Of a stretch of DNA of 64,000 nucleotides, positions 1 through 64,000 are shown one piece after another (the stretch's first letter is position 1; the number at the start of each line of letters is the position of its first letter). Origin of the DNA: an uncultured archaeon (GTDB lineage Archaea; Halobacteriota; Archaeoglobi; Archaeoglobales; Archaeoglobaceae); NCBI GenBank assembly GCA_964655455.1, contig CAZZMN010000006.1, forward strand, positions 36,951 through 100,950, read 5' to 3'. A program made the translations under genes and the position numbers. The notes beneath the pieces are model-generated. The model made no database searches. It had not been told where the DNA came from and saw nothing but the letters and a program-made list of their open reading frames with translations.

Positions 1-768
1 ATCTCGGTGTTCACTCATGTGGCAATGATGTCCGCCGTGTCCAGCTTTCCCCTTGCAAAAAGGAAATTTGCAATAACGCTTGCAAGAGCTTATAGAAAAG
101 CGATGGAGGAAGATAAAAGTGAAAGACTCCCAGAGATACTTGCGGCAAACTTTGGAATTAAGATAATTAGAAATGAGAGTATTCTGATCCACGTTAGCGA
201 TTACTTAAAGGCTGCAGCAAAGATCAAATCAGAAGAGTGGAAGCTGTGTAACAGGAATCTCAGAAAGGGTTACGTCGATCTCAGTCTGAAGGAATTTTAC
301 AGAGTTATCGAAGAATACCTGAGGGAGCTTTTCCTTAAAGATGTTTCGATTAACTTAGAAGATCTGAACAGATTAAGAGAAATCACTGCAAAATTTGAGC
401 TAAAGAGGTCAGCTCACACTGTTAAAGGGGAATTCAGCAGATTCCCTCCATGTATGATGAAAATTCTATCCAATTTACAGATGGGAGAAAACGTCCCGCA
501 TACAGCGAGATTTGCTTTAACGACGTTCCTTCTTAACATTGGGTATAGCATCGACGAAATTATCAATCTCTTCAGAAAAGCTCCCGATTTTGATGAAGAT
601 AAAACAAGATATCAGGTGGAACACATTGCTGGAAAGAGGGGTTCAAGAAAGGAATACGATACCCCATCGTGCTCGACGATGAAGACTTATCACAACTGTG
701 TAGCTGAATGTGGCGTTAAGCACCCCCTCGAATACTACCGAAAGCACCTTCGTAAGAAACACTTTTAG
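1..768 (+). CDS. priL: DNA primase large subunit PriL, C-terminal part (5' end cut by window edge)
   Basis: The frame is open to position 1. It contains FPPCMMKIL...GENVPHTARFALTTFLLNIGYS, typical of the PriL Fe-S domain, followed by the Cys-rich PSCSTMKTYHNCVAECG. Confidence 0.8.
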   Translation: MSVFTHVAMMSAVSSFPLAKRKFAITLARAYRKAMEEDKSERLPEILAANFGIKIIRNESILIHVSDYLKAAAKIKSEEWKLCNRNLRKGYVDLSLKEFYRVIEEYLRELFLKDVSINLEDLNRLREITAKFELKRSAHTVKGEFSRFPPCMMKILSNLQMGENVPHTARFALTTFLLNIGYSIDEIINLFRKAPDFDEDKTRYQVEHIAGKRGSRKEYDTPSCSTMKTYHNCVAECGVKHPLEYYRKHLRKKHF

Positions 769-792
769 AACAGATGCGATGAGGTAGTCCAG

Positions 793-1812
793 ATGAAAGT
801 TGTCGAAGAAAATTTAAAAGGAAATGAGGGTGAAATAAAGCTCATTCCTGAAACGATAGAAGATTTATGGCATTTAAAATACATAGTGGAGCCGGGGGAC
901 ATCGTATTCTCCTTAACGAAAAGGGTTAGTGAGAGTAGTGACAAGCTCAGAAGCGATAAAGAAATGGTTGTAGTAAGACTGGGAATACAGGTGGAAAAAG
1001 TAGAATTCCACAAATTCGCAAACAGGTTGAGAATAACGGGGAGGATTGTTGGAGGTATTGATGAATCGGGATATCATACAATCAACATAACAATGGGGAA
1101 AGAACTGAGCGTAATAAAAAAATGGAAAGAGGAGCAAATCGAAAGGATAAAAACGGCGGTCGAATCGTCAAACAGACCCGAAGTTGTGATAGTGACAATT
1201 GAAGAAGGGGAAGCTGTGATCGGCGTCCTGAGACAGTGGGGTGTCGAGGAAGTCGGTGTCGTCAGAGGTAGCTACGGGAAAGATAGGGGAGACTACAGGA
1301 GAGAATTTTTCGGTGAAGTGTATTCAGCTTTGAAAAATTTAGATTTTAGGTATCTCGTTATAGCGGGGCCGGGATTCGCAAAAAATGATTTTTACGAATT
1401 TTTAAAAGAAAAAGAAAAAATTGATGCTGTAATTGTGGACACATCATCCATAGGGACAAGGGGGTTTGTCGAAGTTCTGAAAAGAGGTGTTATCGACAGA
1501 ATTGTCGGGGAGATAAAGATAGCGAAAGATGCCAAGTACATCGATAAGCTATTGGAGGAAATAGCAAAGGACGGGAAAGCCGCTTACAGTCTTGATGAAG
1601 TTAGGAGAGCGTTCGAATACGGAGCAATCGAAACCCTACTCATAACGGATGAATTTCTAAGAAAGGAGAGGGAGAAGTGGGATATCGATGAATTTCTGAA
1701 AAACGTTGAAAACATGGGTGCCAAAATCGTAATAATGAGCTCAGAATTTGAGCCGGGTAAAAGGTTGAATGCTCTCGGAGGTATAGCGGCACTTCTTAGG
1801 TTTAAATTTTGA
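793..1812 (+). CDS. pelA: Pelota (archaeal Dom34 homologue, mRNA surveillance)
   Basis: 339 aa. The N-terminus IPETIEDLWHLKYIVEPGDIV and the eRF1-like C-terminal domains (AGPGF..., GGIAALLRF) fit Pelota. A GAGGT lies just upstream of the ATG. Confidence 0.85.
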   Translation: MKVVEENLKGNEGEIKLIPETIEDLWHLKYIVEPGDIVFSLTKRVSESSDKLRSDKEMVVVRLGIQVEKVEFHKFANRLRITGRIVGGIDESGYHTINITMGKELSVIKKWKEEQIERIKTAVESSNRPEVVIVTIEEGEAVIGVLRQWGVEEVGVVRGSYGKDRGDYRREFFGEVYSALKNLDFRYLVIAGPGFAKNDFYEFLKEKEKIDAVIVDTSSIGTRGFVEVLKRGVIDRIVGEIKIAKDAKYIDKLLEEIAKDGKAAYSLDEVRRAFEYGAIETLLITDEFLRKEREKWDIDEFLKNVENMGAKIVIMSSEFEPGKRLNALGGIAALLRFKF

Positions 1813-2623
1813 ACTTCCACTCTCTCCTGATTTCGGGAACGTTTGCTATGGCTTTTCTTCTTATAAATTCCAGACAATCTCTTCCATATTCTTTGATAAC
1901 CTTTTTTAAGTTTACGACAATGCATCCTGGAATTCTTAAATCCGTGATTTCTTCAAGCTTTTCAGAAACCTTTAAGAATTCTATTAGTCTCTCCGTTCTC
2001 TCCATATCAAGACCGTGCTTTTCCATTAACTCTACGTTGTATACGGAGAGCGGTTGAAGAAACATTTCCATTTCAAGGGAGTTAGATAGCTCAGCTATTT
2101 TGAAAACATCTTCGTCGTTAATTCCTGGCATGTGTATCGTTCGGATAATACCCTTTACGGATGACAATTTCAGAGCTTTTAAGTTTTCGATTAGTGTATC
2201 AAAACCGTCAAAACCTGTTATTTCGATGTATTTCTTTCTTGATGCGGCATTCAGACTGACCATTGCGATATCGAAGTACTTTTCCAATCTTTTTATTGCT
2301 TTTTTATCCAAAAAAATCCCGTTTGTCTGCAAATCAAGTCTTGCGTCTGGAAACATCTCTTTTAATCCTTTTGCGACCCTTTCGACTTCATCGATCCCTG
2401 CCAAGAGTGGCTCGCCGAATTGGGAGATCGTTATTGCTTTAACATTTTCTGTTTTGCCGTAGTATCCCGGTTTCGGAGCTTTCCCCTTCTTCACTGCAAT
2501 AATCGAGTAGCAATAAATACACTGTAAATTACACCTCGTCGTGATCTCGTAACTTGGATGGTGGACTGGATCCCCCTTCTCGTCATTCCCCGGACAGAAT
2601 TCGCAGTGTGAAGACGCTTTCAT
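1802..2623 (-). CDS. radical SAM protein, function unknown
   Basis: 273 aa with the CNLQCIYC CxxxCxxC motif after HHPSYEITTR, plus GEPLL and LQTNG core motifs. The 3' end overlaps Pelota by 11 nt. Confidence 0.7.
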   Translation of the reverse strand: MKASSHCEFCPGNDEKGDPVHHPSYEITTRCNLQCIYCYSIIAVKKGKAPKPGYYGKTENVKAITISQFGEPLLAGIDEVERVAKGLKEMFPDARLDLQTNGIFLDKKAIKRLEKYFDIAMVSLNAASRKKYIEITGFDGFDTLIENLKALKLSSVKGIIRTIHMPGINDEDVFKIAELSNSLEMEMFLQPLSVYNVELMEKHGLDMERTERLIEFLKVSEKLEEITDLRIPGCIVVNLKKVIKEYGRDCLEFIRRKAIANVPEIRREWKFKI

Positions 2624-2748
2624 AGCCTCGTCGTAGGCTAAATACTTTTAGTTTAAATAATCTTCTACAGCCTTTACAGAAAACATCGCAGAGCGTGCTG
2701 TGCGAAACATTTATGATCTATTGTAAAGAATTTTTGGATGGTGGGATT

Positions 2749-4170
2749 ATGATTGAAAAAATATCACTGTTTACTCGTATAGTAAATAACCCTATTACAA
2801 AGAAATCCCTTCAGGGTCTTACCGGTTACTGTGAGATCGATGGGAAGAATCGGCTTGAGGTTGCGATCGAACTTGCTCTTGGTTACCGAGAGGATGCTTG
2901 CTGGAAGTGCAGGATGGCTTCGAAAACGGTGGAACCCATCTTGATAAAGGGTGCTGAATCCTTTAACGTTACTATGGACGATTTAAAGGAGAAATTTAAA
3001 GATGCGTATTGGAGGAAGGGTCTCGTTAGCGTCATCAAAGGATTAGCCTTTTTCGGAGTTAGAAAACCCTTCGTTCCGGGAGCCCCCTTTCAAGTAGTCT
3101 GGGATGTTACCTACGCATGTAATCTGAGATGCAGACACTGCTATTCAGCTGCAGGCAAATCTCTGAAGGATGAGCTTACAACTGAAGAAGCTCTGGACGT
3201 GATTGACAAACTTGACAGACTTGGTGTAACCATTATCTCCTTTTCGGGGGGAGAGCCTTTATTGAGAAAGGACATTTTTGAATTAACGAGTTATGCCGCT
3301 GATAAAGGAATCTACGTAGCTGTAGCTACAAACGGAACGCTTATAGACGAAGAAACTGCAAAAAAGATGAAAGAAAACGGAGTTGGATACGTCCAGATTA
3401 GCCTCGATGGAGCCAAAGAAACTCACGAATCTTTCAGAGGGATTAGGGGATGCTACGAGAGAACAGTGAACGGAATAAAGAATGCCGTCAAAGAGGGGCT
3501 TTTTGTGAACGTTTCGATGACCGTGACGCGTCTGAATTATGACGACGTTCCAAAAGTCATTGAGCTTTGTGAAAAAATTGGAGTCAACTGGTTCATGCAT
3601 TACAATTTCATTCCAACGGGAAGAGGTACGGCTGAGATTGACATCACACCAGAACAGAGAGAAAATCTCTTAAAAATGATTTACGAAAGAAATAAAACAT
3701 CTAACATAAGCTTGCTATCGACGGCACCTCAATTCGCCCGCGTTGCTATGCAGTGCGATGCCGAATTAATCCCAACTCATTTCTACAACATTAAAGCGGG
3801 AGAAAGGCTTAAGGAATTGGCCGAGTTCATAGGAGGTTGTGGCGCCGGTAGATTTTACTTTGCAATAAAAGCTAACGGCGACATCCAGCCCTGCGTTTTC
3901 TTTCCTCTGAAGATTGCAAACATAAAAGAGCTTAGCTCGAAAGAACTCGAAGATCTATGGCTTCACAATCACGTTTTTGAGGATCTTAGAAACAAAGATA
4001 TCCTGAAAGGTTGTGGGGAGTGCGGCTACCGATACTACTGTGGCGGATGTAGGGCGAGAGCTTTCAACTACTTTGGGGACTACACAATGCCAGATCCCGG
4101 TTGCATAAACAACCTGAAGTATTGGAAGACCGTTCATGATATCTCTTATAAATCCGAATGCGGACGTTGA
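2749..4170 (+). CDS. radical SAM / SPASM-domain enzyme with a ~120-aa Cys-containing N-terminal extension
   Basis: Start chosen at the ATG at 2749, preceded by GGTGGG. Carries the CNLRCRHC core, SGGEPLL, and the SPASM tail GGCGAGRFYFAIKANGDIQPC...CGECGYRYYCGGCRARA. There is an extra CWKC in the N-terminal part. Confidence 0.75.
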   Translation: MIEKISLFTRIVNNPITKKSLQGLTGYCEIDGKNRLEVAIELALGYREDACWKCRMASKTVEPILIKGAESFNVTMDDLKEKFKDAYWRKGLVSVIKGLAFFGVRKPFVPGAPFQVVWDVTYACNLRCRHCYSAAGKSLKDELTTEEALDVIDKLDRLGVTIISFSGGEPLLRKDIFELTSYAADKGIYVAVATNGTLIDEETAKKMKENGVGYVQISLDGAKETHESFRGIRGCYERTVNGIKNAVKEGLFVNVSMTVTRLNYDDVPKVIELCEKIGVNWFMHYNFIPTGRGTAEIDITPEQRENLLKMIYERNKTSNISLLSTAPQFARVAMQCDAELIPTHFYNIKAGERLKELAEFIGGCGAGRFYFAIKANGDIQPCVFFPLKIANIKELSSKELEDLWLHNHVFEDLRNKDILKGCGECGYRYYCGGCRARAFNYFGDYTMPDPGCINNLKYWKTVHDISYKSECGR

Positions 4171-5497
4171 GGTAGTAAGAAAATTAGATATATCCACCCC
4201 TCCCTTAGGTTTGGGTTATCTTGCATCGTGTTTAAGAGAAAGGGGATTTAGAGTTGAAATAATAGACGATTTGGTTGAAAGATTGAGCTTTGATCAAATA
4301 CTGAAAAGGATTAAAAACTCCCTAATCGTAGGGATCACTTCGACAACGCCGACATTTAACGCTGCCCTAAGATACGCAAAAAAGATCAAAGAGGCATTTC
4401 CGAACATCTTTGTCATCATGGGCGGTGTTCACGCAACATTCAAACCATACGATGCCCTGAAATATGCTGACGCGGTCTGTATCGGAGAGGGCGAAGAGAC
4501 GATCGTCGAAGTTACCGAGAGAGTCGAAAGCGGGAAAAGTCTCGAAGGAATCCGCGGAATCATCTACAAAGAAAGGGACAAGATATTCGTAAATTCCCCA
4601 CGCAAATTTATAGAGAATTTGGACATGATTCCTTTCCCAGCTTACGATTTAATGCCCCTCGATAAGTACACAGTCTTTGAGGGAAGACTGGAGCACTTTC
4701 CAGTAATGACTTCAAGGGGTTGCCCTTTTGGATGCAGATACTGCTCTTCATCCCTATTTATGGGTCGCAAATTCAGAGCGAGAAGCCCTAAGAATGTTGT
4801 AGATGAAATAGAGTGGCTAATCAACGATTTCGGAGCAAAACACATAGCTTTTGCCGATGATACTTTCACGTTAAGCAAAAGAAGAGTCCTCGCAATATGC
4901 GACGAGATAAAGAAGAGAGGGCTCGAAATCGACTGGAGTTGCTCATCGAGAGTTGATACAATAAACGAAGAAGTGCTCAGAAAGATGAAGGAATCTGGAT
5001 GTTCTGCCATTTATTTCGGTGTTGAGTCGGCAAGTCCCGCAGTATTAGAATACTACAAAAAGAAAATCGACTTAAATAAGGTCGAAAAAGCTGTTAAACT
5101 CGCTAAAAAAGTAGGAATAGTAACAATCTGTTCGTTCATCATTGGTGCTCCATTCGAAAAAAAGGAAGATATGAAAAAAACTCTCGAATTTGCGTTAAAG
5201 TTAGATCCTGACTACGCCCAGTTCTCAATTCTCACACCTTATCCAGGAACAGAAATATATCAGGAAGCAAAGAAGAAAGGACTTCTGTTAACGGAAAACT
5301 ACGATGAGTATACAGCGGGAAAGCCCGTTTTAAAGAATTTTTACATGTCTCCGAGGGAAATTTCGAAATTTCTTAGATTTTGCTATGTGAGGTTCTACCT
5401 CAGACCAAGATTTCTATTAAGAGAAATAAAAAAGGGAAACTTAAAGGTTGTTTTAGGAGTTATAAAGAGAGTTCTAAAGAGTTCTAAAAAAATTTAG
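4136..5497 (+). CDS. B12-binding-domain (class B type) radical SAM enzyme
   Basis: N-terminal B12-binding-like domain (LINP...PPLGLGYLAS...GGVHATF...IGEGEE) followed by SRGCPFGCRYC. The start overlaps the preceding gene by 35 nt. Confidence 0.8.
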   Translation: MISLINPNADVEVVRKLDISTPPLGLGYLASCLRERGFRVEIIDDLVERLSFDQILKRIKNSLIVGITSTTPTFNAALRYAKKIKEAFPNIFVIMGGVHATFKPYDALKYADAVCIGEGEETIVEVTERVESGKSLEGIRGIIYKERDKIFVNSPRKFIENLDMIPFPAYDLMPLDKYTVFEGRLEHFPVMTSRGCPFGCRYCSSSLFMGRKFRARSPKNVVDEIEWLINDFGAKHIAFADDTFTLSKRRVLAICDEIKKRGLEIDWSCSSRVDTINEEVLRKMKESGCSAIYFGVESASPAVLEYYKKKIDLNKVEKAVKLAKKVGIVTICSFIIGAPFEKKEDMKKTLEFALKLDPDYAQFSILTPYPGTEIYQEAKKKGLLLTENYDEYTAGKPVLKNFYMSPREISKFLRFCYVRFYLRPRFLLREIKKGNLKVVLGVIKRVLKSSKKI

Positions 5498-6120
5498 AGG
5501 AGAGGCTTTAATATAACGGCGTTTTCCACACCCGCCTTGAACTCGTTTGGATCTGCCTCTGTGTTCGGAATCGCACCGTAGTGCATCGGGATGTAGTATT
5601 TGGCTTTGATATCTTTTGCGGCTTCAATCGCCTCCTTAACATCCATTGTGTAGGTTCCGCCGATCGGTAGCAGAGCAATGTCTACTTCTATGTTCTTCAT
5701 CTCCGGAATTCTGTCAGTATCTCCTGCATGATAGATCTTCACGCCATCGATGTTGATTATATATCCAACGCATCCGGCTTTGTGGAAAGGCTTGTCCACG
5801 TTGTAGGCTGGAACTGTCTGGATTTCAACACCCTTCACAGTAACTTTGTCTTCTTCCATGACATCGCATGTCTGGTAACCTTCGATTATGCAACCTTTCG
5901 GGTGGACGATAACTGTATCCGATTTCGAAAGGTTTCTAATCGATTTCATATCCATGTGATCGAAGTGATCATGGGTTACCAAAATGATGTCTGCCTTTTC
6001 GAGCTCTTTCGTAACCCCGTAAGGATCAATGTAGATGACGACGGAATCCTTTATTCTAAATCCCGCATGCTTTAGCCAAGTTATTTCAATATTTTTGTAT
6101 TTGAACGTGCTTTCTTCCAT
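5494..6120 (-). CDS. metallo-beta-lactamase fold metal-dependent hydrolase (UPF0173-like)
   Basis: 208 aa with VTHDHFDHMD (HxHxDH) and later HAGDTD and PMHYG motifs. Confidence 0.7.
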   Translation of the reverse strand: MEESTFKYKNIEITWLKHAGFRIKDSVVIYIDPYGVTKELEKADIILVTHDHFDHMDMKSIRNLSKSDTVIVHPKGCIIEGYQTCDVMEEDKVTVKGVEIQTVPAYNVDKPFHKAGCVGYIINIDGVKIYHAGDTDRIPEMKNIEVDIALLPIGGTYTMDVKEAIEAAKDIKAKYYIPMHYGAIPNTEADPNEFKAGVENAVILKPLL

Positions 6121-6388
6121 GAGATAATTTGGATTTTTGAAAAATAAATAGATTTTGGATCAAGTTTACAGAAAGAAGATGAAAGAACTCAACGTCCACC
6201 TCTCTGATATTTTAACTTGACGAGATCTCTTGAGATGAGAGATGAAGTATTTACAATATCAAATCTCGAACACCAGAGTAAATGTTGATTTGGTTGAAAA
6301 GGGAACTTTGGAGAGATTCGAAGGTAAGACTGAGAGAGTTAGCGACCTGAGAAAAGAGTTATAATTTTCCTTATTCCAATAAATCATA

Positions 6389-7654
6389 ATGAAAAAAATA
6401 CTGTTGCTAATCTCACTTATCCTTCTAATCAATGGAGCGGCGGGAGAAATTGTAGAAGTCAAAATAGAGGGAACGATAAACGAGGGGACTTTCGTCACAG
6501 TAGATTACGCGTTTCAAATCGCTGAGGAAAGAGGAGCTAATGCAATCTTGATAATCGTGGACACTCCCGGTGGCTTAGTATCCTCTACGGAAAAGATAAT
6601 CTCAAAAATACTCAACAGCGATATTCCCGTAATAGCTTACGTTCCGCCGGGATCTTTCTCAGCCTCAGCTGGCTCTCTTATCGTCGTTTCGGCGAATATT
6701 GCGGCAATGGCAAACGGGACATCAATTGGGGCGGCTACACCCATAACAGTCGGGTTAGGAGAGCCAAGAGTTGAGGAAAAAGTAGTTAATTATCTTGCAA
6801 GTTACGCAAAGTCGATTGCGGAAAAAAGGAACAGAAATGCAACGGCAATAGAGAAATTCGTAACCGAAGCCTATAGCGTATCCGCAGGGGATGCCTATAA
6901 ATACGGGATTATCGATATACTCGCAGATTCAAAAGAGGAACTTTTAAAAAAGATCGATGGGATGGTCGTTGTAACATCCAAGGGTGAGATGACGATAGAG
7001 ACGGAAAATCAGGAGATCTATCAGGTGAAAAAGCCCCTAAAAGCAAAAATTTTTGAATTGCTGTCATCTCCAGAGCTTGCGTCCATCCTTCTGATTTTGG
7101 GGATATACTGCTTAGTTTTCGGATTAAATTCACCGGGTTATGGTGCTGAAGTCCTTGGAGCGATCTGCTTGATCTTGGCACTTTTTGGTCTCGGAGTGAT
7201 TGGGATAAACTACATCGGAGTAATCCTTATCCTCATGGGGATTCTTTTCCTGATCGCGGAAATGCTCACACCGACGTATGGGGTTCTCGGAGCCGCTTCA
7301 ATCGCATGCATAATTCTCGGATCGATAATGTTGTTTAACGAGCCATTAATGCCCAGAGATTTTTACACAAAATTCCCGATGCTAATTGGTGGAATCACCA
7401 CAGGACTCGGGATAATCATGACCTACGCGATCGTGAAGATCATTCAACTTAGAAAAATAAAAAGAAAAGTTGGTGGAGAAGCTCTCATCGGAGAGACGGG
7501 AGAAGTTGTCGAGTTTTCGAATGGCCAGGGATTCGCGAGGATTCATGGAGAGTTGTGGAGCATCGAGAGCGATGATGATTTAAAGAAAGGTGATACTATT
7601 ATCGTTGTTGAAAGAAAAGGGTTAAGGCTTAAGGTGAAGAAGTATGAGCGTTGA
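6389..7654 (+). CDS. nfeD: NfeD-family membrane-bound ClpP-class serine protease (long form)
   Basis: Signal-like N-terminus, VDTPGGLV and SASAGSLIV protease motifs, several TM helices, and a C-terminal OB-like GFARIHGELWSIES. Confidence 0.8.
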   Translation: MKKILLLISLILLINGAAGEIVEVKIEGTINEGTFVTVDYAFQIAEERGANAILIIVDTPGGLVSSTEKIISKILNSDIPVIAYVPPGSFSASAGSLIVVSANIAAMANGTSIGAATPITVGLGEPRVEEKVVNYLASYAKSIAEKRNRNATAIEKFVTEAYSVSAGDAYKYGIIDILADSKEELLKKIDGMVVVTSKGEMTIETENQEIYQVKKPLKAKIFELLSSPELASILLILGIYCLVFGLNSPGYGAEVLGAICLILALFGLGVIGINYIGVILILMGILFLIAEMLTPTYGVLGAASIACIILGSIMLFNEPLMPRDFYTKFPMLIGGITTGLGIIMTYAIVKIIQLRKIKRKVGGEALIGETGEVVEFSNGQGFARIHGELWSIESDDDLKKGDTIIVVERKGLRLKVKKYER

Positions 7655-7871
7655 GGATGAGCTGAGAAGGGAGACAATTAAGTGGCTTGAAAGGATAGAA
7701 AAGCTAGACTTTGATGGAGACAAGGATTTCGTAGAGAATGTGAGGGCATACATTTCCGATTCAAGATACTTCCTTGAAAAAAATGACCTTATAAGAGCTT
7801 TTGAGTGTGTCGTCTGGGCTTGGGCTTGGTTAGAAATTGGAAAGAGGTACGGGTTCGTATGTCTTCGGTAA
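7644..7871 (+). CDS. small DUF357-like protein
   Basis: 75 aa. AYISDSRYFLEKNDLIRAFECVVWAWAWLEIGKRYG resembles the DUF357 pattern as recalled from memory. It overlaps both neighbours. Confidence 0.5.
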   Translation: MSVEDELRRETIKWLERIEKLDFDGDKDFVENVRAYISDSRYFLEKNDLIRAFECVVWAWAWLEIGKRYGFVCLR

Positions 7872-8911
7872 AAATATTTAGTGTAAAGGGGATCGACGTT
7901 AAAGTGCACTACTCTCTGATCTTAGTCATATTTCTGTTTTCATACGTCTTTTACGTCATGCCACCTCCTTACGGTTTCCGAGATGTCTCCTATTCGCTTC
8001 CTCTATCGATCTTGGCGTCAGTTTCCCTCCTGATTTCGGTATTACTCCATGAACTTGGGCATTCTTTACTGAGTTTAAGAAAAGGTATCAGGGTAAGGGA
8101 GATAATCCTCTTCATATTCGGTGGCATAGCCGTTCTTGAAACTCAGCCGAAGGGAAAGGATGAACTCGTGGTATCCTTGGTTGGCCCGCTCGTTAGCTTG
8201 GTAATAGCCTTTGCATTCTACCTGATCTCCCTTTCAGGAATCCCTCTTTTAAAAGAGTTTTCAGATGTATTTTTCAGGGTAAATTTGGTGATAGCCCTTT
8301 TCAACCTGCTACCGGCGTTTCCCCTCGATGGCGGAAGGATTCTAAGGGGTTATCTTACAGAAAAAATCGGATTCAGAAAAGCCACGATAATATGCGGAGA
8401 GCTTGGAAAATCCCTTGCAATATTCCTCGCAATCATTGGGCTGTTCTATAACATCTGGCTGACTCTTATAGCGATATTCATTTACCTCGGAGCTTCAGAG
8501 GAAGAAAAGCTGTCGAAGATTGAAAGCATCTTCGAGAAGCTAAGGGTTAGAGATATAATGACCAGATATGTGAAAACTGTTAGTCCCGAAATGACCGTTG
8601 AAGAATTTATAGAATTCGTTTTCGAAAACAAGCACCTTGGTTACCCTGTCACGGATAACGGCAAAGTTATCGGGATGATCACACTCCACGATGTTGTCGG
8701 GAAGGATAAACACATGAAGATAAAGGATATTATGAAGACGAATGTAGTCTCCTTATCACCAGACGATTCGGCTTTTAAAGCGTTCAAAATAGTCAACGAA
8801 ACTGGTCTCGGCAGAATTCCCGTAATAGAAAACGGAAAACTAGTCGGAATTGTATCGAAAACAGATCTCGTTAGAGTCATGCAGATAATGGAGGTGCTCA
8901 ACGTTGAGTGA
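7859..8911 (+). CDS. site-2 protease family (M50) zinc metalloprotease with tandem CBS domains
   Basis: HELGHS and FNLLPAFPLDGGR motifs in a polytopic region, then two CBS-like repeats (IMTRYV...GYPV, IMKTNV...GRIPV). The internal ATG at 7859 is preferred over 7805. Confidence 0.8.
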   Translation: MSSVKIFSVKGIDVKVHYSLILVIFLFSYVFYVMPPPYGFRDVSYSLPLSILASVSLLISVLLHELGHSLLSLRKGIRVREIILFIFGGIAVLETQPKGKDELVVSLVGPLVSLVIAFAFYLISLSGIPLLKEFSDVFFRVNLVIALFNLLPAFPLDGGRILRGYLTEKIGFRKATIICGELGKSLAIFLAIIGLFYNIWLTLIAIFIYLGASEEEKLSKIESIFEKLRVRDIMTRYVKTVSPEMTVEEFIEFVFENKHLGYPVTDNGKVIGMITLHDVVGKDKHMKIKDIMKTNVVSLSPDDSAFKAFKIVNETGLGRIPVIENGKLVGIVSKTDLVRVMQIMEVLNVE

Positions 8912-10091
8912 GATTATCGTAGTCGGGACTGCTCACGTATCCAAAAAAAGCATCGAGGAAGTTGAGAGAATTATAGAAAAAGAAAAACCGGATGCTGTTG
9001 CGGTGGAGCTCGATTTTAGGAGATTTGAAGCTTTAATTGGAAAGAGGCAGGATATCAATCTCGTAGAGATAATAAAGAAAGGAAATCTATTTTTGTTTCT
9101 TTTTCAACTCATTTTATCAAATCTTCAGAAGAGGTTGGGTAAGGAAACAGGAGTTAATCCCGGCGAGGAGATGCTTAGAGCGATCGGGAAGGCGAGAGAA
9201 ATTGGCGCCGATGTTCTGTTAATAGACAGGGATATCGCAATAACGATGAAGAGACTGTGGAATGAGCTATCATTTTTTGAGAAACTTAAGCTCATGTATC
9301 ATCTGTTTAAGGGGAAGGGTGAAGAGTTCGAAATCGATGAGATAATTGAAAAGAATCTTGCCGATCTTTTTATCGAGGAGTTCAGGAAGATTTCTCCAAA
9401 GGCTGCCAAAATTCTAATAGATGAAAGGGATATGTATATGGCTTTGTCTTTGCTAAACGCCTCCAAGAAATACAACAAGATAGTGGCCGTAGTTGGAGCG
9501 GGTCACAAGGAGGGAATTGAGAGGTTTTTGAGAAATCCACCCGAAATCGATATAAGACAGTTGGTAGAGGTAAAAGAAAAAAAGATAAGTGTTCTAAAGA
9601 TAATCGGTAGTCTGATTACTCTTTTCACAATCCTTCTGTTAATTTCGATTTTGATAAAATTGGGGACATCAGAATTCTTTTCGGCTCTCATCTTCTGGTT
9701 TCTCATAAACGGAATTCTTTCATCCGTTTTCGCTGCCATAGCAGGTGGTCACGTTCTTTCGATTCTTACAGCTTTTTTTGTCGCTTGGCTGACATCACTT
9801 TCACCTTTATTGGCGGCTGGCTGGTTTTCAGGAGTAGTTGAATTCTTCGTGAGAAAACCAACTCAGGAGGATTTGGAGAGATTGATAAGGGCGGAGAGCC
9901 TAAGAGATATGTACAAGAATAAAGCTTTCAGAGTATTGCTCGTAGCTGCTCTAACAAATTTGGGAAGCGGTTTGGGAACTCTGATCGGACTCTGGTATCT
10001 TTCGACACATTACGGAATAAATATAAAAGACGTAATTTTGGAATTTTTAAGTTTTGATCCTATTTGGATTGAAACCTTTTTTAATGAGTAA
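8904..10091 (+). CDS. TraB/GumN family protein
   Basis: The N-terminus [17 protein letters not shown], the motif VVGAGHKEG and the C-terminal TM helices are typical of the TraB family. Confidence 0.75.
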
Positions 10092-10355
10092 CTCCTTCAC
10101 ACGGGACACATGATTCCCCTGAAGCTCTATTACGTTATTTTTAACGGTTCCTCCGCACGCCAATTTAGATTTAAGGAACTTTGCAAGCTCTTCCAAATTT
10201 ATCTCGCTTTTGTTAATTCCTTCAATTAGCGTAACCTCCTTACCATATCTCCTTTTAACGACCTTGATCGTTATTTGCTGTTGGTCCTTGGCAACCTCCT
10301 CGCAAACGCATAAATCTTTAGGTAACCCGCAAACAGGACATATCTCCAGACCCAT
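10047..10355 (-). CDS. sui1: translation initiation factor aSUI1 (eIF1 homologue)
   Basis: 102 aa with a [13 protein letters not shown] knuckle, then [20 protein letters not shown]...KLACGGTVK...IELQGNH, which is classic SUI1. Confidence 0.85.
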
Positions 10356-10397
10356 TTTTTTATGTGACCTCCCTTAGTTTTTAATTATCTTTAAGAT

Positions 10398-10442
10398 TAC
10401 CGAATTTTAAGTTTTCGGTAAAATTTTCGGTAAATTTAAATA
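10398..10442. promoter_or_regulatory. three copies of a TTCGGTA half-site abutting a TATA box in the sui1/DUF63 divergent region
   Basis: TACCGAA at 10398-10404 is inverted relative to two direct TTTTCGGTAAA copies at 10412-10422 and 10424-10434. These are followed immediately by TTTAAATA (10435-10442), about 26 nt before the ATG at 10465. Confidence 0.35.
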
Positions 10443-10464
10443 GCATTCTTAATTTTTTGAAACA

Positions 10465-11247
10465 ATGGATTTGGGGGATTTCTTAAAAAAATACTTCATA
10501 AATTCCATAATCTATAAGGAAGGATATAATATCGTCAATACACTGACTTTCGCTGTTATTCTCGTCGTAGTAGCGTATCTAATCTACAAGTATCTCAGCA
10601 AAAGGATTGACTTCGACTTAAAGTTTGCTGTTAGCACATTCCCTTATATTCTTTTTGGATCTTCTCTTAGAATTGTTGAAGATGCTGACTTTATCCAGCC
10701 ACCTTTGTCTTATCTTTTAATGACGCCACTGATTTACGTGGTTGTATTTACGATCACAATATCCTCTCTGATTTTTTCGCTTAAATTTTGCCGTAAATGT
10801 TATCCATACATCGGAGTTGCCCTATCGATATCTGTTCTCGGATATCTTTTTCTAAATTTGAATGTAGAAAATTGGTGGGTTTTTCCCGCAGCAATTTCAA
10901 TCTCTTCGATAGTTCTGCTGGTATATCATTACTTTTCCGATAAATTTAGGGCAGATGAATATAGCAAAGCCGTTCTTTTCGCTCAGTTGATGGATGGATC
11001 AACAAGCTTTATAGGAATGCAGTTCTTGGGCTATTGGGAACTTCACGTTATCCCCCGTTATCTTGTTTCAGTAACGGGTGCTTGGGTTATGGTATTGGTC
11101 AAGGTAATCGTTATAGTTCCCGTTCTGTTCGTCCTCGACTCAAGCAAAGAGGATATAAAGTTAATCAGATTTATAAAGTTCGTTCTGTTTACTTTGGGTT
11201 TCGCTCCGGGATTGAGAAACGGATTGAGAATGACCTTTGGGGTGTAA
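10465..11247 (+). CDS. polytopic membrane protein (DUF63-like)
   Basis: 260 aa with multiple hydrophobic helices. The N-terminal YKEGYNIVNTLTFAVIL recalls archaeal DUF63, from memory only. Confidence 0.45.
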   Translation: MDLGDFLKKYFINSIIYKEGYNIVNTLTFAVILVVVAYLIYKYLSKRIDFDLKFAVSTFPYILFGSSLRIVEDADFIQPPLSYLLMTPLIYVVVFTITISSLIFSLKFCRKCYPYIGVALSISVLGYLFLNLNVENWWVFPAAISISSIVLLVYHYFSDKFRADEYSKAVLFAQLMDGSTSFIGMQFLGYWELHVIPRYLVSVTGAWVMVLVKVIVIVPVLFVLDSSKEDIKLIRFIKFVLFTLGFAPGLRNGLRMTFGV

Positions 11248-11250
11248 GGG

Positions 11251-11787
11251 ATGAAAGGCTTGACAACAATTACGGTGGTATTCATCCTCTCGCTCTTTTT
11301 GGGATATCTGTTCGGATCGACTTACGAGCAACAGGCGAACGATTTAATAAACGAAGTTTTCTCAAGCTTTAGGTTTGTTAAGGAATGGGAAAGCTACAAG
11401 GTTTTTCTATTCATCTTAATCAATAACGCTACAAAAGTGTTCATGGCTATGATCCTTGGAATACTTTTCGGAATCGTGCCTGTCTTCTTTGTTTTACTAA
11501 ATGGATTTCTTATAGGATGCGTGGTCTCGGTTCTTGGCAAGAAAATGGGGATCTGGGTTATTTTGGCGTTGCTCCCGCATGGAATTCTTGAGATTCCGGC
11601 AGTTCTTCTAGGCTGTGCTTACGGCTTTGAATTGGGTATTCTATTTTACAGAAAAATCCGTAAGTCTTACTCTGATCTAAACTACGCAATTCTCAGCAAT
11701 ATGAAAAAATTTTTGAAAATTCCACTTCCCCTGTTGATTGTCGCGGCATTTGTAGAGACCTACATCACCCCGCTTTTTGTTCCGTAA
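11251..11787 (+). CDS. SpoIIM-like (DUF95) membrane protein
   Basis: 178 aa with 4-5 TM helices and the LPHGILEIPA motif characteristic of the stage II sporulation protein M family. Confidence 0.6.
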   Translation: MKGLTTITVVFILSLFLGYLFGSTYEQQANDLINEVFSSFRFVKEWESYKVFLFILINNATKVFMAMILGILFGIVPVFFVLLNGFLIGCVVSVLGKKMGIWVILALLPHGILEIPAVLLGCAYGFELGILFYRKIRKSYSDLNYAILSNMKKFLKIPLPLLIVAAFVETYITPLFVP

Positions 11788-11820
11788 ACAATAAAAGAGA
11801 TAACTAAGATATTAGAAGAA

Positions 11821-12597
11821 ATGCTTGAAAAAAAGCTACAAAACCTTAAGGAATTCGTAAAAGATAAGGGTAAAAACGGTGCCTTAATTGCCTTCTCAGG
11901 AGGACTCGACAGCACAACTCTTGCGGTAATCTGCAAAGATTTAATTGATGTGAAACTCGCCACTATTGTTTCAGATATCTTTCCCGCATCGGAAATTGAA
12001 GAAGCCTCGAAAATTGCAAAAAAACTCGGACTGGAGCACATCAAAATCGAATTGGATTTGCTTTCAGATGAAAACTTCATCAGAAATCCTGTGGATAGGT
12101 GCTATTACTGTAAGAAAATGATGATCAAACGGTTAAAGGAATTCAATCGCGTGATATTCGAGGGAACAAATGTAAGCGATTTAAAAAAGCACAGACCGGG
12201 ATACAAAGCACTGCTTGAGGAGGAAAACGTCTACAGCCCATGGGTTGAGGCTAAGATCACAAAGGATGAGATAATTCAGATAGCGAAGTCGTTGGGATTG
12301 CCAATAAAGTCACCCTCCCCATGTCTTGCCACAAGAATTCCGTTCAACGAAAGGATAACGCGGGAAAAGCTCAAGAGAATAGAAAAAGCAGAAAACATAA
12401 TCAAAGATATTTCGGGTGTTAAGATCCTCAGGGTTAGAGATCACGGAGATTTGGCGAGAATAGAGGTGGGAAAAGAAGAAAGAAAATTACTATGCGATAC
12501 AAAGATCATGGACGAGATATTAAGGGAACTAAAGGCTCTCGGATACAAGTACGTCACTTTGGATCTGGAAGGATACAGAGAGGGAAGCCTGCTATGA
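11821..12597 (+). CDS. LarE-type PP-loop ATP-dependent sulfur transferase family protein (TIGR00268-like)
   Basis: PP-loop AFSGGLDST, plus CYYCK, PSPCLATRIP and RVRDHGDLARIEV, as in the LarE family. Three Cys fit the Fe-S-dependent subtype. The stop overlaps the nifB-like start (ATGA). Confidence 0.75.
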   Translation: MLEKKLQNLKEFVKDKGKNGALIAFSGGLDSTTLAVICKDLIDVKLATIVSDIFPASEIEEASKIAKKLGLEHIKIELDLLSDENFIRNPVDRCYYCKKMMIKRLKEFNRVIFEGTNVSDLKKHRPGYKALLEEENVYSPWVEAKITKDEIIQIAKSLGLPIKSPSPCLATRIPFNERITREKLKRIEKAENIIKDISGVKILRVRDHGDLARIEVGKEERKLLCDTKIMDEILRELKALGYKYVTLDLEGYREGSLL

Positions 12598-13382
12598 TCG
12601 AGTATCATCCATGTTTTACAAAAAACGATTTTGGAAGGCTACACCTTCCGGTGGCACCAAAGTGCAATATCAGGTGCAATTACTGTTCGAGGGGCATTAC
12701 AGAAGATCACAGACCGGGAGCCTATGATTTTGTTCTGAAGCCGAAAGATGCTGTTAACGTTGCGAAAATTGTTCTAAAGACACGAAGTGATATAAAAGTA
12801 GTAGGCATAGCTGGACCGGGTGAGCCGCTCTACAATAGGGAGACTTTTGAAACCCTTTTATTACTGCCGGATAACGTGATCAAGTGCTTATGCACGAACG
12901 GATTGTTGCTACCGCGCTACATCCAGGATCTCAGAGATCTCGGTTTAAGATTTTTGACAATCACAATCAATTCAATCGATGCCGATGTAGCCGCCAAAAT
13001 CTACGAGTTCGTGGAGTTCGAAGGAAAAAGATTCGAGGGAGTTGATGCTGCTGAACTCCTCGTTAACAACCAGTTTAGGGGTCTTAAGCTTGCGTCAAGA
13101 TTTACTTTTGTAAAGGTTAATACTGTTCTGATACCGGGAGTAAACGAGGAGCACATAGTCGAAATAGCCAAAAAAATAAGACATTATGCTGTGGTTCAAA
13201 ATATAATCCCCTTGATCCCCTGTTACAGATTTTCGAGAATCAAACAACCAAGCGTTGAATTACTTAGAGAAGTTAGGGAGAGATGTGCCAAATACATCCC
13301 ACAGATTTACCACTGTGCAACGTGCAGAGCAGACTCCGTTGGAAAAATATGTGAAAGAAAGAAGCTATCTCAGTTCCTTTAA
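12594..13382 (+). CDS. nifB: NifB-type radical SAM protein (no NifX domain)
   Basis: [43 protein letters not shown] and C-terminal [11 protein letters not shown] together make the NifB signature set. The ATG at 12594 is preferred over the long upstream ORF start at 12492. Confidence 0.85.
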
Positions 13383-14144
13383 TTCATTTAATGTCAAAAC
13401 CCTTGGTATTTCAAGATCTCTGTTTTTCCATATATTCTCGGCAAGTTTTCTAAAAATTTTGGCGGTCTCGCTTTTGGGGAAAAATTCTATAACAGTCTTG
13501 CCATTCAATTCGCTCAGGTGAACGTCTCTGCTCCTCGGTATAAAGCCAATGAGCTTGCTTCCAATCCTTTTGGCGAACTCTTCGACTATCTCTCTTTCTC
13601 TTTCAACTTCCCTTGAATTGCAGATTATTCCGCCCAATCTTGCTCCCACCCGCTTTATAGCTTTGCAAATGTTGTTTGCGGCAAATAGAGATAGATACTC
13701 GCCCGAAGTGACTATATACACTTCTCTAGCAAATCCCCGACGCATTGGGACTGCAAATCCTCCACAAACAACATCTCCCGGAACATCGTAGATAATCATG
13801 TCGAGCTTCAAATCGAAAACACCTAACTCCTCTAAGGTTCTAAAAGCTAAGAGCAAGCCTCTACCGGCACATCCGATACCTGGTTCCGGGCCACCTATTT
13901 CAACACAGAGAACGCCGTTAAATCCTTCGTGAACTACTTCTTCGAACTTGACATTCTCTTCTTCCATGATTACCTCTAAGAGGGGTTTTAATTGTCTCTT
14001 AACGAGATTTATTGTTGAGTCTCTTTTTGGATCACATCCAATCAACAAAACTTTTTTCCCCATTTCCGAGAGTGCCGCAGCTACATTTGATGCGATTGTC
14101 GATTTGCCTATCCCTCCCTTTCCGTATATCGCTATTTGCCTGAT
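13365..14144 (-). CDS. nflH: NifH-like Fe protein (nitrogenase-like, Nfl type); start codon anomalous
   Basis: GIGCAGRG and [16 protein letters not shown] supply the two 4Fe-4S Cys. The P-loop [15 protein letters not shown] is in frame upstream of the first ATG (14063). There is no ATG/GTG/TTG between the in-frame TGA (14168-14166) and that ATG. ATC at 14144 sits exactly where the Met of [11 protein letters not shown] is expected. Confidence 0.75.
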
Positions 14145-15322
14145 GGTATCACCCTTGCGATTTTTTCAGCAAGATTTACCGCTCCCTTGTAACACATTGT
14201 GAGCTGGTCTGAATGCATAACGTCACATATCGGGACTCCAAGTTCCAAACTGAAGGATTTTTCATACATTCCTCCGATGATTAGATCGGGTTTCAGATCT
14301 CTTACTGCGTTCAGAACTTCGCTATATTCCGGTTCCTTTAGGATTATGGGGCTTAATCCGAGCTCTTTAGAAGCTTTATTTAGCCTTTTGAGGGTTTCCT
14401 CACCGAGCCGATCTATAGAAACGAGAACCGGTATCATTCCGAGTTCATCAACAAACCTCAGTAGGGGTACTGCTCTGCTCGCGCCGCTGATTATGCAGAC
14501 CCTTTTTCCCTCTAATTTTTTTCTGAATTCTTTAATTTTTTCTTTTGCTGTTCTTTCTTTTTCTTTTAGATTACTTGGGTTTATCCTAAAGAATTCTGAA
14601 ATGCTCTCGAAGAACTCCGTCGTGCATGAGATTCCGATGGGTAAGGGAGGGACAATATACGGCTGATCGAATCTTTTTTCCATAAATCTTGCAGCATCCA
14701 AACCGCTTGCCTCGCACATTACTACATTCAGCATGGCTTTAGATGCTCTTTTTATCTCATATAGCTTTGTTTTTGCAGTTAGAATCGAATTCACATTTAT
14801 TCCCATCTCGGATAAGATTCCGAGTGTTTCCTTTAAATCCAAACCGTATCTGTAAACGGCTAAGAGATTCACACATCTATCTTCCTTTTCATTATCTTCA
14901 ACGAGCTCTAGAACCTTCTTTAATGCCTCTCTGTATCCATCGATCTGATCACCCTCAAATCCGCCTGAGTGGATTGCTATAAGTTCCGCATTCACGTTAT
15001 CTCTCATTTTCCTAACAATTAAGTCCACATCCTCTCCGATTATGCTACTCGCGCATGCTGTTAAAACTGCTATTAGGTTTGGAGAAATCCTTTCGTCAAT
15101 ATCTTTTATTGCTTTTTTCAGCTTTGCTTCTCCGCCGAATATTACTTCCCTTTCACCCATATTTGTTGTGAATATTCTTCTAACTTTTGCACCTCTGGCA
15201 GTTAACAGATATCTGAGATTGTAGGCACATCCGATCGGACTGTGTATTAAAGCGATGGCATCTGATATTCCTAAGATTACTCTTACCGCACCAAAGAGTT
15301 TACAGGTTTTGTAAGGTTCCAC
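14132..15322 (-). CDS. nflD: NifD/NifE-like nitrogenase component-1 family protein (single subunit)
   Basis: 396 aa with [23 protein letters not shown]...[27 protein letters not shown] and KPDLIIGG...DVMHSDQ. These align by eye along the whole of A. vinelandii NifD. Confidence 0.8.
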
Positions 15323-15397
15323 ACATCATAATTGGAATCACAAATCATAATCCTTTCTAATTCGTTAAATGTCGATTCAACATTCGTCGAATGAATA

Positions 15398-15407
15398 TTT
15401 TTAAATA
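15398..15407 (+). promoter_or_regulatory. TATA-box-like element for the fabH-like gene (probably leaderless)
   Basis: TTTTTAAATA is centred about 26 nt upstream of the ATG at 15429, with no Shine-Dalgarno motif in between. Confidence 0.4.
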
Positions 15408-15428
15408 TTTTAATGTGCAAAATCTAAT

Positions 15429-16391
15429 ATGCTCATTTCTACGGGATCGTATCTTCCCGACAGGATTGTCCCCAACTCTTATTTTGAGGACATTCTTGAG
15501 ACGAGTGATAAATGGATACAAGAGAAACTTGGAATCAAATTTAGGAGATTCCTGAGAGAAGACCAGACTACATCGGATCTCGCTGCATTAGCTGCTTTGA
15601 ACTGTCTTAGCAAAACCGATACAAAACCTTCTGATGTTGATATGATCGTGCTAGCTACAACAACTCCAGACATGATCGCTCCATCCACGGCATGTATAAC
15701 GCAAGCAAAATTGGGCGCAAAAAACGCCTGCGCTTTTGATGTCATGAATTTTTGTTCTGGATTCAATTACGCCTTCGCCATTGCAACTCGGTTGATTGGA
15801 TTCGAGGCTAAAAATGCTCTTGTCATAGGTGCGGAAGCTTACTCAAGATTTTTAGATTTCTCTGATCGAAAAACATGCGTAATTTTTGGAGATGGAGCTG
15901 GAGCGGTTTTTTTAAAAAAGAGGAAAGCTAACGGGTTTTTCTTTCATTATCTTAAAAGTGACGGGAACGGATGGAATATACTTCAAATTCCCGGCGGTGG
16001 TGCTAAATACCCTGCAAGTTACGAAACAATCTGCAAAAAAATGCACGTATTCAAAATGGACGGTAAAGGTGTATGGGAGTTCGCCACAAAAATTATACCA
16101 AAAGAGATTTTAAAAGCTTTTAAACTTGCGAAGGTTGATCTAAAAGATTGTGATTTTTACATATTCCACCAAGCAAATCTGAGGATTATCAGAGAAATCA
16201 TGAAAGTTCTTAAAATTCCCGAATATAAAACACACACAACGATAGAGAAGTATGGGAACACCGCATGCGCGTCAATTCCTATTACGCTGAATGATGCAAT
16301 AGAAAAAGGGATGATTAAAAAAGGTGATTTGGTAGCATTAGTTGGTTTCGGCGGTGGACTTGCGTGGGGGATAAATATTTTCGAATATTAA
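15429..16391 (+). CDS. fabH: bacterial-type 3-oxoacyl-ACP synthase III (FabH/KAS III family)
   Basis: The Cys-His-Asn triad is in canonical contexts: AFDVMNFCSGFNYA, FHQANLRII and YGNTACASIP, plus C-terminal GFGGGLAWG. Confidence 0.8.
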   Translation: MLISTGSYLPDRIVPNSYFEDILETSDKWIQEKLGIKFRRFLREDQTTSDLAALAALNCLSKTDTKPSDVDMIVLATTTPDMIAPSTACITQAKLGAKNACAFDVMNFCSGFNYAFAIATRLIGFEAKNALVIGAEAYSRFLDFSDRKTCVIFGDGAGAVFLKKRKANGFFFHYLKSDGNGWNILQIPGGGAKYPASYETICKKMHVFKMDGKGVWEFATKIIPKEILKAFKLAKVDLKDCDFYIFHQANLRIIREIMKVLKIPEYKTHTTIEKYGNTACASIPITLNDAIEKGMIKKGDLVALVGFGGGLAWGINIFEY

Positions 16392-16626
16392 TCCAGAAAC
16401 TCAAAGGCTCCGAGTTCATAGCACAGTCTTTATCGCTCCAATCTCTGTAGGCGTTTTGGAGTGTCTGCTCTTCTGGATTGTATGATGAATGTTTCGTAGG
16501 CGATTGTTCTGAAAATAATCCCTCTAATAGCGAGATAATGGGAATTGAAGATGTCAAATGACAACTTTATGATACCCAGTCCAGAGTGCTTCACTCAAGT
16601 CAGAAATCGCGGAGTGTAAGGAAAGG

Positions 16627-16636
16627 TTTTAAATAA
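16627..16636 (+). promoter_or_regulatory. TATA-box-like element
   Basis: TTTTAAATAA is centred about 26 nt upstream of the ATG at 16657. Confidence 0.4.
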
Positions 16637-16656
16637 ACGAAAGCCTATCACGAAAT

Positions 16657-16926
16657 ATGGACGAACTCGAAGAAATTATCGAAATAGAATTCGATGAAGA
16701 TGAATTTGATATAGAAGATGATGTCAGGTTAACCGAGATTTACAAGCTAACAATCAAGCTCATAGAACATTTAGATAGATTGAAAAGCCAAGAACTAAAA
16801 GAAGCTGCTTCCCTTATGATAATTAAGGAGATAATATCAGACGACCGTGTCTTAATGGGTCTAGCCACTAAAATGCTTCAAGACTTATCATACGGTTTCG
16901 ATGGGGATCCAACATATTCGTCTTAG
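16657..16926 (+). CDS. small acidic hypothetical protein
   Basis: 89-aa ORF with its own TATA-like element and a very acidic N-terminus (DELEEIIEIEFDEDEFDIEDD). No family was recognised. Confidence 0.4.
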   Translation: MDELEEIIEIEFDEDEFDIEDDVRLTEIYKLTIKLIEHLDRLKSQELKEAASLMIIKEIISDDRVLMGLATKMLQDLSYGFDGDPTYSS

Positions 16927-16988
16927 TTATGGCCTTTACTAGATATGTCAAGGATAAACTATTTTAACTAATTTGTATAAGTACTTAT

Positions 16989-17945
16989 GTGGAGTCGAGA
17001 AAACTTCAACTGATTGGTGGATCGAGCTACATGATTAGTCTGCCGAAAAATTGGGTAAGGAAAAATGAGCTAGATCAGGGAGATGAAATTCTTCTGGATA
17101 TTAGTGACGAAGTAATAAAGATAATCCCGAAGAAGCTCACAGAAAAACATCGAATTGTTAGAGCTGTTGTCGACAACATCCCCAAATATGACGAGAGCTT
17201 TTTTAGAAGATTCATAATAGCTTTATACATTCAGGGTTTAGACGAAATAATCTTACAGGATAAGCTGCTATCTCCAAAGATCGTGGAGATTATCAGCAGC
17301 ATCGCCCGCGAAATAATCGGGATGGAGGTTATCGACGCAAGCGATGGAAAAGTGGTTTTAAGAAGCTTAACCACCGCTGAATTTGATGTAGAGGGTGTTC
17401 TTCGGAGAATGTCCCAAATAATCTCCGGAATGATGAATTCAATAGTCGATTACATAAGAATAAATGACAAAAACAGTCTCAAAGAGATACCAAAACACGA
17501 AGAAGATATCGACAGACTCTACTTCTTAGCAGTTAGGCTCGAAAATAGAAGGATTCGAGATTTAATGTCCCCATCAAAATGGAGCGAAATGAGACATATA
17601 CTGGGGATGAGAATTACGGCAAAAATTCTTGAAGAGCTTGCCGATGCCCTTATAGATTTTTCAGAGAACCTCTATTCTCACGAGAATTACAATGCAGATG
17701 AATACGCAGGGACACTCTCCTTAGTGAACAATGTGTTCAATAAAGTAATGGTTGCTTATCTGAATTCAGATTTAGTGAAGGCAAACGAAGCAATAGACAT
17801 GGTTGATGAGCTCGAAAACAAGTTGTTGTCAAAGCTTGAAGAAAAAGATGCCTCACTAATTTATCCACTCGTTGATATATGCAGAAGAATTAAGGGGATT
17901 GGTGAAATAGCCATAAACAGGTCAGTTAGAGAGATGATAACTTAA
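16989..17945 (+). CDS. AbrB/SpoVT-domain + PhoU-domain regulator (archaeal PhoU homologue)
   Basis: GTG start. The N-terminal LIGGSSYMISLPKNWVRKNELDQGDEI is an AbrB-like swapped hairpin. Two PhoU-like helical repeats follow. Confidence 0.7.
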   Translation: MESRKLQLIGGSSYMISLPKNWVRKNELDQGDEILLDISDEVIKIIPKKLTEKHRIVRAVVDNIPKYDESFFRRFIIALYIQGLDEIILQDKLLSPKIVEIISSIAREIIGMEVIDASDGKVVLRSLTTAEFDVEGVLRRMSQIISGMMNSIVDYIRINDKNSLKEIPKHEEDIDRLYFLAVRLENRRIRDLMSPSKWSEMRHILGMRITAKILEELADALIDFSENLYSHENYNADEYAGTLSLVNNVFNKVMVAYLNSDLVKANEAIDMVDELENKLLSKLEEKDASLIYPLVDICRRIKGIGEIAINRSVREMIT

Positions 17946-19157
17946 CTTTTTTATCTTTTCATAAAGCTTGGGCAGGAAAAGTCCAACATCCGTTACGATG
18001 CCGATTGCCTGATGGGATCCTCTGTCAACGAGTTTTGTCACGACGGATGGATTAGTATCTACACATATTGTTTTGACTGTAGATGGGAGCAGATTTCCCA
18101 CCGCTATGCTGTGTAGCATTGTCGCAAGCATTATCACCATATCTATGCCTTTTAAAGCTTTTTTCATCTCTTTCTTTGCTTCCATTGTATCTGTTATTAC
18201 TTCCGGAAGGGGCCCGTCATCTCTTATCGAACCTGCAAGGATAAATGGAATGTTGTTCCTTACGCATTCAAACATTATTCCGTTCTTTATGAGACCAGAT
18301 TCAACGGCTTTTTTAATGCCACCAGCGGCAATCACCTTGCTTATTGTATGGATATGATGTCGGTTTCCACCAGGAACGGGTCTACCAGTTTTTATATCCA
18401 TTCCTAAAGATGTACCAAACAATGCAATTTCGATATCGTGAACAGCTAATGCGTTCCCTGAGAGAAGGAGATCAACAAACCCATCTCTTATTAACCCGGC
18501 AAGGGCATCTCTTGCACCTGTATGGTTAACGGCTGGTCCCGCTACAACGGCTATTTTGCCACCTCTTCTTTTCAAGTCTACGATCTCTCTTGCAATCGCT
18601 TCTATGACGTTTTCAGTCGGTCTTTCGGTAGATATAGTCCCTCCCATGAACTCAAAGGTCGTTGATTTTCGCGGTCTTTCCGGCGGTATGACTCGGACAC
18701 CCTTTTCTCCAACAACTATCAGATCTCCCTTTTTCACTTCATTTAGGAATTTGCAGAACGCTCTTTTCTCCTTTGGATCCACCACGATGACTCTGTCCAT
18801 GCTGATATCTTCGACCATTATCCATTCTCCGTTGAGTCTGATAAACGTTGGATTATTTGTCGTCACGTAGAAATTTTCAGGCAAAACTCTATCCGCTGGA
18901 GCCTCTCTTAATTCAACATCTTCCACATACGGGATACGGGCGCCAAGCTTGTGGAGCTCCTTCAGAATCTTGTCTAAATGAGCCTCATCCTTTCCGAAAA
19001 CGATCATTCTGGCGTAGCTTGTGTCTTCTTTCCTTTTTCCAATTCTGAATTCGGTTATCTCAAACTCACCCTCAAGATCGAGGATTAGGTCCAAAACTTT
19101 CGGAAGGATGTTCGAATCGATGAGATGACCTTCGAATTCTACTTCTCTTGCGATCAT
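17922..19157 (-). CDS. TIGR00300 / LOR-SDH N-terminal domain family protein (archaeal ornithine cyclodeaminase-type annotation)
   Basis: 411 aa. The N-terminus EFEGHLIDSNILPKVLDLILD and a Rossmann-like region AVVAGPAVNHTGA match the family from memory only. Confidence 0.5.
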   Translation of the reverse strand: MIAREVEFEGHLIDSNILPKVLDLILDLEGEFEITEFRIGKRKEDTSYARMIVFGKDEAHLDKILKELHKLGARIPYVEDVELREAPADRVLPENFYVTTNNPTFIRLNGEWIMVEDISMDRVIVVDPKEKRAFCKFLNEVKKGDLIVVGEKGVRVIPPERPRKSTTFEFMGGTISTERPTENVIEAIAREIVDLKRRGGKIAVVAGPAVNHTGARDALAGLIRDGFVDLLLSGNALAVHDIEIALFGTSLGMDIKTGRPVPGGNRHHIHTISKVIAAGGIKKAVESGLIKNGIMFECVRNNIPFILAGSIRDDGPLPEVITDTMEAKKEMKKALKGIDMVIMLATMLHSIAVGNLLPSTVKTICVDTNPSVVTKLVDRGSHQAIGIVTDVGLFLPKLYEKIKKLSYHLSN

Positions 19158-19168
19158 AGATTGAGGTA

Positions 19169-21094
19169 TTACGGATTTAATAAAGATTTTATCCTCGATT
19201 TACCCGGTGGCAAAAACTTGGATATCTCATCTGGCGTAGCGATGCTCCTGACGATATGCTTTTCGTCATCCTTCGCTATCTCGATGAGCTTTTTCGCAAC
19301 CTCGACGCTGAACTCGTTGAACTCTTTATCTCCGATCTCGATTTCGACATAGTAGTCGCAGTGCTTCTTTACACCCTCCACGGGTCCACCCAGTAACCTG
19401 AGGTTTTTCAGATCCACGCCGATCGCTGCCCTCAACGAAACGTTTAGATAATTCCTCTTTCCTTCGATGAAAAAGCTACCTTTTTTGAGATACTCACCAG
19501 GTTTTGCCGCTCTCTTAACCTGTTCTGGTAAAACATAATAGACCTCGCCGCTGTACTTACCCTCCTTCCACAAGGAGGAGTAGATGGCGGCAAATTCAGC
19601 AGCCTCTTTTATGCTTTGCTCTCCAGCCTCCTGACCCCTCTTAAGGATGGTAGCTGCACCGCCGGGTGCGGAGGTGTGGAAAAAAAGATCCTGACTTTCA
19701 AGATGCTTTAAAACGATCTCCTCATTCATCTCTGCATTTCTGCCACCGATGACCAAAAAGCCCTCAGAGGTGATATACCAGCGGTATTTTTCAAACCATT
19801 CCCTCTTTCTAACAATTCTTATGCTCTTGAGCATTTTTCTCATTTCAATCTCTTCAACATTCTTAATCTCTTCTTTTGTTTTTTCTATGGCTTTTAATAA
19901 TCCATCAAGCTTTTGTTTAATCTTTTTTGCTTGGTTGTAATAATCCTCGGCAATTTCTGGAAGACTCTTATCGAGACTTATTTTGATGTCCAATCCAGCA
20001 ATTTCAACGACTACAGCGTTTTCCTTTGGGATTATTTCTTTGATCTCCTTTAGATTACCTTTTCTTTTTTGCTCTAAAACTATTCTTTTTATCTCATCCC
20101 AGCTTTTTTTCTCCCTCGCTTTTAAGAAAGCTAATCTAATTTCCTCTAATTTTGTGTAGTTCTCATATATCGCATCGGCAATTCTTTTGTTAAGATTGTA
20201 ATCTCTTTCGAACTCTTCTTTTTTCTCAATTTGCTTTCTTAACCTTTCCTCGAGAGTTTCAATGATTTCACTTTTCTTTTCAGCTTCCTCCACCTTTTTG
20301 CTCTCATTGAATGCGAAAAAGCTGTCTATCGCTTCGTAATATCTATCGAAGTATTTTTTCTCAAAATCCTTGTACTTGATTAGTTCAATGGGCTGGTAGT
20401 CGTAGTATTTTCCGTCTCTTATGACTATGTGCGGTTTTAAGTCATTAAATCGGTAGACCTCTCTTATCGCTTTTAATATCCTTTCAAGCTCCTCATCGCT
20501 TATCTCAGACCCTTTTTTGTTTTTTTCCACGTTCGCCCTTTCGAGTATTTCTTCAGCGTAAAGACCACCAGTTCCAAGCTTTGTTGCTATTATCTTGACG
20601 ATCTCCCGCTCATCTAGTAGATTCTTTAAATCCTTTACGGATAATTCAAGGGGAGTGACACGCTTTTCGGGAAAACTGTATCTTTCACCCACTTTACCCT
20701 TTAGGGGCGTTATAACTCTAAAATTCTCATCAGTTAGGATAACGTTCCCCCTCGAGAATAACTCGGCGATAAGATATTTATTTTCTTCCCTTTCAAACTC
20801 TAACAGAATCACCCTATCGAAATCGTATTGTCTAAGAGAAACAAGTTTTGCCCCTTCTAAATGTTTTCTTAACAACATCGCAAAGGATGATGGATAACGG
20901 GGGCTCTCTTTCGGGAATATTGTCGGATGGAATCTCTTTCCGGCTTCAATTACAAGATCCCATCTGCCTTTCCCCCGTAATTTTATCCTTATCTCGTCTG
21001 GGGGATAGTGATAGATTTTATCAACTCTACTCCCGATTACATCCTTTAACTCATTGATGATTATCGCTATGTCGAGAGATGACATCGATCGCAT
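19169..21094 (-). CDS. NFACT-family ribosome quality control protein (Rqc2/RqcH / FbpA homologue)
   Basis: 641 aa. NFACT-N begins SSLDIAIIINELKD...VDKIYHYPPDEI, followed by a long coiled coil, then the NFACT-R-like FHTSAPGGAATIL. Confidence 0.8.
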   Translation of the reverse strand: MRSMSSLDIAIIINELKDVIGSRVDKIYHYPPDEIRIKLRGKGRWDLVIEAGKRFHPTIFPKESPRYPSSFAMLLRKHLEGAKLVSLRQYDFDRVILLEFEREENKYLIAELFSRGNVILTDENFRVITPLKGKVGERYSFPEKRVTPLELSVKDLKNLLDEREIVKIIATKLGTGGLYAEEILERANVEKNKKGSEISDEELERILKAIREVYRFNDLKPHIVIRDGKYYDYQPIELIKYKDFEKKYFDRYYEAIDSFFAFNESKKVEEAEKKSEIIETLEERLRKQIEKKEEFERDYNLNKRIADAIYENYTKLEEIRLAFLKAREKKSWDEIKRIVLEQKRKGNLKEIKEIIPKENAVVVEIAGLDIKISLDKSLPEIAEDYYNQAKKIKQKLDGLLKAIEKTKEEIKNVEEIEMRKMLKSIRIVRKREWFEKYRWYITSEGFLVIGGRNAEMNEEIVLKHLESQDLFFHTSAPGGAATILKRGQEAGEQSIKEAAEFAAIYSSLWKEGKYSGEVYYVLPEQVKRAAKPGEYLKKGSFFIEGKRNYLNVSLRAAIGVDLKNLRLLGGPVEGVKKHCDYYVEIEIGDKEFNEFSVEVAKKLIEIAKDDEKHIVRSIATPDEISKFLPPGKSRIKSLLNP

Positions 21095-21128
21095 ATAAAA
21101 AACAGTAATAAGCAGATTAAAAAATTTA

Positions 21129-21482
21129 TTAAAATGCGATTAACAGAAGTCCACCGTAGGCTGTCGCTGCCAAGAATAGCAATATCGTTATTGCGTTAAC
21201 TGCTCTCGCATTTTTACCTCCAAAATCTGTGTCGAGGAGAATTGCTCTCAGTCCGTTAAAGGCGTGGAAGGCAACCGCTACCAAGAATATCCAGTAGAAT
21301 GCTCTGATAGTCGGATCACTCAGCCTCAGGACGACCTGTTCGTAACTTAAGGCTTCATGGGATGATAGGTGGGTTATGTAGAGGTGGAATAAAACAAAGC
21401 CTAATAGCAGAAATCCTGTAATCATTTGGAGTATCCATCCGAATGGATCTAAAACGCTTCTTGTGTGCATTGCCATTGCCAA
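21129..21482 (-). CDS. sdhD: succinate dehydrogenase membrane anchor subunit D
   Basis: 117 aa with three TM helices and conserved His residues. It sits immediately downstream of sdhC. Confidence 0.6.
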   Translation of the reverse strand: MAMAMHTRSVLDPFGWILQMITGFLLLGFVLFHLYITHLSSHEALSYEQVVLRLSDPTIRAFYWIFLVAVAFHAFNGLRAILLDTDFGGKNARAVNAITILLFLAATAYGGLLLIAF

Positions 21483-21857
21483 TCACCCCATTACGTAGAT
21501 ATACATCACATACGTGCTCCAAAGCCAGCATATAACTGCCAATGCTGCGAGAATGTATAGCAATGCCCTCCTGTATTCATAGAGTATTCCGAACTCGTTA
21601 AGAACAACTCTAAGTCCGTTAAATGCGTGGTAGAATATCACGAGGAACAGAAGGGAATCTAATGGGAGGGTTTCAGGTCTCACCGTTAGGGAGATAAAGG
21701 CTGTATAGACTTCCTCTCCAAGTCTTATCGATGTCAGGTAAGATAGATGTGCCACCAGATAAATCAAAAGGATAATTCCCGTCAGTCTCTGTAAGGAGAA
21801 CGCTAAGCTTTGGAGGGATACTCCCCTAATTCTGAACCATCCTTTTACTCCAACCAT
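21483..21857 (-). CDS. sdhC: succinate dehydrogenase cytochrome b subunit C
   Basis: 124 aa with three TM helices (QRLTGIILLIYLVAHL). It follows sdhB in the operon. Confidence 0.6.
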   Translation of the reverse strand: MVGVKGWFRIRGVSLQSLAFSLQRLTGIILLIYLVAHLSYLTSIRLGEEVYTAFISLTVRPETLPLDSLLFLVIFYHAFNGLRVVLNEFGILYEYRRALLYILAALAVICWLWSTYVMYIYVMG

Positions 21858-21861
21858 AATT

Positions 21862-22578
21862 TCACCTGAATATCTTCTTTATCATGTATCCGGCAGCCGA
21901 TTTTCTCATTTTCTGCACAGCCTTTGCAGGTTCGATCTTCTTTGGACAGACTTCACTGCACTCTGCGGCAAAGTGACATCTCCAGACTCCGTTCGTTCCA
22001 GAAACTGCTTCGAGCCTCTCGTTCTTGCCTTTATCTCTGCTATCGGCACAGAATCTGTAGGCGGCCGTTATCGTAGCGGGACCCAAATAATCCCCTCTCG
22101 TTGATGCTGCAGGGCACATGGAGTAACAGCTACCACACTTTATGCAAAGCGTGAAGTTGTAGTATTCTTTGAGCTCTTTGGGAGTCTGTAGAAGCTCTAC
22201 CGGCTTTGAATAGAATACGTCATCCCTTATAAGGTATGGCTTGACAGCCTCGTGCTTCTTAAAGAAATCATCGAAGTCGACAATGAGATCTTTTAGGACT
22301 CTCATGTTGTCAAGAGGCTCGATGTCCAGCTTTTTCGCTTTCAGATTTAAGATTTGTGTTTCGCACGCTAGCATTGGCTTTCCGTTTACTCGAACGGCAC
22401 AGCTTCCGCAGATACCCATTCTGCAGGAGGCTCTGAATGCGAGAGACCCGTCTAAGTTCTCTTTGATATAGTATAAGCCTTCGAGCAGTGTCATCCCTCT
22501 CTTGACGGGGACTTTAAATCGTTGCCAGTAGCTATTTATCCCGTTAAATCTTCTGATATTGAATATAACCTCCTCCAT
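21862..22578 (-). CDS. sdhB: succinate dehydrogenase / fumarate reductase iron-sulfur subunit
   Basis: Cys clusters for the 2Fe-2S, 4Fe-4S and 3Fe-4S centres: SCRMGICGSC, CIKCGSCYSMCP and CHFAAECSEVCP. Confidence 0.9.
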   Translation of the reverse strand: MEEVIFNIRRFNGINSYWQRFKVPVKRGMTLLEGLYYIKENLDGSLAFRASCRMGICGSCAVRVNGKPMLACETQILNLKAKKLDIEPLDNMRVLKDLIVDFDDFFKKHEAVKPYLIRDDVFYSKPVELLQTPKELKEYYNFTLCIKCGSCYSMCPAASTRGDYLGPATITAAYRFCADSRDKGKNERLEAVSGTNGVWRCHFAAECSEVCPKKIEPAKAVQKMRKSAAGYMIKKIFR

Positions 22579-22587
22579 ATACTCACC

Positions 22588-24297
22588 TTAATACTTTCTT
22601 TCCACTGGCTCCCATCTTGTGATCGTTACTGGTATGTAATCAAGTTTTGGACCTTCCGGAGTGTAATATGCGAGTGTGTGCTTTAACCAGTTCTTGTCAT
22701 CTCTGTTCGGATAATCAAGTCTGTAGTGAGCACCTCTGCTTTCAGTCCTTGTGTAGGCACCTATAGCAACAACTTCGGCAACATCGAGCATGAATCCGAT
22801 TTCCATGGATTGAAGCAGGTCCGTGTTGAACCCTCTTCTCTTGTCTACGATTTCGATGTTCTTGTATCTCTCCTTTAGTTGTTTAATCTTCTTTATGCCC
22901 TCTTTCATCTCATCTCCTGTTCTGAATATCCAGAAGTGCTTCTCCATTACTTTGTTTAGTTCTCTTTTAATGTCGTAGGGGTTTTCATCTCCACTCCTTC
23001 CAAGGAACTCATCGAAGATTCTCTTCTCTTCAGCTTCGGCTTCTTCTTTTTTTATTTCTTTAAAGTCTGTTTTCAGAGCGAATTCTGCGGCTTGTTCTCC
23101 AGCCACCCTTCCGAATACAAGGCACTCCGCTGTGGAATTCGAGCCTAATCTGTTGGCACCGTGGACGCTCACGCAGGCACATTCTCCGGCTGCGTAGAAT
23201 CCCTTAACGGGTGTCTCGCATTTAACGTTTGTGTGGATCCCGCCCATTGTATAGTGGGCTACGGGTCTGACTGGAATTAGTTCCTCAACGGGATCTACGC
23301 CGACGAACTTCTTTGCGGCCTCTCTGATGAGAGGTAGTCTCTCTTCGATCTTTTCCTCTCCCAAGTGGGTCAGATCTAGAGCTATGTAAGGTCCGTGTTC
23401 ACTCTCAATTCCCCTTCCTTCGAGTATCTCCTGCCACATTGCTCTTGCAACAACGTCACGGGGTGCGAGCTCCATCTTCTGAGGAGCATATTTTTCCATG
23501 AACCTTTCTCCATACTTGTTCCTTAAGTATCCTCCCTCACCTCTGCATGCTTCTGACATTAAGATACCTGAGGGAACCAATCCCGTTGGATGGAACTGGA
23601 TGAATTCCATGTCCTTTAACGGAACTCCGGCTCTGTAGGCTATTGCCAGACCATCGGCGGTAACCTGATGGCTGTACGTTGTGAAACCGTAGAGTCTGCC
23701 AGCGCCACCTGTAGCGAATATCACAGCCTTTGCTTCGAATATTATGAGATCTCCCGTTTTCAGTCGGATTGCGCTAACTCCTTTGATCCTACCGTTTTCA
23801 ATAAAAAGATTTGTAACGAAGTGCTCATCGTATCTCACAATGTTGGGATATATGAGGCTCCTCTCGTAAAGCGTGTGAACTTCGTGGAATCCTGTCCTAT
23901 CGGCAGCAAATACTGTTCTGTTAAAGCTGTGACCTCCAAAAGCTCTCTGAGCAATCTTTCCATCTTCTCTTCTACTCCAAGGACATCCCCAGTTATCTAG
24001 CAACAAGATCTCTTTTGGCATTTCCCTGACGAAGAATTCGACAGCATCTTGATCAGCTAAGAAGTCGGCGCCCTTAACGGTATCCCATGCGTGGAGATCG
24101 AAGCTATCTCCCTCTTCGGGTCTTAAAACGGCTGCAGTTCCCCCTTCGGCGCAGGTGCTGTGACATCTTATCGGGTATGTTTTCGCTATAAGGGCTATGC
24201 TGATTTTTCTGCTCTTTTCGGCTGCGGCGATTGCCGCTCTTAATCCAGCTAGACCTGCTCCAACAATTACTACATCATGTTTAACCTTCTCCACCAT
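22588..24297 (-). CDS. sdhA: succinate dehydrogenase / fumarate reductase flavoprotein subunit
   Basis: VVIVGAGLAGLRAA FAD fold, HSTCAEGG (covalent FAD His context), HPTG, and RGAHYRLDYP. Confidence 0.9.
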   Translation of the reverse strand: MVEKVKHDVVIVGAGLAGLRAAIAAAEKSRKISIALIAKTYPIRCHSTCAEGGTAAVLRPEEGDSFDLHAWDTVKGADFLADQDAVEFFVREMPKEILLLDNWGCPWSRREDGKIAQRAFGGHSFNRTVFAADRTGFHEVHTLYERSLIYPNIVRYDEHFVTNLFIENGRIKGVSAIRLKTGDLIIFEAKAVIFATGGAGRLYGFTTYSHQVTADGLAIAYRAGVPLKDMEFIQFHPTGLVPSGILMSEACRGEGGYLRNKYGERFMEKYAPQKMELAPRDVVARAMWQEILEGRGIESEHGPYIALDLTHLGEEKIEERLPLIREAAKKFVGVDPVEELIPVRPVAHYTMGGIHTNVKCETPVKGFYAAGECACVSVHGANRLGSNSTAECLVFGRVAGEQAAEFALKTDFKEIKKEEAEAEEKRIFDEFLGRSGDENPYDIKRELNKVMEKHFWIFRTGDEMKEGIKKIKQLKERYKNIEIVDKRRGFNTDLLQSMEIGFMLDVAEVVAIGAYTRTESRGAHYRLDYPNRDDKNWLKHTLAYYTPEGPKLDYIPVTITRWEPVERKY

Positions 24298-24300
24298 AAT

Positions 24301-25173
24301 TCATCCCTTTAACTTCATTTTGACAATTTCAGCAACCTCCATAGGTGTTCTGCCAACCTCAACTCCCACCTCGTTTAAAGCTTTAATCTTAGACTCAGCG
24401 GTTCCGCGACCTCCTTCGATTATCGCACCGGCATGACCCATCCTCTTTCCAGGTGGTGCCGTTATTCCCGCAATGTATCCAACAATGGGCTTTGTCATGT
24501 TCTTTTCGATAAACTTAGCGGCTTCTTCCTCGTCAGTTCCACCTATCTCACCGATAAGAACGACGAGATCTGTTTGGTCATCTTCTTCAAACATTTCCAG
24601 AATGTCTATGAATGAGGTTCCTACAATCCTATCGCCACCGATGCCGACAACTGTTGACTGACCGATTCCGAGCCTTGTGAGGTTGTAAGCGATCTGATAC
24701 GTAAGGGTTCCGCTCCTCGATACGATACCGACGTTTCCTTCCTTGAATATCTGGGGCGGCATTATTCCGAGGTGAGATTTTCCAACACTGATTACACCGG
24801 GGCAGTTTGGCCCTATCAGGATTTTACCTGCAGATTTAACCTTCTTATAGGCTTTCAGCTCATCGTAAACTGGGATCCCTTCGGTTATTGCGACAATTAC
24901 TTCAATACCAGCATCTACGGCCTCCATTATTGCATCGGCTGCAAACGGGGCTGGGACAAAAATCACGCTGGCGTTTGCTCCCGTTTTCTCCACAGCCTCG
25001 CTGACACTATCGAATACGGGAACACCCAAGACTTCCATGCCTCCCTTACCAGGGGTAACTCCTCCAACGATTTTTGTTCCGTACGCCAACATCCTTTCGG
25101 TGTGAAATCTGCCCTGAGAACCCGTAATCCCCTGAACTATCGCTTTTGTATTCTCATCAATAATAATAGCCAT
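24301..25173 (-). CDS. sucD: succinyl-CoA synthetase alpha subunit
   Basis: Begins [21 protein letters not shown]. The phosphohistidine context is MGHAGAII. The ATG at 25173 is preceded by GAGGTGAT, which overlaps the sucC stop. Confidence 0.9.
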
Positions 25174-25177
25174 AATA

Positions 25178-26329
25178 TCACCTCGCAAGCTCAACAGCTT
25201 TTTTAGCACCTTCCTCCATAGTTTCAACAATATGGATATTCTTTATGTTGTTCTCTTTTATGAATTCCTTAATAATTCTGCGACCATCCTCCTCGTTAGT
25301 TCCGGCCAGTCTCAGAACGATTGGTATATCCACCTTTACCTCACTGAAGGTCTTTATAAGGCCCTTGGCTACCTCATCACATCTCGTAATTCCACCAAAG
25401 ATGTTCACAAAGATCACTTTTACATTCTTATCCATTAAAACCAAGTTCATTGCTTCCTTCACAACGTCGCTAGTTGCTCCACCGCCCACGTCGCAGAAGT
25501 TTGCCGGCTTTCCACCTTCTAAGTAGATCAAATCCATTGTTGACATGCTCATTCCAGCACCATTGGCAATGACGCCGATATTTCCATCGAGCTTTACGAA
25601 GTTTAGTCCTTTTTCTTCTGCAATTCTCTCGGATTGATCGATTTCCGTATAATCTTTCATATCCTTTAGGTCGGGATGTCTGTATAGAGCGTTGTCATCG
25701 ATATTAAGTCTCGCATCAGCTGCAATAATCTTTCCGTCCTTAGTTACAATCAGGGGATTTATTTCGGTTAATTCAGCTTCGTGATCAATAAGAACCTTAT
25801 AGAGTGCTTTTATTATTCTGCTTACTTCCTTCTGATACTCTTTTGGCATGTTCGATCGATAAAGAACTTCTCTGATCTGATAATCCCATAGCCCGAAGAG
25901 AGGATCCACCGTGACCCTTGCAATCTTATCTGGATGTTTTATGGCGATTTCTTCAATATCCATACCTCCAACACTACTGACAATAAGGGCGAAACCTTTG
26001 TTAGCTCTATCTAATGTGAAACCCACGTACATCTCCCTTTCGATATCGAGTTGCTCCTCAACGTAAATCTTCTCAACTCTGTGGCCTTTGAGTTCCATTC
26101 CAAACATTTTCTTTGCAAGTTCTACAGCCTCTTCAACGCTATCTACTTTTTTAATTCCTCCAGCTTTACCTCTTCCGCCAACGAGAACCTGTGACTTGAG
26201 AACGACTTTGCCACCCAGTTTTTCTGCAATCTCTTTAACTTCATCGGGATTTGTTGCAAGTTCACCTCTTGCGATTGGTATTCCGTACTTTTTAAAAATT
26301 TGCTTTGCCTGATATTCGTGCATTCTCAT
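25178..26329 (-). CDS. sucC: succinyl-CoA synthetase beta subunit
   Basis: [19 protein letters not shown]-grasp N-terminus. AGGTGAT lies 4 nt upstream of ATG AGA ATG, so the start is taken at 26329. Confidence 0.9.
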
Positions 26330-26414
26330 GGATATCACCTTCTAATCTTGTCCAAGACTAGCTTATTATTGATGAAAAAAGTTTCTCCTCGGCGGTATTA
26401 ATTGGTACTACTCG

Positions 26415-26645
26415 TTATATCTTTTTGGATAGGCTATTTTTTAACTTTTTTAGCTCCGTTTCACAGAAAACGAATATTTCCTTAGCTTCCTCTTTACTCA
26501 GCTCACCACTAGCGAGATAACTACCTATGTATGGGTAGATGAAATTGTCAAGTTCCCATTGAACTTTTTTATAAGAAAGATTACTTTTTCTTGCTTCTTC
26601 GAAATATCTTTTTAAGATTTCCTTTATCTCTTCTACGATGCTCAT
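26415..26645 (-). CDS. small helical hypothetical protein
   Basis: 76-aa ORF whose start overlaps the upstream peptidase stop by 4 nt. No family was recognised. Confidence 0.35.
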   Translation of the reverse strand: MSIVEEIKEILKRYFEEARKSNLSYKKVQWELDNFIYPYIGSYLASGELSKEEAKEIFVFCETELKKLKNSLSKKI

Positions 26646-27568
26646 AACATCTCGTTTATTTTCAAAATTATATCGGATGTTTTATACAAATCGGATATCT
26701 TAATTTTCTCCCTCTCCGTATGGCAGTCTATGAGGGAGCCGGGACCCCATATCGTTACTTTCCATCCGTTCTTCTTAAGGTTATACGCATCAGTCCACGA
26801 AAGCATTACCGTTTTCTCCTTGACAAATTTTTCAAGTTCTTCAATTCTATCACACTTTATAGGTTCGTAGAATTCTGTGATAGTGTAATCCACTCCTTCA
26901 AATATCCTACAGAAATCATCTCTGTTAATTTCTTTATCGAAGATAAAACTCAATCTTACCTTGCACTCATCAGGGATTCGGTACTCTTCGCTACCACCTC
27001 TGATCATTTGGATAGAGAAGTTTAGCTTTCCTTTTAACTTGTTAGCGAAGTTTATAGCTTCATCTATTGCATTCGTTCCCTTATCCCAGTAGGCACCGTG
27101 AACACTTTTTCCTTTAAATTTTAAGATGACCTCCGCACTACCGAACTGAATTGTCGCAATCTTCAAGTCTGTGGGTTCCATAACAACCGCTCTCCCAGTG
27201 TAGTTTTGCGAGAAATGTTTTGATCCGTTTCCACTCTCCTCTTCATCAACAAAAAACGCGAAATTCAGGTTTAGCTCATCTATCTTGCTGATTGCGCTGA
27301 GAATGGCAGCTATACTTCCTTTTGCATCGCAAACACCAGTTCCGTAAGCGAATTCACCGTCGTATCTGAACTCAGCTTTGATTGGGACTGTATCCATATG
27401 GGTAACAAACCATAAGTCCGAGGATCCTTCTACTATGACGTTTCCAGCTTTATCGATTTTTGAATAGAATCCCAAATCGTCGATTTTTTCCTTTAGGTAA
27501 TCTCTCAATTCATCCTCAAATCCTGAGACAGATTTTATCTCCACGAGCTCCTTCAACAATTGCAACAT
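26642..27568 (-). CDS. M20-family metallopeptidase / deacylase (ArgE/DapE/LysK-like)
   Basis: LVEIKSVSGFE, FVTHMDTVP, VCDAKG and VDEEESGNG are typical M20 metal-ligand contexts. Confidence 0.65.
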   Translation of the reverse strand: MLQLLKELVEIKSVSGFEDELRDYLKEKIDDLGFYSKIDKAGNVIVEGSSDLWFVTHMDTVPIKAEFRYDGEFAYGTGVCDAKGSIAAILSAISKIDELNLNFAFFVDEEESGNGSKHFSQNYTGRAVVMEPTDLKIATIQFGSAEVILKFKGKSVHGAYWDKGTNAIDEAINFANKLKGKLNFSIQMIRGGSEEYRIPDECKVRLSFIFDKEINRDDFCRIFEGVDYTITEFYEPIKCDRIEELEKFVKEKTVMLSWTDAYNLKKNGWKVTIWGPGSLIDCHTEREKIKISDLYKTSDIILKINEML

Positions 27569-27605
27569 TAAACAAATTTTAATCCTTGGATAAAAAAATT
27601 CGTCT

Positions 27606-28061
27606 GTGATAATTAGGAATGTAACCGAGGATGATTTAGATCACTTCGTTAAGGTTTACATTGACGCATATAGAGGCTACGAGGAATATGCGGAAAGGTC
27701 TGTAAGAGATATAAAGCGTTACTTCAAATGGTTATTTAAAAGAGATAAAAACGGTTTCTTTGTTGCAGAAATTCTCGAACCGATTGGTTTTGTTGCATGT
27801 GACACTAACTGGATATGTCCCTTTGAGGGAAAAAGAGTCGCAGAACTCCACGAGCTCTTCATAAAGACCGAATTTAAAGGAAAGGGGATCGGATCCAAGC
27901 TTCTCGAAAGGGCGATACGGTACGGAAGGTCAAAGGGGCTGTCCACCATGGGATTGTGGGTCGGAGAGAAGAACGAACCCGCTAAGAGATTTTACAAAAA
28001 GCACGGATTCATCGAGAAAGGAAGATGGGGAGTCTGGATAAGAATGGTTAGGAAAATTTAG
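27606..28061 (+). CDS. GNAT family N-acetyltransferase
   Basis: 151 aa. LFIKTEFKGKGIGSKLLERAI is the acetyl-CoA binding motif A, and the C-terminal FYKKHGF also fits. GTG start. Confidence 0.75.
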   Translation: MIIRNVTEDDLDHFVKVYIDAYRGYEEYAERSVRDIKRYFKWLFKRDKNGFFVAEILEPIGFVACDTNWICPFEGKRVAELHELFIKTEFKGKGIGSKLLERAIRYGRSKGLSTMGLWVGEKNEPAKRFYKKHGFIEKGRWGVWIRMVRKI

Positions 28062-28122
28062 GATTTAGAATTTTTAAGCCTTGAGAAAATGCAAGCTTAA
28101 AGAGCTCTTGAGTCTTTAACCT

Positions 28123-29292
28123 TTATAATGATTCAACAAATTCGATAATCCTATCAGATGCTTCTTTAAGCTTTTCAATTGAGACTGCATAGGCGCACCT
28201 AATATATCCTTCGCCGCAATCTCCAAATGCATTCCCGGGAACGACAGCGACACTCTTGCTTAAAAGAAGCTTTTCCGCAAACTCCTCGCTACTTAATCCA
28301 GTTTCTGATATGTTTGGAAAGATGTAAAAGGCTCCATCGGGCATCGTAACATCAAAGACATTTCTAAGTCTCTTTACAAAGAAATTCCTTCTTCTAATGT
28401 ATTCGGATCTCATTCTCTCAAGCTCCTCTTCTCCGTTCTTTAAAGCTTCGAGAGCTCCGATCTGAGCTGTGATAGGAGCGCAAAGCATGGAATACTGGTG
28501 GATTTTCAACATTCCGTCAAGGATATCATCGGGTGCTATCGCAAAACCGATCCTTAGTCCCGTCATTGCGAAACCCTTTGAGAATCCGTTCAGGATTATC
28601 GTTCTATCCTCCATTCCGCTGAGAGATGCAATCGATAGGTGCTTGAAATTGTAACTAAGTTCACCGTAGATCTCGTCAGATATAACAACACAATCGAGCT
28701 CAATGACGGCGTCGGCGATCTCTTCGAGTTCCTTCCTCCTGTAGCTAACCCCTGTCGGATTGTTTGGATAGTTTAGAATGAGTGCTTTTATCTTTTGATT
28801 TTTAAATTTTAAGAGCATCTCGTAGGTTAGTTTGAAATCGGGAGTTGTTGGGATTTTTATCACTTCAGCACCACTGATATAGGCGAGAGGTTCGTAGGAG
28901 ACGTAAGTAGGTTCTGGAATTAAAACACGATCACCGGGGTTGATTATTGCTCTGAGAGCCAAATCTATGCCCTCGCTAACTCCCGTTGTTACCAGAACGT
29001 TTTCGTAGGTTGTTTCAACACCGAATTTCTTGTAATATTCGGCTATAGCCTCTCTAAGCTCAAGTAATCCATAATTGGATGTGTAAGATGTGATCCCTCT
29101 CTCAAGGCTGTAGATCATCTCTTCTCTGATTCTCCATGGAACGGGAAAATCTGGCTCACCAACTCCCAAGCTGATGACGTCATCCCTACCTATGATTAGG
29201 TCGAAAAATCTCCTTATCCCCGAGGGTTTCAATTCTTTTACCCTTTTATTTAGAAAGTCACGGGACAATTGCGAGCCTCCTATCTTCTTCAT
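28123..29292 (-). CDS. class I/II PLP-dependent aminotransferase (aspartate aminotransferase-like)
   Basis: LGVGEPDF, NYPNNPTGV, SDEIY and SFSKGFAMTGLRIG (PLP Lys). Confidence 0.85.
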   Translation of the reverse strand: MKKIGGSQLSRDFLNKRVKELKPSGIRRFFDLIIGRDDVISLGVGEPDFPVPWRIREEMIYSLERGITSYTSNYGLLELREAIAEYYKKFGVETTYENVLVTTGVSEGIDLALRAIINPGDRVLIPEPTYVSYEPLAYISGAEVIKIPTTPDFKLTYEMLLKFKNQKIKALILNYPNNPTGVSYRRKELEEIADAVIELDCVVISDEIYGELSYNFKHLSIASLSGMEDRTIILNGFSKGFAMTGLRIGFAIAPDDILDGMLKIHQYSMLCAPITAQIGALEALKNGEEELERMRSEYIRRRNFFVKRLRNVFDVTMPDGAFYIFPNISETGLSSEEFAEKLLLSKSVAVVPGNAFGDCGEGYIRCAYAVSIEKLKEASDRIIEFVESL

Positions 29293-29755
29293 CTTTAAAC
29301 ATCAGAACGCCCTCTTCCTTGTAAGTCCTAAGAAGGAAATGAGTCACTGTATCCCGCACTTCTGGAATCGTCGAGATCTTATCGGCAACGAAGAAAGAAA
29401 TATCCTTGAGAGATTTTCCTTTCACGACCACTTGGAAATCATAATCGCCACTTACAAGTCGAACTGTGTGAACTTCCGGGAATTTTGCGATTCTTTTTGC
29501 GATATCATCGTAACCTTTCTCTCGTGTTAGATTTACGCGGACGTCTATGATGGCGTAAACTTCTTCAGCACCGACTTTTTCCCAATCGATTAGGGTTTTG
29601 TACTTCAGGATCACTCCTTCTTTTTCGAGTTTCTCTATAGTTTTCTCAACTTCCTCTACACTTATGTTGAGCATATCGGCTATTTCCTTATTGGATATTC
29701 GAGCGTTATTCTCAAGAATTTTTAGTATCTCAATTTCGGTATTCAATTTCGTCAC
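29258..29755 (-). CDS. Lrp/AsnC family transcriptional regulator
   Basis: The HTH is ILKILENNARISNKEIADMLNISVEEV, followed by an RAM/ACT-like C-terminal domain. The GTG at 29755 is favoured, though the ORF is open up to 29827. Confidence 0.7.
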   Translation of the reverse strand: MTKLNTEIEILKILENNARISNKEIADMLNISVEEVEKTIEKLEKEGVILKYKTLIDWEKVGAEEVYAIIDVRVNLTREKGYDDIAKRIAKFPEVHTVRLVSGDYDFQVVVKGKSLKDISFFVADKISTIPEVRDTVTHFLLRTYKEEGVLMFKDEEDRRLAIVP

Positions 29756-29888
29756 CGAAATAATGAACGAATTGAAACTTTTAAGCTTTTTCCTGCTCTG
29801 AATAATATATAAGGGGGTTATGTGCACCTGCAGTATTTAAGAAAAAGATTTAAATAAAATCATACTTTGAATAATTGTGGTGATTGGC

Positions 29889-29993
29889 ATGCCGCGAGGT
29901 GACAGATTTGATCAAAAAATTAGACTAAGATATAGGATCTCCGGTCTCATGAGATGGCGATGGAGAAGACGAAAAAGACATGGAAGAAAATAG
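29889..29993 (+). CDS. 34-codon very basic ORF, possible eL41-like ribosomal protein
   Basis: Encodes MPRGDRFDQKIRLRYRISGLMRWRWRRRKRHGRK. GGTGAT lies 5 nt upstream and TTTAAATAAAA about 35 nt upstream. The MRWRWRRRKR tail resembles eukaryotic eL41 MRAKWRKKRMRR. Confidence 0.3.
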   Translation: MPRGDRFDQKIRLRYRISGLMRWRWRRRKRHGRK

Positions 29994-29994
29994 G

Positions 29995-30786
29995 TCATTT
30001 CAAAATTTCTAATGCTTCCTTCCATCCAGCGTTTTCGTGGACGATCATTGAGATTGCTTTTGTCATCAGACGTGGATTCTCGGCTTGAAAGATATTCCTC
30101 CCGATCGCAACACCAGCAGCTCCTGCCTCCATAGCCATCTCTACCATTTTCAGTATCTCTTCGTTAGAATTCATTTTCTCTCCACCAGCAACAACAACGG
30201 GAACAGGACACCCTTCTACAACCCTTCTAAAGCTCTCGACACTTCCCGTGAAGTTCGTTTTCACGATATCTGCTCCTAATTCAGCTCCCACCCTCGCCGC
30301 CAGAGCAACAGCCTTTTCATCAAACTGGTTTATTCCTTTGCCTCTTGGGTACATCATTGCAAGCAGGGGCATTCCCCACTCTCTGCAGCTCCTGCTGATC
30401 TCTCCTAACCTTTTTAATTGCGCTGTCTCTGTATTGCTTCCGATATTGACGTGTATGCTGACTGCGTCAGCTCCCAGCTTTAGTGCTTCTTCAACGCTTG
30501 CTACAAGAACTTTTTCGTTCGGATCCGGTCCTAAGGATGTAGAAGCACTCAGATGGAGGATTAATCCAATATCTCTTCCGTATCCCCTGTGACCGAATTC
30601 AACCATACCTTTATGCAGAACGACAGCATTTGCACCCCCTTCTGCAACCTCATTTATTGTTTTTGACAGATTGATTATTCCCTTTATGGGTCCCATGCTC
30701 ACTCCGTGATCCATTGGCACAATTACGGTCTTGCCAGTATCTCTGTTTATTATTCTCTCTAATCTTATACGTTTGCCGATCTCCAT
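29995..30786 (-). CDS. DhnA-type class I aldolase family, most like ADH synthase (AroA', archaeal shikimate entry)
   Basis: [46 protein letters not shown] and [10 protein letters not shown] (Schiff-base Lys context) closely track MJ0400-type proteins from memory. AAGGTGGT lies upstream of the ATG at 30786. Confidence 0.65.
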
Positions 30787-30880
30787 ACTATACCACCTTG
30801 TCACTTTGATACTTTGAGACAAAGTAGCACAATGAATATTTAAATTTTTTGATTTTATCGCAACGGACAGTTCAGAAACG

Positions 30881-31096
30881 TTAATCTCTATTAAGTCGTC
30901 TTCTTAGCAAGTATACGACTTCTCTCCAAACAATATAATCGTCAATGAGCTTGTCAAAATATTCATGCTCCTGAAAACCGTGCTTAATAAGCAGTTCCAA
31001 AACTCTTTCAAATTCTTCGAAACCCATTTCGTATTTTTTCCTGAATTTTTTATCTATCTCCTTTAGCACATCCGTGTTATAAATATTTTTAACCAT
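30881..31096 (-). CDS. small hypothetical protein
   Basis: 71-aa ORF with no recognised motif. It is co-oriented with the next small ORF. Confidence 0.3.
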
Positions 31097-31141
31097 ATTT
31101 ATCTCCTCACATCATATTTCATAAATTTTTTGATTTTAATC

Positions 31142-31435
31142 TTAAATGTGATGCCTGTAAATGTATTCCTTTATTGCTTCCTTTATGATTACATCAATTC
31201 TAAGACGATTTTTTTCTCCAAATTTCCTGAGCCTAACCCATAGATCATCAGGAATATCTATCTGAATGACTTCCTTATCGATGACCGAGCATAGTCTTGG
31301 AATTATGCGGGTTACGTCATCCTTAACTACTTTTGGATCTGAGTTGAGATACCACTCTATCGCATTCAGTATTAAATCATCAAGCTCTTCGATCCTCCTT
31401 GCGAGAGACTTTTCGACCTCAATTACGTATTGCAC
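31142..31435 (-). CDS. small hypothetical protein with a C-terminal ribbon-helix-helix-like segment
   Basis: 97 aa. IQIDIPDDLWVRLRKFGEKNRLRIDVIIKEAIKEYI has a strand-helix-helix pattern like CopG/RHH. This is a weak by-eye call. Confidence 0.3.
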   Translation of the reverse strand: MQYVIEVEKSLARRIEELDDLILNAIEWYLNSDPKVVKDDVTRIIPRLCSVIDKEVIQIDIPDDLWVRLRKFGEKNRLRIDVIIKEAIKEYIYRHHI

Positions 31436-31648
31436 GTTGTTATGTATGTATTAATCATTAAAAATTTTACGATAATTTTTTAGATATGAGTGCCTCAACA
31501 TCCTTTAGTGCCATTATCACGTGCTTCTTACAGACAAAAAATTACAGCTAAATATATCGGAGCCAAGCTTCTCGTTATGTTTACGTAGAATCCCGCTGTT
31601 AGAGCTTCTATTACGAGCGATGTTTTTTGGCTTCTTCCTCACAATTCA

Positions 31649-32467
31649 TTAACTCTCACGATGAATCTTCATTTCGTTTGCAAACCAGATTACTCTCTGA
31701 GGGAACGGAATCTCTATTCCGTTCTTTTCAAGCTCCACCTTTATATTCCAGAGGAGCTTCATTTTCACGTCAAACCACTCTCTTGAGGGTGCCCAAATTC
31801 TCACGACAATGTTTACACTGCTGTCTCCGAGATTGTCCACAAAAACTTGGGGTTCTGGATACTTTAGGGCGAACGGCTCCCTATCTATCAAATCTCTGAT
31901 AATCTCTATCGCTCTGTTTGCGTCGTCAGCATATCTGATTCCTATTACGTATTCAAACCTTCTCGCAACGTTCGCCACGTAATTTGTTATGTTTGAAGTG
32001 AATACCTTCTCATTCGGAATTCGAACGAAGATTCCATCGTAGGTTCTGATAATTGTCGACATTATGTGAATGTCCTCGACAAAGCCCGCAATGTTATCAA
32101 CATTTATCTGATCTCCTATCTTAATTGGCTTCTCCCAGAGTAGGAACAATCCAGAGATAAAATTGGATACAACACTCTGACTTGCGAATCCCAGAACAAT
32201 CCCCGTTATTCCCCCAGCGACGAGGAGGCCGGAAAGGCTTACACCGAAGAGTGGCGTGATCGTAACAAATCCCAAGAAAATAATCAAATAGTAAGAAATC
32301 TTGACAAGAATTTCGAGTTGATCCCTTTTAAGGCGATCAGATAACGCCCTTCGCAAACTTGCCGCTACGATCTTTGCTATCAAAACAGCAGAAGCCATTA
32401 TCACAACTGCAAGGAGTATTTTAAAGAGATCTATTTGCTTGAAGAGCTCATCTGTCATAAGCCCCAC
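31649..32467 (-). CDS. small-conductance mechanosensitive channel (MscS family)
   Basis: Three N-terminal TM helices, then IKIGDQINVDNIAGFVEDIHIMSTIIRTYDGIFVRIPNEKVFTSNITNY. Confidence 0.8.
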   Translation of the reverse strand: MGLMTDELFKQIDLFKILLAVVIMASAVLIAKIVAASLRRALSDRLKRDQLEILVKISYYLIIFLGFVTITPLFGVSLSGLLVAGGITGIVLGFASQSVVSNFISGLFLLWEKPIKIGDQINVDNIAGFVEDIHIMSTIIRTYDGIFVRIPNEKVFTSNITNYVANVARRFEYVIGIRYADDANRAIEIIRDLIDREPFALKYPEPQVFVDNLGDSSVNIVVRIWAPSREWFDVKMKLLWNIKVELEKNGIEIPFPQRVIWFANEMKIHRES

Positions 32468-33156
32468 TCCATAAAAAATCTTCTTGCTACAACTTTTCTA
32501 GGAGAGAAGATCTCAATCGCCTTTTTCATACCTTTCCTTAAGGGTTCTGAAAAAAATTTCGTTTCAGCAACCATCCTCGACTGAATGTCCATTTCGGCTG
32601 TGGAAGATACGATCTCTTCATCGTAGTATATCTTCATTAACTCAATGTTGAAAACAGCCTTGCTGATGTCAATCCATTCTTTTGTCGTGTTGACTATCTT
32701 TAATTTCATTATTCCTTCTCGAAATCTTTCCGCTCTTTGCTCCTGAGTTAGATCGCTCTCCCAGTATCTACATATTAATCCTCTAACGGGATCTCCGTAA
32801 AGGGAATACTTGGGATTGACAAAACTGAATACATCTATCAGGTTCACGTCACCTACTCCTGTGACGAAAACACCTATTTCTACGGGAAATGTCGTGTATA
32901 ACGTTTCGCTATGATTTGGTTCTATTGTTATAGGTTTTCTGAATTTTATCTGCAAATAGCTGGTAATGTTCTTTGGGAGATTCACGGGTTCCACCGGATT
33001 TATGACGATCTTACCTGATCTGGACAAGATCTTTTTTTCTAAGACTTCTTTGTTATGTTCCCTCCTGTAAATAAAATAATGTGGAGTTCGCTCGATGGTA
33101 ATCTTTGAACCATTTATGTTAATTTCAAGTTCACCGAGATCGTAAATACCGAACAC
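32455..33156 (-). CDS. conserved archaeal hypothetical protein (possibly DUF432-like)
   Basis: 233-aa ORF with coding-like composition. It overlaps the mscS start by 13 nt. The family name is recalled only loosely. Confidence 0.4.
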   Translation of the reverse strand: MFGIYDLGELEININGSKITIERTPHYFIYRREHNKEVLEKKILSRSGKIVINPVEPVNLPKNITSYLQIKFRKPITIEPNHSETLYTTFPVEIGVFVTGVGDVNLIDVFSFVNPKYSLYGDPVRGLICRYWESDLTQEQRAERFREGIMKLKIVNTTKEWIDISKAVFNIELMKIYYDEEIVSSTAEMDIQSRMVAETKFFSEPLRKGMKKAIEIFSPRKVVARRFFMEWGL

Positions 33157-33272
33157 ATGTTTTTTTAGTTAGGGGACTATATTTAAGTTTTTAAGTATCG
33201 CAAAGTTTATTGATTAGATTATGAAGAGCAAAAGGATTATATCCCCTGACCTTGACAAAAATACTTGACAAA

Positions 33273-33292
33273 ATATCAAATTAATTTGATAT
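33273..33292. repeat. perfect 20-bp palindrome ATATCAAATTAATTTGATAT directly upstream of the RNR Shine-Dalgarno motif
   Basis: I verified by hand that the sequence equals its reverse complement. It is followed by GGTGGG (33293-33298) and the ATG at 33302. It is preceded by the tandem CTTGACAAAA(A)TA repeats at 33251-33275. Confidence 0.8.
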
Positions 33293-33301
33293 GGTGGGAA
33301 T

Positions 33302-36300
33302 ATGGAGCTGAGCGAAACTGCAAAGGTTGTTTTGGAGAAGAGATATCTGCTTAAAAATGAGAGAGGGGAACCAATCGAGACCCCCGATGAAATGCTCTGG
33401 AGAGTTGCAAACGCCGTAGCACAGGCTGAGGAGAGCTACGGGGGTGACGTAAAGGAATGGACGAAAAAGTTCCACGACATAATGGATAGACAGGAGTTTA
33501 TGCCAAACTCTCCCACACTGATGAACGCTGGAACTCCTCTCGGACAGCTTTCCGCATGCTTCGTCATACCTGTCGATGACTCGATTGATGGAATATTTAA
33601 GGCTCTGTGGGACATGGCGAAGGTTCAGAAGAGCGGTGGCGGTTGTATCGACGGAAATGCGAGGATAATTTACTGGAATGACGAAGAGATACATATAGAG
33701 ACCTTAAAAGAAATGTATGAATCCTATAAATATTTCGGAGAGTTCTACGATCCCGAATATAACCGCTGGGGAATTGATGTTTGCGGAAAAGAGATATACG
33801 TCAGATCATTTGATCTCACTAAGGGAGAAGTAGCTAAAGGAAGGGTAACCCATTTATGGAAATACGAGCTTGATGAAAGTGTTGCGAAGTACGAAATAAC
33901 AACAAATAAGGGAACAAAAATCCTCACGTCACCTTGGCATCCGTTTTTCGTTTTTACAGAGGATATGGAAATCAAAACCAAAAGGGCTGACGAAATAGAA
34001 AGTGGAGACATGATTATCTCTGCAATTCCTCAAAATCTCAGAAGTTTTATAGAAGACTGCTGGATCACTGGATTTATTGCTGGAGACGGTTGCATGGAGT
34101 TTATAAACAAAAAAACAAGATACACATGCAATCGACTTAAAAACTACACGCTTCTTCTTGAGAAGAAATACAGCAAAAAATTCGCCTATCAGGAAGATAG
34201 AAAAATGCTAAACAGAATCGAAAAGGGTATTCCAAAAGAAATCCTGAGAAAAGGAGATAATGCAGTTCTGTCCTTCATAGCGGGAATATTCGATGCAAAG
34301 GGTCATGTCAGCTCAAAACCGGGGATCGAAATATGTGTGAAAAATAAAGCTCTGATAGAGGATATCGTGTACTACCTTAATTCGCTTGGAATTAAGGCAA
34401 GAATCAGAAAAAAGAAGAAAAAAGATGGCGTCGATTATGTAATAAACATTGAAGAATACACAGCATTGTTGATATTCTACTCGCTGATTGGAAAGCATCT
34501 GCGTAATACAGAGAAAAGAAGAAAGCTTGAAGAAATAATCGAACATCGTAAGGGTGGATCGTTCGGACTAGATATAAGCTTTGAAGCATTTAAGAAATGG
34601 GCTGAAAAATTTAACGTTAGATTTAAAACAAACGGTAGTCAAACTCTCGCTGTCTTAGAGAGCGAGGTGTTTTCGTTAGGACAGTGGCATAAAAGGGGAA
34701 AAGTTTCCAAAGCTAAGCTTGTGAAATTCCTGACAAGGCTGTCAAATCATACGGAAAGCGAAGAGATTTTCAAGCTTCTGGGAATTATAATCAGTCTAGA
34801 AGTCGTAAAAAATGTTAAGAAGACGTATGAAAGAAAGACATTTTACGATCTTACAGTTGAGAATTACCAGAATTATCTTGCAGGAGAAAACGGCTTAGTA
34901 TTTGTCCATAATACCGGTTTTAGTTTCTCTCGCTTAAGACCCAAAGGAGATATTGTAAGATCAACGATGGGAGTTGCTTCGGGTCCCGTTTCGTTTATGA
35001 AGATTTTCGATGCGGCAACAGAACAGATAAAGCAGGGTGGCAAAAGAAGAGGAGCAAACATGGGAGTTCTAAACGTCCACCATCCCGATATAGAAGAATT
35101 CATCACAGCAAAGTGGGAAGAAGGTGTGCTGAGAAACTTTAACATCAGTGTTGCCGTCACTGACAAGTTTATGGAGGCTCTATTAAGGGACGACGAATAC
35201 GAACTGATAAATCCGAGAACGGGCAAAGTCGTCAAAAAAGTCAAATCGAGGAAAATTTTCAACCTCATAGTTGAGGGAGCTTGGAGGAACGGGGAACCGG
35301 GATTGATTTTCATCGACGAGATTAACAGGCACAATCCAACACCTCACCTCGGAGAAATAGAGGCAACAAATCCTTGTTTGACCGCCGACACGTGGATAAT
35401 GACTTCAGAAGGGGCAAGACAGGTCAAAGACCTTATAGGAAGAAAATTCACAGCAGTTATCAACGGAAAACGATACGATAGCGATGTAATTGGATTCTTC
35501 TTCACCGGAGTCAGGAAGGTGTTAAAGCTGAAAACAAAAGAGGGTTTCGAAGTCAGGTTAACCGAAGATCACCCGGTGCTAAAAGCTAAGAAAATCATGA
35601 GGCATGCAATTGGAACAGAGTGGTGCAAGGCTGGAGAGCTCAAAAAAGGTGATAAGGTCGTGCTAAACAACCATCGAGGCTTAAGCTGGGGTGGAGATTA
35701 CAGCGAGGAAGAGGGTTATCTTATCGGACTCTTGCTCGGAGATGGAACGATCAGGGAGAGACCCATGCTCTCGTCTTGGGGTAAAAGTGTCGGAGCTAAG
35801 TCTGTTAGAAAGACCGCATACAGTTATGCATTAAAGCTACCGCATCGTAGTGGATGGATCAGGGTTAAAGGTAGAAACGAATACAGGATGTCAATAGCGT
35901 ACTTGAAGAAATTAGCTACAGAACTCGGGCTCAGGATAGGTGAAAAGAAGATTACAGAAAAGATGGAAAAAGCTTCATCAGACTTCTATATCGGTCTTTT
36001 GCGAGGGTTGTTCGACGCAGACGGTACTGTAGTCGGTGACCATAAGAAAGGTGTAAGCGTCAGACTTACTCAGAGCGACTTAGAATTCCTGAAAGCTGTT
36101 CAGAGAATGTTGCTTAGGCTTGGAATCCTTTCGAAGATTTACCACAGACAAAAAGCGGGCAAAAGCTTGTTATCAGATGGAAAGGGAGAAAATGAGCTTG
36201 TGATCTCAAACGACAGCGTTGTCGAGTTCTACGAGAGAATCGGATTCAACGATATCGAAAAGATGGAGAAGCTTAGAAAGGTGATAGAAATCTACAAGAG

Positions 36301-37885
36301 ACATCCGAATAGTGACAGATTCGTTGCAACTGTTGATGAGGTAATCCCGGATGGAATAGAGGACGTTTACGATGTCAGAATCCCCTACATAAACGCATTC
36401 GACGCAAACGGCTTTGTTGTGCACAACTGCGGTGAACAGCCTCTCCTCCCCTACGAATCCTGTAATCTTGGATCAATCAACCTTGCAAGGTTTGTTAATG
36501 AAAAGAAGAAAGATTTCGATTGGGATAGGCTTAGGGAAGTCGTCTGGATAGCAACAAGATTCCTCGACGATGTCATAGATGTCAACGCGTATCCGATACC
36601 GGAGATAGAGGAAATGACTAAAAAGACAAGGAAAATCGGCCTCGGCGTAATGGGGTGGGCAGACGCCCTTTTCAAGCTCGGAATTCCCTATGACAGCGAA
36701 GAAGCACTCAAGCTTGCCGAAAAAGTTATGAAATTCATTCAAGAGGAGAGCCACAAAGCCTCTCAGAATCTCGCAGAGGAAAGGGGAGTCTTTCCAGCAT
36801 GGAAAGGAAGCGTTTGGGAGAAGAAAGGGATAAAGATGAGAAACGCTACAACAACGACGATAGCACCGACTGGCACGATAAGCATCATAGCGGGATGTAG
36901 CAGCGGCATAGAACCAGTCTTCGCCTTAGCATATAAAAGGAAAAACATCCTTGATGGAGAAGAATTTTTCGAGGTAAATAAGGTATTCGAGCAGAAACTG
37001 AAAGAACTTGGACTGTTCACAGACGAAATTCTAAGTAAAGTCGTTGAGGAGGGCTCCATCCAGAGCATCGAGGAGATTCCAAAGGATGTTAGAAGGGTTT
37101 TCAAATGTGCGTTGGATATTGCCCCTGAATGGCATGTCAGAATGCAGGCGGCTTTTCAGAAATGGACAGACAATGCCGTAAGTAAGACGATTAATCTGCC
37201 AAATCACGCAACCAAGGCGGATGTCGAAAAAGCTTTTCTCCTTGCATACGAGCTCAAATGTAAAGGAATAACAGTTTACAGAGACGGAAGTCGTGAGGAA
37301 CAAGTATTAGCGATAAAGAAGACTGAGAGGAAGAAAGAAGAGGAGAAGATCAGACCTCCGGCGAGATATCACAAACCAAGACCTCGCCCGAAGATAACAA
37401 GAGGTGTTACAATAGAAACAAAAACTGGATGCGGATCTCTATACGTCACGATAAACGAAGACGATGAAGGGATCGCCGAGGTCTTCGTTCAGCTCGGAAA
37501 GAGCGGGGGTTGTGCAGCCTCTCAGACCGAAGCTATTGGTCGACTGCTCAGCATCGCTTTAAGGAGCTGGGTAGACCCAGAATCTCTGATAAAACAGCTC
37601 AAGGGTATAAGATGCCCATCTATCGGATTTGATAACGGTGAAATCATTACGAGTTGTGCTGACGGTGTTGCAAAAGCTTTGGAAAAGCATCTAAAGGGAG
37701 AATACAAGAAAATAAAGCTTGACGTGAAAGGTGTCAAGCCGTTGACGGAATTTGTCAAGGAGACAGAGGAAGAGAAAACCAAAACAAAAATGATCGGAGG
37801 CGTCTGTCCGGAGTGCGGGAATGTCCTTGAATACGGAGAGGGGTGCGCGACGTGTAGATTCTGCGGATTCACGAAATGTGGCTAA
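33302..37885 (+). CDS. nrdJ: class II (adenosylcobalamin-type) ribonucleotide reductase, interrupted by two inteins
   Basis: Extein motifs are FMPNSPTLMNAG, QKSGGG|TGFSFSRLRPKGD, ATNP|CGEQPLLPYESCNLGSINL and a C-terminal CPECG...CATCRFCG zinc ribbon. The total is 1527 aa; removing the two inteins leaves 753 aa. Confidence 0.9.
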   Translation: MELSETAKVVLEKRYLLKNERGEPIETPDEMLWRVANAVAQAEESYGGDVKEWTKKFHDIMDRQEFMPNSPTLMNAGTPLGQLSACFVIPVDDSIDGIFKALWDMAKVQKSGGGCIDGNARIIYWNDEEIHIETLKEMYESYKYFGEFYDPEYNRWGIDVCGKEIYVRSFDLTKGEVAKGRVTHLWKYELDESVAKYEITTNKGTKILTSPWHPFFVFTEDMEIKTKRADEIESGDMIISAIPQNLRSFIEDCWITGFIAGDGCMEFINKKTRYTCNRLKNYTLLLEKKYSKKFAYQEDRKMLNRIEKGIPKEILRKGDNAVLSFIAGIFDAKGHVSSKPGIEICVKNKALIEDIVYYLNSLGIKARIRKKKKKDGVDYVINIEEYTALLIFYSLIGKHLRNTEKRRKLEEIIEHRKGGSFGLDISFEAFKKWAEKFNVRFKTNGSQTLAVLESEVFSLGQWHKRGKVSKAKLVKFLTRLSNHTESEEIFKLLGIIISLEVVKNVKKTYERKTFYDLTVENYQNYLAGENGLVFVHNTGFSFSRLRPKGDIVRSTMGVASGPVSFMKIFDAATEQIKQGGKRRGANMGVLNVHHPDIEEFITAKWEEGVLRNFNISVAVTDKFMEALLRDDEYELINPRTGKVVKKVKSRKIFNLIVEGAWRNGEPGLIFIDEINRHNPTPHLGEIEATNPCLTADTWIMTSEGARQVKDLIGRKFTAVINGKRYDSDVIGFFFTGVRKVLKLKTKEGFEVRLTEDHPVLKAKKIMRHAIGTEWCKAGELKKGDKVVLNNHRGLSWGGDYSEEEGYLIGLLLGDGTIRERPMLSSWGKSVGAKSVRKTAYSYALKLPHRSGWIRVKGRNEYRMSIAYLKKLATELGLRIGEKKITEKMEKASSDFYIGLLRGLFDADGTVVGDHKKGVSVRLTQSDLEFLKAVQRMLLRLGILSKIYHRQKAGKSLLSDGKGENELVISNDSVVEFYERIGFNDIEKMEKLRKVIEIYKRHPNSDRFVATVDEVIPDGIEDVYDVRIPYINAFDANGFVVHNCGEQPLLPYESCNLGSINLARFVNEKKKDFDWDRLREVVWIATRFLDDVIDVNAYPIPEIEEMTKKTRKIGLGVMGWADALFKLGIPYDSEEALKLAEKVMKFIQEESHKASQNLAEERGVFPAWKGSVWEKKGIKMRNATTTTIAPTGTISIIAGCSSGIEPVFALAYKRKNILDGEEFFEVNKVFEQKLKELGLFTDEILSKVVEEGSIQSIEEIPKDVRRVFKCALDIAPEWHVRMQAAFQKWTDNAVSKTINLPNHATKADVEKAFLLAYELKCKGITVYRDGSREEQVLAIKKTERKKEEEKIRPPARYHKPRPRPKITRGVTIETKTGCGSLYVTINEDDEGIAEVFVQLGKSGGCAASQTEAIGRLLSIALRSWVDPESLIKQLKGIRCPSIGFDNGEIITSCADGVAKALEKHLKGEYKKIKLDVKGVKPLTEFVKETEEEKTKTKMIGGVCPECGNVLEYGEGCATCRFCGFTKCG
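33644..34912 (+). mobile_element. intein 1 (423 aa) with LAGLIDADG homing endonuclease domain
   Basis: It starts CIDGNARI right after KSGGG and ends VFVHN before the +1 Thr of TGFSFSRLRP. The LAGLIDADG blocks are WITGFIAGDGCM and LSFIAGIFDAKGHV. Confidence 0.85.
35375..36427 (+). mobile_element. intein 2 (351 aa) with LAGLIDADG homing endonuclease domain
   Basis: It starts CLTADTWIM after ATNP and ends FVVHN before the +1 Cys of CGEQPL. The LAGLIDADG blocks are GYLIGLLLGDGTI and IGLLRGLFDADGTV. Confidence 0.85.
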
Positions 37886-39720
37886 TTTTTTAAGACATCA
37901 TTTATAGCTTTTTTCAGTTTTTCAGCTACGATTTTTCCGTCCACTTTTCCTCTGAAATCCTTCATAACGAGTCCCATTAACGGTTTGAATGAATGTTCTC
38001 CCTTTTCGAGGATTAAGTCTCTCTTCTCTTCTATCAGTTTTGCTATATATCCATCGAGATCCTCAGATGGAGACAATCGCTTCACGATTTCCTTTCCGCT
38101 AACTTTCTCCTTGCAAAGGATTTTTAATGCTTCTTCAGCCCCCTCTTTTGCTATTTTCTTTTCCTTCAGTAAATCGAGAACTAATATGAAGTCCTCTTCT
38201 CTTAGATTTTCAACTTCGTATCCATCCTTTTTGAGCTGTGCGGGAATCAGGTGGAGGACTTTCGTGACGATTGTGGGTTCAACATCCTTTGCATACTTTT
38301 CGAAAATTTCTGCGAATTTTGGATCTGCCATTATCATCGCAATATCCTCGGAAAGTCCGTAGTCTCTCACAAATCTTTTTGCCCTGTCCTCTATCAACTC
38401 CGGGATTTCGACATCCTTCATTTTTTCGTCTATCCTTACGGGAGGGACATCTGTCTCCGGGTACATTCTTGCCGCACCCGGAAGCGGTCGGAGATATGAT
38501 GTGGTTCCATCCTCATTAGCCTTTCTTGTTTCCTCGGGAACTCCTACAAGACAGAATTTTGCTCTTTCAATGATTCTTGCCAATGCGTTTCTAACTCTCT
38601 CTCTATCTCCGGCGGCTATGATCACGCAATCCTCGTCGGAAGCTCCGACCCTTTCTTTTAGAGCTGTAACTTCTTCCTCGCTTATTCCGTAGGCAGGAAG
38701 CTCATCCGTATGGAGGATGCCACCAAGACCAAATGTCCTTGCGATGTCAGCGAATTCCGTTCCGAGTCTTCTGTTTGGTTGAATTTCAGCACCAACGAGT
38801 CCAGAAAAGCCGCAGAGCTTTATCGCCATTATGGCTTTTGCTCTCTTCAAGATCTTCGATTTCGTGTTTTTGAAGACATCTTCCACATTGTAGATTTTTT
38901 CATCTACATAGGCTTTTCGTCTCCTGAGCTCGTCCCTAATTTTGAGAAGATTCAACTGCCTTAAGACTTCGTATTCTACTATTTTATCGAGGATGTCCAC
39001 ATCCTGAACACCTTTTATCTCGACCCTCGCTCCACCCCTTATCGAGATGTTTACGTCTTGTCTAATAGTTCCCAAGCCTCTTTTAACTCTGTTAGTGCTT
39101 CTAAGAATCATTCCAAGTTTTTTCGCAACCTTTTTTGCGAGCTCTGGACTATCTATATCGGGTTTTGTCCCAATCTCTACCAGAGGGATGCCAAGCCTAT
39201 CAAGGGAGTAGATGACTTCTCCCGCCATCTCTTCGATCTTCCTTGCAGCTTCCTCTTCGATGCAGAGCGTTGCGATTCCGATACGTTTTCCATCAACGTC
39301 CAAATACCCATCAAAGGCTAAAAGAGCTGTTCTCTGAAATCCGGTAGTGTTGCTTCCGTCAATCACGATCTTCCTCATTACGTGGAGCTCATCAACAATC
39401 TCCATGTTTAGCATCTTTGCTATCATGATTCCAATCTCTAATGCTTCTCTGTTTATCTCAGTCGGAGGCTCTTCATCCGCCTCAACCAAGCACGTAGTAT
39501 CGTAGAATTTATAGATGAATTTCTTACTTCTCTGAACCTCCTCTTTTGCTGCTCTATCCTCTTCGCCCAATTCGCTTTTCTTCAGTCTGAGATATCTGAA
39601 GAATTCAAAATTCGATTCATTCACATCTCTTAGAATAGTGGGACACCTGCAAAATAACTTGTGTTTCGTGTCAAGTTGCTGGTGAATCTCGATACCAACT
39701 TTGAGACCGATATCTTTCAT
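37882..39720 (-). CDS. gatE: Glu-tRNA(Gln) amidotransferase subunit E
   Basis: GLKVGIEIHQQLDTKHKLFCRCP, a GatB-like core and a C-terminal YqeY-like tail. The ATG at 39720 (MKDIGLKVG) is favoured, though the ORF is open to 39786. Confidence 0.85.
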   Translation of the reverse strand: MKDIGLKVGIEIHQQLDTKHKLFCRCPTILRDVNESNFEFFRYLRLKKSELGEEDRAAKEEVQRSKKFIYKFYDTTCLVEADEEPPTEINREALEIGIMIAKMLNMEIVDELHVMRKIVIDGSNTTGFQRTALLAFDGYLDVDGKRIGIATLCIEEEAARKIEEMAGEVIYSLDRLGIPLVEIGTKPDIDSPELAKKVAKKLGMILRSTNRVKRGLGTIRQDVNISIRGGARVEIKGVQDVDILDKIVEYEVLRQLNLLKIRDELRRRKAYVDEKIYNVEDVFKNTKSKILKRAKAIMAIKLCGFSGLVGAEIQPNRRLGTEFADIARTFGLGGILHTDELPAYGISEEEVTALKERVGASDEDCVIIAAGDRERVRNALARIIERAKFCLVGVPEETRKANEDGTTSYLRPLPGAARMYPETDVPPVRIDEKMKDVEIPELIEDRAKRFVRDYGLSEDIAMIMADPKFAEIFEKYAKDVEPTIVTKVLHLIPAQLKKDGYEVENLREEDFILVLDLLKEKKIAKEGAEEALKILCKEKVSGKEIVKRLSPSEDLDGYIAKLIEEKRDLILEKGEHSFKPLMGLVMKDFRGKVDGKIVAEKLKKAINDVLKN

Positions 39721-39760
39721 CGGATTTTGGTGGGCTAAACGATAAATATATTTTTGCCTA

Positions 39761-40330
39761 ATGCGTTTATTCGTCATGGAAATCATTGTTGGAGGTATAA
39801 GGGGTACCTACACAATCAAAGGGGAGGGGTCCGCTCTCTTGTGTCCTCCACACCCTCTAATGGGAGGAAGCCGGTTCGATATCCGACTCGAAAGGATTTG
39901 CGAGGGTCTTCACCAGATTGGCTATTCTACACTAAGATTTGATTACAAACAGCCTTTTAGGAATGGATTAGGAGAAGTGGAGGACGCCAGAATCATGCTG
40001 AGATATTTAAAGGAGAGACACAATTTTGTTGCAGTAATTGGCTATTCTTTTGGGAGTGTTGTTGCGAGTAATATTGCTGATGAGGCGGATGCCGTGGTTC
40101 TTATCTCTCCTTTGAAGAAAATTAACAAAATAGAGCTCAGGGACTCGAAAAAGCCAAAATTGATTATCTACGGAACTTACGATGAGATAGTCAGTGTAAA
40201 GGAATCAAGAGAAATCACCGAGAAGCTGTCGCCTCCTAAGGAGGTCGTGGAATTGGAGACTGATCACTTTTATACGGGAACGTTGGATATCCTTACAGAA
40301 AAGATTGTTGAGTTTTTAAAGAAATGCTGA
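39761..40330 (+). CDS. small alpha/beta hydrolase fold protein
   Basis: 189 aa with the nucleophile elbow GYSFGS, a later YGTYDEIV, and DHFY (the His). Confidence 0.55.
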   Translation: MRLFVMEIIVGGIRGTYTIKGEGSALLCPPHPLMGGSRFDIRLERICEGLHQIGYSTLRFDYKQPFRNGLGEVEDARIMLRYLKERHNFVAVIGYSFGSVVASNIADEADAVVLISPLKKINKIELRDSKKPKLIIYGTYDEIVSVKESREITEKLSPPKEVVELETDHFYTGTLDILTEKIVEFLKKC

Positions 40331-40381
40331 CCGAACAAAATCACAAAATTTAAACATTACATCATCAACATATCAAAAGAG

Positions 40382-41338
40382 GTGATGAATTTGCTAAGCG
40401 TAAACGAATTGGCACTGGATATTGTAGAGGAGATGTTAGATTTTGAAGAGGAGCTTAGAATTGAGTCTAAAAAGCTTGAAAACGGTGCAACCGTAATAGA
40501 CTGCGGAGTAAACGTTCCAGGAAGCTACAACGCTGGAATCATGTATACAGAGATCTGTATGGGTGGCTTAGCTAAAGTAGACATAGTCGTTGATTACGTA
40601 AAGGACATCCCATTCGCTTTCATAACGCAATATACCGATCACCCAGCGATCGCCTGCTTAGGTAGTCAGAAGGCTGGATGGGCGATAAGCGTTGACAAGT
40701 ACTTTGCGATGGGAAGCGGTCCAGCAAGAGCTCTGGCGTTAAAGCCTAAAAAGACTTACGAGTTGATAGAATATGAAGATGACGCTGACTACGCCGTTAT
40801 AGCTCTGGAAGCAAGCAAGCTCCCAAATGAGAAGGTTATTGAATATATCGCAAAGGAGTGTGACGTTGATCCCGAAGACGTTTACGCTGTCGTGGCGCCT
40901 ACGGCAAGCATTGTAGGATCTGTCCAGATCTCGGGAAGAATTGTTGAGACTGCCATTTACAAGATGACGGAAATTGGATACGACCCCAAGAAGATCCTAT
41001 ATGGTGCCGGAAGATGTCCTATCGCTCCGATTTTGGAGAACGACCTTAAGGCAATGGGTGCGACAAACGATAGCATGCTCTACTACGGAAGCGTTTACCT
41101 AACGGTAACCGAATACGATGAGATATTAAAGAACGTTCCAAGCAACACAAGCAGAGATTACGGAAAGCCGTTCTACGAGATCTTCAAGGCTGCAAACTAT
41201 GATTTCTACAAGATCGATCCAAATCTGTTCGCACCGGCTCAGATCGTTGTGAACGATAAATCAACAGGAAAAACATACGTTCACGGAAAGCTTAATGCGG
41301 AAGTCCTGCTCCAGAGCTATCAGATACAAATCGAATAA
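40382..41338 (+). CDS. mch: methenyltetrahydromethanopterin cyclohydrolase
   Basis: [39 protein letters not shown]...GSGPARA is full-length Mch-like. The exact start (GTG/ATG/TTG cluster) is uncertain. Confidence 0.9.
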
Positions 41339-41367
41339 TTTTTAACTTTTTATCATTACTTTTATTC

Positions 41368-42075
41368 ATGGAGGTAGTTAGAAGAGATTTTAAAAGCTTG
41401 GATAATCTGGTAGTCCCTTCTTTCCATGTCAAAGCGAGGGCAAATGAAGCGGCCGTAATAATTCACGGATATTCCTCCTCAAAGGATGAGTGGCTTGGAT
41501 TCTCTTATAACATCGCTGAAAAAGGTGTTGATGCTGTCGCCATCGATCTAAGAGGTCATGGGGACAACGAAAATCCACTTGACGAGAATGTTTTGAACGA
41601 TGTTGAAGGTGTGATTAAAGAGCTGCGCAACGAGTTCGAAAAAGTGTATACGATAGGTCACTCTCTGGGAGGTCTTCTCAGCCTCTGCAGTACATCTGAT
41701 TTCGCTTTCGCAATCTCCCCTCCTTTGACTTCAAAGCTCTTACCGGAACCGAAGTTCATGTTGAGATTGAATTCTTGCAAGGTTAGGGAGAAGCATCCGG
41801 AGGTTCTCTTCAACATTCTTGAAAGGCTAAACCCACCCCGAAGAGAGGGGAACGCCCTGATCTTTTACGGGAGCGGAGAGTCCAAGGGAATAAAAATGGC
41901 TGTGGAGGTGTGGAGTAAAGACAGAAACGTGGATGTGGTGGAGATAAATGAAAATCAGGCAACACTACCCGAGATCGATGTGGATGCCGAAAAACTCAAG
42001 AATTACCTGCCGGCTTTTATCAGCCATTTGTCGATCGCTACGGCAAAAGAAATAATTAAAAAAATCAGATTTTAA
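41368..42075 (+). CDS. alpha/beta hydrolase fold protein
   Basis: 235 aa with IIHGYSSSKDEW, DLRGHG and the nucleophile elbow GHSLGG. Confidence 0.55.
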   Translation: MEVVRRDFKSLDNLVVPSFHVKARANEAAVIIHGYSSSKDEWLGFSYNIAEKGVDAVAIDLRGHGDNENPLDENVLNDVEGVIKELRNEFEKVYTIGHSLGGLLSLCSTSDFAFAISPPLTSKLLPEPKFMLRLNSCKVREKHPEVLFNILERLNPPRREGNALIFYGSGESKGIKMAVEVWSKDRNVDVVEINENQATLPEIDVDAEKLKNYLPAFISHLSIATAKEIIKKIRF

Positions 42076-42772
42076 TTATTTTTCCTTCACCTCCGACGTT
42101 TACGTCGCCTACGTATCCTTCTTCTGTTCTCTTGAAAGACGGAAGGATATCGCACTTACCCTTTACCTTGATCACGCCACCCTTCATGTCCGCTCCTACG
42201 AAGCCGCAGTTTCCTCCGATGATGATTTCGCCACCCTTCATTTCGATTCCAATAAAATCTCCAGCATTGCCCTTTATCTCAATCACACCACCGGACATCT
42301 TCTCCCCGATGTAGTTACCGGCGTTCCCCTCGATCACGATTTTGCCTCCCTGCATTCCCGTAGCATCACCGTAGTAAGGACACCCAATAAGATTTTTGGC
42401 GTTACCCTTTACGATTATCTCTCCGTCCATCATCTCCATTCCAAGGAGATCATCCGCATCTCCTTCGATGATGATTCTGCCCCCTTTCATGTAGGCTCCG
42501 CAGTTCGTTCCGACGCTACCCTTTACGATAATCTCTCCTTCAGTCATCCCGCAACCGATCCACTTCACCTTGGAAAAATCGCCATCCAAGATGATCTTCT
42601 TTTCGTCCCCCTCTTTCTTTATCTCGAATAGATCCTTGAGCTTTTTGACTTCTTTACCATACCATACTTTGAACTCCTTTATCTCATCCAAGCTCTTTTC
42701 CGCAAGATCTGGCGTGATTTCGGCTTCAACACTTACCTCGAAATCGAATTTTGGCTTCAAAATGAGCATCAT
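42065..42772 (-). CDS. fwdC: formylmethanofuran dehydrogenase subunit C
   Basis: Repeated G-x-G beta-helix units (IIEGDA, IVKGNA, VIEGNAGNYIG, IEIKGNAGDFIG). The ATG at 42772 overlaps the fwdA stop (ATGA). Confidence 0.85.
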   Translation of the reverse strand: MMLILKPKFDFEVSVEAEITPDLAEKSLDEIKEFKVWYGKEVKKLKDLFEIKKEGDEKKIILDGDFSKVKWIGCGMTEGEIIVKGSVGTNCGAYMKGGRIIIEGDADDLLGMEMMDGEIIVKGNAKNLIGCPYYGDATGMQGGKIVIEGNAGNYIGEKMSGGVIEIKGNAGDFIGIEMKGGEIIIGGNCGFVGADMKGGVIKVKGKCDILPSFKRTEEGYVGDVNVGGEGKIIKI

Positions 42773-44457
42773 CTCACCCCCATCCTCTCTGGATTTCTTA
42801 TCCATTCTTCCTTTACGCCGAAATTCCTTCTCTTAATGCTGTAGTAATTGAAGAACTCATTTAAGTCGCTGTCAATGATTTCAGGGCTCGCCTTGCTTCT
42901 TGCATCGATCCAGAACGTCCTTCCCCAAGTTTCCTTGAGAATCACTCCATTCTCGACGATTATGTCTCCAGCCTTTATCGTATAGGCTGCTCGTCTGAAC
43001 TCTTTGTCTATTACTTCATATTGAGTGGACGGATCAATTTCGTTCGGATTTATGTTGTAAATTGCGATATCGGCGTCTGCCCCGATACCAAGGTGACCTT
43101 TGTTCTCCAATCCAAGGATTCTCGCTGGAAGGCTCCTTGTCATGTGGATTACTTCGTAAAGGGTTCTCTCCGTGTCTATTGCGGGGAGATTCGTTGCCTT
43201 CTGGACGTATTGATGGACTTTTTCAAGTTCTTTCTCTCTCATCTTCTTGCTCATCAGCATTGCCATCACATAAGGATACTCGGTGAAAGGACCGCCGTTC
43301 GGGTAATCTGTTGTCAGGACAACTTTATCGCTGTCTACCATTAATCCGAGCTCCAAGCCGATAGCCCACTGGAGGGCGTGAACTGGATTCTTTGGCAGAT
43401 ACATTATCGGGACAATTCCAGCACCCCCCTCTATCTCGCTGTCTTTGTTGCTCCATTTTGCCCCCAAGAGCCTGTGAAGGACGAACTGGAACGGTGCATC
43501 TCCCGTCATTGCAGTTGCGTGCCCAAATATGGCGGCACCCATATCTATCGTCACGTTGTCCATCGAATTAACGGTTTTGGCGATATCCTCGACACCGCTG
43601 CAAACGTCCCTCCAAGAGCTACCTCCGTACGCGTTGAACTGAACGTGAGTGACATGAAGAACCTGCCTCTTATCGTTCTTGAAACCAGCTGCAAGTTTTA
43701 TCGACTCCACGGTCGTCTGGTAGTTACCGGGGTTTCCCAAGTTGTTGCAGTGGAGGTGAACGCTGTGTGGAAGGTCAAGCTCCTCATTAGCCCTTATTAG
43801 GGAGGTTATTATATCCCTTGGGGTGATACCGAATCCCGGAACTTCATCGTCCAAGTTCCTACAGTTCTTTCCATACATCCATGCCTCAATACCGCCGGGG
43901 TTGACTACTTTGACACCGAAGCCTTTTGTTCTCTCCAAAGCCCATACTATGAACGCTTTAAGCTTTTCAAAATCCTTTTCAGCTACGAACTTCAGAACGG
44001 GATGCCAGTTTCCGAAAACTGGGAGAGCCGCTTTATCGAGGATCGGGATGGCGTCGAGCTCCTCGTGGGTGTGAAGGCTTCCGATTGGTGGGTTAGCAGC
44101 CTCCACAGCGGTTGTGTATCCCATCCTTGCGTATTCGTATCCGATCGCGGGAGATGTCAGCAACACTCTACCAACAGTTGCCCTTAATTTGTTTGCGGTC
44201 TGCCTTACAACCCTCATCTCCTCTGGCCTCATCGTCCTTCCGGTGTTGATCTTGCTTCCGGCTATGTGGGCGTGCATTTCGACGCCACCGGCAACCACAA
44301 GCTTGTTTGATGCATCGATAACTTTACATTCGTCCTTCTTGACTTCACTCTCTTCGACTATCTTTCCGTTCTTGACGAATATGTCCATCTTCTCTCCATC
44401 GATCTTGTTCTTCGGGTCGATAACAATTCCATTCTTTATCCAAAGCATGTGATGCAT
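42769..44457 (-). CDS. fwdA: formylmethanofuran dehydrogenase subunit A (amidohydrolase fold)
   Basis: GGVEMHAHIAGSK and HLHCNNLG metal-ligand contexts. The ATG at 44457 is preceded by AAGGGGTGA. Confidence 0.85.
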   Translation of the reverse strand: MHHMLWIKNGIVIDPKNKIDGEKMDIFVKNGKIVEESEVKKDECKVIDASNKLVVAGGVEMHAHIAGSKINTGRTMRPEEMRVVRQTANKLRATVGRVLLTSPAIGYEYARMGYTTAVEAANPPIGSLHTHEELDAIPILDKAALPVFGNWHPVLKFVAEKDFEKLKAFIVWALERTKGFGVKVVNPGGIEAWMYGKNCRNLDDEVPGFGITPRDIITSLIRANEELDLPHSVHLHCNNLGNPGNYQTTVESIKLAAGFKNDKRQVLHVTHVQFNAYGGSSWRDVCSGVEDIAKTVNSMDNVTIDMGAAIFGHATAMTGDAPFQFVLHRLLGAKWSNKDSEIEGGAGIVPIMYLPKNPVHALQWAIGLELGLMVDSDKVVLTTDYPNGGPFTEYPYVMAMLMSKKMREKELEKVHQYVQKATNLPAIDTERTLYEVIHMTRSLPARILGLENKGHLGIGADADIAIYNINPNEIDPSTQYEVIDKEFRRAAYTIKAGDIIVENGVILKETWGRTFWIDARSKASPEIIDSDLNEFFNYYSIKRRNFGVKEEWIRNPERMGVR

Positions 44458-44461
44458 AAGA

Positions 44462-45712
44462 TCACCCCTTAAGCTCCTCAACCTTCTTTAACAACTCCTC
44501 AAGAATCTTCTCATCGCTCCAGAACTCTGAATCCACAAGCTTCTTTACCCTAAGCGGAATCACATCCATCCTGTATGCAGTCCCCTCAGCTTCGATTCCG
44601 GCAACCGCAGACGGAATAACGACGTTCGACAAAAGTGTCGTCAGGTTTGGGAAGGGATCTATCTGGATCACTGGAATGTTTTTCATGTGTTCCACAGCCT
44701 TTCTTGGGAAGTGAGCTGCCGGATCACTTGCTACAACCATCATAGCATCGCAATCTCTTCTGAGAAGCATTTCCACGGCAGAAAACTCTGCTGGAGAGAA
44801 TCTTGGATATCCCCTGCTAAAATCAATTGCGTATTGGTAGCCGACTTCCCAAGCCGGGACTTCGCCGGCGCCGACAACGTTATAGTGACCTCTCATCGGC
44901 CAGATTATCCATCTTGTTGTTCTGTTAAGAAGCTGGATCAGCTTTATAGCATTCTCGACGGTTCTGTCTCTGCCTCTTGACTGAGTAACTCCTAAACCGT
45001 AGAATATTACTCCATACTTTGCATTTTTCATATCCTCGGCAAGCTCAATGAGCTGTTCTTTTGGAACACCGCCGACTTCATCGACTTCTATGTCTTCTCC
45101 CTTGATAATGGCTCTTAGTGCCGAGATCACGGCGAAGTCGTAGCCGGGCTTTACTTGAATGAATTTATCCGCTAATTTCGCAGTTCTCGTTCTTCTAACA
45201 TCCACAACTACAACTTTTCTGTCCTTTCTATCTTTTATCAGATAGCCTTTGGCGTGAACACTATATCTCGTCGGATGCCTTGGATGTGCCTCCATCGGAT
45301 TGCTTCCCCAGAAAATTACCATATCGGCTCTGTTCTTCACGGAGCCAAGGGTTCCGCCAGGTAACCCCTCTTCTATCGTGGCAAGAGTTCCGGGGGCGTG
45401 GCAGACGCTTGCACACTGATCGTAAACGCCACCGACAATCTCCGTCAGGATGACTCCAAGTCTTATGGCTTCGTTGACCGTTGAAGCCCATCCGTAAAGC
45501 AAAGGTCTCTTAGCGTTCACGAGAATTTCGGCCGCCTTTTCAATCGCCTCCTCGTAGCTGACCTCCTTTCCGTCAATCATTGGTGACTTTATTCTCTCTT
45601 TCTTTTGGAATTTCGAAAGGCCTAAGGGGCAGAATCTCTTTCCTTTTTGTTTTTCTACATCAAACTCCACATCATCGCAAACATTTCCACAGAATGTACA
45701 TACGGCTTCCAT
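44462..45712 (-). CDS. fwdB: formylmethanofuran dehydrogenase subunit B (pterin-binding, Cys type)
   Basis: N-terminal CTFCGNVCDD Fe-S motif and the active-site context SVCHAPG, which has Cys rather than an in-frame TGA. Molybdopterin oxidoreductase fold. Confidence 0.85.
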   Translation of the reverse strand: MEAVCTFCGNVCDDVEFDVEKQKGKRFCPLGLSKFQKKERIKSPMIDGKEVSYEEAIEKAAEILVNAKRPLLYGWASTVNEAIRLGVILTEIVGGVYDQCASVCHAPGTLATIEEGLPGGTLGSVKNRADMVIFWGSNPMEAHPRHPTRYSVHAKGYLIKDRKDRKVVVVDVRRTRTAKLADKFIQVKPGYDFAVISALRAIIKGEDIEVDEVGGVPKEQLIELAEDMKNAKYGVIFYGLGVTQSRGRDRTVENAIKLIQLLNRTTRWIIWPMRGHYNVVGAGEVPAWEVGYQYAIDFSRGYPRFSPAEFSAVEMLLRRDCDAMMVVASDPAAHFPRKAVEHMKNIPVIQIDPFPNLTTLLSNVVIPSAVAGIEAEGTAYRMDVIPLRVKKLVDSEFWSDEKILEELLKKVEELKG

Positions 45713-46081
45713 TCATTTCACCCCTAACAATTCTTTAACGCTCAAAACGTTTTCATCGGTTTTTTCTACAGTTCCCTTAACCCCTTTAAACTGGGGCATC
45801 CCCGTTCCATCCGTGGATGGATCGATCACCTGATTCGCATAGGGGCCCATTGGGATAAAGACAACACCTCTCGGCAAGTCTCCGATTTTTGCAAAGACAA
45901 CAACTTCTCCGAATTCCGTCTTTACCTTTACTTTATCTCCTTCGCTTAATCCAAGGGCTTTAAAGTCTTCTTCGTTAAGTTCGCAGTAACTCACAGCTTT
46001 GAAGTATTCCTCTGTTAGTTTCTCTTCAACGGTCTTTCCCTGATCTATCGTTCTTCCGGTAATAATTTCAACCTCGATCAT
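45713..46081 (-). CDS. fwdD: formylmethanofuran dehydrogenase subunit D
   Basis: About 122 aa, a molybdopterin-dinucleotide-binding beta-barrel-like protein (IITGRTIDQG...VKVKTEFGEVVV). It is the first gene of the fwdDBAC order. Confidence 0.8.
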   Translation of the reverse strand: MIEVEIITGRTIDQGKTVEEKLTEEYFKAVSYCELNEEDFKALGLSEGDKVKVKTEFGEVVVFAKIGDLPRGVVFIPMGPYANQVIDPSTDGTGMPQFKGVKGTVEKTDENVLSVKELLGVK

Positions 46082-46194
46082 ACACGTCACCGCTATTTTT
46101 TGCGATAATTAATCTTGAAAATATTTAACAATTGCTATTTTATCCAAGATCGGTGTGGTATCGGTTCTGAATTGTGAAGGATTAAGCTAAATAA

Positions 46195-47184
46195 TCAATC
46201 AAACAGACCGTAAATATCCTTTCCACATTTCCAGCACTTTCCGTCCTTAATCCAGTTGTTTAAAACTCTGTATGAATGTCGGTTTATCAATAATTCCCCG
46301 CAATTCGGGCAGTAAGTGTTCTCATATCTGTGAAACGGAACATTCCCGATGTAGACAAATTCGACACCTTCCCTCTTTGCAATTTCAATGGCTCTTTCAA
46401 GCCTCTTCACCGGTGTAGGTGGCTTATCGAAGAGATATGCGGGAAAATACCTCGTAAAGTGGAGGGGGACTTCGGATCCAAGCCTGCTGAGGTGATTCTC
46501 TACGATCCACCTTACCGTGTCTTCATCGTCATTTAAATCCGTTATAAGTAAACAGACTATCTCAACGTGAATTCCCATTTTCTTCGCCTTTTCAGCAGTT
46601 CTCCAAACGAATTCCGCTTTCCCACCGCAGTATTTCTCGTAAACGGATTCATTACCCTTTACATCGATGTTAATTGCATCGAGACCTGCCTCTCGCAGCA
46701 TTTTTAAAGCAAGCGGTGTCAGGTAGCCGTTAGAAACCATGGTGTTATATAATCCTCTTTTCTTTGCAAGGGGGAAAAGATCTAAAAGAAACTCGAACAA
46801 AAGAGTGGGCTCGTTAAAACTTGCACACGTAGCGACGTCCCCGTTAGAGATTGCGATTTCTACGATTTCTTCAGGCTTTATTGGATTGTAGCTGGATGGT
46901 GGCTTTACTTTTGATAAGCGCCAGTTCTGACACCATGGGCAGTTGAAATTGCACGAATAAGTTGAAAACGTTGTTGCATTCCTTCCAGGAAGGAAATGGA
47001 AGAACGGTTTAATCTCCATGGGTCTGCTCTCTATTGCACTGAGATTTCCGTAGGTTCTCGTAAACAATTTCCCGTTTTTTACATAACGGGCACCGCATTT
47101 TCCCTCTTTCTCAATCTTGCAGAAATGCCAGCAAAGCTGACAGGTGATTACTCCTCTAACTTGCCTGTAGGCTTTCGCTTCCAT
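46195..47184 (-). CDS. AmmeMemoRadiSam-system-type radical SAM enzyme (PflA-like activase fold)
   Basis: N-terminal CQLCWHFCKIEKEGKCGAR auxiliary motif, SCNFNCPWCQNW radical SAM motif, and a C-terminal CPNCG...CWKCG. Confidence 0.8.
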   Translation of the reverse strand: MEAKAYRQVRGVITCQLCWHFCKIEKEGKCGARYVKNGKLFTRTYGNLSAIESRPMEIKPFFHFLPGRNATTFSTYSCNFNCPWCQNWRLSKVKPPSSYNPIKPEEIVEIAISNGDVATCASFNEPTLLFEFLLDLFPLAKKRGLYNTMVSNGYLTPLALKMLREAGLDAINIDVKGNESVYEKYCGGKAEFVWRTAEKAKKMGIHVEIVCLLITDLNDDEDTVRWIVENHLSRLGSEVPLHFTRYFPAYLFDKPPTPVKRLERAIEIAKREGVEFVYIGNVPFHRYENTYCPNCGELLINRHSYRVLNNWIKDGKCWKCGKDIYGLFD

Positions 47185-48573
47185 TTAAAGTATCTTTTCG
47201 AATTCTCTCTTAAGTTTTTCCTTCTTATATCCCATCTCGATTTCATCCCAAGGAAGCGGAGAATCCACATCCATACATCCCAGAAGTCTTGAAAGATCTG
47301 ATTTTAGAATCCTGTTGAGGCTAATCTTTTTCATGAGTCTTAGTCTGACCCCTCTTGAAATAATCGTTTGAATCGCAAAATCATCAATTTTATCTGCGTT
47401 TACTTCACATATCTTCCTTAAATGGCTGATCAAATATTCCCTCTTCCACTTGAGTTCCTCGATATTTTTTTTAACACTTTTTTCAGGATTTCCTCCAAAA
47501 GGTAGCCACTGAAAAGGAGTGTGAGGCTTTGGAACCAAGGGATTAAGGGAGACGCTTACTTTTTTTCCCAAAGATCTTACTTTTTCTACAAGTTTGATTA
47601 TTCCATCGAGGTCTTCTTTCTTCTCGAACGGTAATCCATACATGAAGTATAGCTTGATCTTTTCAGCCTTTGATATCCTGACGGCGTTCAGAACGTCCTC
47701 CTCATCAATTCCCTTATTCAAAATTTCCCGTAATTTATCGCTTCCGGCTTCGGGAGCCAGTGTCAGGCTTTTTGTAGGGAGAAGCTCAGCCACTTCCTCA
47801 TCGAATCTGTCAGCCCTTATAGAGGAGGGAGAAACCTCGAACCCCATCTGGATAAGTTCCGATACGATATCTTTGAATTGAGGGTGATCTGTTGGTGATG
47901 GAGCTATAAGAGCTACTTTTTCTGCGAATTTTCTGTTCACCTCTGCTATTTCGATTACATCTTCTTTTTTTCTCCATCTTGCAGGTCTGTATATCTGCCT
48001 AACAATGCAGAAGCGACAACTTCTGTAGCATCCCCTTCCGATCTCTATAAGGATTGATTTGCCATAGGCGTTTGTTGATATTATCTGCATTTTCATTTCG
48101 TTATCGAGTTTGGACACTCTCCTTCTCTTCGAAAAGGGCATCAATCCCTCGACACTGGCGTCTTTAATGACATCTATGACAACGTTCTCGGCTTCTCCCA
48201 AGAAAAATCGATCAAAAAAGTCGTAGAACGAGAAGGGATTTTCAGTAACACAAGGCCCTCCAACCACAACTCTGCCAGAAAATTTACTCTCCCTCAAAAT
48301 CTTAAGGGCGTTAAAGTAATCCTCTTCGTACTGAATTGAGATTAGTGCAATATCAAAATAATTCAGCGGTATTCCGAACTCAACGCTCCTGAGACCTCTT
48401 TCGACATCTGTGTAGAATCGTTCTGCCACAAATTCCTCGCTTTTGTTAATCTCGTAGTATATTCGCTGTAGTCCTAAGTTTGTAATGCCGCCAATGTATC
48501 TGTTTGGGTAGATGACGGCAACCTTCTTTAATCCAGGTCGGTACTTCTTAAAAAAAGGGTTGAACTCTATCAT
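47185..48573 (-). CDS. radical SAM protein with B12-binding-like N-terminal domain, function unknown
   Basis: [23 protein letters not shown]-terminal domain and [11 protein letters not shown] motif. Its stop abuts the next start, and its own start overlaps ilvN by 4 nt. Confidence 0.7.
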
Positions 48574-49055
48574 TCCATGGACTTGCTACCTCTCTGCATG
48601 GCTATTTTTCCCGTCCTTGAGACCTCTTTAATCCCGTATTGCCTCATCAAGTTTATAAAAGCATTTATCTTATCCTCGTCTCCGGTTATTTCGATAATCA
48701 GAGAATCGCGGGCAACATCGACGATCCTACCTCTGAAGATATTCGCAATTTCGATGATCTCACCTCTCGTCTGAGGGGTTGCCGTAACCTTAATAAGGGC
48801 GAGTTCCCTCTCGACAGAATTTTCCGAGAGATCGCTAACCTTTAGAACTTCTATCAGTTTGTTTAGCTGTTTTATAACTTGCTCTATCGTTTTATCGTCG
48901 CCGCTAACGACTATGGTCATCCTTGAAATGTCATCTCTCTCGGTGACTCCGACCGCAAGGCTTTCGATGTTGAATCCCCTTCTCCTGAACAATCCCGCAA
49001 CCCTCGCAAGAACTCCCGGTTTGTTCTCAACCAGAGCAGCAATAGTTCTCCTCAT
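48570..49055 (-). CDS. ilvN: acetolactate synthase small (regulatory) subunit
   Basis: ACT domain begins [34 protein letters not shown]. The ATG at 49055 follows GAGGAGGTG. Confidence 0.85.
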
Positions 49056-49057
49056 AA

Positions 49058-50722
49058 TCACACCTCCTCGTCTATAATCTCGTGAAGGGCAGCGCCAGGC
49101 GGCACCATGGGATAAACCTTTTCTAAAATATCGACTCGGAAGTCGATGACGACGGGTGCATCGATCTCAAAGGCTTCCTTTAGAGCATCTTCAACCTCGC
49201 TGCTTTTTTCCACGGTCATTCCGACAGCACCGAATCCTTTTGCAATCTTCTCTATGCAGATCTCCTTGTATGCTAAGCAGGTGGCGGAGTATCTCTCTTT
49301 GTAGAAGAGTTCCTGCCACTGTCTAACCATTCCAAGGTATCCGTTGTTGAGGACTGCAACCTTGACATTAATCCCGTAACTGACGCATGTGGCAAGCTCT
49401 TGGATGTTCATGAAGAAGCTGCCGTCTCCGGCCATGTCAATGACAAGTCTGTCTGGAAAGGCGACCTTGGCACCTATTGCCGCCGGAAATCCGAAGCCCA
49501 TCGTTCCAAGACCACCGGAGGATATGAATTGTCTCGGATATTTCACTTTAAAGAACTGAGCGGCCCACATCTGGTTTTGACCAACTTCAGTCGTGATGAT
49601 TGCGTCAGGTGCCAGTTCGCAGATCTTTTCTATAACGAATTGGGGCTTTAATTTTCCATCCCTTTTATACTTTAGCGGGTAAGCTCTTCTCAATCCTTCG
49701 ACTTTTTCTTCCCACTCCTTTCTTCTCTTGTAGTTTATGTGTTTTAGAAGTTCCCTTAAGACGAGCTTTGCATCTCCGACGATCGGGACATCGACTCTGA
49801 CGTTCTTTCCAATCTCAGCGGGATCGATATCGATGTGGATTATCTTTGCATTGGGGGCGAAGTCAGAGAATCTTCCTGTTGTCCTGTCAGAGAAGCGGAC
49901 ACCAACTGCGATTATTAGGTCACTCTCCTGGACAGCGTAATTTGCATACTTAGAGCCGTGCATTCCGATAAATCCCAAGCTGAGTGGGTGAGTCTCAGGA
50001 ATTGCTCCCTTGCCCATTAATGATGTAACAACGTAAGCGGGGATTGTTTCGGCAAGCTTTGTTAGCTCTTCGCTCGCATTCGAGATTATGACGCCACCAC
50101 CTGCAAGAATTATCGGTCTTTCAGCATCCATTATCAGTTCGGTTGCTCTCTTAATCTGCCTCGGATGCCCCGTATATTTCGGTTTGTATCCGGGGAGATT
50201 AACCTTTTCAGGATAATCGAATTCTATATCGGCCATTGTGACATCTCTCGGTATATCGATCAGAACAGGCCCCGGTCTTCCCGTTGATGCGATGTAGAAA
50301 GCTTCCTTGATTATTCTTAGTATATCCCTTTCATTGGTAACGAGATAATTATGCTTCGTTATTGGCATCGTTATCCCTGTGACGTCAGCCTCTTGGAACG
50401 CATCGTTACCAATCAAGCGTCGGGAAACCTGTCCGGTTATCACGACGATTGGCGAAGAATCCATGTACGCATTCGCAATCCCCGTCACGGTGTTAGTCGC
50501 TCCCGGTCCCGATGTTGCGAAGGCGACACCCGTTCTTCCAGTAGCTCTTGCGTATCCGTCAGCAGCGTGGACTGCAGCCTGTTCGTGCCTCGTTAAGATA
50601 TGGGTTATGTTCGAGTCGTAGAGCGCATCGTAAACCTCTAAGATGGCGCCTCCGGGTATTCCGAAAATATGCTTCACACCTTCATACTCTAAGGCCTTGA
50701 TAATAGCATCAGCCACCCTCAT
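49058..50722 (-). CDS. ilvB: acetolactate synthase large subunit
   Basis: [12 protein letters not shown], ThDP motif [14 protein letters not shown]...NNGYLGMV. The ATG at 50722 is preceded by GGTAGGTGG. Confidence 0.9.
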
Positions 50723-50995
50723 AAAACCACCTACCTCAGAATGGTTTAGCATACTACTACCAAGAAAAGATCCATGGATTTGGATTTAGCAAATCTTTGC
50801 ATTGGTTTAAGCTTGAGTTGAGAGTATATATAATTTTCCTTCAGGGATTTAGGTTGGCAAGTGTAAACTTCAATCTATTGCTGGAAACTCAATAAATTTA
50901 TTAGCCAATTCATAATTGGTTGTGAATTGTGAGAATTTTGGGAATAGCCGTAACATTCAAAAAATCTTAAATAAATTATCCAGAAAAATATCATA

Positions 50996-51859
50996 ATGCT
51001 CGATATTTTGGAAAGATTCGATATCTTGATCTACAGAAGGAGATTTTGCCCACACTTCTCCCTAAGGATTGACGGAGTTGATTTCCACATCGATAGTTTA
51101 CCGGGAAAAGGATTCAATCTGATCACCCATGCTCATACCGATCATCACGGTCTGAGAAATATGAAGAATCGGAAAGCGGTTGCATCTAAGGAGACTGCAC
51201 TTGTATTAGAAGTTGTTAGCGGGGAGAGATTTAGGGGAATTACCTTCGAAGTAGGGAAAACGCTAAAGATCGGAGGAGTAAAGATGAAAACGTTCGAAAC
51301 AAAGCACATGCACGGTTCAGCCGCCTTTTACTTCAACGGTGTTCTGATTACCGGAGATGTTAAGGATTTCTCTTCGCTCCCGAAATGCGATCTTCTGATA
51401 ACTGAGGCGACATACGGGCACCCTATTCATGTTTTCGAAGATGAAATCGATAGGGTCATCAAAGCCGCAAGAGATGGGTGGGAGCTTGGAGCTTATCCCA
51501 TAGGTAAAGCCCAAAGGGTTGCCGAACTTCTTAACGAGAATGACATAGGATTCAAAACTACCGAAAAAATCAAAAGGATATGCAAGGCATTGGGGATAAA
51601 CTTCCAAGATGGTGACGCGAAATTACTACCAACGAAAGAAGTCAGAAATGGCTTTATCCTTTCGGCACAGAGGTTTTACAGAAATCGGATCATTCTAAGC
51701 GACCACATCGATTACAGAGGGATAATAGAAATGATCTCCCACTGTGATCCGGATTACGTTCTTTTCTACCATGGAAAAGCTGATAGGAGATTGATCGAAG
51801 AGGTTAAAAGGATGGGCGTGACGCCTCTAACCTTGGACGATATTGACATCAGACTCTAA
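50996..51859 (+). CDS. metallo-beta-lactamase / beta-CASP-like protein
   Basis: ITHAHTDHHG (HxHxDH) and LITEATYG, a beta-CASP-family-like motif. 287 aa; the substrate is unknown. Confidence 0.55.
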   Translation: MLDILERFDILIYRRRFCPHFSLRIDGVDFHIDSLPGKGFNLITHAHTDHHGLRNMKNRKAVASKETALVLEVVSGERFRGITFEVGKTLKIGGVKMKTFETKHMHGSAAFYFNGVLITGDVKDFSSLPKCDLLITEATYGHPIHVFEDEIDRVIKAARDGWELGAYPIGKAQRVAELLNENDIGFKTTEKIKRICKALGINFQDGDAKLLPTKEVRNGFILSAQRFYRNRIILSDHIDYRGIIEMISHCDPDYVLFYHGKADRRLIEEVKRMGVTPLTLDDIDIRL

Positions 51860-52531
51860 TTTTTTGAAGGTTTCCACCGAGATGTAAAGGAACGGCGTAT
51901 CAAACAGTGCTATTATCAGTTTCAGAACGTATTGTCCAGCGATTAGGGGCAAGAGGGGGGCAACACCGTAGAAGGCTACTGTTATGAAGACGGTTGTATC
52001 TATCAGCTGGGAGATTGATGTGGAAACGTTATTTCTGAGCCACATATGCTTGCCTTTCGAAAGCATTCGCAGAAAGTGATAGGCGTAAATATCATGAGTC
52101 TGGCTGATTATAAATGCTATCAGCGATGCCGCCACGATCCTTGGAGTGAATGTGAACACGGTGTTAAAGGATTCAACTACTTCTTTCGAGAGAAACGGTG
52201 CGGGAGTCATTTTGACTGCAATGATTATGGAGAGGACCGCTATAATGTTTGCAACTAACCCCGTTATGATGGCTTTCTTTGCAGCTTCCTTTCCGTAAAT
52301 TTCGCTTATGAAGTCGGTTACCAAAAACGTCACCGAATACACGATCACTCCAGCGGGAGCAGTAATCCCACCGACCGATATTAATTTGACGGCGATGATA
52401 TTGGCTACTACTGTAAGGACGGCGTAGATTCCTATGGCAATCTCCTTTCCATAAATCCTCGCGAAGGTGAGGACTAAGCACACAGATGCCAAAGTGATAC
52501 CCGCCCACAGTATGAACTCTTCGAAGAGCAT
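51827..52531 (-). CDS. yhhQ: queuosine-precursor (7-deazapurine) transporter YhhQ/Vut family
   Basis: Polytopic protein with TFLVTDFISEIYGK and NNVSTSISQLIDTTVFITVAF, characteristic of the YhhQ (DUF165) family. Confidence 0.75.
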   Translation of the reverse strand: MLFEEFILWAGITLASVCLVLTFARIYGKEIAIGIYAVLTVVANIIAVKLISVGGITAPAGVIVYSVTFLVTDFISEIYGKEAAKKAIITGLVANIIAVLSIIIAVKMTPAPFLSKEVVESFNTVFTFTPRIVAASLIAFIISQTHDIYAYHFLRMLSKGKHMWLRNNVSTSISQLIDTTVFITVAFYGVAPLLPLIAGQYVLKLIIALFDTPFLYISVETFKKLESDVNIVQG

Positions 52532-52562
52532 GGGGTTCCGTTTATCAGCTCGATTTAAAAAC

Positions 52563-53615
52563 TTATGGGATGATCTCCGTTGTGTTGTTGAATTTCGGGT
52601 AATAGAGTCTGTTCAAGTCCAACACACCTTTTTCGCTCAATCTTATTGCAATCTCTATCGATTTCTTCATCTCCCTTATCAGATGGATTGTTGCGTCGCA
52701 GAGCATCTTGAATCCCTTTTCACCCCAAAGTCTTTCCCGATTTGTGAAAAGGCATCTACCTCCGCAGATTCTAAAGTAACCGCATTCGGGACACGGGGAT
52801 TCGATGGTGATTTTTCGCCTTATCCCACTCCATAAATCTCCCACAACATTCCAGTCGAATTCTGCAGCTATTGGACATGCTATGATCTTTCCATCGGTCG
52901 TTATCGCAAAGCTTTCCGTTCCAGAGCCACATGGAGGCTTCAAATTTTCCTCGAATATCATCGCTCTTAAAACTCCGAGGAACGGAACGATCCCGGGAAT
53001 TCTCCCTTTTTTCAGCTCGTTGTTAAAGAAGTCTGCGAGCTTGGTGATACCTCTTTTATATCTCCTAAGCCAATTGGGAAATTCTGAGGGATAAGGGTTC
53101 CAGACTGCGTCGATTTGCCAGTGGACGTGAGTGAATAAACCGAGATTTAATAGATGCACAACATCCTCATAGATGTCCGTCTTTAATGAGGCGACCATTC
53201 TTGCGATGAGCTCATTTTTATAATATTCTTTTATCCTTTTTACTTCTTCTAAAACCCTATCATAGATCTTACCCCTGTAATGTTCGGTGACACTTTTTCT
53301 TCCATCAATTGATACGAGGATAGTCGAGAATTTCTGGATGTATTCCCTTTCGAGTTTGCTCAACATTAATCCGTTTGTCTGGAGGATGAAGTGCTCTGCA
53401 TCAACTTCATTCATAATTTTTTTTATTAAATCCATCCTGAGGAGAGGTTCTCCACCGTAAAAGGCGATTGATACTCTTTTAAGTGAATTGATAAAATCTA
53501 AAAGCTCCCCGATATCGTAGCTGATTTCTGGTGGCATTACGCTTTCATCAATGTTTCCACCGCAGTATCTGCAATTGAGTTGGCACTTACCGGTCAGAAT
53601 CAGGATAAGGAGCAT
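52563..53615 (-). CDS. radical SAM / SPASM-domain enzyme (anSME-like; recalls the AF0577 family)
   Basis: CQLNCRYC at the extreme N-terminus, YGGEPLL, and the SPASM tail PPCGSG...ACP...CPECGYFRICGGRC. 350 aa. Confidence 0.75.
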   Translation of the reverse strand: MLLILILTGKCQLNCRYCGGNIDESVMPPEISYDIGELLDFINSLKRVSIAFYGGEPLLRMDLIKKIMNEVDAEHFILQTNGLMLSKLEREYIQKFSTILVSIDGRKSVTEHYRGKIYDRVLEEVKRIKEYYKNELIARMVASLKTDIYEDVVHLLNLGLFTHVHWQIDAVWNPYPSEFPNWLRRYKRGITKLADFFNNELKKGRIPGIVPFLGVLRAMIFEENLKPPCGSGTESFAITTDGKIIACPIAAEFDWNVVGDLWSGIRRKITIESPCPECGYFRICGGRCLFTNRERLWGEKGFKMLCDATIHLIREMKKSIEIAIRLSEKGVLDLNRLYYPKFNNTTEIIP

Positions 53616-53648
53616 ACAGTTTTAAAACCGGAGGGTGTTAAATAACCT

Positions 53649-54893
53649 ATGCTGGAGAAATCTAAGAAGCTTTATGAAAGGGCTGTTAGTTTGATGCCTT
53701 CAGGTGTTAGTTCTCCTGTCAGAGCGGTAAAGCCTTATCCGTTTTACACAGTGAGAGCAAAGGGATCAAAAATCTACGATGTCGACGGAAACGAGTTCAT
53801 AGACTATTGTATGGCTTACGGTCCCCTGATCTTAGGACACTGTAATGAGAGAGTAAAGGAAGCTGTTAAAGATCAGCTCGAAAATGGATGGATTTACGGA
53901 ACTCCGGTAGAGCTTGAAATCGAATACGCTGAACTTTTGACGAAACTATATCCTTCCATTGAGATGGTTAGATTCATGAACACAGGATGTGAGGCGACAA
54001 TGACCGCCATAAGGCTTGCGAGAGGATTCACAGGAAAGGATAAAATCGTGAAAGTAGAGGGAAGCTTTCATGGGGCCCACGATGCTGTTCTCGTCAAAGC
54101 GGGAAGCGGAGCATTCGGCACACCAAGCTCCGCTGGAGTCCCAAAAGATTTCGTTAAGAATACACTCCAAGTTCCCTTTAACGATACAGAAGTCCTAAGC
54201 GATTTACTTGAAAAAAACGATGATGTAGCGGCCTTAATCCTCGAGCCAGTCATGGGAAACTCTTCGCTGATCCTGCCTAAGGATGGATATCTCAAGGAGG
54301 TTCGTAAAATCACACAAGAAAACGATGTCCTTCTAATATTTGATGAAGTCATAACGGGATTCCGCCTGTCTCTTGGGGGTGCCCAAGAATATTACGGTGT
54401 AAAGCCTGATCTCACAACGCTCGGAAAGATTGCCGGCGGCGGCTTTCCCATTGGCATTGTTGGTGGAAGAAGAGAAATCATGGAGAATTTAGCTCCATCG
54501 GGGAATGTATATCAGGCGGGAACGTTCAGCGGAAACCCGATAACGCTTACAGCGGGACTAACAACCGTGAAAATACTCATGGAGATGAATCCCTATAAGG
54601 AGCTTGAAAGAAAAACAAAAGAGATCGTGGAGGGAATCAGAGACTCCATCAAAGGTAAGGGTGACGTTGATTATATCGCCTCAATATTCTGCGTGTATTT
54701 CGGGGAAAAACCATCAAATTACGAGGATGCGATGAAGCTCGATAGGGATAGATACCTCAGACTCTACTGGAGACTTCTTGAGCATGGTGTTTTTATCCCG
54801 CCCTCTCAATATGAGGTTTGCTTTGTCAGCACAGCTCACACCGATGAGGATGTGAACAGGACGGTGGAGGCTTTTGAAAAATGTCTGAAATAA
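53649..54893 (+). CDS. hemL: glutamate-1-semialdehyde 2,1-aminomutase
   Basis: GVSSPVRA, FDEVITGFR and TLGKIAGGGFPIG (PLP Lys). Confidence 0.9.
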   Translation: MLEKSKKLYERAVSLMPSGVSSPVRAVKPYPFYTVRAKGSKIYDVDGNEFIDYCMAYGPLILGHCNERVKEAVKDQLENGWIYGTPVELEIEYAELLTKLYPSIEMVRFMNTGCEATMTAIRLARGFTGKDKIVKVEGSFHGAHDAVLVKAGSGAFGTPSSAGVPKDFVKNTLQVPFNDTEVLSDLLEKNDDVAALILEPVMGNSSLILPKDGYLKEVRKITQENDVLLIFDEVITGFRLSLGGAQEYYGVKPDLTTLGKIAGGGFPIGIVGGRREIMENLAPSGNVYQAGTFSGNPITLTAGLTTVKILMEMNPYKELERKTKEIVEGIRDSIKGKGDVDYIASIFCVYFGEKPSNYEDAMKLDRDRYLRLYWRLLEHGVFIPPSQYEVCFVSTAHTDEDVNRTVEAFEKCLK

Positions 54894-55759
54894 TTGTAGT
54901 CGGAACGAGAGGAAGTAAACTCGCATTGGCCCAAACTTCAAAGGTAGTTGAGAAACTCGAAGAAAAAGGATACAACGTGGAAATCAAGATAATAAAAAGT
55001 ATGGGAGACATAATGAAGGATAAGCCGTTATACGAGTTTAAGGGATCCGGTGCCTTCGTAAGGACACTTGAGCATGCTTTATTGAAAGGGGAGATAGACA
55101 TAGCCGTCCACAGCTATAAAGACATCCCCAGCAAGATGCTCGACGGAGTGACCGTGGCAGCTGTTCTCAAGAGGGATTCGCCATTTGATGCATTCATTGC
55201 AAGAGATGGTTCTACACTCGACGAGATAAAGCCCTATGCGGTAATAGGCACATCAAGCTTAAGGAGAAGAGCCCAGCTGGGGCTTTACAGACCCGATCTG
55301 AGATTCGAAAACATAAGAGGAAACATCGATACACGCCTGAGGAAGCTTAAGGATGGTTTATATGATGCGATTGTATTAGCTGAAGCCGGATTAATTAGAT
55401 TGGGTTTAGAAGTGGAATATCATAAGTTGCCGATTGAAAAGTTCGTCCCCTCTGCAAATCAGGGGATTATCGCGGTGCAGACGAGAAAAGGAGAGGAGGA
55501 GCTCGTCAGCTTCATAAATCACAAAGACACTTGGATAGAAGCTGAGGTTGAGAGAGCTGTTATGAAAGAACTTGGCATAGGTTGTGCGATTCCAGCTGGG
55601 ATTTATGCTGAGTGTAAGGGCAAGGTGAGGCTGATCGTTCAGATAATAAAAGATAGGAAGGAGTTTAAAGTTGACGAAGAGATTAGTAAGACAAGTGCTG
55701 TTGAAGAGGCTAAGGAAATAGCTAAAGATTTAAAGAGGTTAGTAAGCATCAATTTTTAA
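54881..55759 (+). CDS. hemC: hydroxymethylbilane synthase (porphobilinogen deaminase)
   Basis: IVVGTRGSKLALAQT, IGTSSLRR, RGNIDTRL and the cofactor Cys context GIGCAIPAG. Confidence 0.9.
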   Translation: MSEIIVVGTRGSKLALAQTSKVVEKLEEKGYNVEIKIIKSMGDIMKDKPLYEFKGSGAFVRTLEHALLKGEIDIAVHSYKDIPSKMLDGVTVAAVLKRDSPFDAFIARDGSTLDEIKPYAVIGTSSLRRRAQLGLYRPDLRFENIRGNIDTRLRKLKDGLYDAIVLAEAGLIRLGLEVEYHKLPIEKFVPSANQGIIAVQTRKGEEELVSFINHKDTWIEAEVERAVMKELGIGCAIPAGIYAECKGKVRLIVQIIKDRKEFKVDEEISKTSAVEEAKEIAKDLKRLVSINF

Positions 55760-55930
55760 TTCTTCCGGAACGTTAAAGGAACTCAAATACATGACATCCG
55801 CAAGTTTGTCTGAGCCTTTAAGGGCTAGCCTCTTTTAAACCTTCAATCGGCAAACCTACTCTAATTAAGCTCCTCACGATTTGTAATTCGTAGAGTTCTC
55901 CTTTTTTGCTGTTTTCAAGATTGCAAATAC

Positions 55931-55946
55931 ATTTAAATTTTTAAAA
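55931..55946 (+). promoter_or_regulatory. TATA-box-like element for cobA (probably leaderless)
   Basis: ATTTAAATTTTTAAAA is centred about 25 nt upstream of the ATG at 55962. Confidence 0.4.
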
Positions 55947-55961
55947 TCTGCTAAAAAATAG

Positions 55962-56732
55962 ATGACTGGAAAAGTCTACATAGTCGGTGCAGGTCCGGGA
56001 GATCCTGAGCTACTGACTTTGAAAGCTTTAAAGGTCATTCAGGAAGCTGACGTAATCTTATTTGATGAACTCATCGGTGAGGAGATCAGGGAGCTTTTAA
56101 AGAGGGAAAGCAAAGCGGAGCTAATTGACGTTGGGAAGAGGCACGGAAAACACAAAATGAAACAGGAAGATATAAATGCCCTAATGGTCAAACTTGCGAA
56201 GGAAGGCAAGACAGTCGTTAGGCTCAAAGGTGGTGACCCATTCATTTTCGGAAGAGGTGGAGAGGAAATCGAAGTTCTCGCAGAAAACGGAATAAGATTC
56301 GAAGTTATTCCAGGAATCACGTCAGCCATAGCGGCACCGAGCTACGCTGGGATCCCCGTGACTCACAGAAGATACGATCCTGCCGTTGTCTTCATCACAG
56401 GAAAGCAGGAGAGGGAAAGGCTGGACTGGTCCGCACTCGCAAAGCTCAACGCAACCATTATCATTCTGATGGGAGTTTCGAGCCTGAAAGAGAACGTTGA
56501 AAGATTGCTAAAGCACGGAAAAAATCCAGATACCCCAGTGGCGATAATTGAAAACGCTACAACCCCAAATCAGAGGACGATTATCGGAACCCTGGCAAAC
56601 ATCGTTAAGATCGCTGAAAGGGAGAGAGTGAAGACTCCTGCAGTAATCGTCATCGGAGATGTCGTAAATGTGAGGAAAAAAGTCAAAGATTTCTTAGAAA
56701 ATACAAAATCCCGTAAAGCTGAGAGAATTTGA
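55962..56732 (+). CDS. cobA: uroporphyrinogen-III C-methyltransferase
   Basis: VYIVGAGPGDPELLTLKA, RLKGGDPFIFGRGGEE and VIPGITSA. Confidence 0.85.
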   Translation: MTGKVYIVGAGPGDPELLTLKALKVIQEADVILFDELIGEEIRELLKRESKAELIDVGKRHGKHKMKQEDINALMVKLAKEGKTVVRLKGGDPFIFGRGGEEIEVLAENGIRFEVIPGITSAIAAPSYAGIPVTHRRYDPAVVFITGKQERERLDWSALAKLNATIIILMGVSSLKENVERLLKHGKNPDTPVAIIENATTPNQRTIIGTLANIVKIAERERVKTPAVIVIGDVVNVRKKVKDFLENTKSRKAERI

Positions 56733-57465
56733 TGAAATTTTCTTCTAACTTTCTTTTCAGCAGATTGTAGGATTTTTTCTCAACCTCGAATTCGAAATCG
56801 TATCTAACATCTTTGAGAATTAGCCCGAATGGCGGTGCGGGGGTGAGTGGAATTTTCTCTCCTTCAAGCAGTCTATCGATTAGACTTTCGTCTCCAGTTT
56901 TCCCGACGATCTTCAGTGCTGTCACGATTTTCCTCACCATGTTCCAAGCGAAGGCGTTTCCCTCCACTTCGTAGAAGATCAATCCGTTTTTTTTGGATAT
57001 TTCTGAGCGGTGGATTTTCCTAAAGCACGGTTCACAGGACTTCGCAAAGCTACTGAAATCGTGCTCCCCAACGAGCTTTTTAGCGGCTCTTCTCATCTTT
57101 TCAATATCGTAACCGAGATCAGGCATTACGTACACGTAGATCCTCGATTTGGCTCTCTTTCTTGGATTAAAGTCTTCATCAACGACTTTGTATCCCCATA
57201 CTGTGATATCCTCTGGAAGATTTTTGTTTAAGACTATTAAAAACCATTCATCGAATTCTTTAAGATTCAGAGAAAAGACATTTCCTAAGGCACTTACTCC
57301 GGCGTCTGTTCTTCCGGCGATCTTATATTGGCTCTTCTTCGGATCTATCCCTATCTTCCTGAGTGCACTGAATATCTCCCCGTCCACCGTCCTTAAAGCC
57401 GGCTGATACTGATTTCCGTGAAAGTTCCATCCGAAATAAGCGTGCTTAAACGCAACTCTTAACAT
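56683..57465 (-). CDS. truA: tRNA pseudouridine synthase A
   Basis: Y.G..F.G.Q-type N-terminus (AYFGWNFHGNQYQ) and the catalytic AGRTDAGVSA. Confidence 0.85.
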   Translation of the reverse strand: MLRVAFKHAYFGWNFHGNQYQPALRTVDGEIFSALRKIGIDPKKSQYKIAGRTDAGVSALGNVFSLNLKEFDEWFLIVLNKNLPEDITVWGYKVVDEDFNPRKRAKSRIYVYVMPDLGYDIEKMRRAAKKLVGEHDFSSFAKSCEPCFRKIHRSEISKKNGLIFYEVEGNAFAWNMVRKIVTALKIVGKTGDESLIDRLLEGEKIPLTPAPPFGLILKDVRYDFEFEVEKKSYNLLKRKLEENFIKFSQLYGILYFLRNL

Positions 57466-58238
57466 TCCATGCCTCCATTCAGAAGCTCCGTAAGCACTTT
57501 CGTGTTTCTGTCATGGAGAGAGTAATTGATCTCTTTGTATTCCCTTATATCCTTAAGGTCGATCTCAGCCTGAATAAGCTCCTCCGCATTCTCGTCCCTG
57601 TATATAGCGGGAATACCACGATGGGTAGCTATGAGGCTTCTTCCGACGCACTCCTCTCCTGTAAATGTGTATCCAACTCCACCTGCCTTAACTATGGCGT
57701 AAGCGTTGTCAAAGCACCTTGCAAAGTATAAGCAGTGTCTGAACTCCTTTGCAGGAAAAACGGAGTGTTTAAAAGACACAACTGGATTCAAAACGATCTC
57801 AGCACCCTTCAGTGCTGGAATTCTCGAAAGCTCTGGGTAGAGGATGTCCGCACAGATGAGAGCAGCAATTTTCACTCCATCAATTTCGAAAATTTTTATC
57901 TTACATCCGCATTTTATCCCGAGACTTCTTTCGGTTCTTGTTGGATGAATCTTATCCTGATATCCCAATAGCTCACCGTTTTTGAATATATAGAGGCTGT
58001 TGTAGTAGTGTTCGTCCTTCCGTATCACGTTCCCCGCTACGGTCGCTGAGAACTCCTTGCTTACATTTTCTAGCCATTTCAGCGTTTCTTTAGAAGTTTC
58101 AAGGAATGTATCGTTAACCTTATAAGAAAAGTACTCGGGGAGGAGATATAGGTCACAATCCCCTTCCGATATGAGTTTTTCTGCGCTTTCAAAAGCTTCT
58201 TTAACACCAACTTTGCATTGGACGGCAGCAACTTTCAT
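57459..58238 (-). CDS. carbon-nitrogen hydrolase (nitrilase superfamily)
   Basis: MKVAAVQ...LLPEYF (Glu), KIHP (Lys) and LICADILYPE (Cys). Confidence 0.75.
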   Translation of the reverse strand: MKVAAVQCKVGVKEAFESAEKLISEGDCDLYLLPEYFSYKVNDTFLETSKETLKWLENVSKEFSATVAGNVIRKDEHYYNSLYIFKNGELLGYQDKIHPTRTERSLGIKCGCKIKIFEIDGVKIAALICADILYPELSRIPALKGAEIVLNPVVSFKHSVFPAKEFRHCLYFARCFDNAYAIVKAGGVGYTFTGEECVGRSLIATHRGIPAIYRDENAEELIQAEIDLKDIREYKEINYSLHDRNTKVLTELLNGGMEC

Positions 58239-58663
58239 TATTCTGAGTTTGATCCAGATATATTAAGTCTTCTCAATCTTCTTTCCTTCGGAACATAGTT
58301 GATTATCCTATCCCCGACACCCTTCCCGCATCCGAGGAGATAGTCTTTCCACTTTAAAACAACGTATCCCTTAGCTTTTCTTTTTAAATCTTCCCCGCTT
58401 AGCCATTTTATCATCTCATCGTAATCAACTTCGATTACGTTCTTTTTTATCTGGTCTTTTAAGAGATAGCAACCTTCAATTGATAGGCGGATTCCATCTC
58501 TCTCAAGCTTACCGAAGTAAACACCCGAATGATACTCTTCCAACTCTTCAAAACAACTTCTATAAGCGTAAATTCGATTTTTTCCCATGAGTTTGAGATT
58601 AAAATCTATCCTCTCCACACCGAATTGCTCCTTCAGGAGCCTAAGAATTTCATCCATAGTCAC
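58238..58663 (-). CDS. PUA-like RNA-binding domain protein (Nip7 / RsmF C-terminal-like)
   Basis: 141 aa. The C-terminal GYVVLKWKDYLLGCGKGVGDRIINYVPKERR resembles PUA-type tails of RNA-modifying enzymes. This is a by-eye call only. Confidence 0.4.
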   Translation of the reverse strand: MTMDEILRLLKEQFGVERIDFNLKLMGKNRIYAYRSCFEELEEYHSGVYFGKLERDGIRLSIEGCYLLKDQIKKNVIEVDYDEMIKWLSGEDLKRKAKGYVVLKWKDYLLGCGKGVGDRIINYVPKERRLRRLNISGSNSE

Positions 58664-58670
58664 TTTTAAA

Positions 58671-58967
58671 TTATTTAGAGTTATAAAGATTATCTATCAT
58701 GTCCTGAACGAAAAGTTCTCTGTATGTTGGAGATTTCGTTTCTCCCATAACGCGGGAGAACCGCAGTTTTTCTGAACATCTTCGATCGTTACACCAGGAT
58801 GGACTGAATACATAACCCCGTTTTCATTGAATCTGAACATAGCCATATTTGTGTAATCGTTTCTCTCCAAGTTGAGATCGAGCTTTTCGACTTATCCAGT
58901 CAGTTTCGTAAATCCTTATCGCGTTCACGGTGTTAAGCAACCAAGTGCACTTTGACGGCTTCTTGTT
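58671..58967 (-). pseudogene. decayed fragment of a family I CoA-transferase beta-subunit gene (C-terminal part, at least 2 frameshifts)
   Basis: On the minus strand, three different frames give KKPSKCTWLLNTVNAIRIYETDW, then VEKLDLNLERNDYTNMAMFRFNENGVMYSVHPGVTIEDVQKN, then ETKSPTYRELFVQDMIDNLYNSK-stop. These resemble the ..ECTLPLTG..V..I.T.., ..F.F...G.....HPGVT.E.V.. and ..PT..EL.. blocks of CoA-transferase B subunits. Confidence 0.45.
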
Positions 58968-59057
58968 TTATTTCATGCTTAAAAGTTACCAATAACGTAA
59001 GCAATAGCGTCACCCCTCGCAATCATTTCATTGATTAGGACAAAAAATTTTACGAGC

Positions 59058-59852
59058 TTATAAAATCATCTCTTTGATAGTTTCGATATCATACTTTTCC
59101 GCTCTTTTTTCAATCTCCTTATTTATCCTATCCAAGCACTTCCAAACCTCCCATACTTCAGGAGCTAAACTCCACTCCTCTGGTTTTGTTGCGTATTTTT
59201 CACCGTTATTTATAAAAGTGTACATATACACAACGCAACCTCTGTACTCTCTGTTGTCTCCCGCCCATCTTGTAAATCTTCCGGGAAATATTCCTGCGAT
59301 TTTCCAGCCTCTGCTTATGCACAGTTTCTGGGTTATATCGTGCCAAGTCTCAAGGAATGCTATCAGGTACTCGGCTCCGCTTTCCTTAATCTTTTCTGCT
59401 ATCGCCAAACCGATACCGAGGGGGATGTGTTGCCTTCTGTATTCGGGGTGAGTAACTAGCATTGAGTATTCGATTTCAAGATTTTTGTCGTCTTTTTTTA
59501 ATAGGGCAGCCGACAAAATCTTTCCGGTTCCTCTTTCCTCGGCAACAACCATGCAGAATTCCTTTTCAAATCTGTCTCTCTCCCATCTATCTTCAAGTGC
59601 AACTCTCTCTTTGATCTTCTCTGGGTAAAGAACAAAATCGTAATTAGATCCGTAAATTTCAGGATATCCCATTCTCCAGAGTTCGGCAACTTCTTCGACA
59701 TCTGCACTTCTCAAAACCCTTGCTCTGTATTTTCCACCAAAGTATGATTCTAAGTGAAATTTTGGCCAGATAACCTTTTTTTCTCTAATTTCCCTTGTTT
59801 TGCATGTCTTTGCCATTTCTCTGAATGGTTTGTATTTGCTCATATCTATCAT
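59058..59852 (-). CDS. hypothetical protein with GNAT-like acyltransferase core
   Basis: 264 aa. LVTHPEYRRQHIPLGIGLAIAEKI resembles GNAT motif A. The remainder was not recognised. Confidence 0.35.
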   Translation of the reverse strand: MIDMSKYKPFREMAKTCKTREIREKKVIWPKFHLESYFGGKYRARVLRSADVEEVAELWRMGYPEIYGSNYDFVLYPEKIKERVALEDRWERDRFEKEFCMVVAEERGTGKILSAALLKKDDKNLEIEYSMLVTHPEYRRQHIPLGIGLAIAEKIKESGAEYLIAFLETWHDITQKLCISRGWKIAGIFPGRFTRWAGDNREYRGCVVYMYTFINNGEKYATKPEEWSLAPEVWEVWKCLDRINKEIEKRAEKYDIETIKEMIL

Positions 59853-59946
59853 TGTTTAATACTTGTCTTTTTTGGAATTTAAACATATCTATAACCGACA
59901 ATGTTTCGAGCAAAGATTTTTAAGTGAGATTTAATTCAAAACTTCG

Positions 59947-61359
59947 ATGTTTGAAATTATAGCGAAAGATGTAATGGGAAGAATCGGAAAACTGCAAACA
60001 CCTCATGGAGTAGTTGAGACACCCGCTCTCATGCCTGTGATAAATCCTAATATTGAATTTATCCCCGCCAAAGATATGAAAAAATATGGAGCTGAAATTC
60101 TCATAACCAACTCGTACATCATCTACAAAACAAAGAAACTCCGAGAAATGGCACTAAAAAAGGGTTTACATTCTGTTTTGGGAACGGATCTGCCAATAAT
60201 GACTGATAGTGGGAGTTACCAGCTTATGGTTTATGGTGATATTGATGTGAGCAACCGTGAGATAGTAGAATTCCAGAGGGATATTGAAAGCGACATAATA
60301 ACTCCCCTCGATATTCCGACGCCTCCAGATGCGGACTACGAAACGGCGAAGAAGGATCTTGAAGAAACAATAAGGAGAGAAAAGGAAGCTGAAGAAATTG
60401 TCGGTGAAGGTAGCCTTCTAACAATTCCGATACAAGGATCTACACATTACGATTTAAGAAGACTGGCTGCAATAGAGGCTTCGAAAATCAGAGGAGACGT
60501 ATTCGCCATTGGAGCAGTAGTCCCCCTCCTCGATACATACAGATTTGCAGAGGTTTCCAAAATCGTTTTGGAAGTCAAATCCAACCTCCCTTCAAATAAG
60601 CCAGTCCATCTGTTCGGAGCCGGTCATCCAATGATCTTCGCAATCTTTGCGGCTCTTGGAATCGATTTGTTCGACTCTGCTGCTTACGCACTCTTCGCAA
60701 AGGATGATCGCTATCTAACTCCTCACGGAACTTTAAAACTTGGAGAGATACAATACTTCCCTTGTAGCTGTCCGGTTTGCCTTTCTTACACACCAGAAGA
60801 ATTAAGAAGGCTTGATAAAAACGATAGAGCTAAGCTGATTGCGGAGCACAATCTTTATGTGAGTTTCGAGGAAATTAGAAGAGTAAAGCAAGCTATAAAG
60901 AATAATGAACTCTTCGAACTCGTTGAAAGGAGGATAAGAGGCCATCCCTATCTGATTCAGGCTTGGAGGGTTATAAAAGACTACTATGAAGTTTTGGAGA
61001 AATACGATCCATCTCTGAAGCGGGTCTTTTTCTACCTTGGGAGAGAAAGTCTTCTGAGACCTGCTATCAGGCGATATCATGAAAAGGTTTTGAACGTCAG
61101 CGTGGATAAAAAAGAAATTACGATCTCATCAGATTTCGGAATAAGGGCTGATTTCTACCTAAAGCCAGCTTTTGGAGTTATACCCGCGGAGCTTCTTGAA
61201 AGTTATCCGGCAGGACATGCTGAGATGCCTGAGGATATAGACGATGAGGCCTATATTATGGCGGTGGAGGGATTAAAGAAATTCCTTGAAAGGAATAAAG
61301 ATAAGAAGGTGAAATTAATTTTAGGCGAGAAGTGGAAGAGGTTTTTAAATGAGGATTGA
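59947..61359 (+). CDS. tgtA: archaeosine tRNA-guanine transglycosylase (short form, no obvious PUA tail)
   Basis: GRIGKLQTPHGVVETPALMPV, MTDSGSYQ (catalytic Asp context), and the zinc site CSCPVC...H. 470 aa. Confidence 0.85.
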   Translation: MFEIIAKDVMGRIGKLQTPHGVVETPALMPVINPNIEFIPAKDMKKYGAEILITNSYIIYKTKKLREMALKKGLHSVLGTDLPIMTDSGSYQLMVYGDIDVSNREIVEFQRDIESDIITPLDIPTPPDADYETAKKDLEETIRREKEAEEIVGEGSLLTIPIQGSTHYDLRRLAAIEASKIRGDVFAIGAVVPLLDTYRFAEVSKIVLEVKSNLPSNKPVHLFGAGHPMIFAIFAALGIDLFDSAAYALFAKDDRYLTPHGTLKLGEIQYFPCSCPVCLSYTPEELRRLDKNDRAKLIAEHNLYVSFEEIRRVKQAIKNNELFELVERRIRGHPYLIQAWRVIKDYYEVLEKYDPSLKRVFFYLGRESLLRPAIRRYHEKVLNVSVDKKEITISSDFGIRADFYLKPAFGVIPAELLESYPAGHAEMPEDIDDEAYIMAVEGLKKFLERNKDKKVKLILGEKWKRFLNED

Positions 61360-62893
61360 AAAAGAGGATGGATTCGCAAGAATTTGTGAGTTTGACGGGA
61401 TAGAGACACCCTACATTATCGATTTAAGGGGGGACTTCAAATTTTTAGATAAGATCGAAAGAAAACCACCGGAGATTTTAAAAAAGATAAAACCAGAACT
61501 TTTCGAGGAATTTCATAAAGAGAACGAGATAAAGAAAATCGTTCCCATTTCCCTCTACTCATCAGATTTTTTCAAAGCTATCTACGATCTCAGATCCTCC
61601 ACAGAGGCTCCCCTCTATATATCTTCGTGTGCAACGCCGCAGAATCTCTCCCTTCTCGTTTATTTGGGAGGAGATTTTTTTGACAACGCGTTAGCCTTAA
61701 GAAAAGCTTTTGAGGGCTTATATCTTACAGAGGTGGGTGAGTTCGAGTTGCGGGCACTCAAAACACTCCCGTGCAACTGCGAAGCTTGTCTAAGTAGAGA
61801 TAGATATAAGAGCGATTTCGAATTCTTGGCCGATCATAACACGAATGCACTCCTAAGAGAACTTAACATCGTAAAGGAGGCGATACGCAATGAATCTCTG
61901 AGAGAGCTCGTTGAATCGAGAGTCAGAACAAAACCCGAAACTACTGCAGTCCTGAGACTATTCGATGCGAATGCGGATATACAAAAGTTCCCGCGATTCA
62001 GGAGATCGAATCTCTACCCCACTACAGAGGACTCGTTTAACCGACCCGAAATCCGATATTATTTTAAAAGACTTGAGGAGATATATGATCCCGTCTCTCC
62101 TACGGCTTTGATACTTCCATGTTCAGCAGTGAAGCCATATCTCCTATCAAAAACTCACAGAAGGATAAGGAGTGCCTTAGGTGATCTCATAAGAGGGATA
62201 AACGAGATCATAGTTTCATCTCCCTTCGTCGCTCCGAGAGAGCTTGAACTAATCTATCCAATCGCATTTTACAATACCCCGACTACGGGAATTTGGAGCG
62301 AGTGGGAGATCGATTTCGTTGCCAAAAAACTCGCTGGATTGCTGGAGAAATTTGAAAACGTAATAGCATTTGTCCACAACGGATACAAAAGGGTTGTCGA
62401 GCGTTCTGCAAGGCTCATGGGAATCGACGTAACTTTTGCTGATGACTTTAATGAGCTTAGAAGCTACCTAAACAGAGCTGAAAGAGAAGATTTTGATCTC
62501 TACAGGGAGATGTTTAGACATATGCTCAGATACCAGTTCGGTGTGGAATTCGAATCAAAGAGTGTACGCGGCAAATACCCGAATCTCGAATTTTTTAACG
62601 AGGAGAGAATTGCGAGGGTGGACATGAGATACGGAAATCTGGACGTGTATTTCGAGCTTGCGGAGTATTTACTGAAAAAGCAAATCTACACTGTTGAGAT
62701 AGAGGATTTCGATGTTAAGGGAACGATATTCTCAAAAGGTGTGATAAGGGCGGATGAGAAAATAAAACCTAATGACGTCGTAGTCTATTATAGCAGCTAT
62801 ATCATCGGTGTGGGTCAAGCTGTGATTTCGGGGAGGGAAATGGGAAAGATCGATGGTAAAGCAATAATCTCAAGAAGGAAAAAACTTATCTGA
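61349..62893 (+). CDS. arcS: archaeosine synthase ArcS (TgtA2 paralogue with C-terminal PUA-like domain)
   Basis: TGT-like N-terminus (GFARICEFDGIETPYIIDL), CNCEAC zinc motif, and the C-terminal VVVYYSSYIIGVGQAVISGREM PUA-like end. It overlaps tgtA by 11 nt. Confidence 0.75.
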   Translation: MRIEKEDGFARICEFDGIETPYIIDLRGDFKFLDKIERKPPEILKKIKPELFEEFHKENEIKKIVPISLYSSDFFKAIYDLRSSTEAPLYISSCATPQNLSLLVYLGGDFFDNALALRKAFEGLYLTEVGEFELRALKTLPCNCEACLSRDRYKSDFEFLADHNTNALLRELNIVKEAIRNESLRELVESRVRTKPETTAVLRLFDANADIQKFPRFRRSNLYPTTEDSFNRPEIRYYFKRLEEIYDPVSPTALILPCSAVKPYLLSKTHRRIRSALGDLIRGINEIIVSSPFVAPRELELIYPIAFYNTPTTGIWSEWEIDFVAKKLAGLLEKFENVIAFVHNGYKRVVERSARLMGIDVTFADDFNELRSYLNRAEREDFDLYREMFRHMLRYQFGVEFESKSVRGKYPNLEFFNEERIARVDMRYGNLDVYFELAEYLLKKQIYTVEIEDFDVKGTIFSKGVIRADEKIKPNDVVVYYSSYIIGVGQAVISGREMGKIDGKAIISRRKKLI

Positions 62894-62912
62894 TCTTTAT
62901 CAAGCTTACATT

Positions 62913-64000
62913 ATGTATTACGAGATCAGGGAGATAAAATCCAGATCTCTCCAGATCAATTTGGAAGATGGAAAAGTGGAGAAGCCCAAGTATTCCGAAT
63001 TTGAAGGAAAATCCTTTAGGGTTCTGAAAAACGGATTTTGGGGATATTTCGTAGGAGATGTAAATGACGAAGATGGGATTAAAAAGGCTGAAAGGCTAGC
63101 AATTATCGAAGGGGATGCAGATGTTGATGAAAAACCTTTCAGTGGAAAATTTTTTTACAAAGAAAAGAAACCATTCGACGAAGTGGATGTGGAAGACAAA
63201 ATAAAAATCTTAAGAGAAATCGATTACTATCTAAAAGAGAACGTTATCAGTAGGAAAATCGTCTACATCGAAACTGTAAAAGAGGTAACGATCAGAAATT
63301 CTTCAGGTGGCGAGGTCACGTTCAGAGTTCCGAGATGCGGAGTTATAATGCAAGCTTTCGCTAAGGGAAAAACGCTCCAGTTTTATTCAGATAGAATATT
63401 AAAGGTTGGAGGATTAGAGGTGATCGAAAAAGCTCACGAAAAAGCGAGCGAAGTATCAGAGATTGCCGTAAAACTATCGAATGCCGATGCACCCCCATCC
63501 GGCATAATGAACGTTGTTATGAATCCGTCTCTCACGGGTGTATTCATCCATGAGGCTTTTGGGCACGGAGTTGAGGCAGATCACGTTCTTCAAAACGCAA
63601 CTGTTCTAAAAGACATGAGAGGAAAAAAAGTCGCGGCTGATTGTGTTAACGTGTATGATGACCCCACAATTCCGGAGTTCGGCTTTTTCCCGTTCGACGA
63701 CGAAGGATACAAAGCCGAAAGGAAAGTGATAATCGAGGGAGGTTATCTAAGAAATTTCCTTAATACAAGGGAAACTGCGAAAAAATTGGGAGGGGTCGCT
63801 GGTAATGCAAGGGCGGAGAATCTCGCCGTTCCGATTGTTAGAATGAGCAACACCTTTATCGATTCGGGAGACTACACCCTTGAAGAGCTACTCAGTGATG
63901 CGGAAGTAATCCTCTTCGGTTCGAGGGGAGGAGAAACAAATCCAGCGACGGGATACTTCCATTTTAACGCCCAGTTTGGCTATATAGTTGAGAAGGGCGA
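62913..64000 (+). CDS. tldD: TldD/PmbA-family metalloprotease (TldD-like), 3' end cut by window
   Basis: Not in the ORF track because there is no stop before the window end. My hand translation from the ATG at 62913 is open to 64000 and contains HEAFGHGVEAD, GNARAE and RMSNTF. Confidence 0.8.
   Translation, partial: MYYEIREIKSRSLQINLEDGKVEKPKYSEFEGKSFRVLKNGFWGYFVGDVNDEDGIKKAERLAIIEGDADVDEKPFSGKFFYKEKKPFDEVDVEDKIKILREIDYYLKENVISRKIVYIETVKEVTIRNSSGGEVTFRVPRCGVIMQAFAKGKTLQFYSDRILKVGGLEVIEKAHEKASEVSEIAVKLSNADAPPSGIMNVVMNPSLTGVFIHEAFGHGVEADHVLQNATVLKDMRGKKVAADCVNVYDDPTIPEFGFFPFDDEGYKAERKVIIEGGYLRNFLNTRETAKKLGGVAGNARAENLAVPIVRMSNTFIDSGDYTLEELLSDAEVILFGSRGGETNPATGYFHFNAQFGYIVEKG

Follow-up and report, generated by a model that had tools for sequence, protein, structure and literature searches.

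A compact nflD-nflH-nifB gene set in a hot-spring relative of Archaeoglobus: a putative, apparently undescribed and probably one-subunit relative of nitrogenase

A hot-spring relative of Archaeoglobus, which does not fix nitrogen, carries a compact set of three genes, nflD, nflH and nifB, that has the appearance of an undescribed and probably one-subunit relative of nitrogenase. The set is located in the window, i.e. the whole stretch of 64 kb that was analysed, in which no methane genes are seen, and no description of the NflD family was found in the literature searched. Gene presence, the limits of family membership, residue conservation, synteny and purifying selection are demonstrated below; with regard to function, we consider it about an even chance, judging from sequence, that nflD, nflH and nifB constitute a self-contained, probably homodimeric, NifB-dependent and ATP-driven nitrogenase-like reductase system.

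Table 1. Features of the nflD-nflH-nifB locus and its surroundings (positions in the window)
Feature	Position	Strand	Description
larE	11821..12597	+	ATP-dependent sulfur transferase with a PP-loop; CXXC-C type with [4Fe-4S]
nifB	12594..13382	+	NifX-less archaeal NifB-type radical SAM enzyme, 262 aa
nflH	13365..14144	-	NifH/CfbC-type ATP-dependent Fe protein; 259 aa if ATC 14144-14142 is the start
nflH proposed translation start	14142..14153	-	Shine-Dalgarno-like GGTGAT, 3 nt, ATC
nflD	14132..15322	-	lone subunit of catalytic type, similar to NifD/NifE; 396 aa, starts with GTG
Nickel-pincer-nucleotide-dependent ornithine cyclodeaminase	17922..19157	-	TIGR00300; context, outside the module

The genes nflD, nflH, nifB and the adjoining larE (Table 1) are all real genes under strong purifying selection, with dN/dS values against a 92% relative of 0.08 (nflD), 0.07 (nflH) and 0.11 (nifB). 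The initial annotation had described a LarE-type gene running through an ATGA into a NifB-type radical SAM gene, and this overlap of the larE TGA stop with the nifB ATG was read directly at position 12594. It had also described a D-like and an H-like gene converging on that pair; the arrangement stands, the 3' ends of nflH and nifB overlapping by 18 nt, but nflH requires an ATC start to reach its full length. Furthermore, a search of the window agreed with the annotation that a K/N/E partner, nifV and nifEN are missing from it: the 64 kb hold a single Oxidored_nitro ORF, and homologues of NifK, NifN, NifE, NifV, CfbB and CfbE were looked for there and not found. The remainder of the window consists of Archaeoglobus-type housekeeping genes, including fwd, mch, sdh, gatE and an intein-bearing RNR.

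Mechanical ORF finding and public gene calls reduce nflH to a 232-aa stub, as no ATG, GTG or TTG precedes its P-loop. Both in the window and in all Archaeoglobi orthologues (L006-L009, L049 and L091), these codons are missing from the whole stretch that separates the P-loop from the in-frame stop upstream of it. The full-length protein requires the ATC listed in Table 1, which overlaps the nflD stop, being situated within the last nflD codons (the nflD TAG is at 14134-14132). A GG(A)GGTGAT-N3-ATC/ATT arrangement is kept in Archaeoglobi nflH in lineages down to 57% NflD identity, and the nflD-nflH junction is identical in four independent assemblies. Additionally, 25 of the 28 codons before the first ATG specify the same amino acid as in L007 despite 19 nucleotide changes. 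Asgard nflH orthologues start with ATG or GTG, and on these comparisons Archaeoglobi nflH appears to start at a conserved AUC/AUU. That the genes are instead decaying relics of an ancestral nif/cfb system, with the missing start codon marking nflH as a pseudogene, is extremely improbable: while the non-canonical start, the shortening by gene callers and an nflD that is split over two frames in the JdFR-27 MAG (L049) would agree with decay, the dN/dS values of 0.07-0.11 across nflD, nflH and nifB, the protein-level conservation, through many synonymous changes, of the P-loop region that precedes the first ATG, the retention of the Shine-Dalgarno and ATC/ATT elements and the intactness of all catalytic motifs argue against it.

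The NflH protein matches Fer4_NifH with 323 bits and possesses Walker A (GKGGIGKS), switch I (DPKRDST) and switch II, as well as the equivalents of Cys97 and Cys132, the two [4Fe-4S] cysteines (in GCAGRG and DVVCGGF). It aligns from residue 1 with M. acetivorans NifH 6nzj (293 bits) and with 1cp2. Its scores are below both curated cut-offs (CfbC NF033200, 389 against 402; NifH TIGR01287, 354 against 394), placing it between CfbC and NifH and nearer to CfbC, and its nearest named relatives are CfbC proteins at 56-58% identity, the Baldrarchaeia orthologue carrying the PGAP name CfbC.

Assignment to NifD, NifE, CfbD, CfbC, NifH, NifB or LarE was judged by curated HMM cut-offs. The initial recognition of the 396-aa product as D-like was corroborated by an Oxidored_nitro score of 338 bits, the best NCBIfam match of NflD being NifE (TIGR01283, 222 bits against a cut-off of 505). 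Matches to PDB sequences were to NifEN (249 bits), NifD (172 bits) and MarD 9fmg_A (129 bits), and an AF2 model (pLDDT 90) gave a Foldseek TM of 0.89 to holo-NifEN 9onk_A. By sequence and predicted fold, the closest relatives of NflD are NifE/NifEN, and its nearest matches, NifEN and NifD, are cluster-binding members. Three assignments were nevertheless rejected. As CfbD, NflD scores 80 bits (TIGR03282, cut-off 268) over residues 23-147 only, as against 509 bits for a real CfbD from L055; as NifD, it scores 151 bits (TIGR01282, cut-off 654), has Tyr130 in the His195 column and is accompanied by no K-type ORF in the window or beside nflD in 83 loci; as NifE, its score is below the cut-off, an N-type gene is likewise missing there, Met369 or His370 stands where NifE has Asn, and the N-terminus is about 35 residues shorter (profile position 10 corresponds to NifE residue 44). 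The NifE N-terminal segment carries a surface L-cluster site. Compared by HMM with CfbC/CfbD, as the initial annotation had suggested, the pair divides, since NflD is not CfbD but NflH is closest to CfbC. The NflD family is discrete, with about 390-430 aa and approximately eight representatives at 50% identity scoring at least 399 bits; the next match beyond it scores 319 bits and lacks the His discussed below.

Four cysteines of NflD, C7, C32, C90 and C203, align cleanly with NifD Cys62, Cys88, Cys154 and Cys275, respectively, the first three being P-cluster-type cysteines. Across 39 NflD sequences, down to 34% identity, strict conservation extends to C32, C90, C203, R283, H370 and D367-x-M369, while C7 is near-invariant. 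R283 aligns with the GGSR arginine of NifD 9p1x, which we take to be Arg359 of the A. vinelandii NifD sequence; NifE has a Lys at this site. HMMER places His370 opposite NifD His442 by means of a 1-residue gap in the alignments to 9p1x (both searches) and 9spz (profile search only), whereas the single-sequence HMMER alignment to 9spz has Met369 opposite that His and His370 at 443, as do MAFFT L-INS-i and the NifE alignments, where Met369 falls at 442. A His at 443 also occurs in some NifE proteins. His370 is invariant, yet ambiguous in register by one residue, at NifD 442 or 443 depending on the alignment. Tyr130 occupies the NifD His195 column, a Tyr that is also present in C. butyricum NifE, and the NflD residue at the Gln191 position is not conserved. 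Of the five ligand matches originally proposed by eye, the four cysteines are unambiguous, but the His442 match may be off by one residue; likewise, the claim that all NifD ligand positions are kept is correct for Cys62/88/154/275 but too broad, given the ambiguous His and the Tyr at the His195 position.

The NifB-type identity proposed initially is borne out by 254 bits and 47% identity to Methanocaldococcus infernus NifB 6Y1X, by 212 bits to M. thermautotrophicus NifB 7BI7 and by 47-52% identity to PGAP-named methanogen NifB proteins. The TIGR01290 score of 248 lies below the cut-off of 344, the match spanning only 9-278 of a model that is 441 positions long. The protein retains the radical-SAM CxxxCxxC, the K1 cysteines located in HPC and in C(L/I)STNGL, the K2 His and the C-terminal Cys triad C-x9-C-x2-C; in M. 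acetivorans NifB the ligands are Cys30/63/129 and 264/274/277 (PMC6053413). The equivalent of K1 Cys63 is deleted in NifB of the window, L006, L007 and L049, all of which have an extra Cys (CLCTNGL), while in the Asgard orthologues a Cys63-like Cys is present and the CLCTNGL site contains a single Cys. From this pattern we infer that a K1-cluster cysteine was relocated; on its matches and motifs, the window protein is a genuine, NifX-less archaeal NifB.

The conserved unit is nflD-nflH plus nifB, found side by side in Archaeoglobi and in Asgard (Baldr-/Odinarchaeota) MAGs. The D + H + NifB module of the initial annotation was thus recovered, and its NflD-NflH arrangement recurs, together with nifB, in other Archaeoglobi: the three genes adjoin each other at six loci of Archaeoglobi (57-92% NflD identity), two of Baldrarchaeota and one labelled Odinarchaeota. 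In the Asgard loci all three genes are on one strand, and this varying strand arrangement indicates that the linkage was kept across rearrangements. Linkage to NifB is the only cross-phylum association of nflD that was found. The term 'orphan' applies with reservations only: nflD as a lone gene is widespread in Methanobacteriaceae and Methanomicrobiales; no named or titled NflD match came from Methanococcales or Methanosarcinales. Methanogens with nflD also have cfbCD, while no mcr or cfb genes were found in the triad loci of Archaeoglobi and Asgard archaea. In Hydrothermarchaeota-type loci nflD has neither H nor B within 10 kb. Across 83 loci, no K/N-type partner or second Oxidored_nitro gene was found beside nflD, except for CfbD in Methanomicrobiaceae.

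A tetrapyrrole-related role is hinted at by the cfb and cbi neighbours of nflD. Nine Methanomicrobiaceae loci have cfbE-cfbD-cfbB-ilvE ahead of nflD on its own strand; in the Archaeoglobales MAG L091, CbiB is encoded upstream of nflD, whereas CbiX, CbiD, CbiC and tetrapyrrole methylases are encoded downstream. NflD and NflH might be a reductase like CfbCD/DPOR that modifies a tetrapyrrole or another cofactor, with an organic macrocycle in the cavity, a bridging [4Fe-4S] only, Cys203/His370 serving substrate binding or catalysis, and NifB linked for another reason. The proximity of NflH to CfbC described above and the single-subunit precedent of CfbD (PMC12176620, PMC13474568) also speak for this explanation, which we nonetheless judge unlikely: the cfb and cbi linkages are confined to one lineage each, with the housekeeping gene ilvE intervening in the former, no tetrapyrrole neighbour occurs in the window, Methanobacteriaceae, most Methanomicrobiales or the Asgard loci, the known tetrapyrrole nitrogenase-like enzymes have neither NifB nor a Cys275-type ligand, and the sole cross-phylum link is to NifB.

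It is similarly improbable that NflD is a NifEN-like scaffold or carrier, which would take the NifB cluster, possibly have it processed by NflH, and pass it to other proteins such as the McrC/Mmp7 MCR-activation complex in methanogens. The top HMM, PDB-sequence and fold matches to NifE/NifEN and the Tyr shared with C. butyricum NifE favour such a role. Additionally, MCR activation in methanogens needs L-type clusters whose trafficking route is unknown (PMC12176620, PMC13474568), and the cfb/Mmp9 neighbourhood in Methanomicrobiaceae suits an MCR-maturation theme. Conversely, the triad is kept at Archaeoglobi and Asgard loci showing no mcr/cfb, Methanococcales and Methanosarcinales gave no named or titled match, the N-terminal segment of NifE is lacking, and the GGSR-site Arg is NifD-like where NifE has Lys.

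The LarE protein scores 242 bits against TIGR00268 (cut-off 150) and displays SGGLDS, CYYC and PCLATR; CXXC-C defines the common [4Fe-4S] LarE type, a sulfur transferase (PMC9283937). The ATGA overlap implies co-translation of larE and nifB in this lineage, and three loci of Methanoregulaceae (L062, L083 and L085) have LarE or the cyclodeaminase within 3-5 kb of nflD. These features would be compatible with LarE as part of the module, supplying sulfur to NifB or NflD, e.g. the ninth cluster sulfur. We regard this as very unlikely, because larE adjoins nifB only in the window assemblies and the 92% relative (L006) and is missing from the loci at 75% and 57% and from those of Asgard archaea; because other, unrelated genes intervene between LarE and nflD in L083; and because a full-scoring LarE equivalog has a nickel-pincer client only 5 kb away, namely the ornithine cyclodeaminase (688 bits on TIGR00300, where the cut-off is 411), a class discovered with LarE as search anchor (PMC13524815). 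The coupling of LarE to the module in the initial annotation is consequently not supported, LarE being absent from the loci of other Archaeoglobi at 75% and 57%. LarE probably stands outside the nitrogenase-like module and most likely serves a separate nickel-cofactor pathway, with the cyclodeaminase as its likely client; it would thus be a neighbour recruited in one lineage for nickel-pincer cofactor synthesis.

Returning to the reductase system, we infer its homodimeric state, which clusters it contains and how electrons flow as follows. NifB would make a carbide-containing [8Fe-9S-C] (L-type) cluster and pass it to NflD, acting without a K/N-type partner and most likely as a homodimer. The initial annotation had proposed a homomeric D-type protein that receives a NifB-made cluster, and this is reasonable given the 83 loci without a K/N-type partner, the partner-gene search having covered the window and the genes beside nflD. 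Three cysteines per monomer (six per dimer) may bind a P-type or [4Fe-4S] cluster that bridges the two monomers where they meet, while Cys203 and D-x-M-His370, aided by Arg283, may bind the NifB-made cluster in the NifD FeMo-co pocket, and the CfbC-like NflH would feed single electrons with ATP. In methanogens, the lone NflD presumably draws on the CfbC/NifH and NifB already present in the cell, whereas in lineages without mcr/cfb genes at the loci the three genes are kept together. DPOR, COR, CfbCD and group VI have [4Fe-4S] clusters only, no associated NifB and no Cys275/His442 (PMC13474568), which favours a NifB-made cluster on NflD. Counting against this reading are the His register, the NifB that lacks a Cys63 equivalent and is below the TIGR01290 cut-off, the CfbC-like NflH, the Hydrothermarchaeota-type nflD without H or B, and the cfb/cbi neighbourhoods.

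Reduction of N2 by NflD is unlikely, owing to the Tyr at the His195 position, the lack of nifV, nifE and nifN in the window and the lack of NifK. The more specific proposal that NflD represents a nitrogenase-family protein encoded by one gene and working as a homodimer, with a symmetric P-type and a NifB-made carbide cluster, is tentative and, in our estimation, somewhat doubtful. If true, it would provide a living example of the postulated pre-duplication architecture between CfbD-like homodimers and NifDK/NifEN heterotetramers, and, next to nitrogenase, Mar and MCR activation, a further use of [8Fe-9S-C], in this case by archaea that are neither N2-fixing nor methanogenic.

Among known systems, NifEN, the FeMo-co maturase/scaffold (A. 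vinelandii 3PDI, holo-NifEN 9ONK and fused NifEN 9I0G), is the best match of NflD by curated HMM, PDB sequence and fold and is of similar size. Both have three cysteines in the N-terminal half for an interfacial cluster, a Cys at the NifE Cys250/NifD Cys275 position, no His at the NifD His195 position, and a NifH-type protein and NifB as companions. Unlike NifEN, NflD has no NifN-type partner gene and no NifE-type N-terminus of about 35 residues, carries Met-His instead of Asn-(Gln/His) and Arg instead of Lys, and is encoded outside any nif cluster, with no NifDK to serve. With NifDK/VnfDK/AnfDK it shares the counterparts of Cys62/88/154/275, an invariant His that falls on or beside 442, the GGSR-site Arg and the accompanying NifH-type reductase and NifB, but it is one subunit of 396 aa as opposed to about 490 aa plus NifK, with Tyr at the His195 position, an unconserved Gln191 site and no nifV/nifE/nifN. 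CfbCD resembles it in being archaeal, in having one D-type and one H-type gene, in the closeness of NflH to CfbC and in the location of Methanomicrobiaceae nflD within the cfb cluster; however, the TIGR03282 match of NflD covers the N-terminal third only, and CfbD has two cysteines per monomer for [4Fe-4S], no Cys275/His442-type pair and no need for NifB. Group IV nitrogenase-like sequences lack a His442-type residue (PMC13474568). MarBHDK (methylthio-alkane reductase) and IsrBHDK, unlike NflD, are bacterial D2K2 heterotetramers with adjacent D and K genes and sulfur-metabolism neighbourhoods, MarD reaching only 129 bits to NflD and the nflD locus having no K gene; like NflD, they are non-N2-fixing and have a NifX-less NifB homologue encoded alongside, and Mar uses NifB and carries P- and L-like clusters (PMC13474568).

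The gene set at 11821-15322 comprises four genes, namely larE (encoding a PP-loop sulfur transferase), nifB (encoding the cluster-maker), nflH (encoding a NifH/CfbC-type Fe protein) and nflD (encoding a NifD/NifE-like protein of 396 aa). The larE stop codon overlaps the nifB start codon in an ATGA, and nifB and nflH are convergent, their 3' coding ends overlapping by 18 nt (13365-13382). Exact copies of the window proteins are present in Great Boiling Spring 85 °C enrichment contigs (JGI 3300000109) and in several Logan assemblies, while the closest species-representative genome is that of an Archaeoglobaceae MAG with an NflD identity of 92%. Comparison with this relative yielded dN/dS values of 0.07-0.11 for nflD, nflH and nifB, which rules out decaying pseudogenes and renders gene decay scarcely credible as an explanation of these genes. 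The remainder of the window is of the Archaeoglobus-type housekeeping kind (formylmethanofuran dehydrogenase, mch, succinate dehydrogenase, gatE, hemL/hemC and B12-type ribonucleotide reductase). The ribonucleotide reductase (1527 aa) carries two intein/LAGLIDADG homing-endonuclease insertions, and a look-up in the gene-position index returned no entry for this exact product. Divergent from nflD lies a gene for a FabH-type enzyme, unusual in an archaeon, whose place beside nflD is not kept in more distant relatives. A scan of promoters and terminators, using bacterial models on an archaeal host, gave counts similar to those of shuffled sequence (7 versus 7.9 promoter-like and 4 versus 3.3 terminator-like) and carries no information for an archaeon.

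Features of the window and of nflD loci fetched from other genomes or contigs (L-numbers)
Feature	Sequence	Position	Strand	Remark
DUF63/AliA_AliB membrane protein gene	window	10465-11247	+	
larE	window	11821-12597	+	
nifB (NifB-type radical SAM)	window	12594-13382	+	
nflH (NifH-type)	window	14144-13365	-	
Proposed nflH start region	window	14142-14153	-	GGTGAT-N3-ATC
nflD (NifD/E-type)	window	15322-14132	-	
FabH-type beta-ketoacyl synthase III	window	15429-16391	+	NF006829, 352 bits, above cut-off
Nickel-pincer-nucleotide-dependent ornithine cyclodeaminase	window	17922-19157	-	TIGR00300, 688 bits; 5.3 kb from larE
Ribonucleotide reductase	window	33302-37885	+	
DUF63/AliA_AliB membrane protein gene	L013	6821-7618		Methanobacteriaceae
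cfbE-cfbD-cfbB-ilvE-nflD, methanogenesis-marker-9 gene divergently upstream	L055	5264-11170	+	Methanoculleus nereidis YWC-01
nflD with cbi flanks	L091	8040-18654		Archaeoglobales MAG
Split nflD homologue	L049	1325-2525		Archaeoglobus sp. JdFR-27

NflD contains a full Oxidored_nitro domain (338 bits) and falls below the cut-off of every curated family model, scoring 222 on NifE (cut-off 505), 186 on the alpha-subunit subfamily (486), 151 on NifD (654) and, over its N-terminal third only, 80 on CfbD (268), a model on which genuine CfbD scores 509. These cut-offs, together with defining residues or partners, rule out that NflD is CfbD, NifD or NifE. A word-indexed search identified approximately 80 NflD clusters (34-100% identity), after which near-full-length matches fall from 229 to 139 bits, and when 1.8 billion representatives were searched exhaustively with a profile, approximately eight scored 399 bits or more, the next match standing at 319 with a continuum of other Nif-like proteins below it. 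Given this score gap, and because the closest outgroups lack the D-x-M-H motif, the NflD family is considered discrete. Its members occur in Archaeoglobi, in the Asgard group (Baldrarchaeota and an Odinarchaeota-labelled MAG), in Hydrothermarchaeota, in Methanobacteriaceae including Methanothermobacter, and in many Methanomicrobiales (Methanoregula, Methanolinea, Methanoculleus and Methanospirillum), with at least one named isolate, M. nereidis YWC-01, among them. The AlphaFold2 model of NflD is confident (pLDDT 90.2) and superposes best on L-cluster-bound NifEN (9onk_A; TM 0.89/0.83, rmsd 2.5 Å), with TM values of 0.84-0.88 against NifD/NifK. NflD might on this basis be regarded as a NifEN-like cluster carrier, a role that we consider improbable; only six residues precede its first cysteine, whereas NifE possesses an N-terminal segment of approximately 35 residues that is absent from NflD.

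The initial annotation had matched NflD to five ligand positions of NifD. The four cysteines stand, since C7, C32, C90 and C203 correspond to NifD Cys62/88/154/275 and to NifE Cys37/62/124/250 regardless of the alignment method (phmmer, profile hmmsearch, or MAFFT L-INS-i together with Clostridium butyricum NifD/E/K). The fifth match, to His442, is defensible rather than established because the register shifts by one: His370 lies one residue past His442 when counted from the upstream GVP and GG anchors, and in register with it when counted from the downstream Y/F-x-G anchor. With a one-residue gap, HMMER equates the two histidines in both of its searches when the reference is NifD 9p1x; with 9spz it does so in the profile search alone, Met369 standing opposite that histidine when a single sequence is the query. 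The MAFFT and NifE alignments place Met369 at 442 and His370 at 443, a position that is also a histidine in C. butyricum NifE and in the fused NifEN 9i0g. Among 39 family members C32, C90, C203 and H370 are invariant, and C7 is absent from one truncated sequence only. Tyr130 is also invariant and occupies the NifD His195 column, indicating that the active site is not that of nitrogenase. Furthermore, the invariant Arg283, which we take to be the equivalent of Azotobacter vinelandii NifD Arg359, aligns with the arginine of the GGSR motif of NifD 9p1x, in contrast to NifE, which has a lysine at this position.

NflH possesses the full set of Fe-protein motifs and is intermediate in character, scoring 389 on the CfbC model (cut-off 402) and 354 on the NifH model (cut-off 394). 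Its closest named relatives are CfbC proteins of Methanobacteriales (56-58% identity), and the Baldrarchaeia orthologue (66% identity) carries the PGAP name CfbC. Both mechanical ORF prediction and every public gene call place the start of nflH past the Walker A loop, giving a product of 232 aa; the P-loop lies in frame upstream of the called start, and no ATG, GTG or TTG precedes it in the window or in any Archaeoglobi orthologue (L006, L007, L008, L009, L049 and L091). The layout in Archaeoglobi is instead constant, GG(A)GGTGAT being followed by 3 nt, ATC (ATT in one) and then (R/K)-(Q/K)-IAIYGKGG, and this SD-N3-ATC/ATT arrangement is kept in lineages down to 57% NflD identity, while Asgard orthologues use ATG or GTG at the equivalent position. 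The 28 codons ahead of the first ATG encode 25 of 28 amino acids identical to those of a relative with 75% NflD identity despite 19 nucleotide differences, and dN/dS for the whole gene is 0.07. From these comparisons of sequence we conclude that nflH would be translated from AUC/AUU, overlapping the final 13 nt of nflD. A sequencing error was excluded, as the nflD/nflH junction is identical in four independent assemblies and the feature recurs in all Archaeoglobi orthologues. A programmed -1 frameshift producing an NflD-NflH fusion was also considered, the nflH frame being -1 relative to nflD, but is unlikely since there is no conserved slippery heptamer; the junction sequence varies between lineages, and the conserved SD-N3-ATC/ATT layout fits the data better. 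In this clade some 18 protein clusters have called lengths of 215-242 aa, and the mis-annotation is therefore systematic: public calls shorten nflH by 17-44 residues and lose the ATP-binding loop, so that surveys relying on them will misjudge these genes.

NifB shares 47-52% identity with methanogen NifB proteins named as such by PGAP (47% with that of M. infernus). It scores 254 bits against 6Y1X, the M. infernus protein of known crystal structure, and retains the radical-SAM triad, the HPC cysteine, the RxHxPVAP histidine and the C-x9-C-x2-C triad. It lacks an equivalent of Cys63, a K1-cluster ligand in M. acetivorans NifB (PMC6053413). When the cysteine pattern was compared in the window, L006, L007, L009, L010, L011 and L049, all four Archaeoglobi proteins lacking that equivalent were found to carry a second cysteine (CLCTNGL), Asgard proteins to keep the Cys63-like residue with a single cysteine at the CLCTNGL site, and one Archaeoglobales protein to have both. 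This suggests that the K1 ligand may have been relocated rather than the cluster lost.

To define what accompanies nflD, all six-frame ORFs of 80 loci from species-representative genomes, and of metagenome-contig loci, were searched with the window proteins. As the initial annotation held, the window contains no K/N/E partner: phmmer searches of its six-frame ORFs with C. butyricum NifD/K/E/N-B, CfbD and NflD recovered nflD alone, and no second Oxidored_nitro gene, NifV, CfbB or CfbE was found within the 64 kb. Similarly, no K/N-type gene lies beside nflD in any fetched locus, those of relatives included. The proposed adjacency of nflD, nflH and nifB recurs in related genomes, being constant in Archaeoglobi (L006-L009, L049, L091 and L093), Baldrarchaeota (L010 and L090) and the Odinarchaeota-labelled MAG (L011); the three genes follow one another in that order on a single strand in the Asgard loci and L049, and nifB is convergent in the others. 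In L049 the nflD homologue consists of two overlapping ORFs in different frames, with nflH and nifB intact, owing to either a frameshift or an assembly error. Some 70 methanogen loci have nflD as a solitary gene, neither nflH nor nifB occurring within 10 kb; according to the literature, NifB is encoded at other sites of methanogen genomes and appears essential (PMC12176620, PMC13474568). Hydrothermarchaeota-type loci (L021, L023 and L092; 43-44% NflD identity) likewise have neither gene within 10 kb, their neighbours including glutaredoxin/thioredoxin-like, ThiS/Urm1-like and ferredoxin-like genes.

When all ORFs lying up to 7 kb from nflD in 83 loci were clustered without preselection, no cross-lineage partner emerged except the membrane protein DUF63/AliA, whose gene lies at a distance of approximately 3 kb both in Archaeoglobaceae and at 13 Methanobacteriaceae loci, a proximity that may be due to chance. 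LeuA, response regulator, Alba, AIR-synthase-like, ARMT1-like and ABC ATPase neighbours recur as lineage-specific synteny and were rejected. In nine Methanomicrobiaceae loci (L055, L035, L038, L042, L050, L057, L059, L064 and L067) nflD comes after cfbE-cfbD-cfbB-ilvE, all on one strand, the upstream neighbour in Methanoculleus and related Methanomicrobiaceae being a divergent methanogenesis-marker-9 gene. The 75% relative has cofC and a histone gene as flanks, while the 57% relative (L091) has cbiB upstream and cbiX/D/C downstream; there, an aminotransferase-like gene and cbiB precede nflD-nflH on the same strand, and cbiX, a tetrapyrrole methylase gene, cbiD and cbiC follow some 5 kb further on. 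These cfb and cbi neighbourhoods and the CfbC-like nature of NflH favour a tetrapyrrole or cofactor reductase, an alternative that we regard as unlikely; only the nflD-nflH-nifB association persists across phyla.

LarE exceeds its equivalog cut-off, and its SGGXDS and CXXC-C motifs identify it with the majority, [4Fe-4S]-dependent type. Its supposed coupling to the nitrogenase-like genes did not hold up, as larE adjoins nifB only in the window and in L006, the 92% relative, and a gene for an ornithine cyclodeaminase of the nickel-pincer-dependent class, discovered with LarE as genomic anchor (PMC13524815), lies nearby; the window contains neither larB nor larC. Most simply, larE was inserted ahead of nifB in a single lineage and would be transcribed together with it without a shared function, and participation of LarE in the NflD/NifB system is very improbable. 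In Methanoregulaceae (L062, L083 and L085) LarE or the cyclodeaminase also occurs near nflD, which was judged coincidental because unrelated genes lie between them.

nflD, nflH and nifB are tightly linked in just those fetched loci in which neither mcr nor cfb genes are seen, and which hence offer no other evident reason to retain a CfbC-like protein and NifB, whereas nflD is free-standing in methanogens, where both proteins serve other purposes. Accordingly, NflD probably depends on an Fe protein and on the NifB product. Additionally, the [4Fe-4S]-only nitrogenase-like enzymes (DPOR, COR, CfbCD and group VI) have neither NifB nor the Cys275/His442 pair; Mar is accompanied by a NifB homologue and contains both P- and L-like clusters (PMC13474568). 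Because of this linkage and this pattern, we favour, at about an even chance of being correct, a homodimeric NflD that would hold a symmetric six-Cys interfacial cluster, seat a NifB-derived cluster at Cys203/His370 and be reduced by NflH using ATP.

Such a protein would account for the retention of NifB and a CfbC-like protein by archaea whose examined sequence shows neither nitrogenase nor MCR genes. It also bears on whether subunit duplication or the use of complex clusters arrived first: a one-subunit, NifB-linked family with a Cys275 equivalent and an invariant histidine at or next to 442 would offer a concrete protein for testing that order, its oligomeric state, cluster type and reactivity all being measurable and, as the family occurs in thermophiles, stable proteins being expected. 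The family was not found described in full-text literature on nitrogenase-like, NifB and homodimeric enzymes in archaea or Archaeoglobi, within which subscription journals are thinly covered, and its members may be included unremarked in large published trees. Recent accounts describe CfbD as the sole homomeric protein of the nitrogenase family (PMC12176620); neither a 2025 structural paper nor a 2026 review, in which it is the only (or simplest) such member, mentions a single-subunit NifB-linked group. Nitrogenase-like sequences are furthermore said to lack a His442-type ligand (PMC3464626, PMC13474568), an earlier survey having reported no nitrogenase-like alpha-type sequence with His442.
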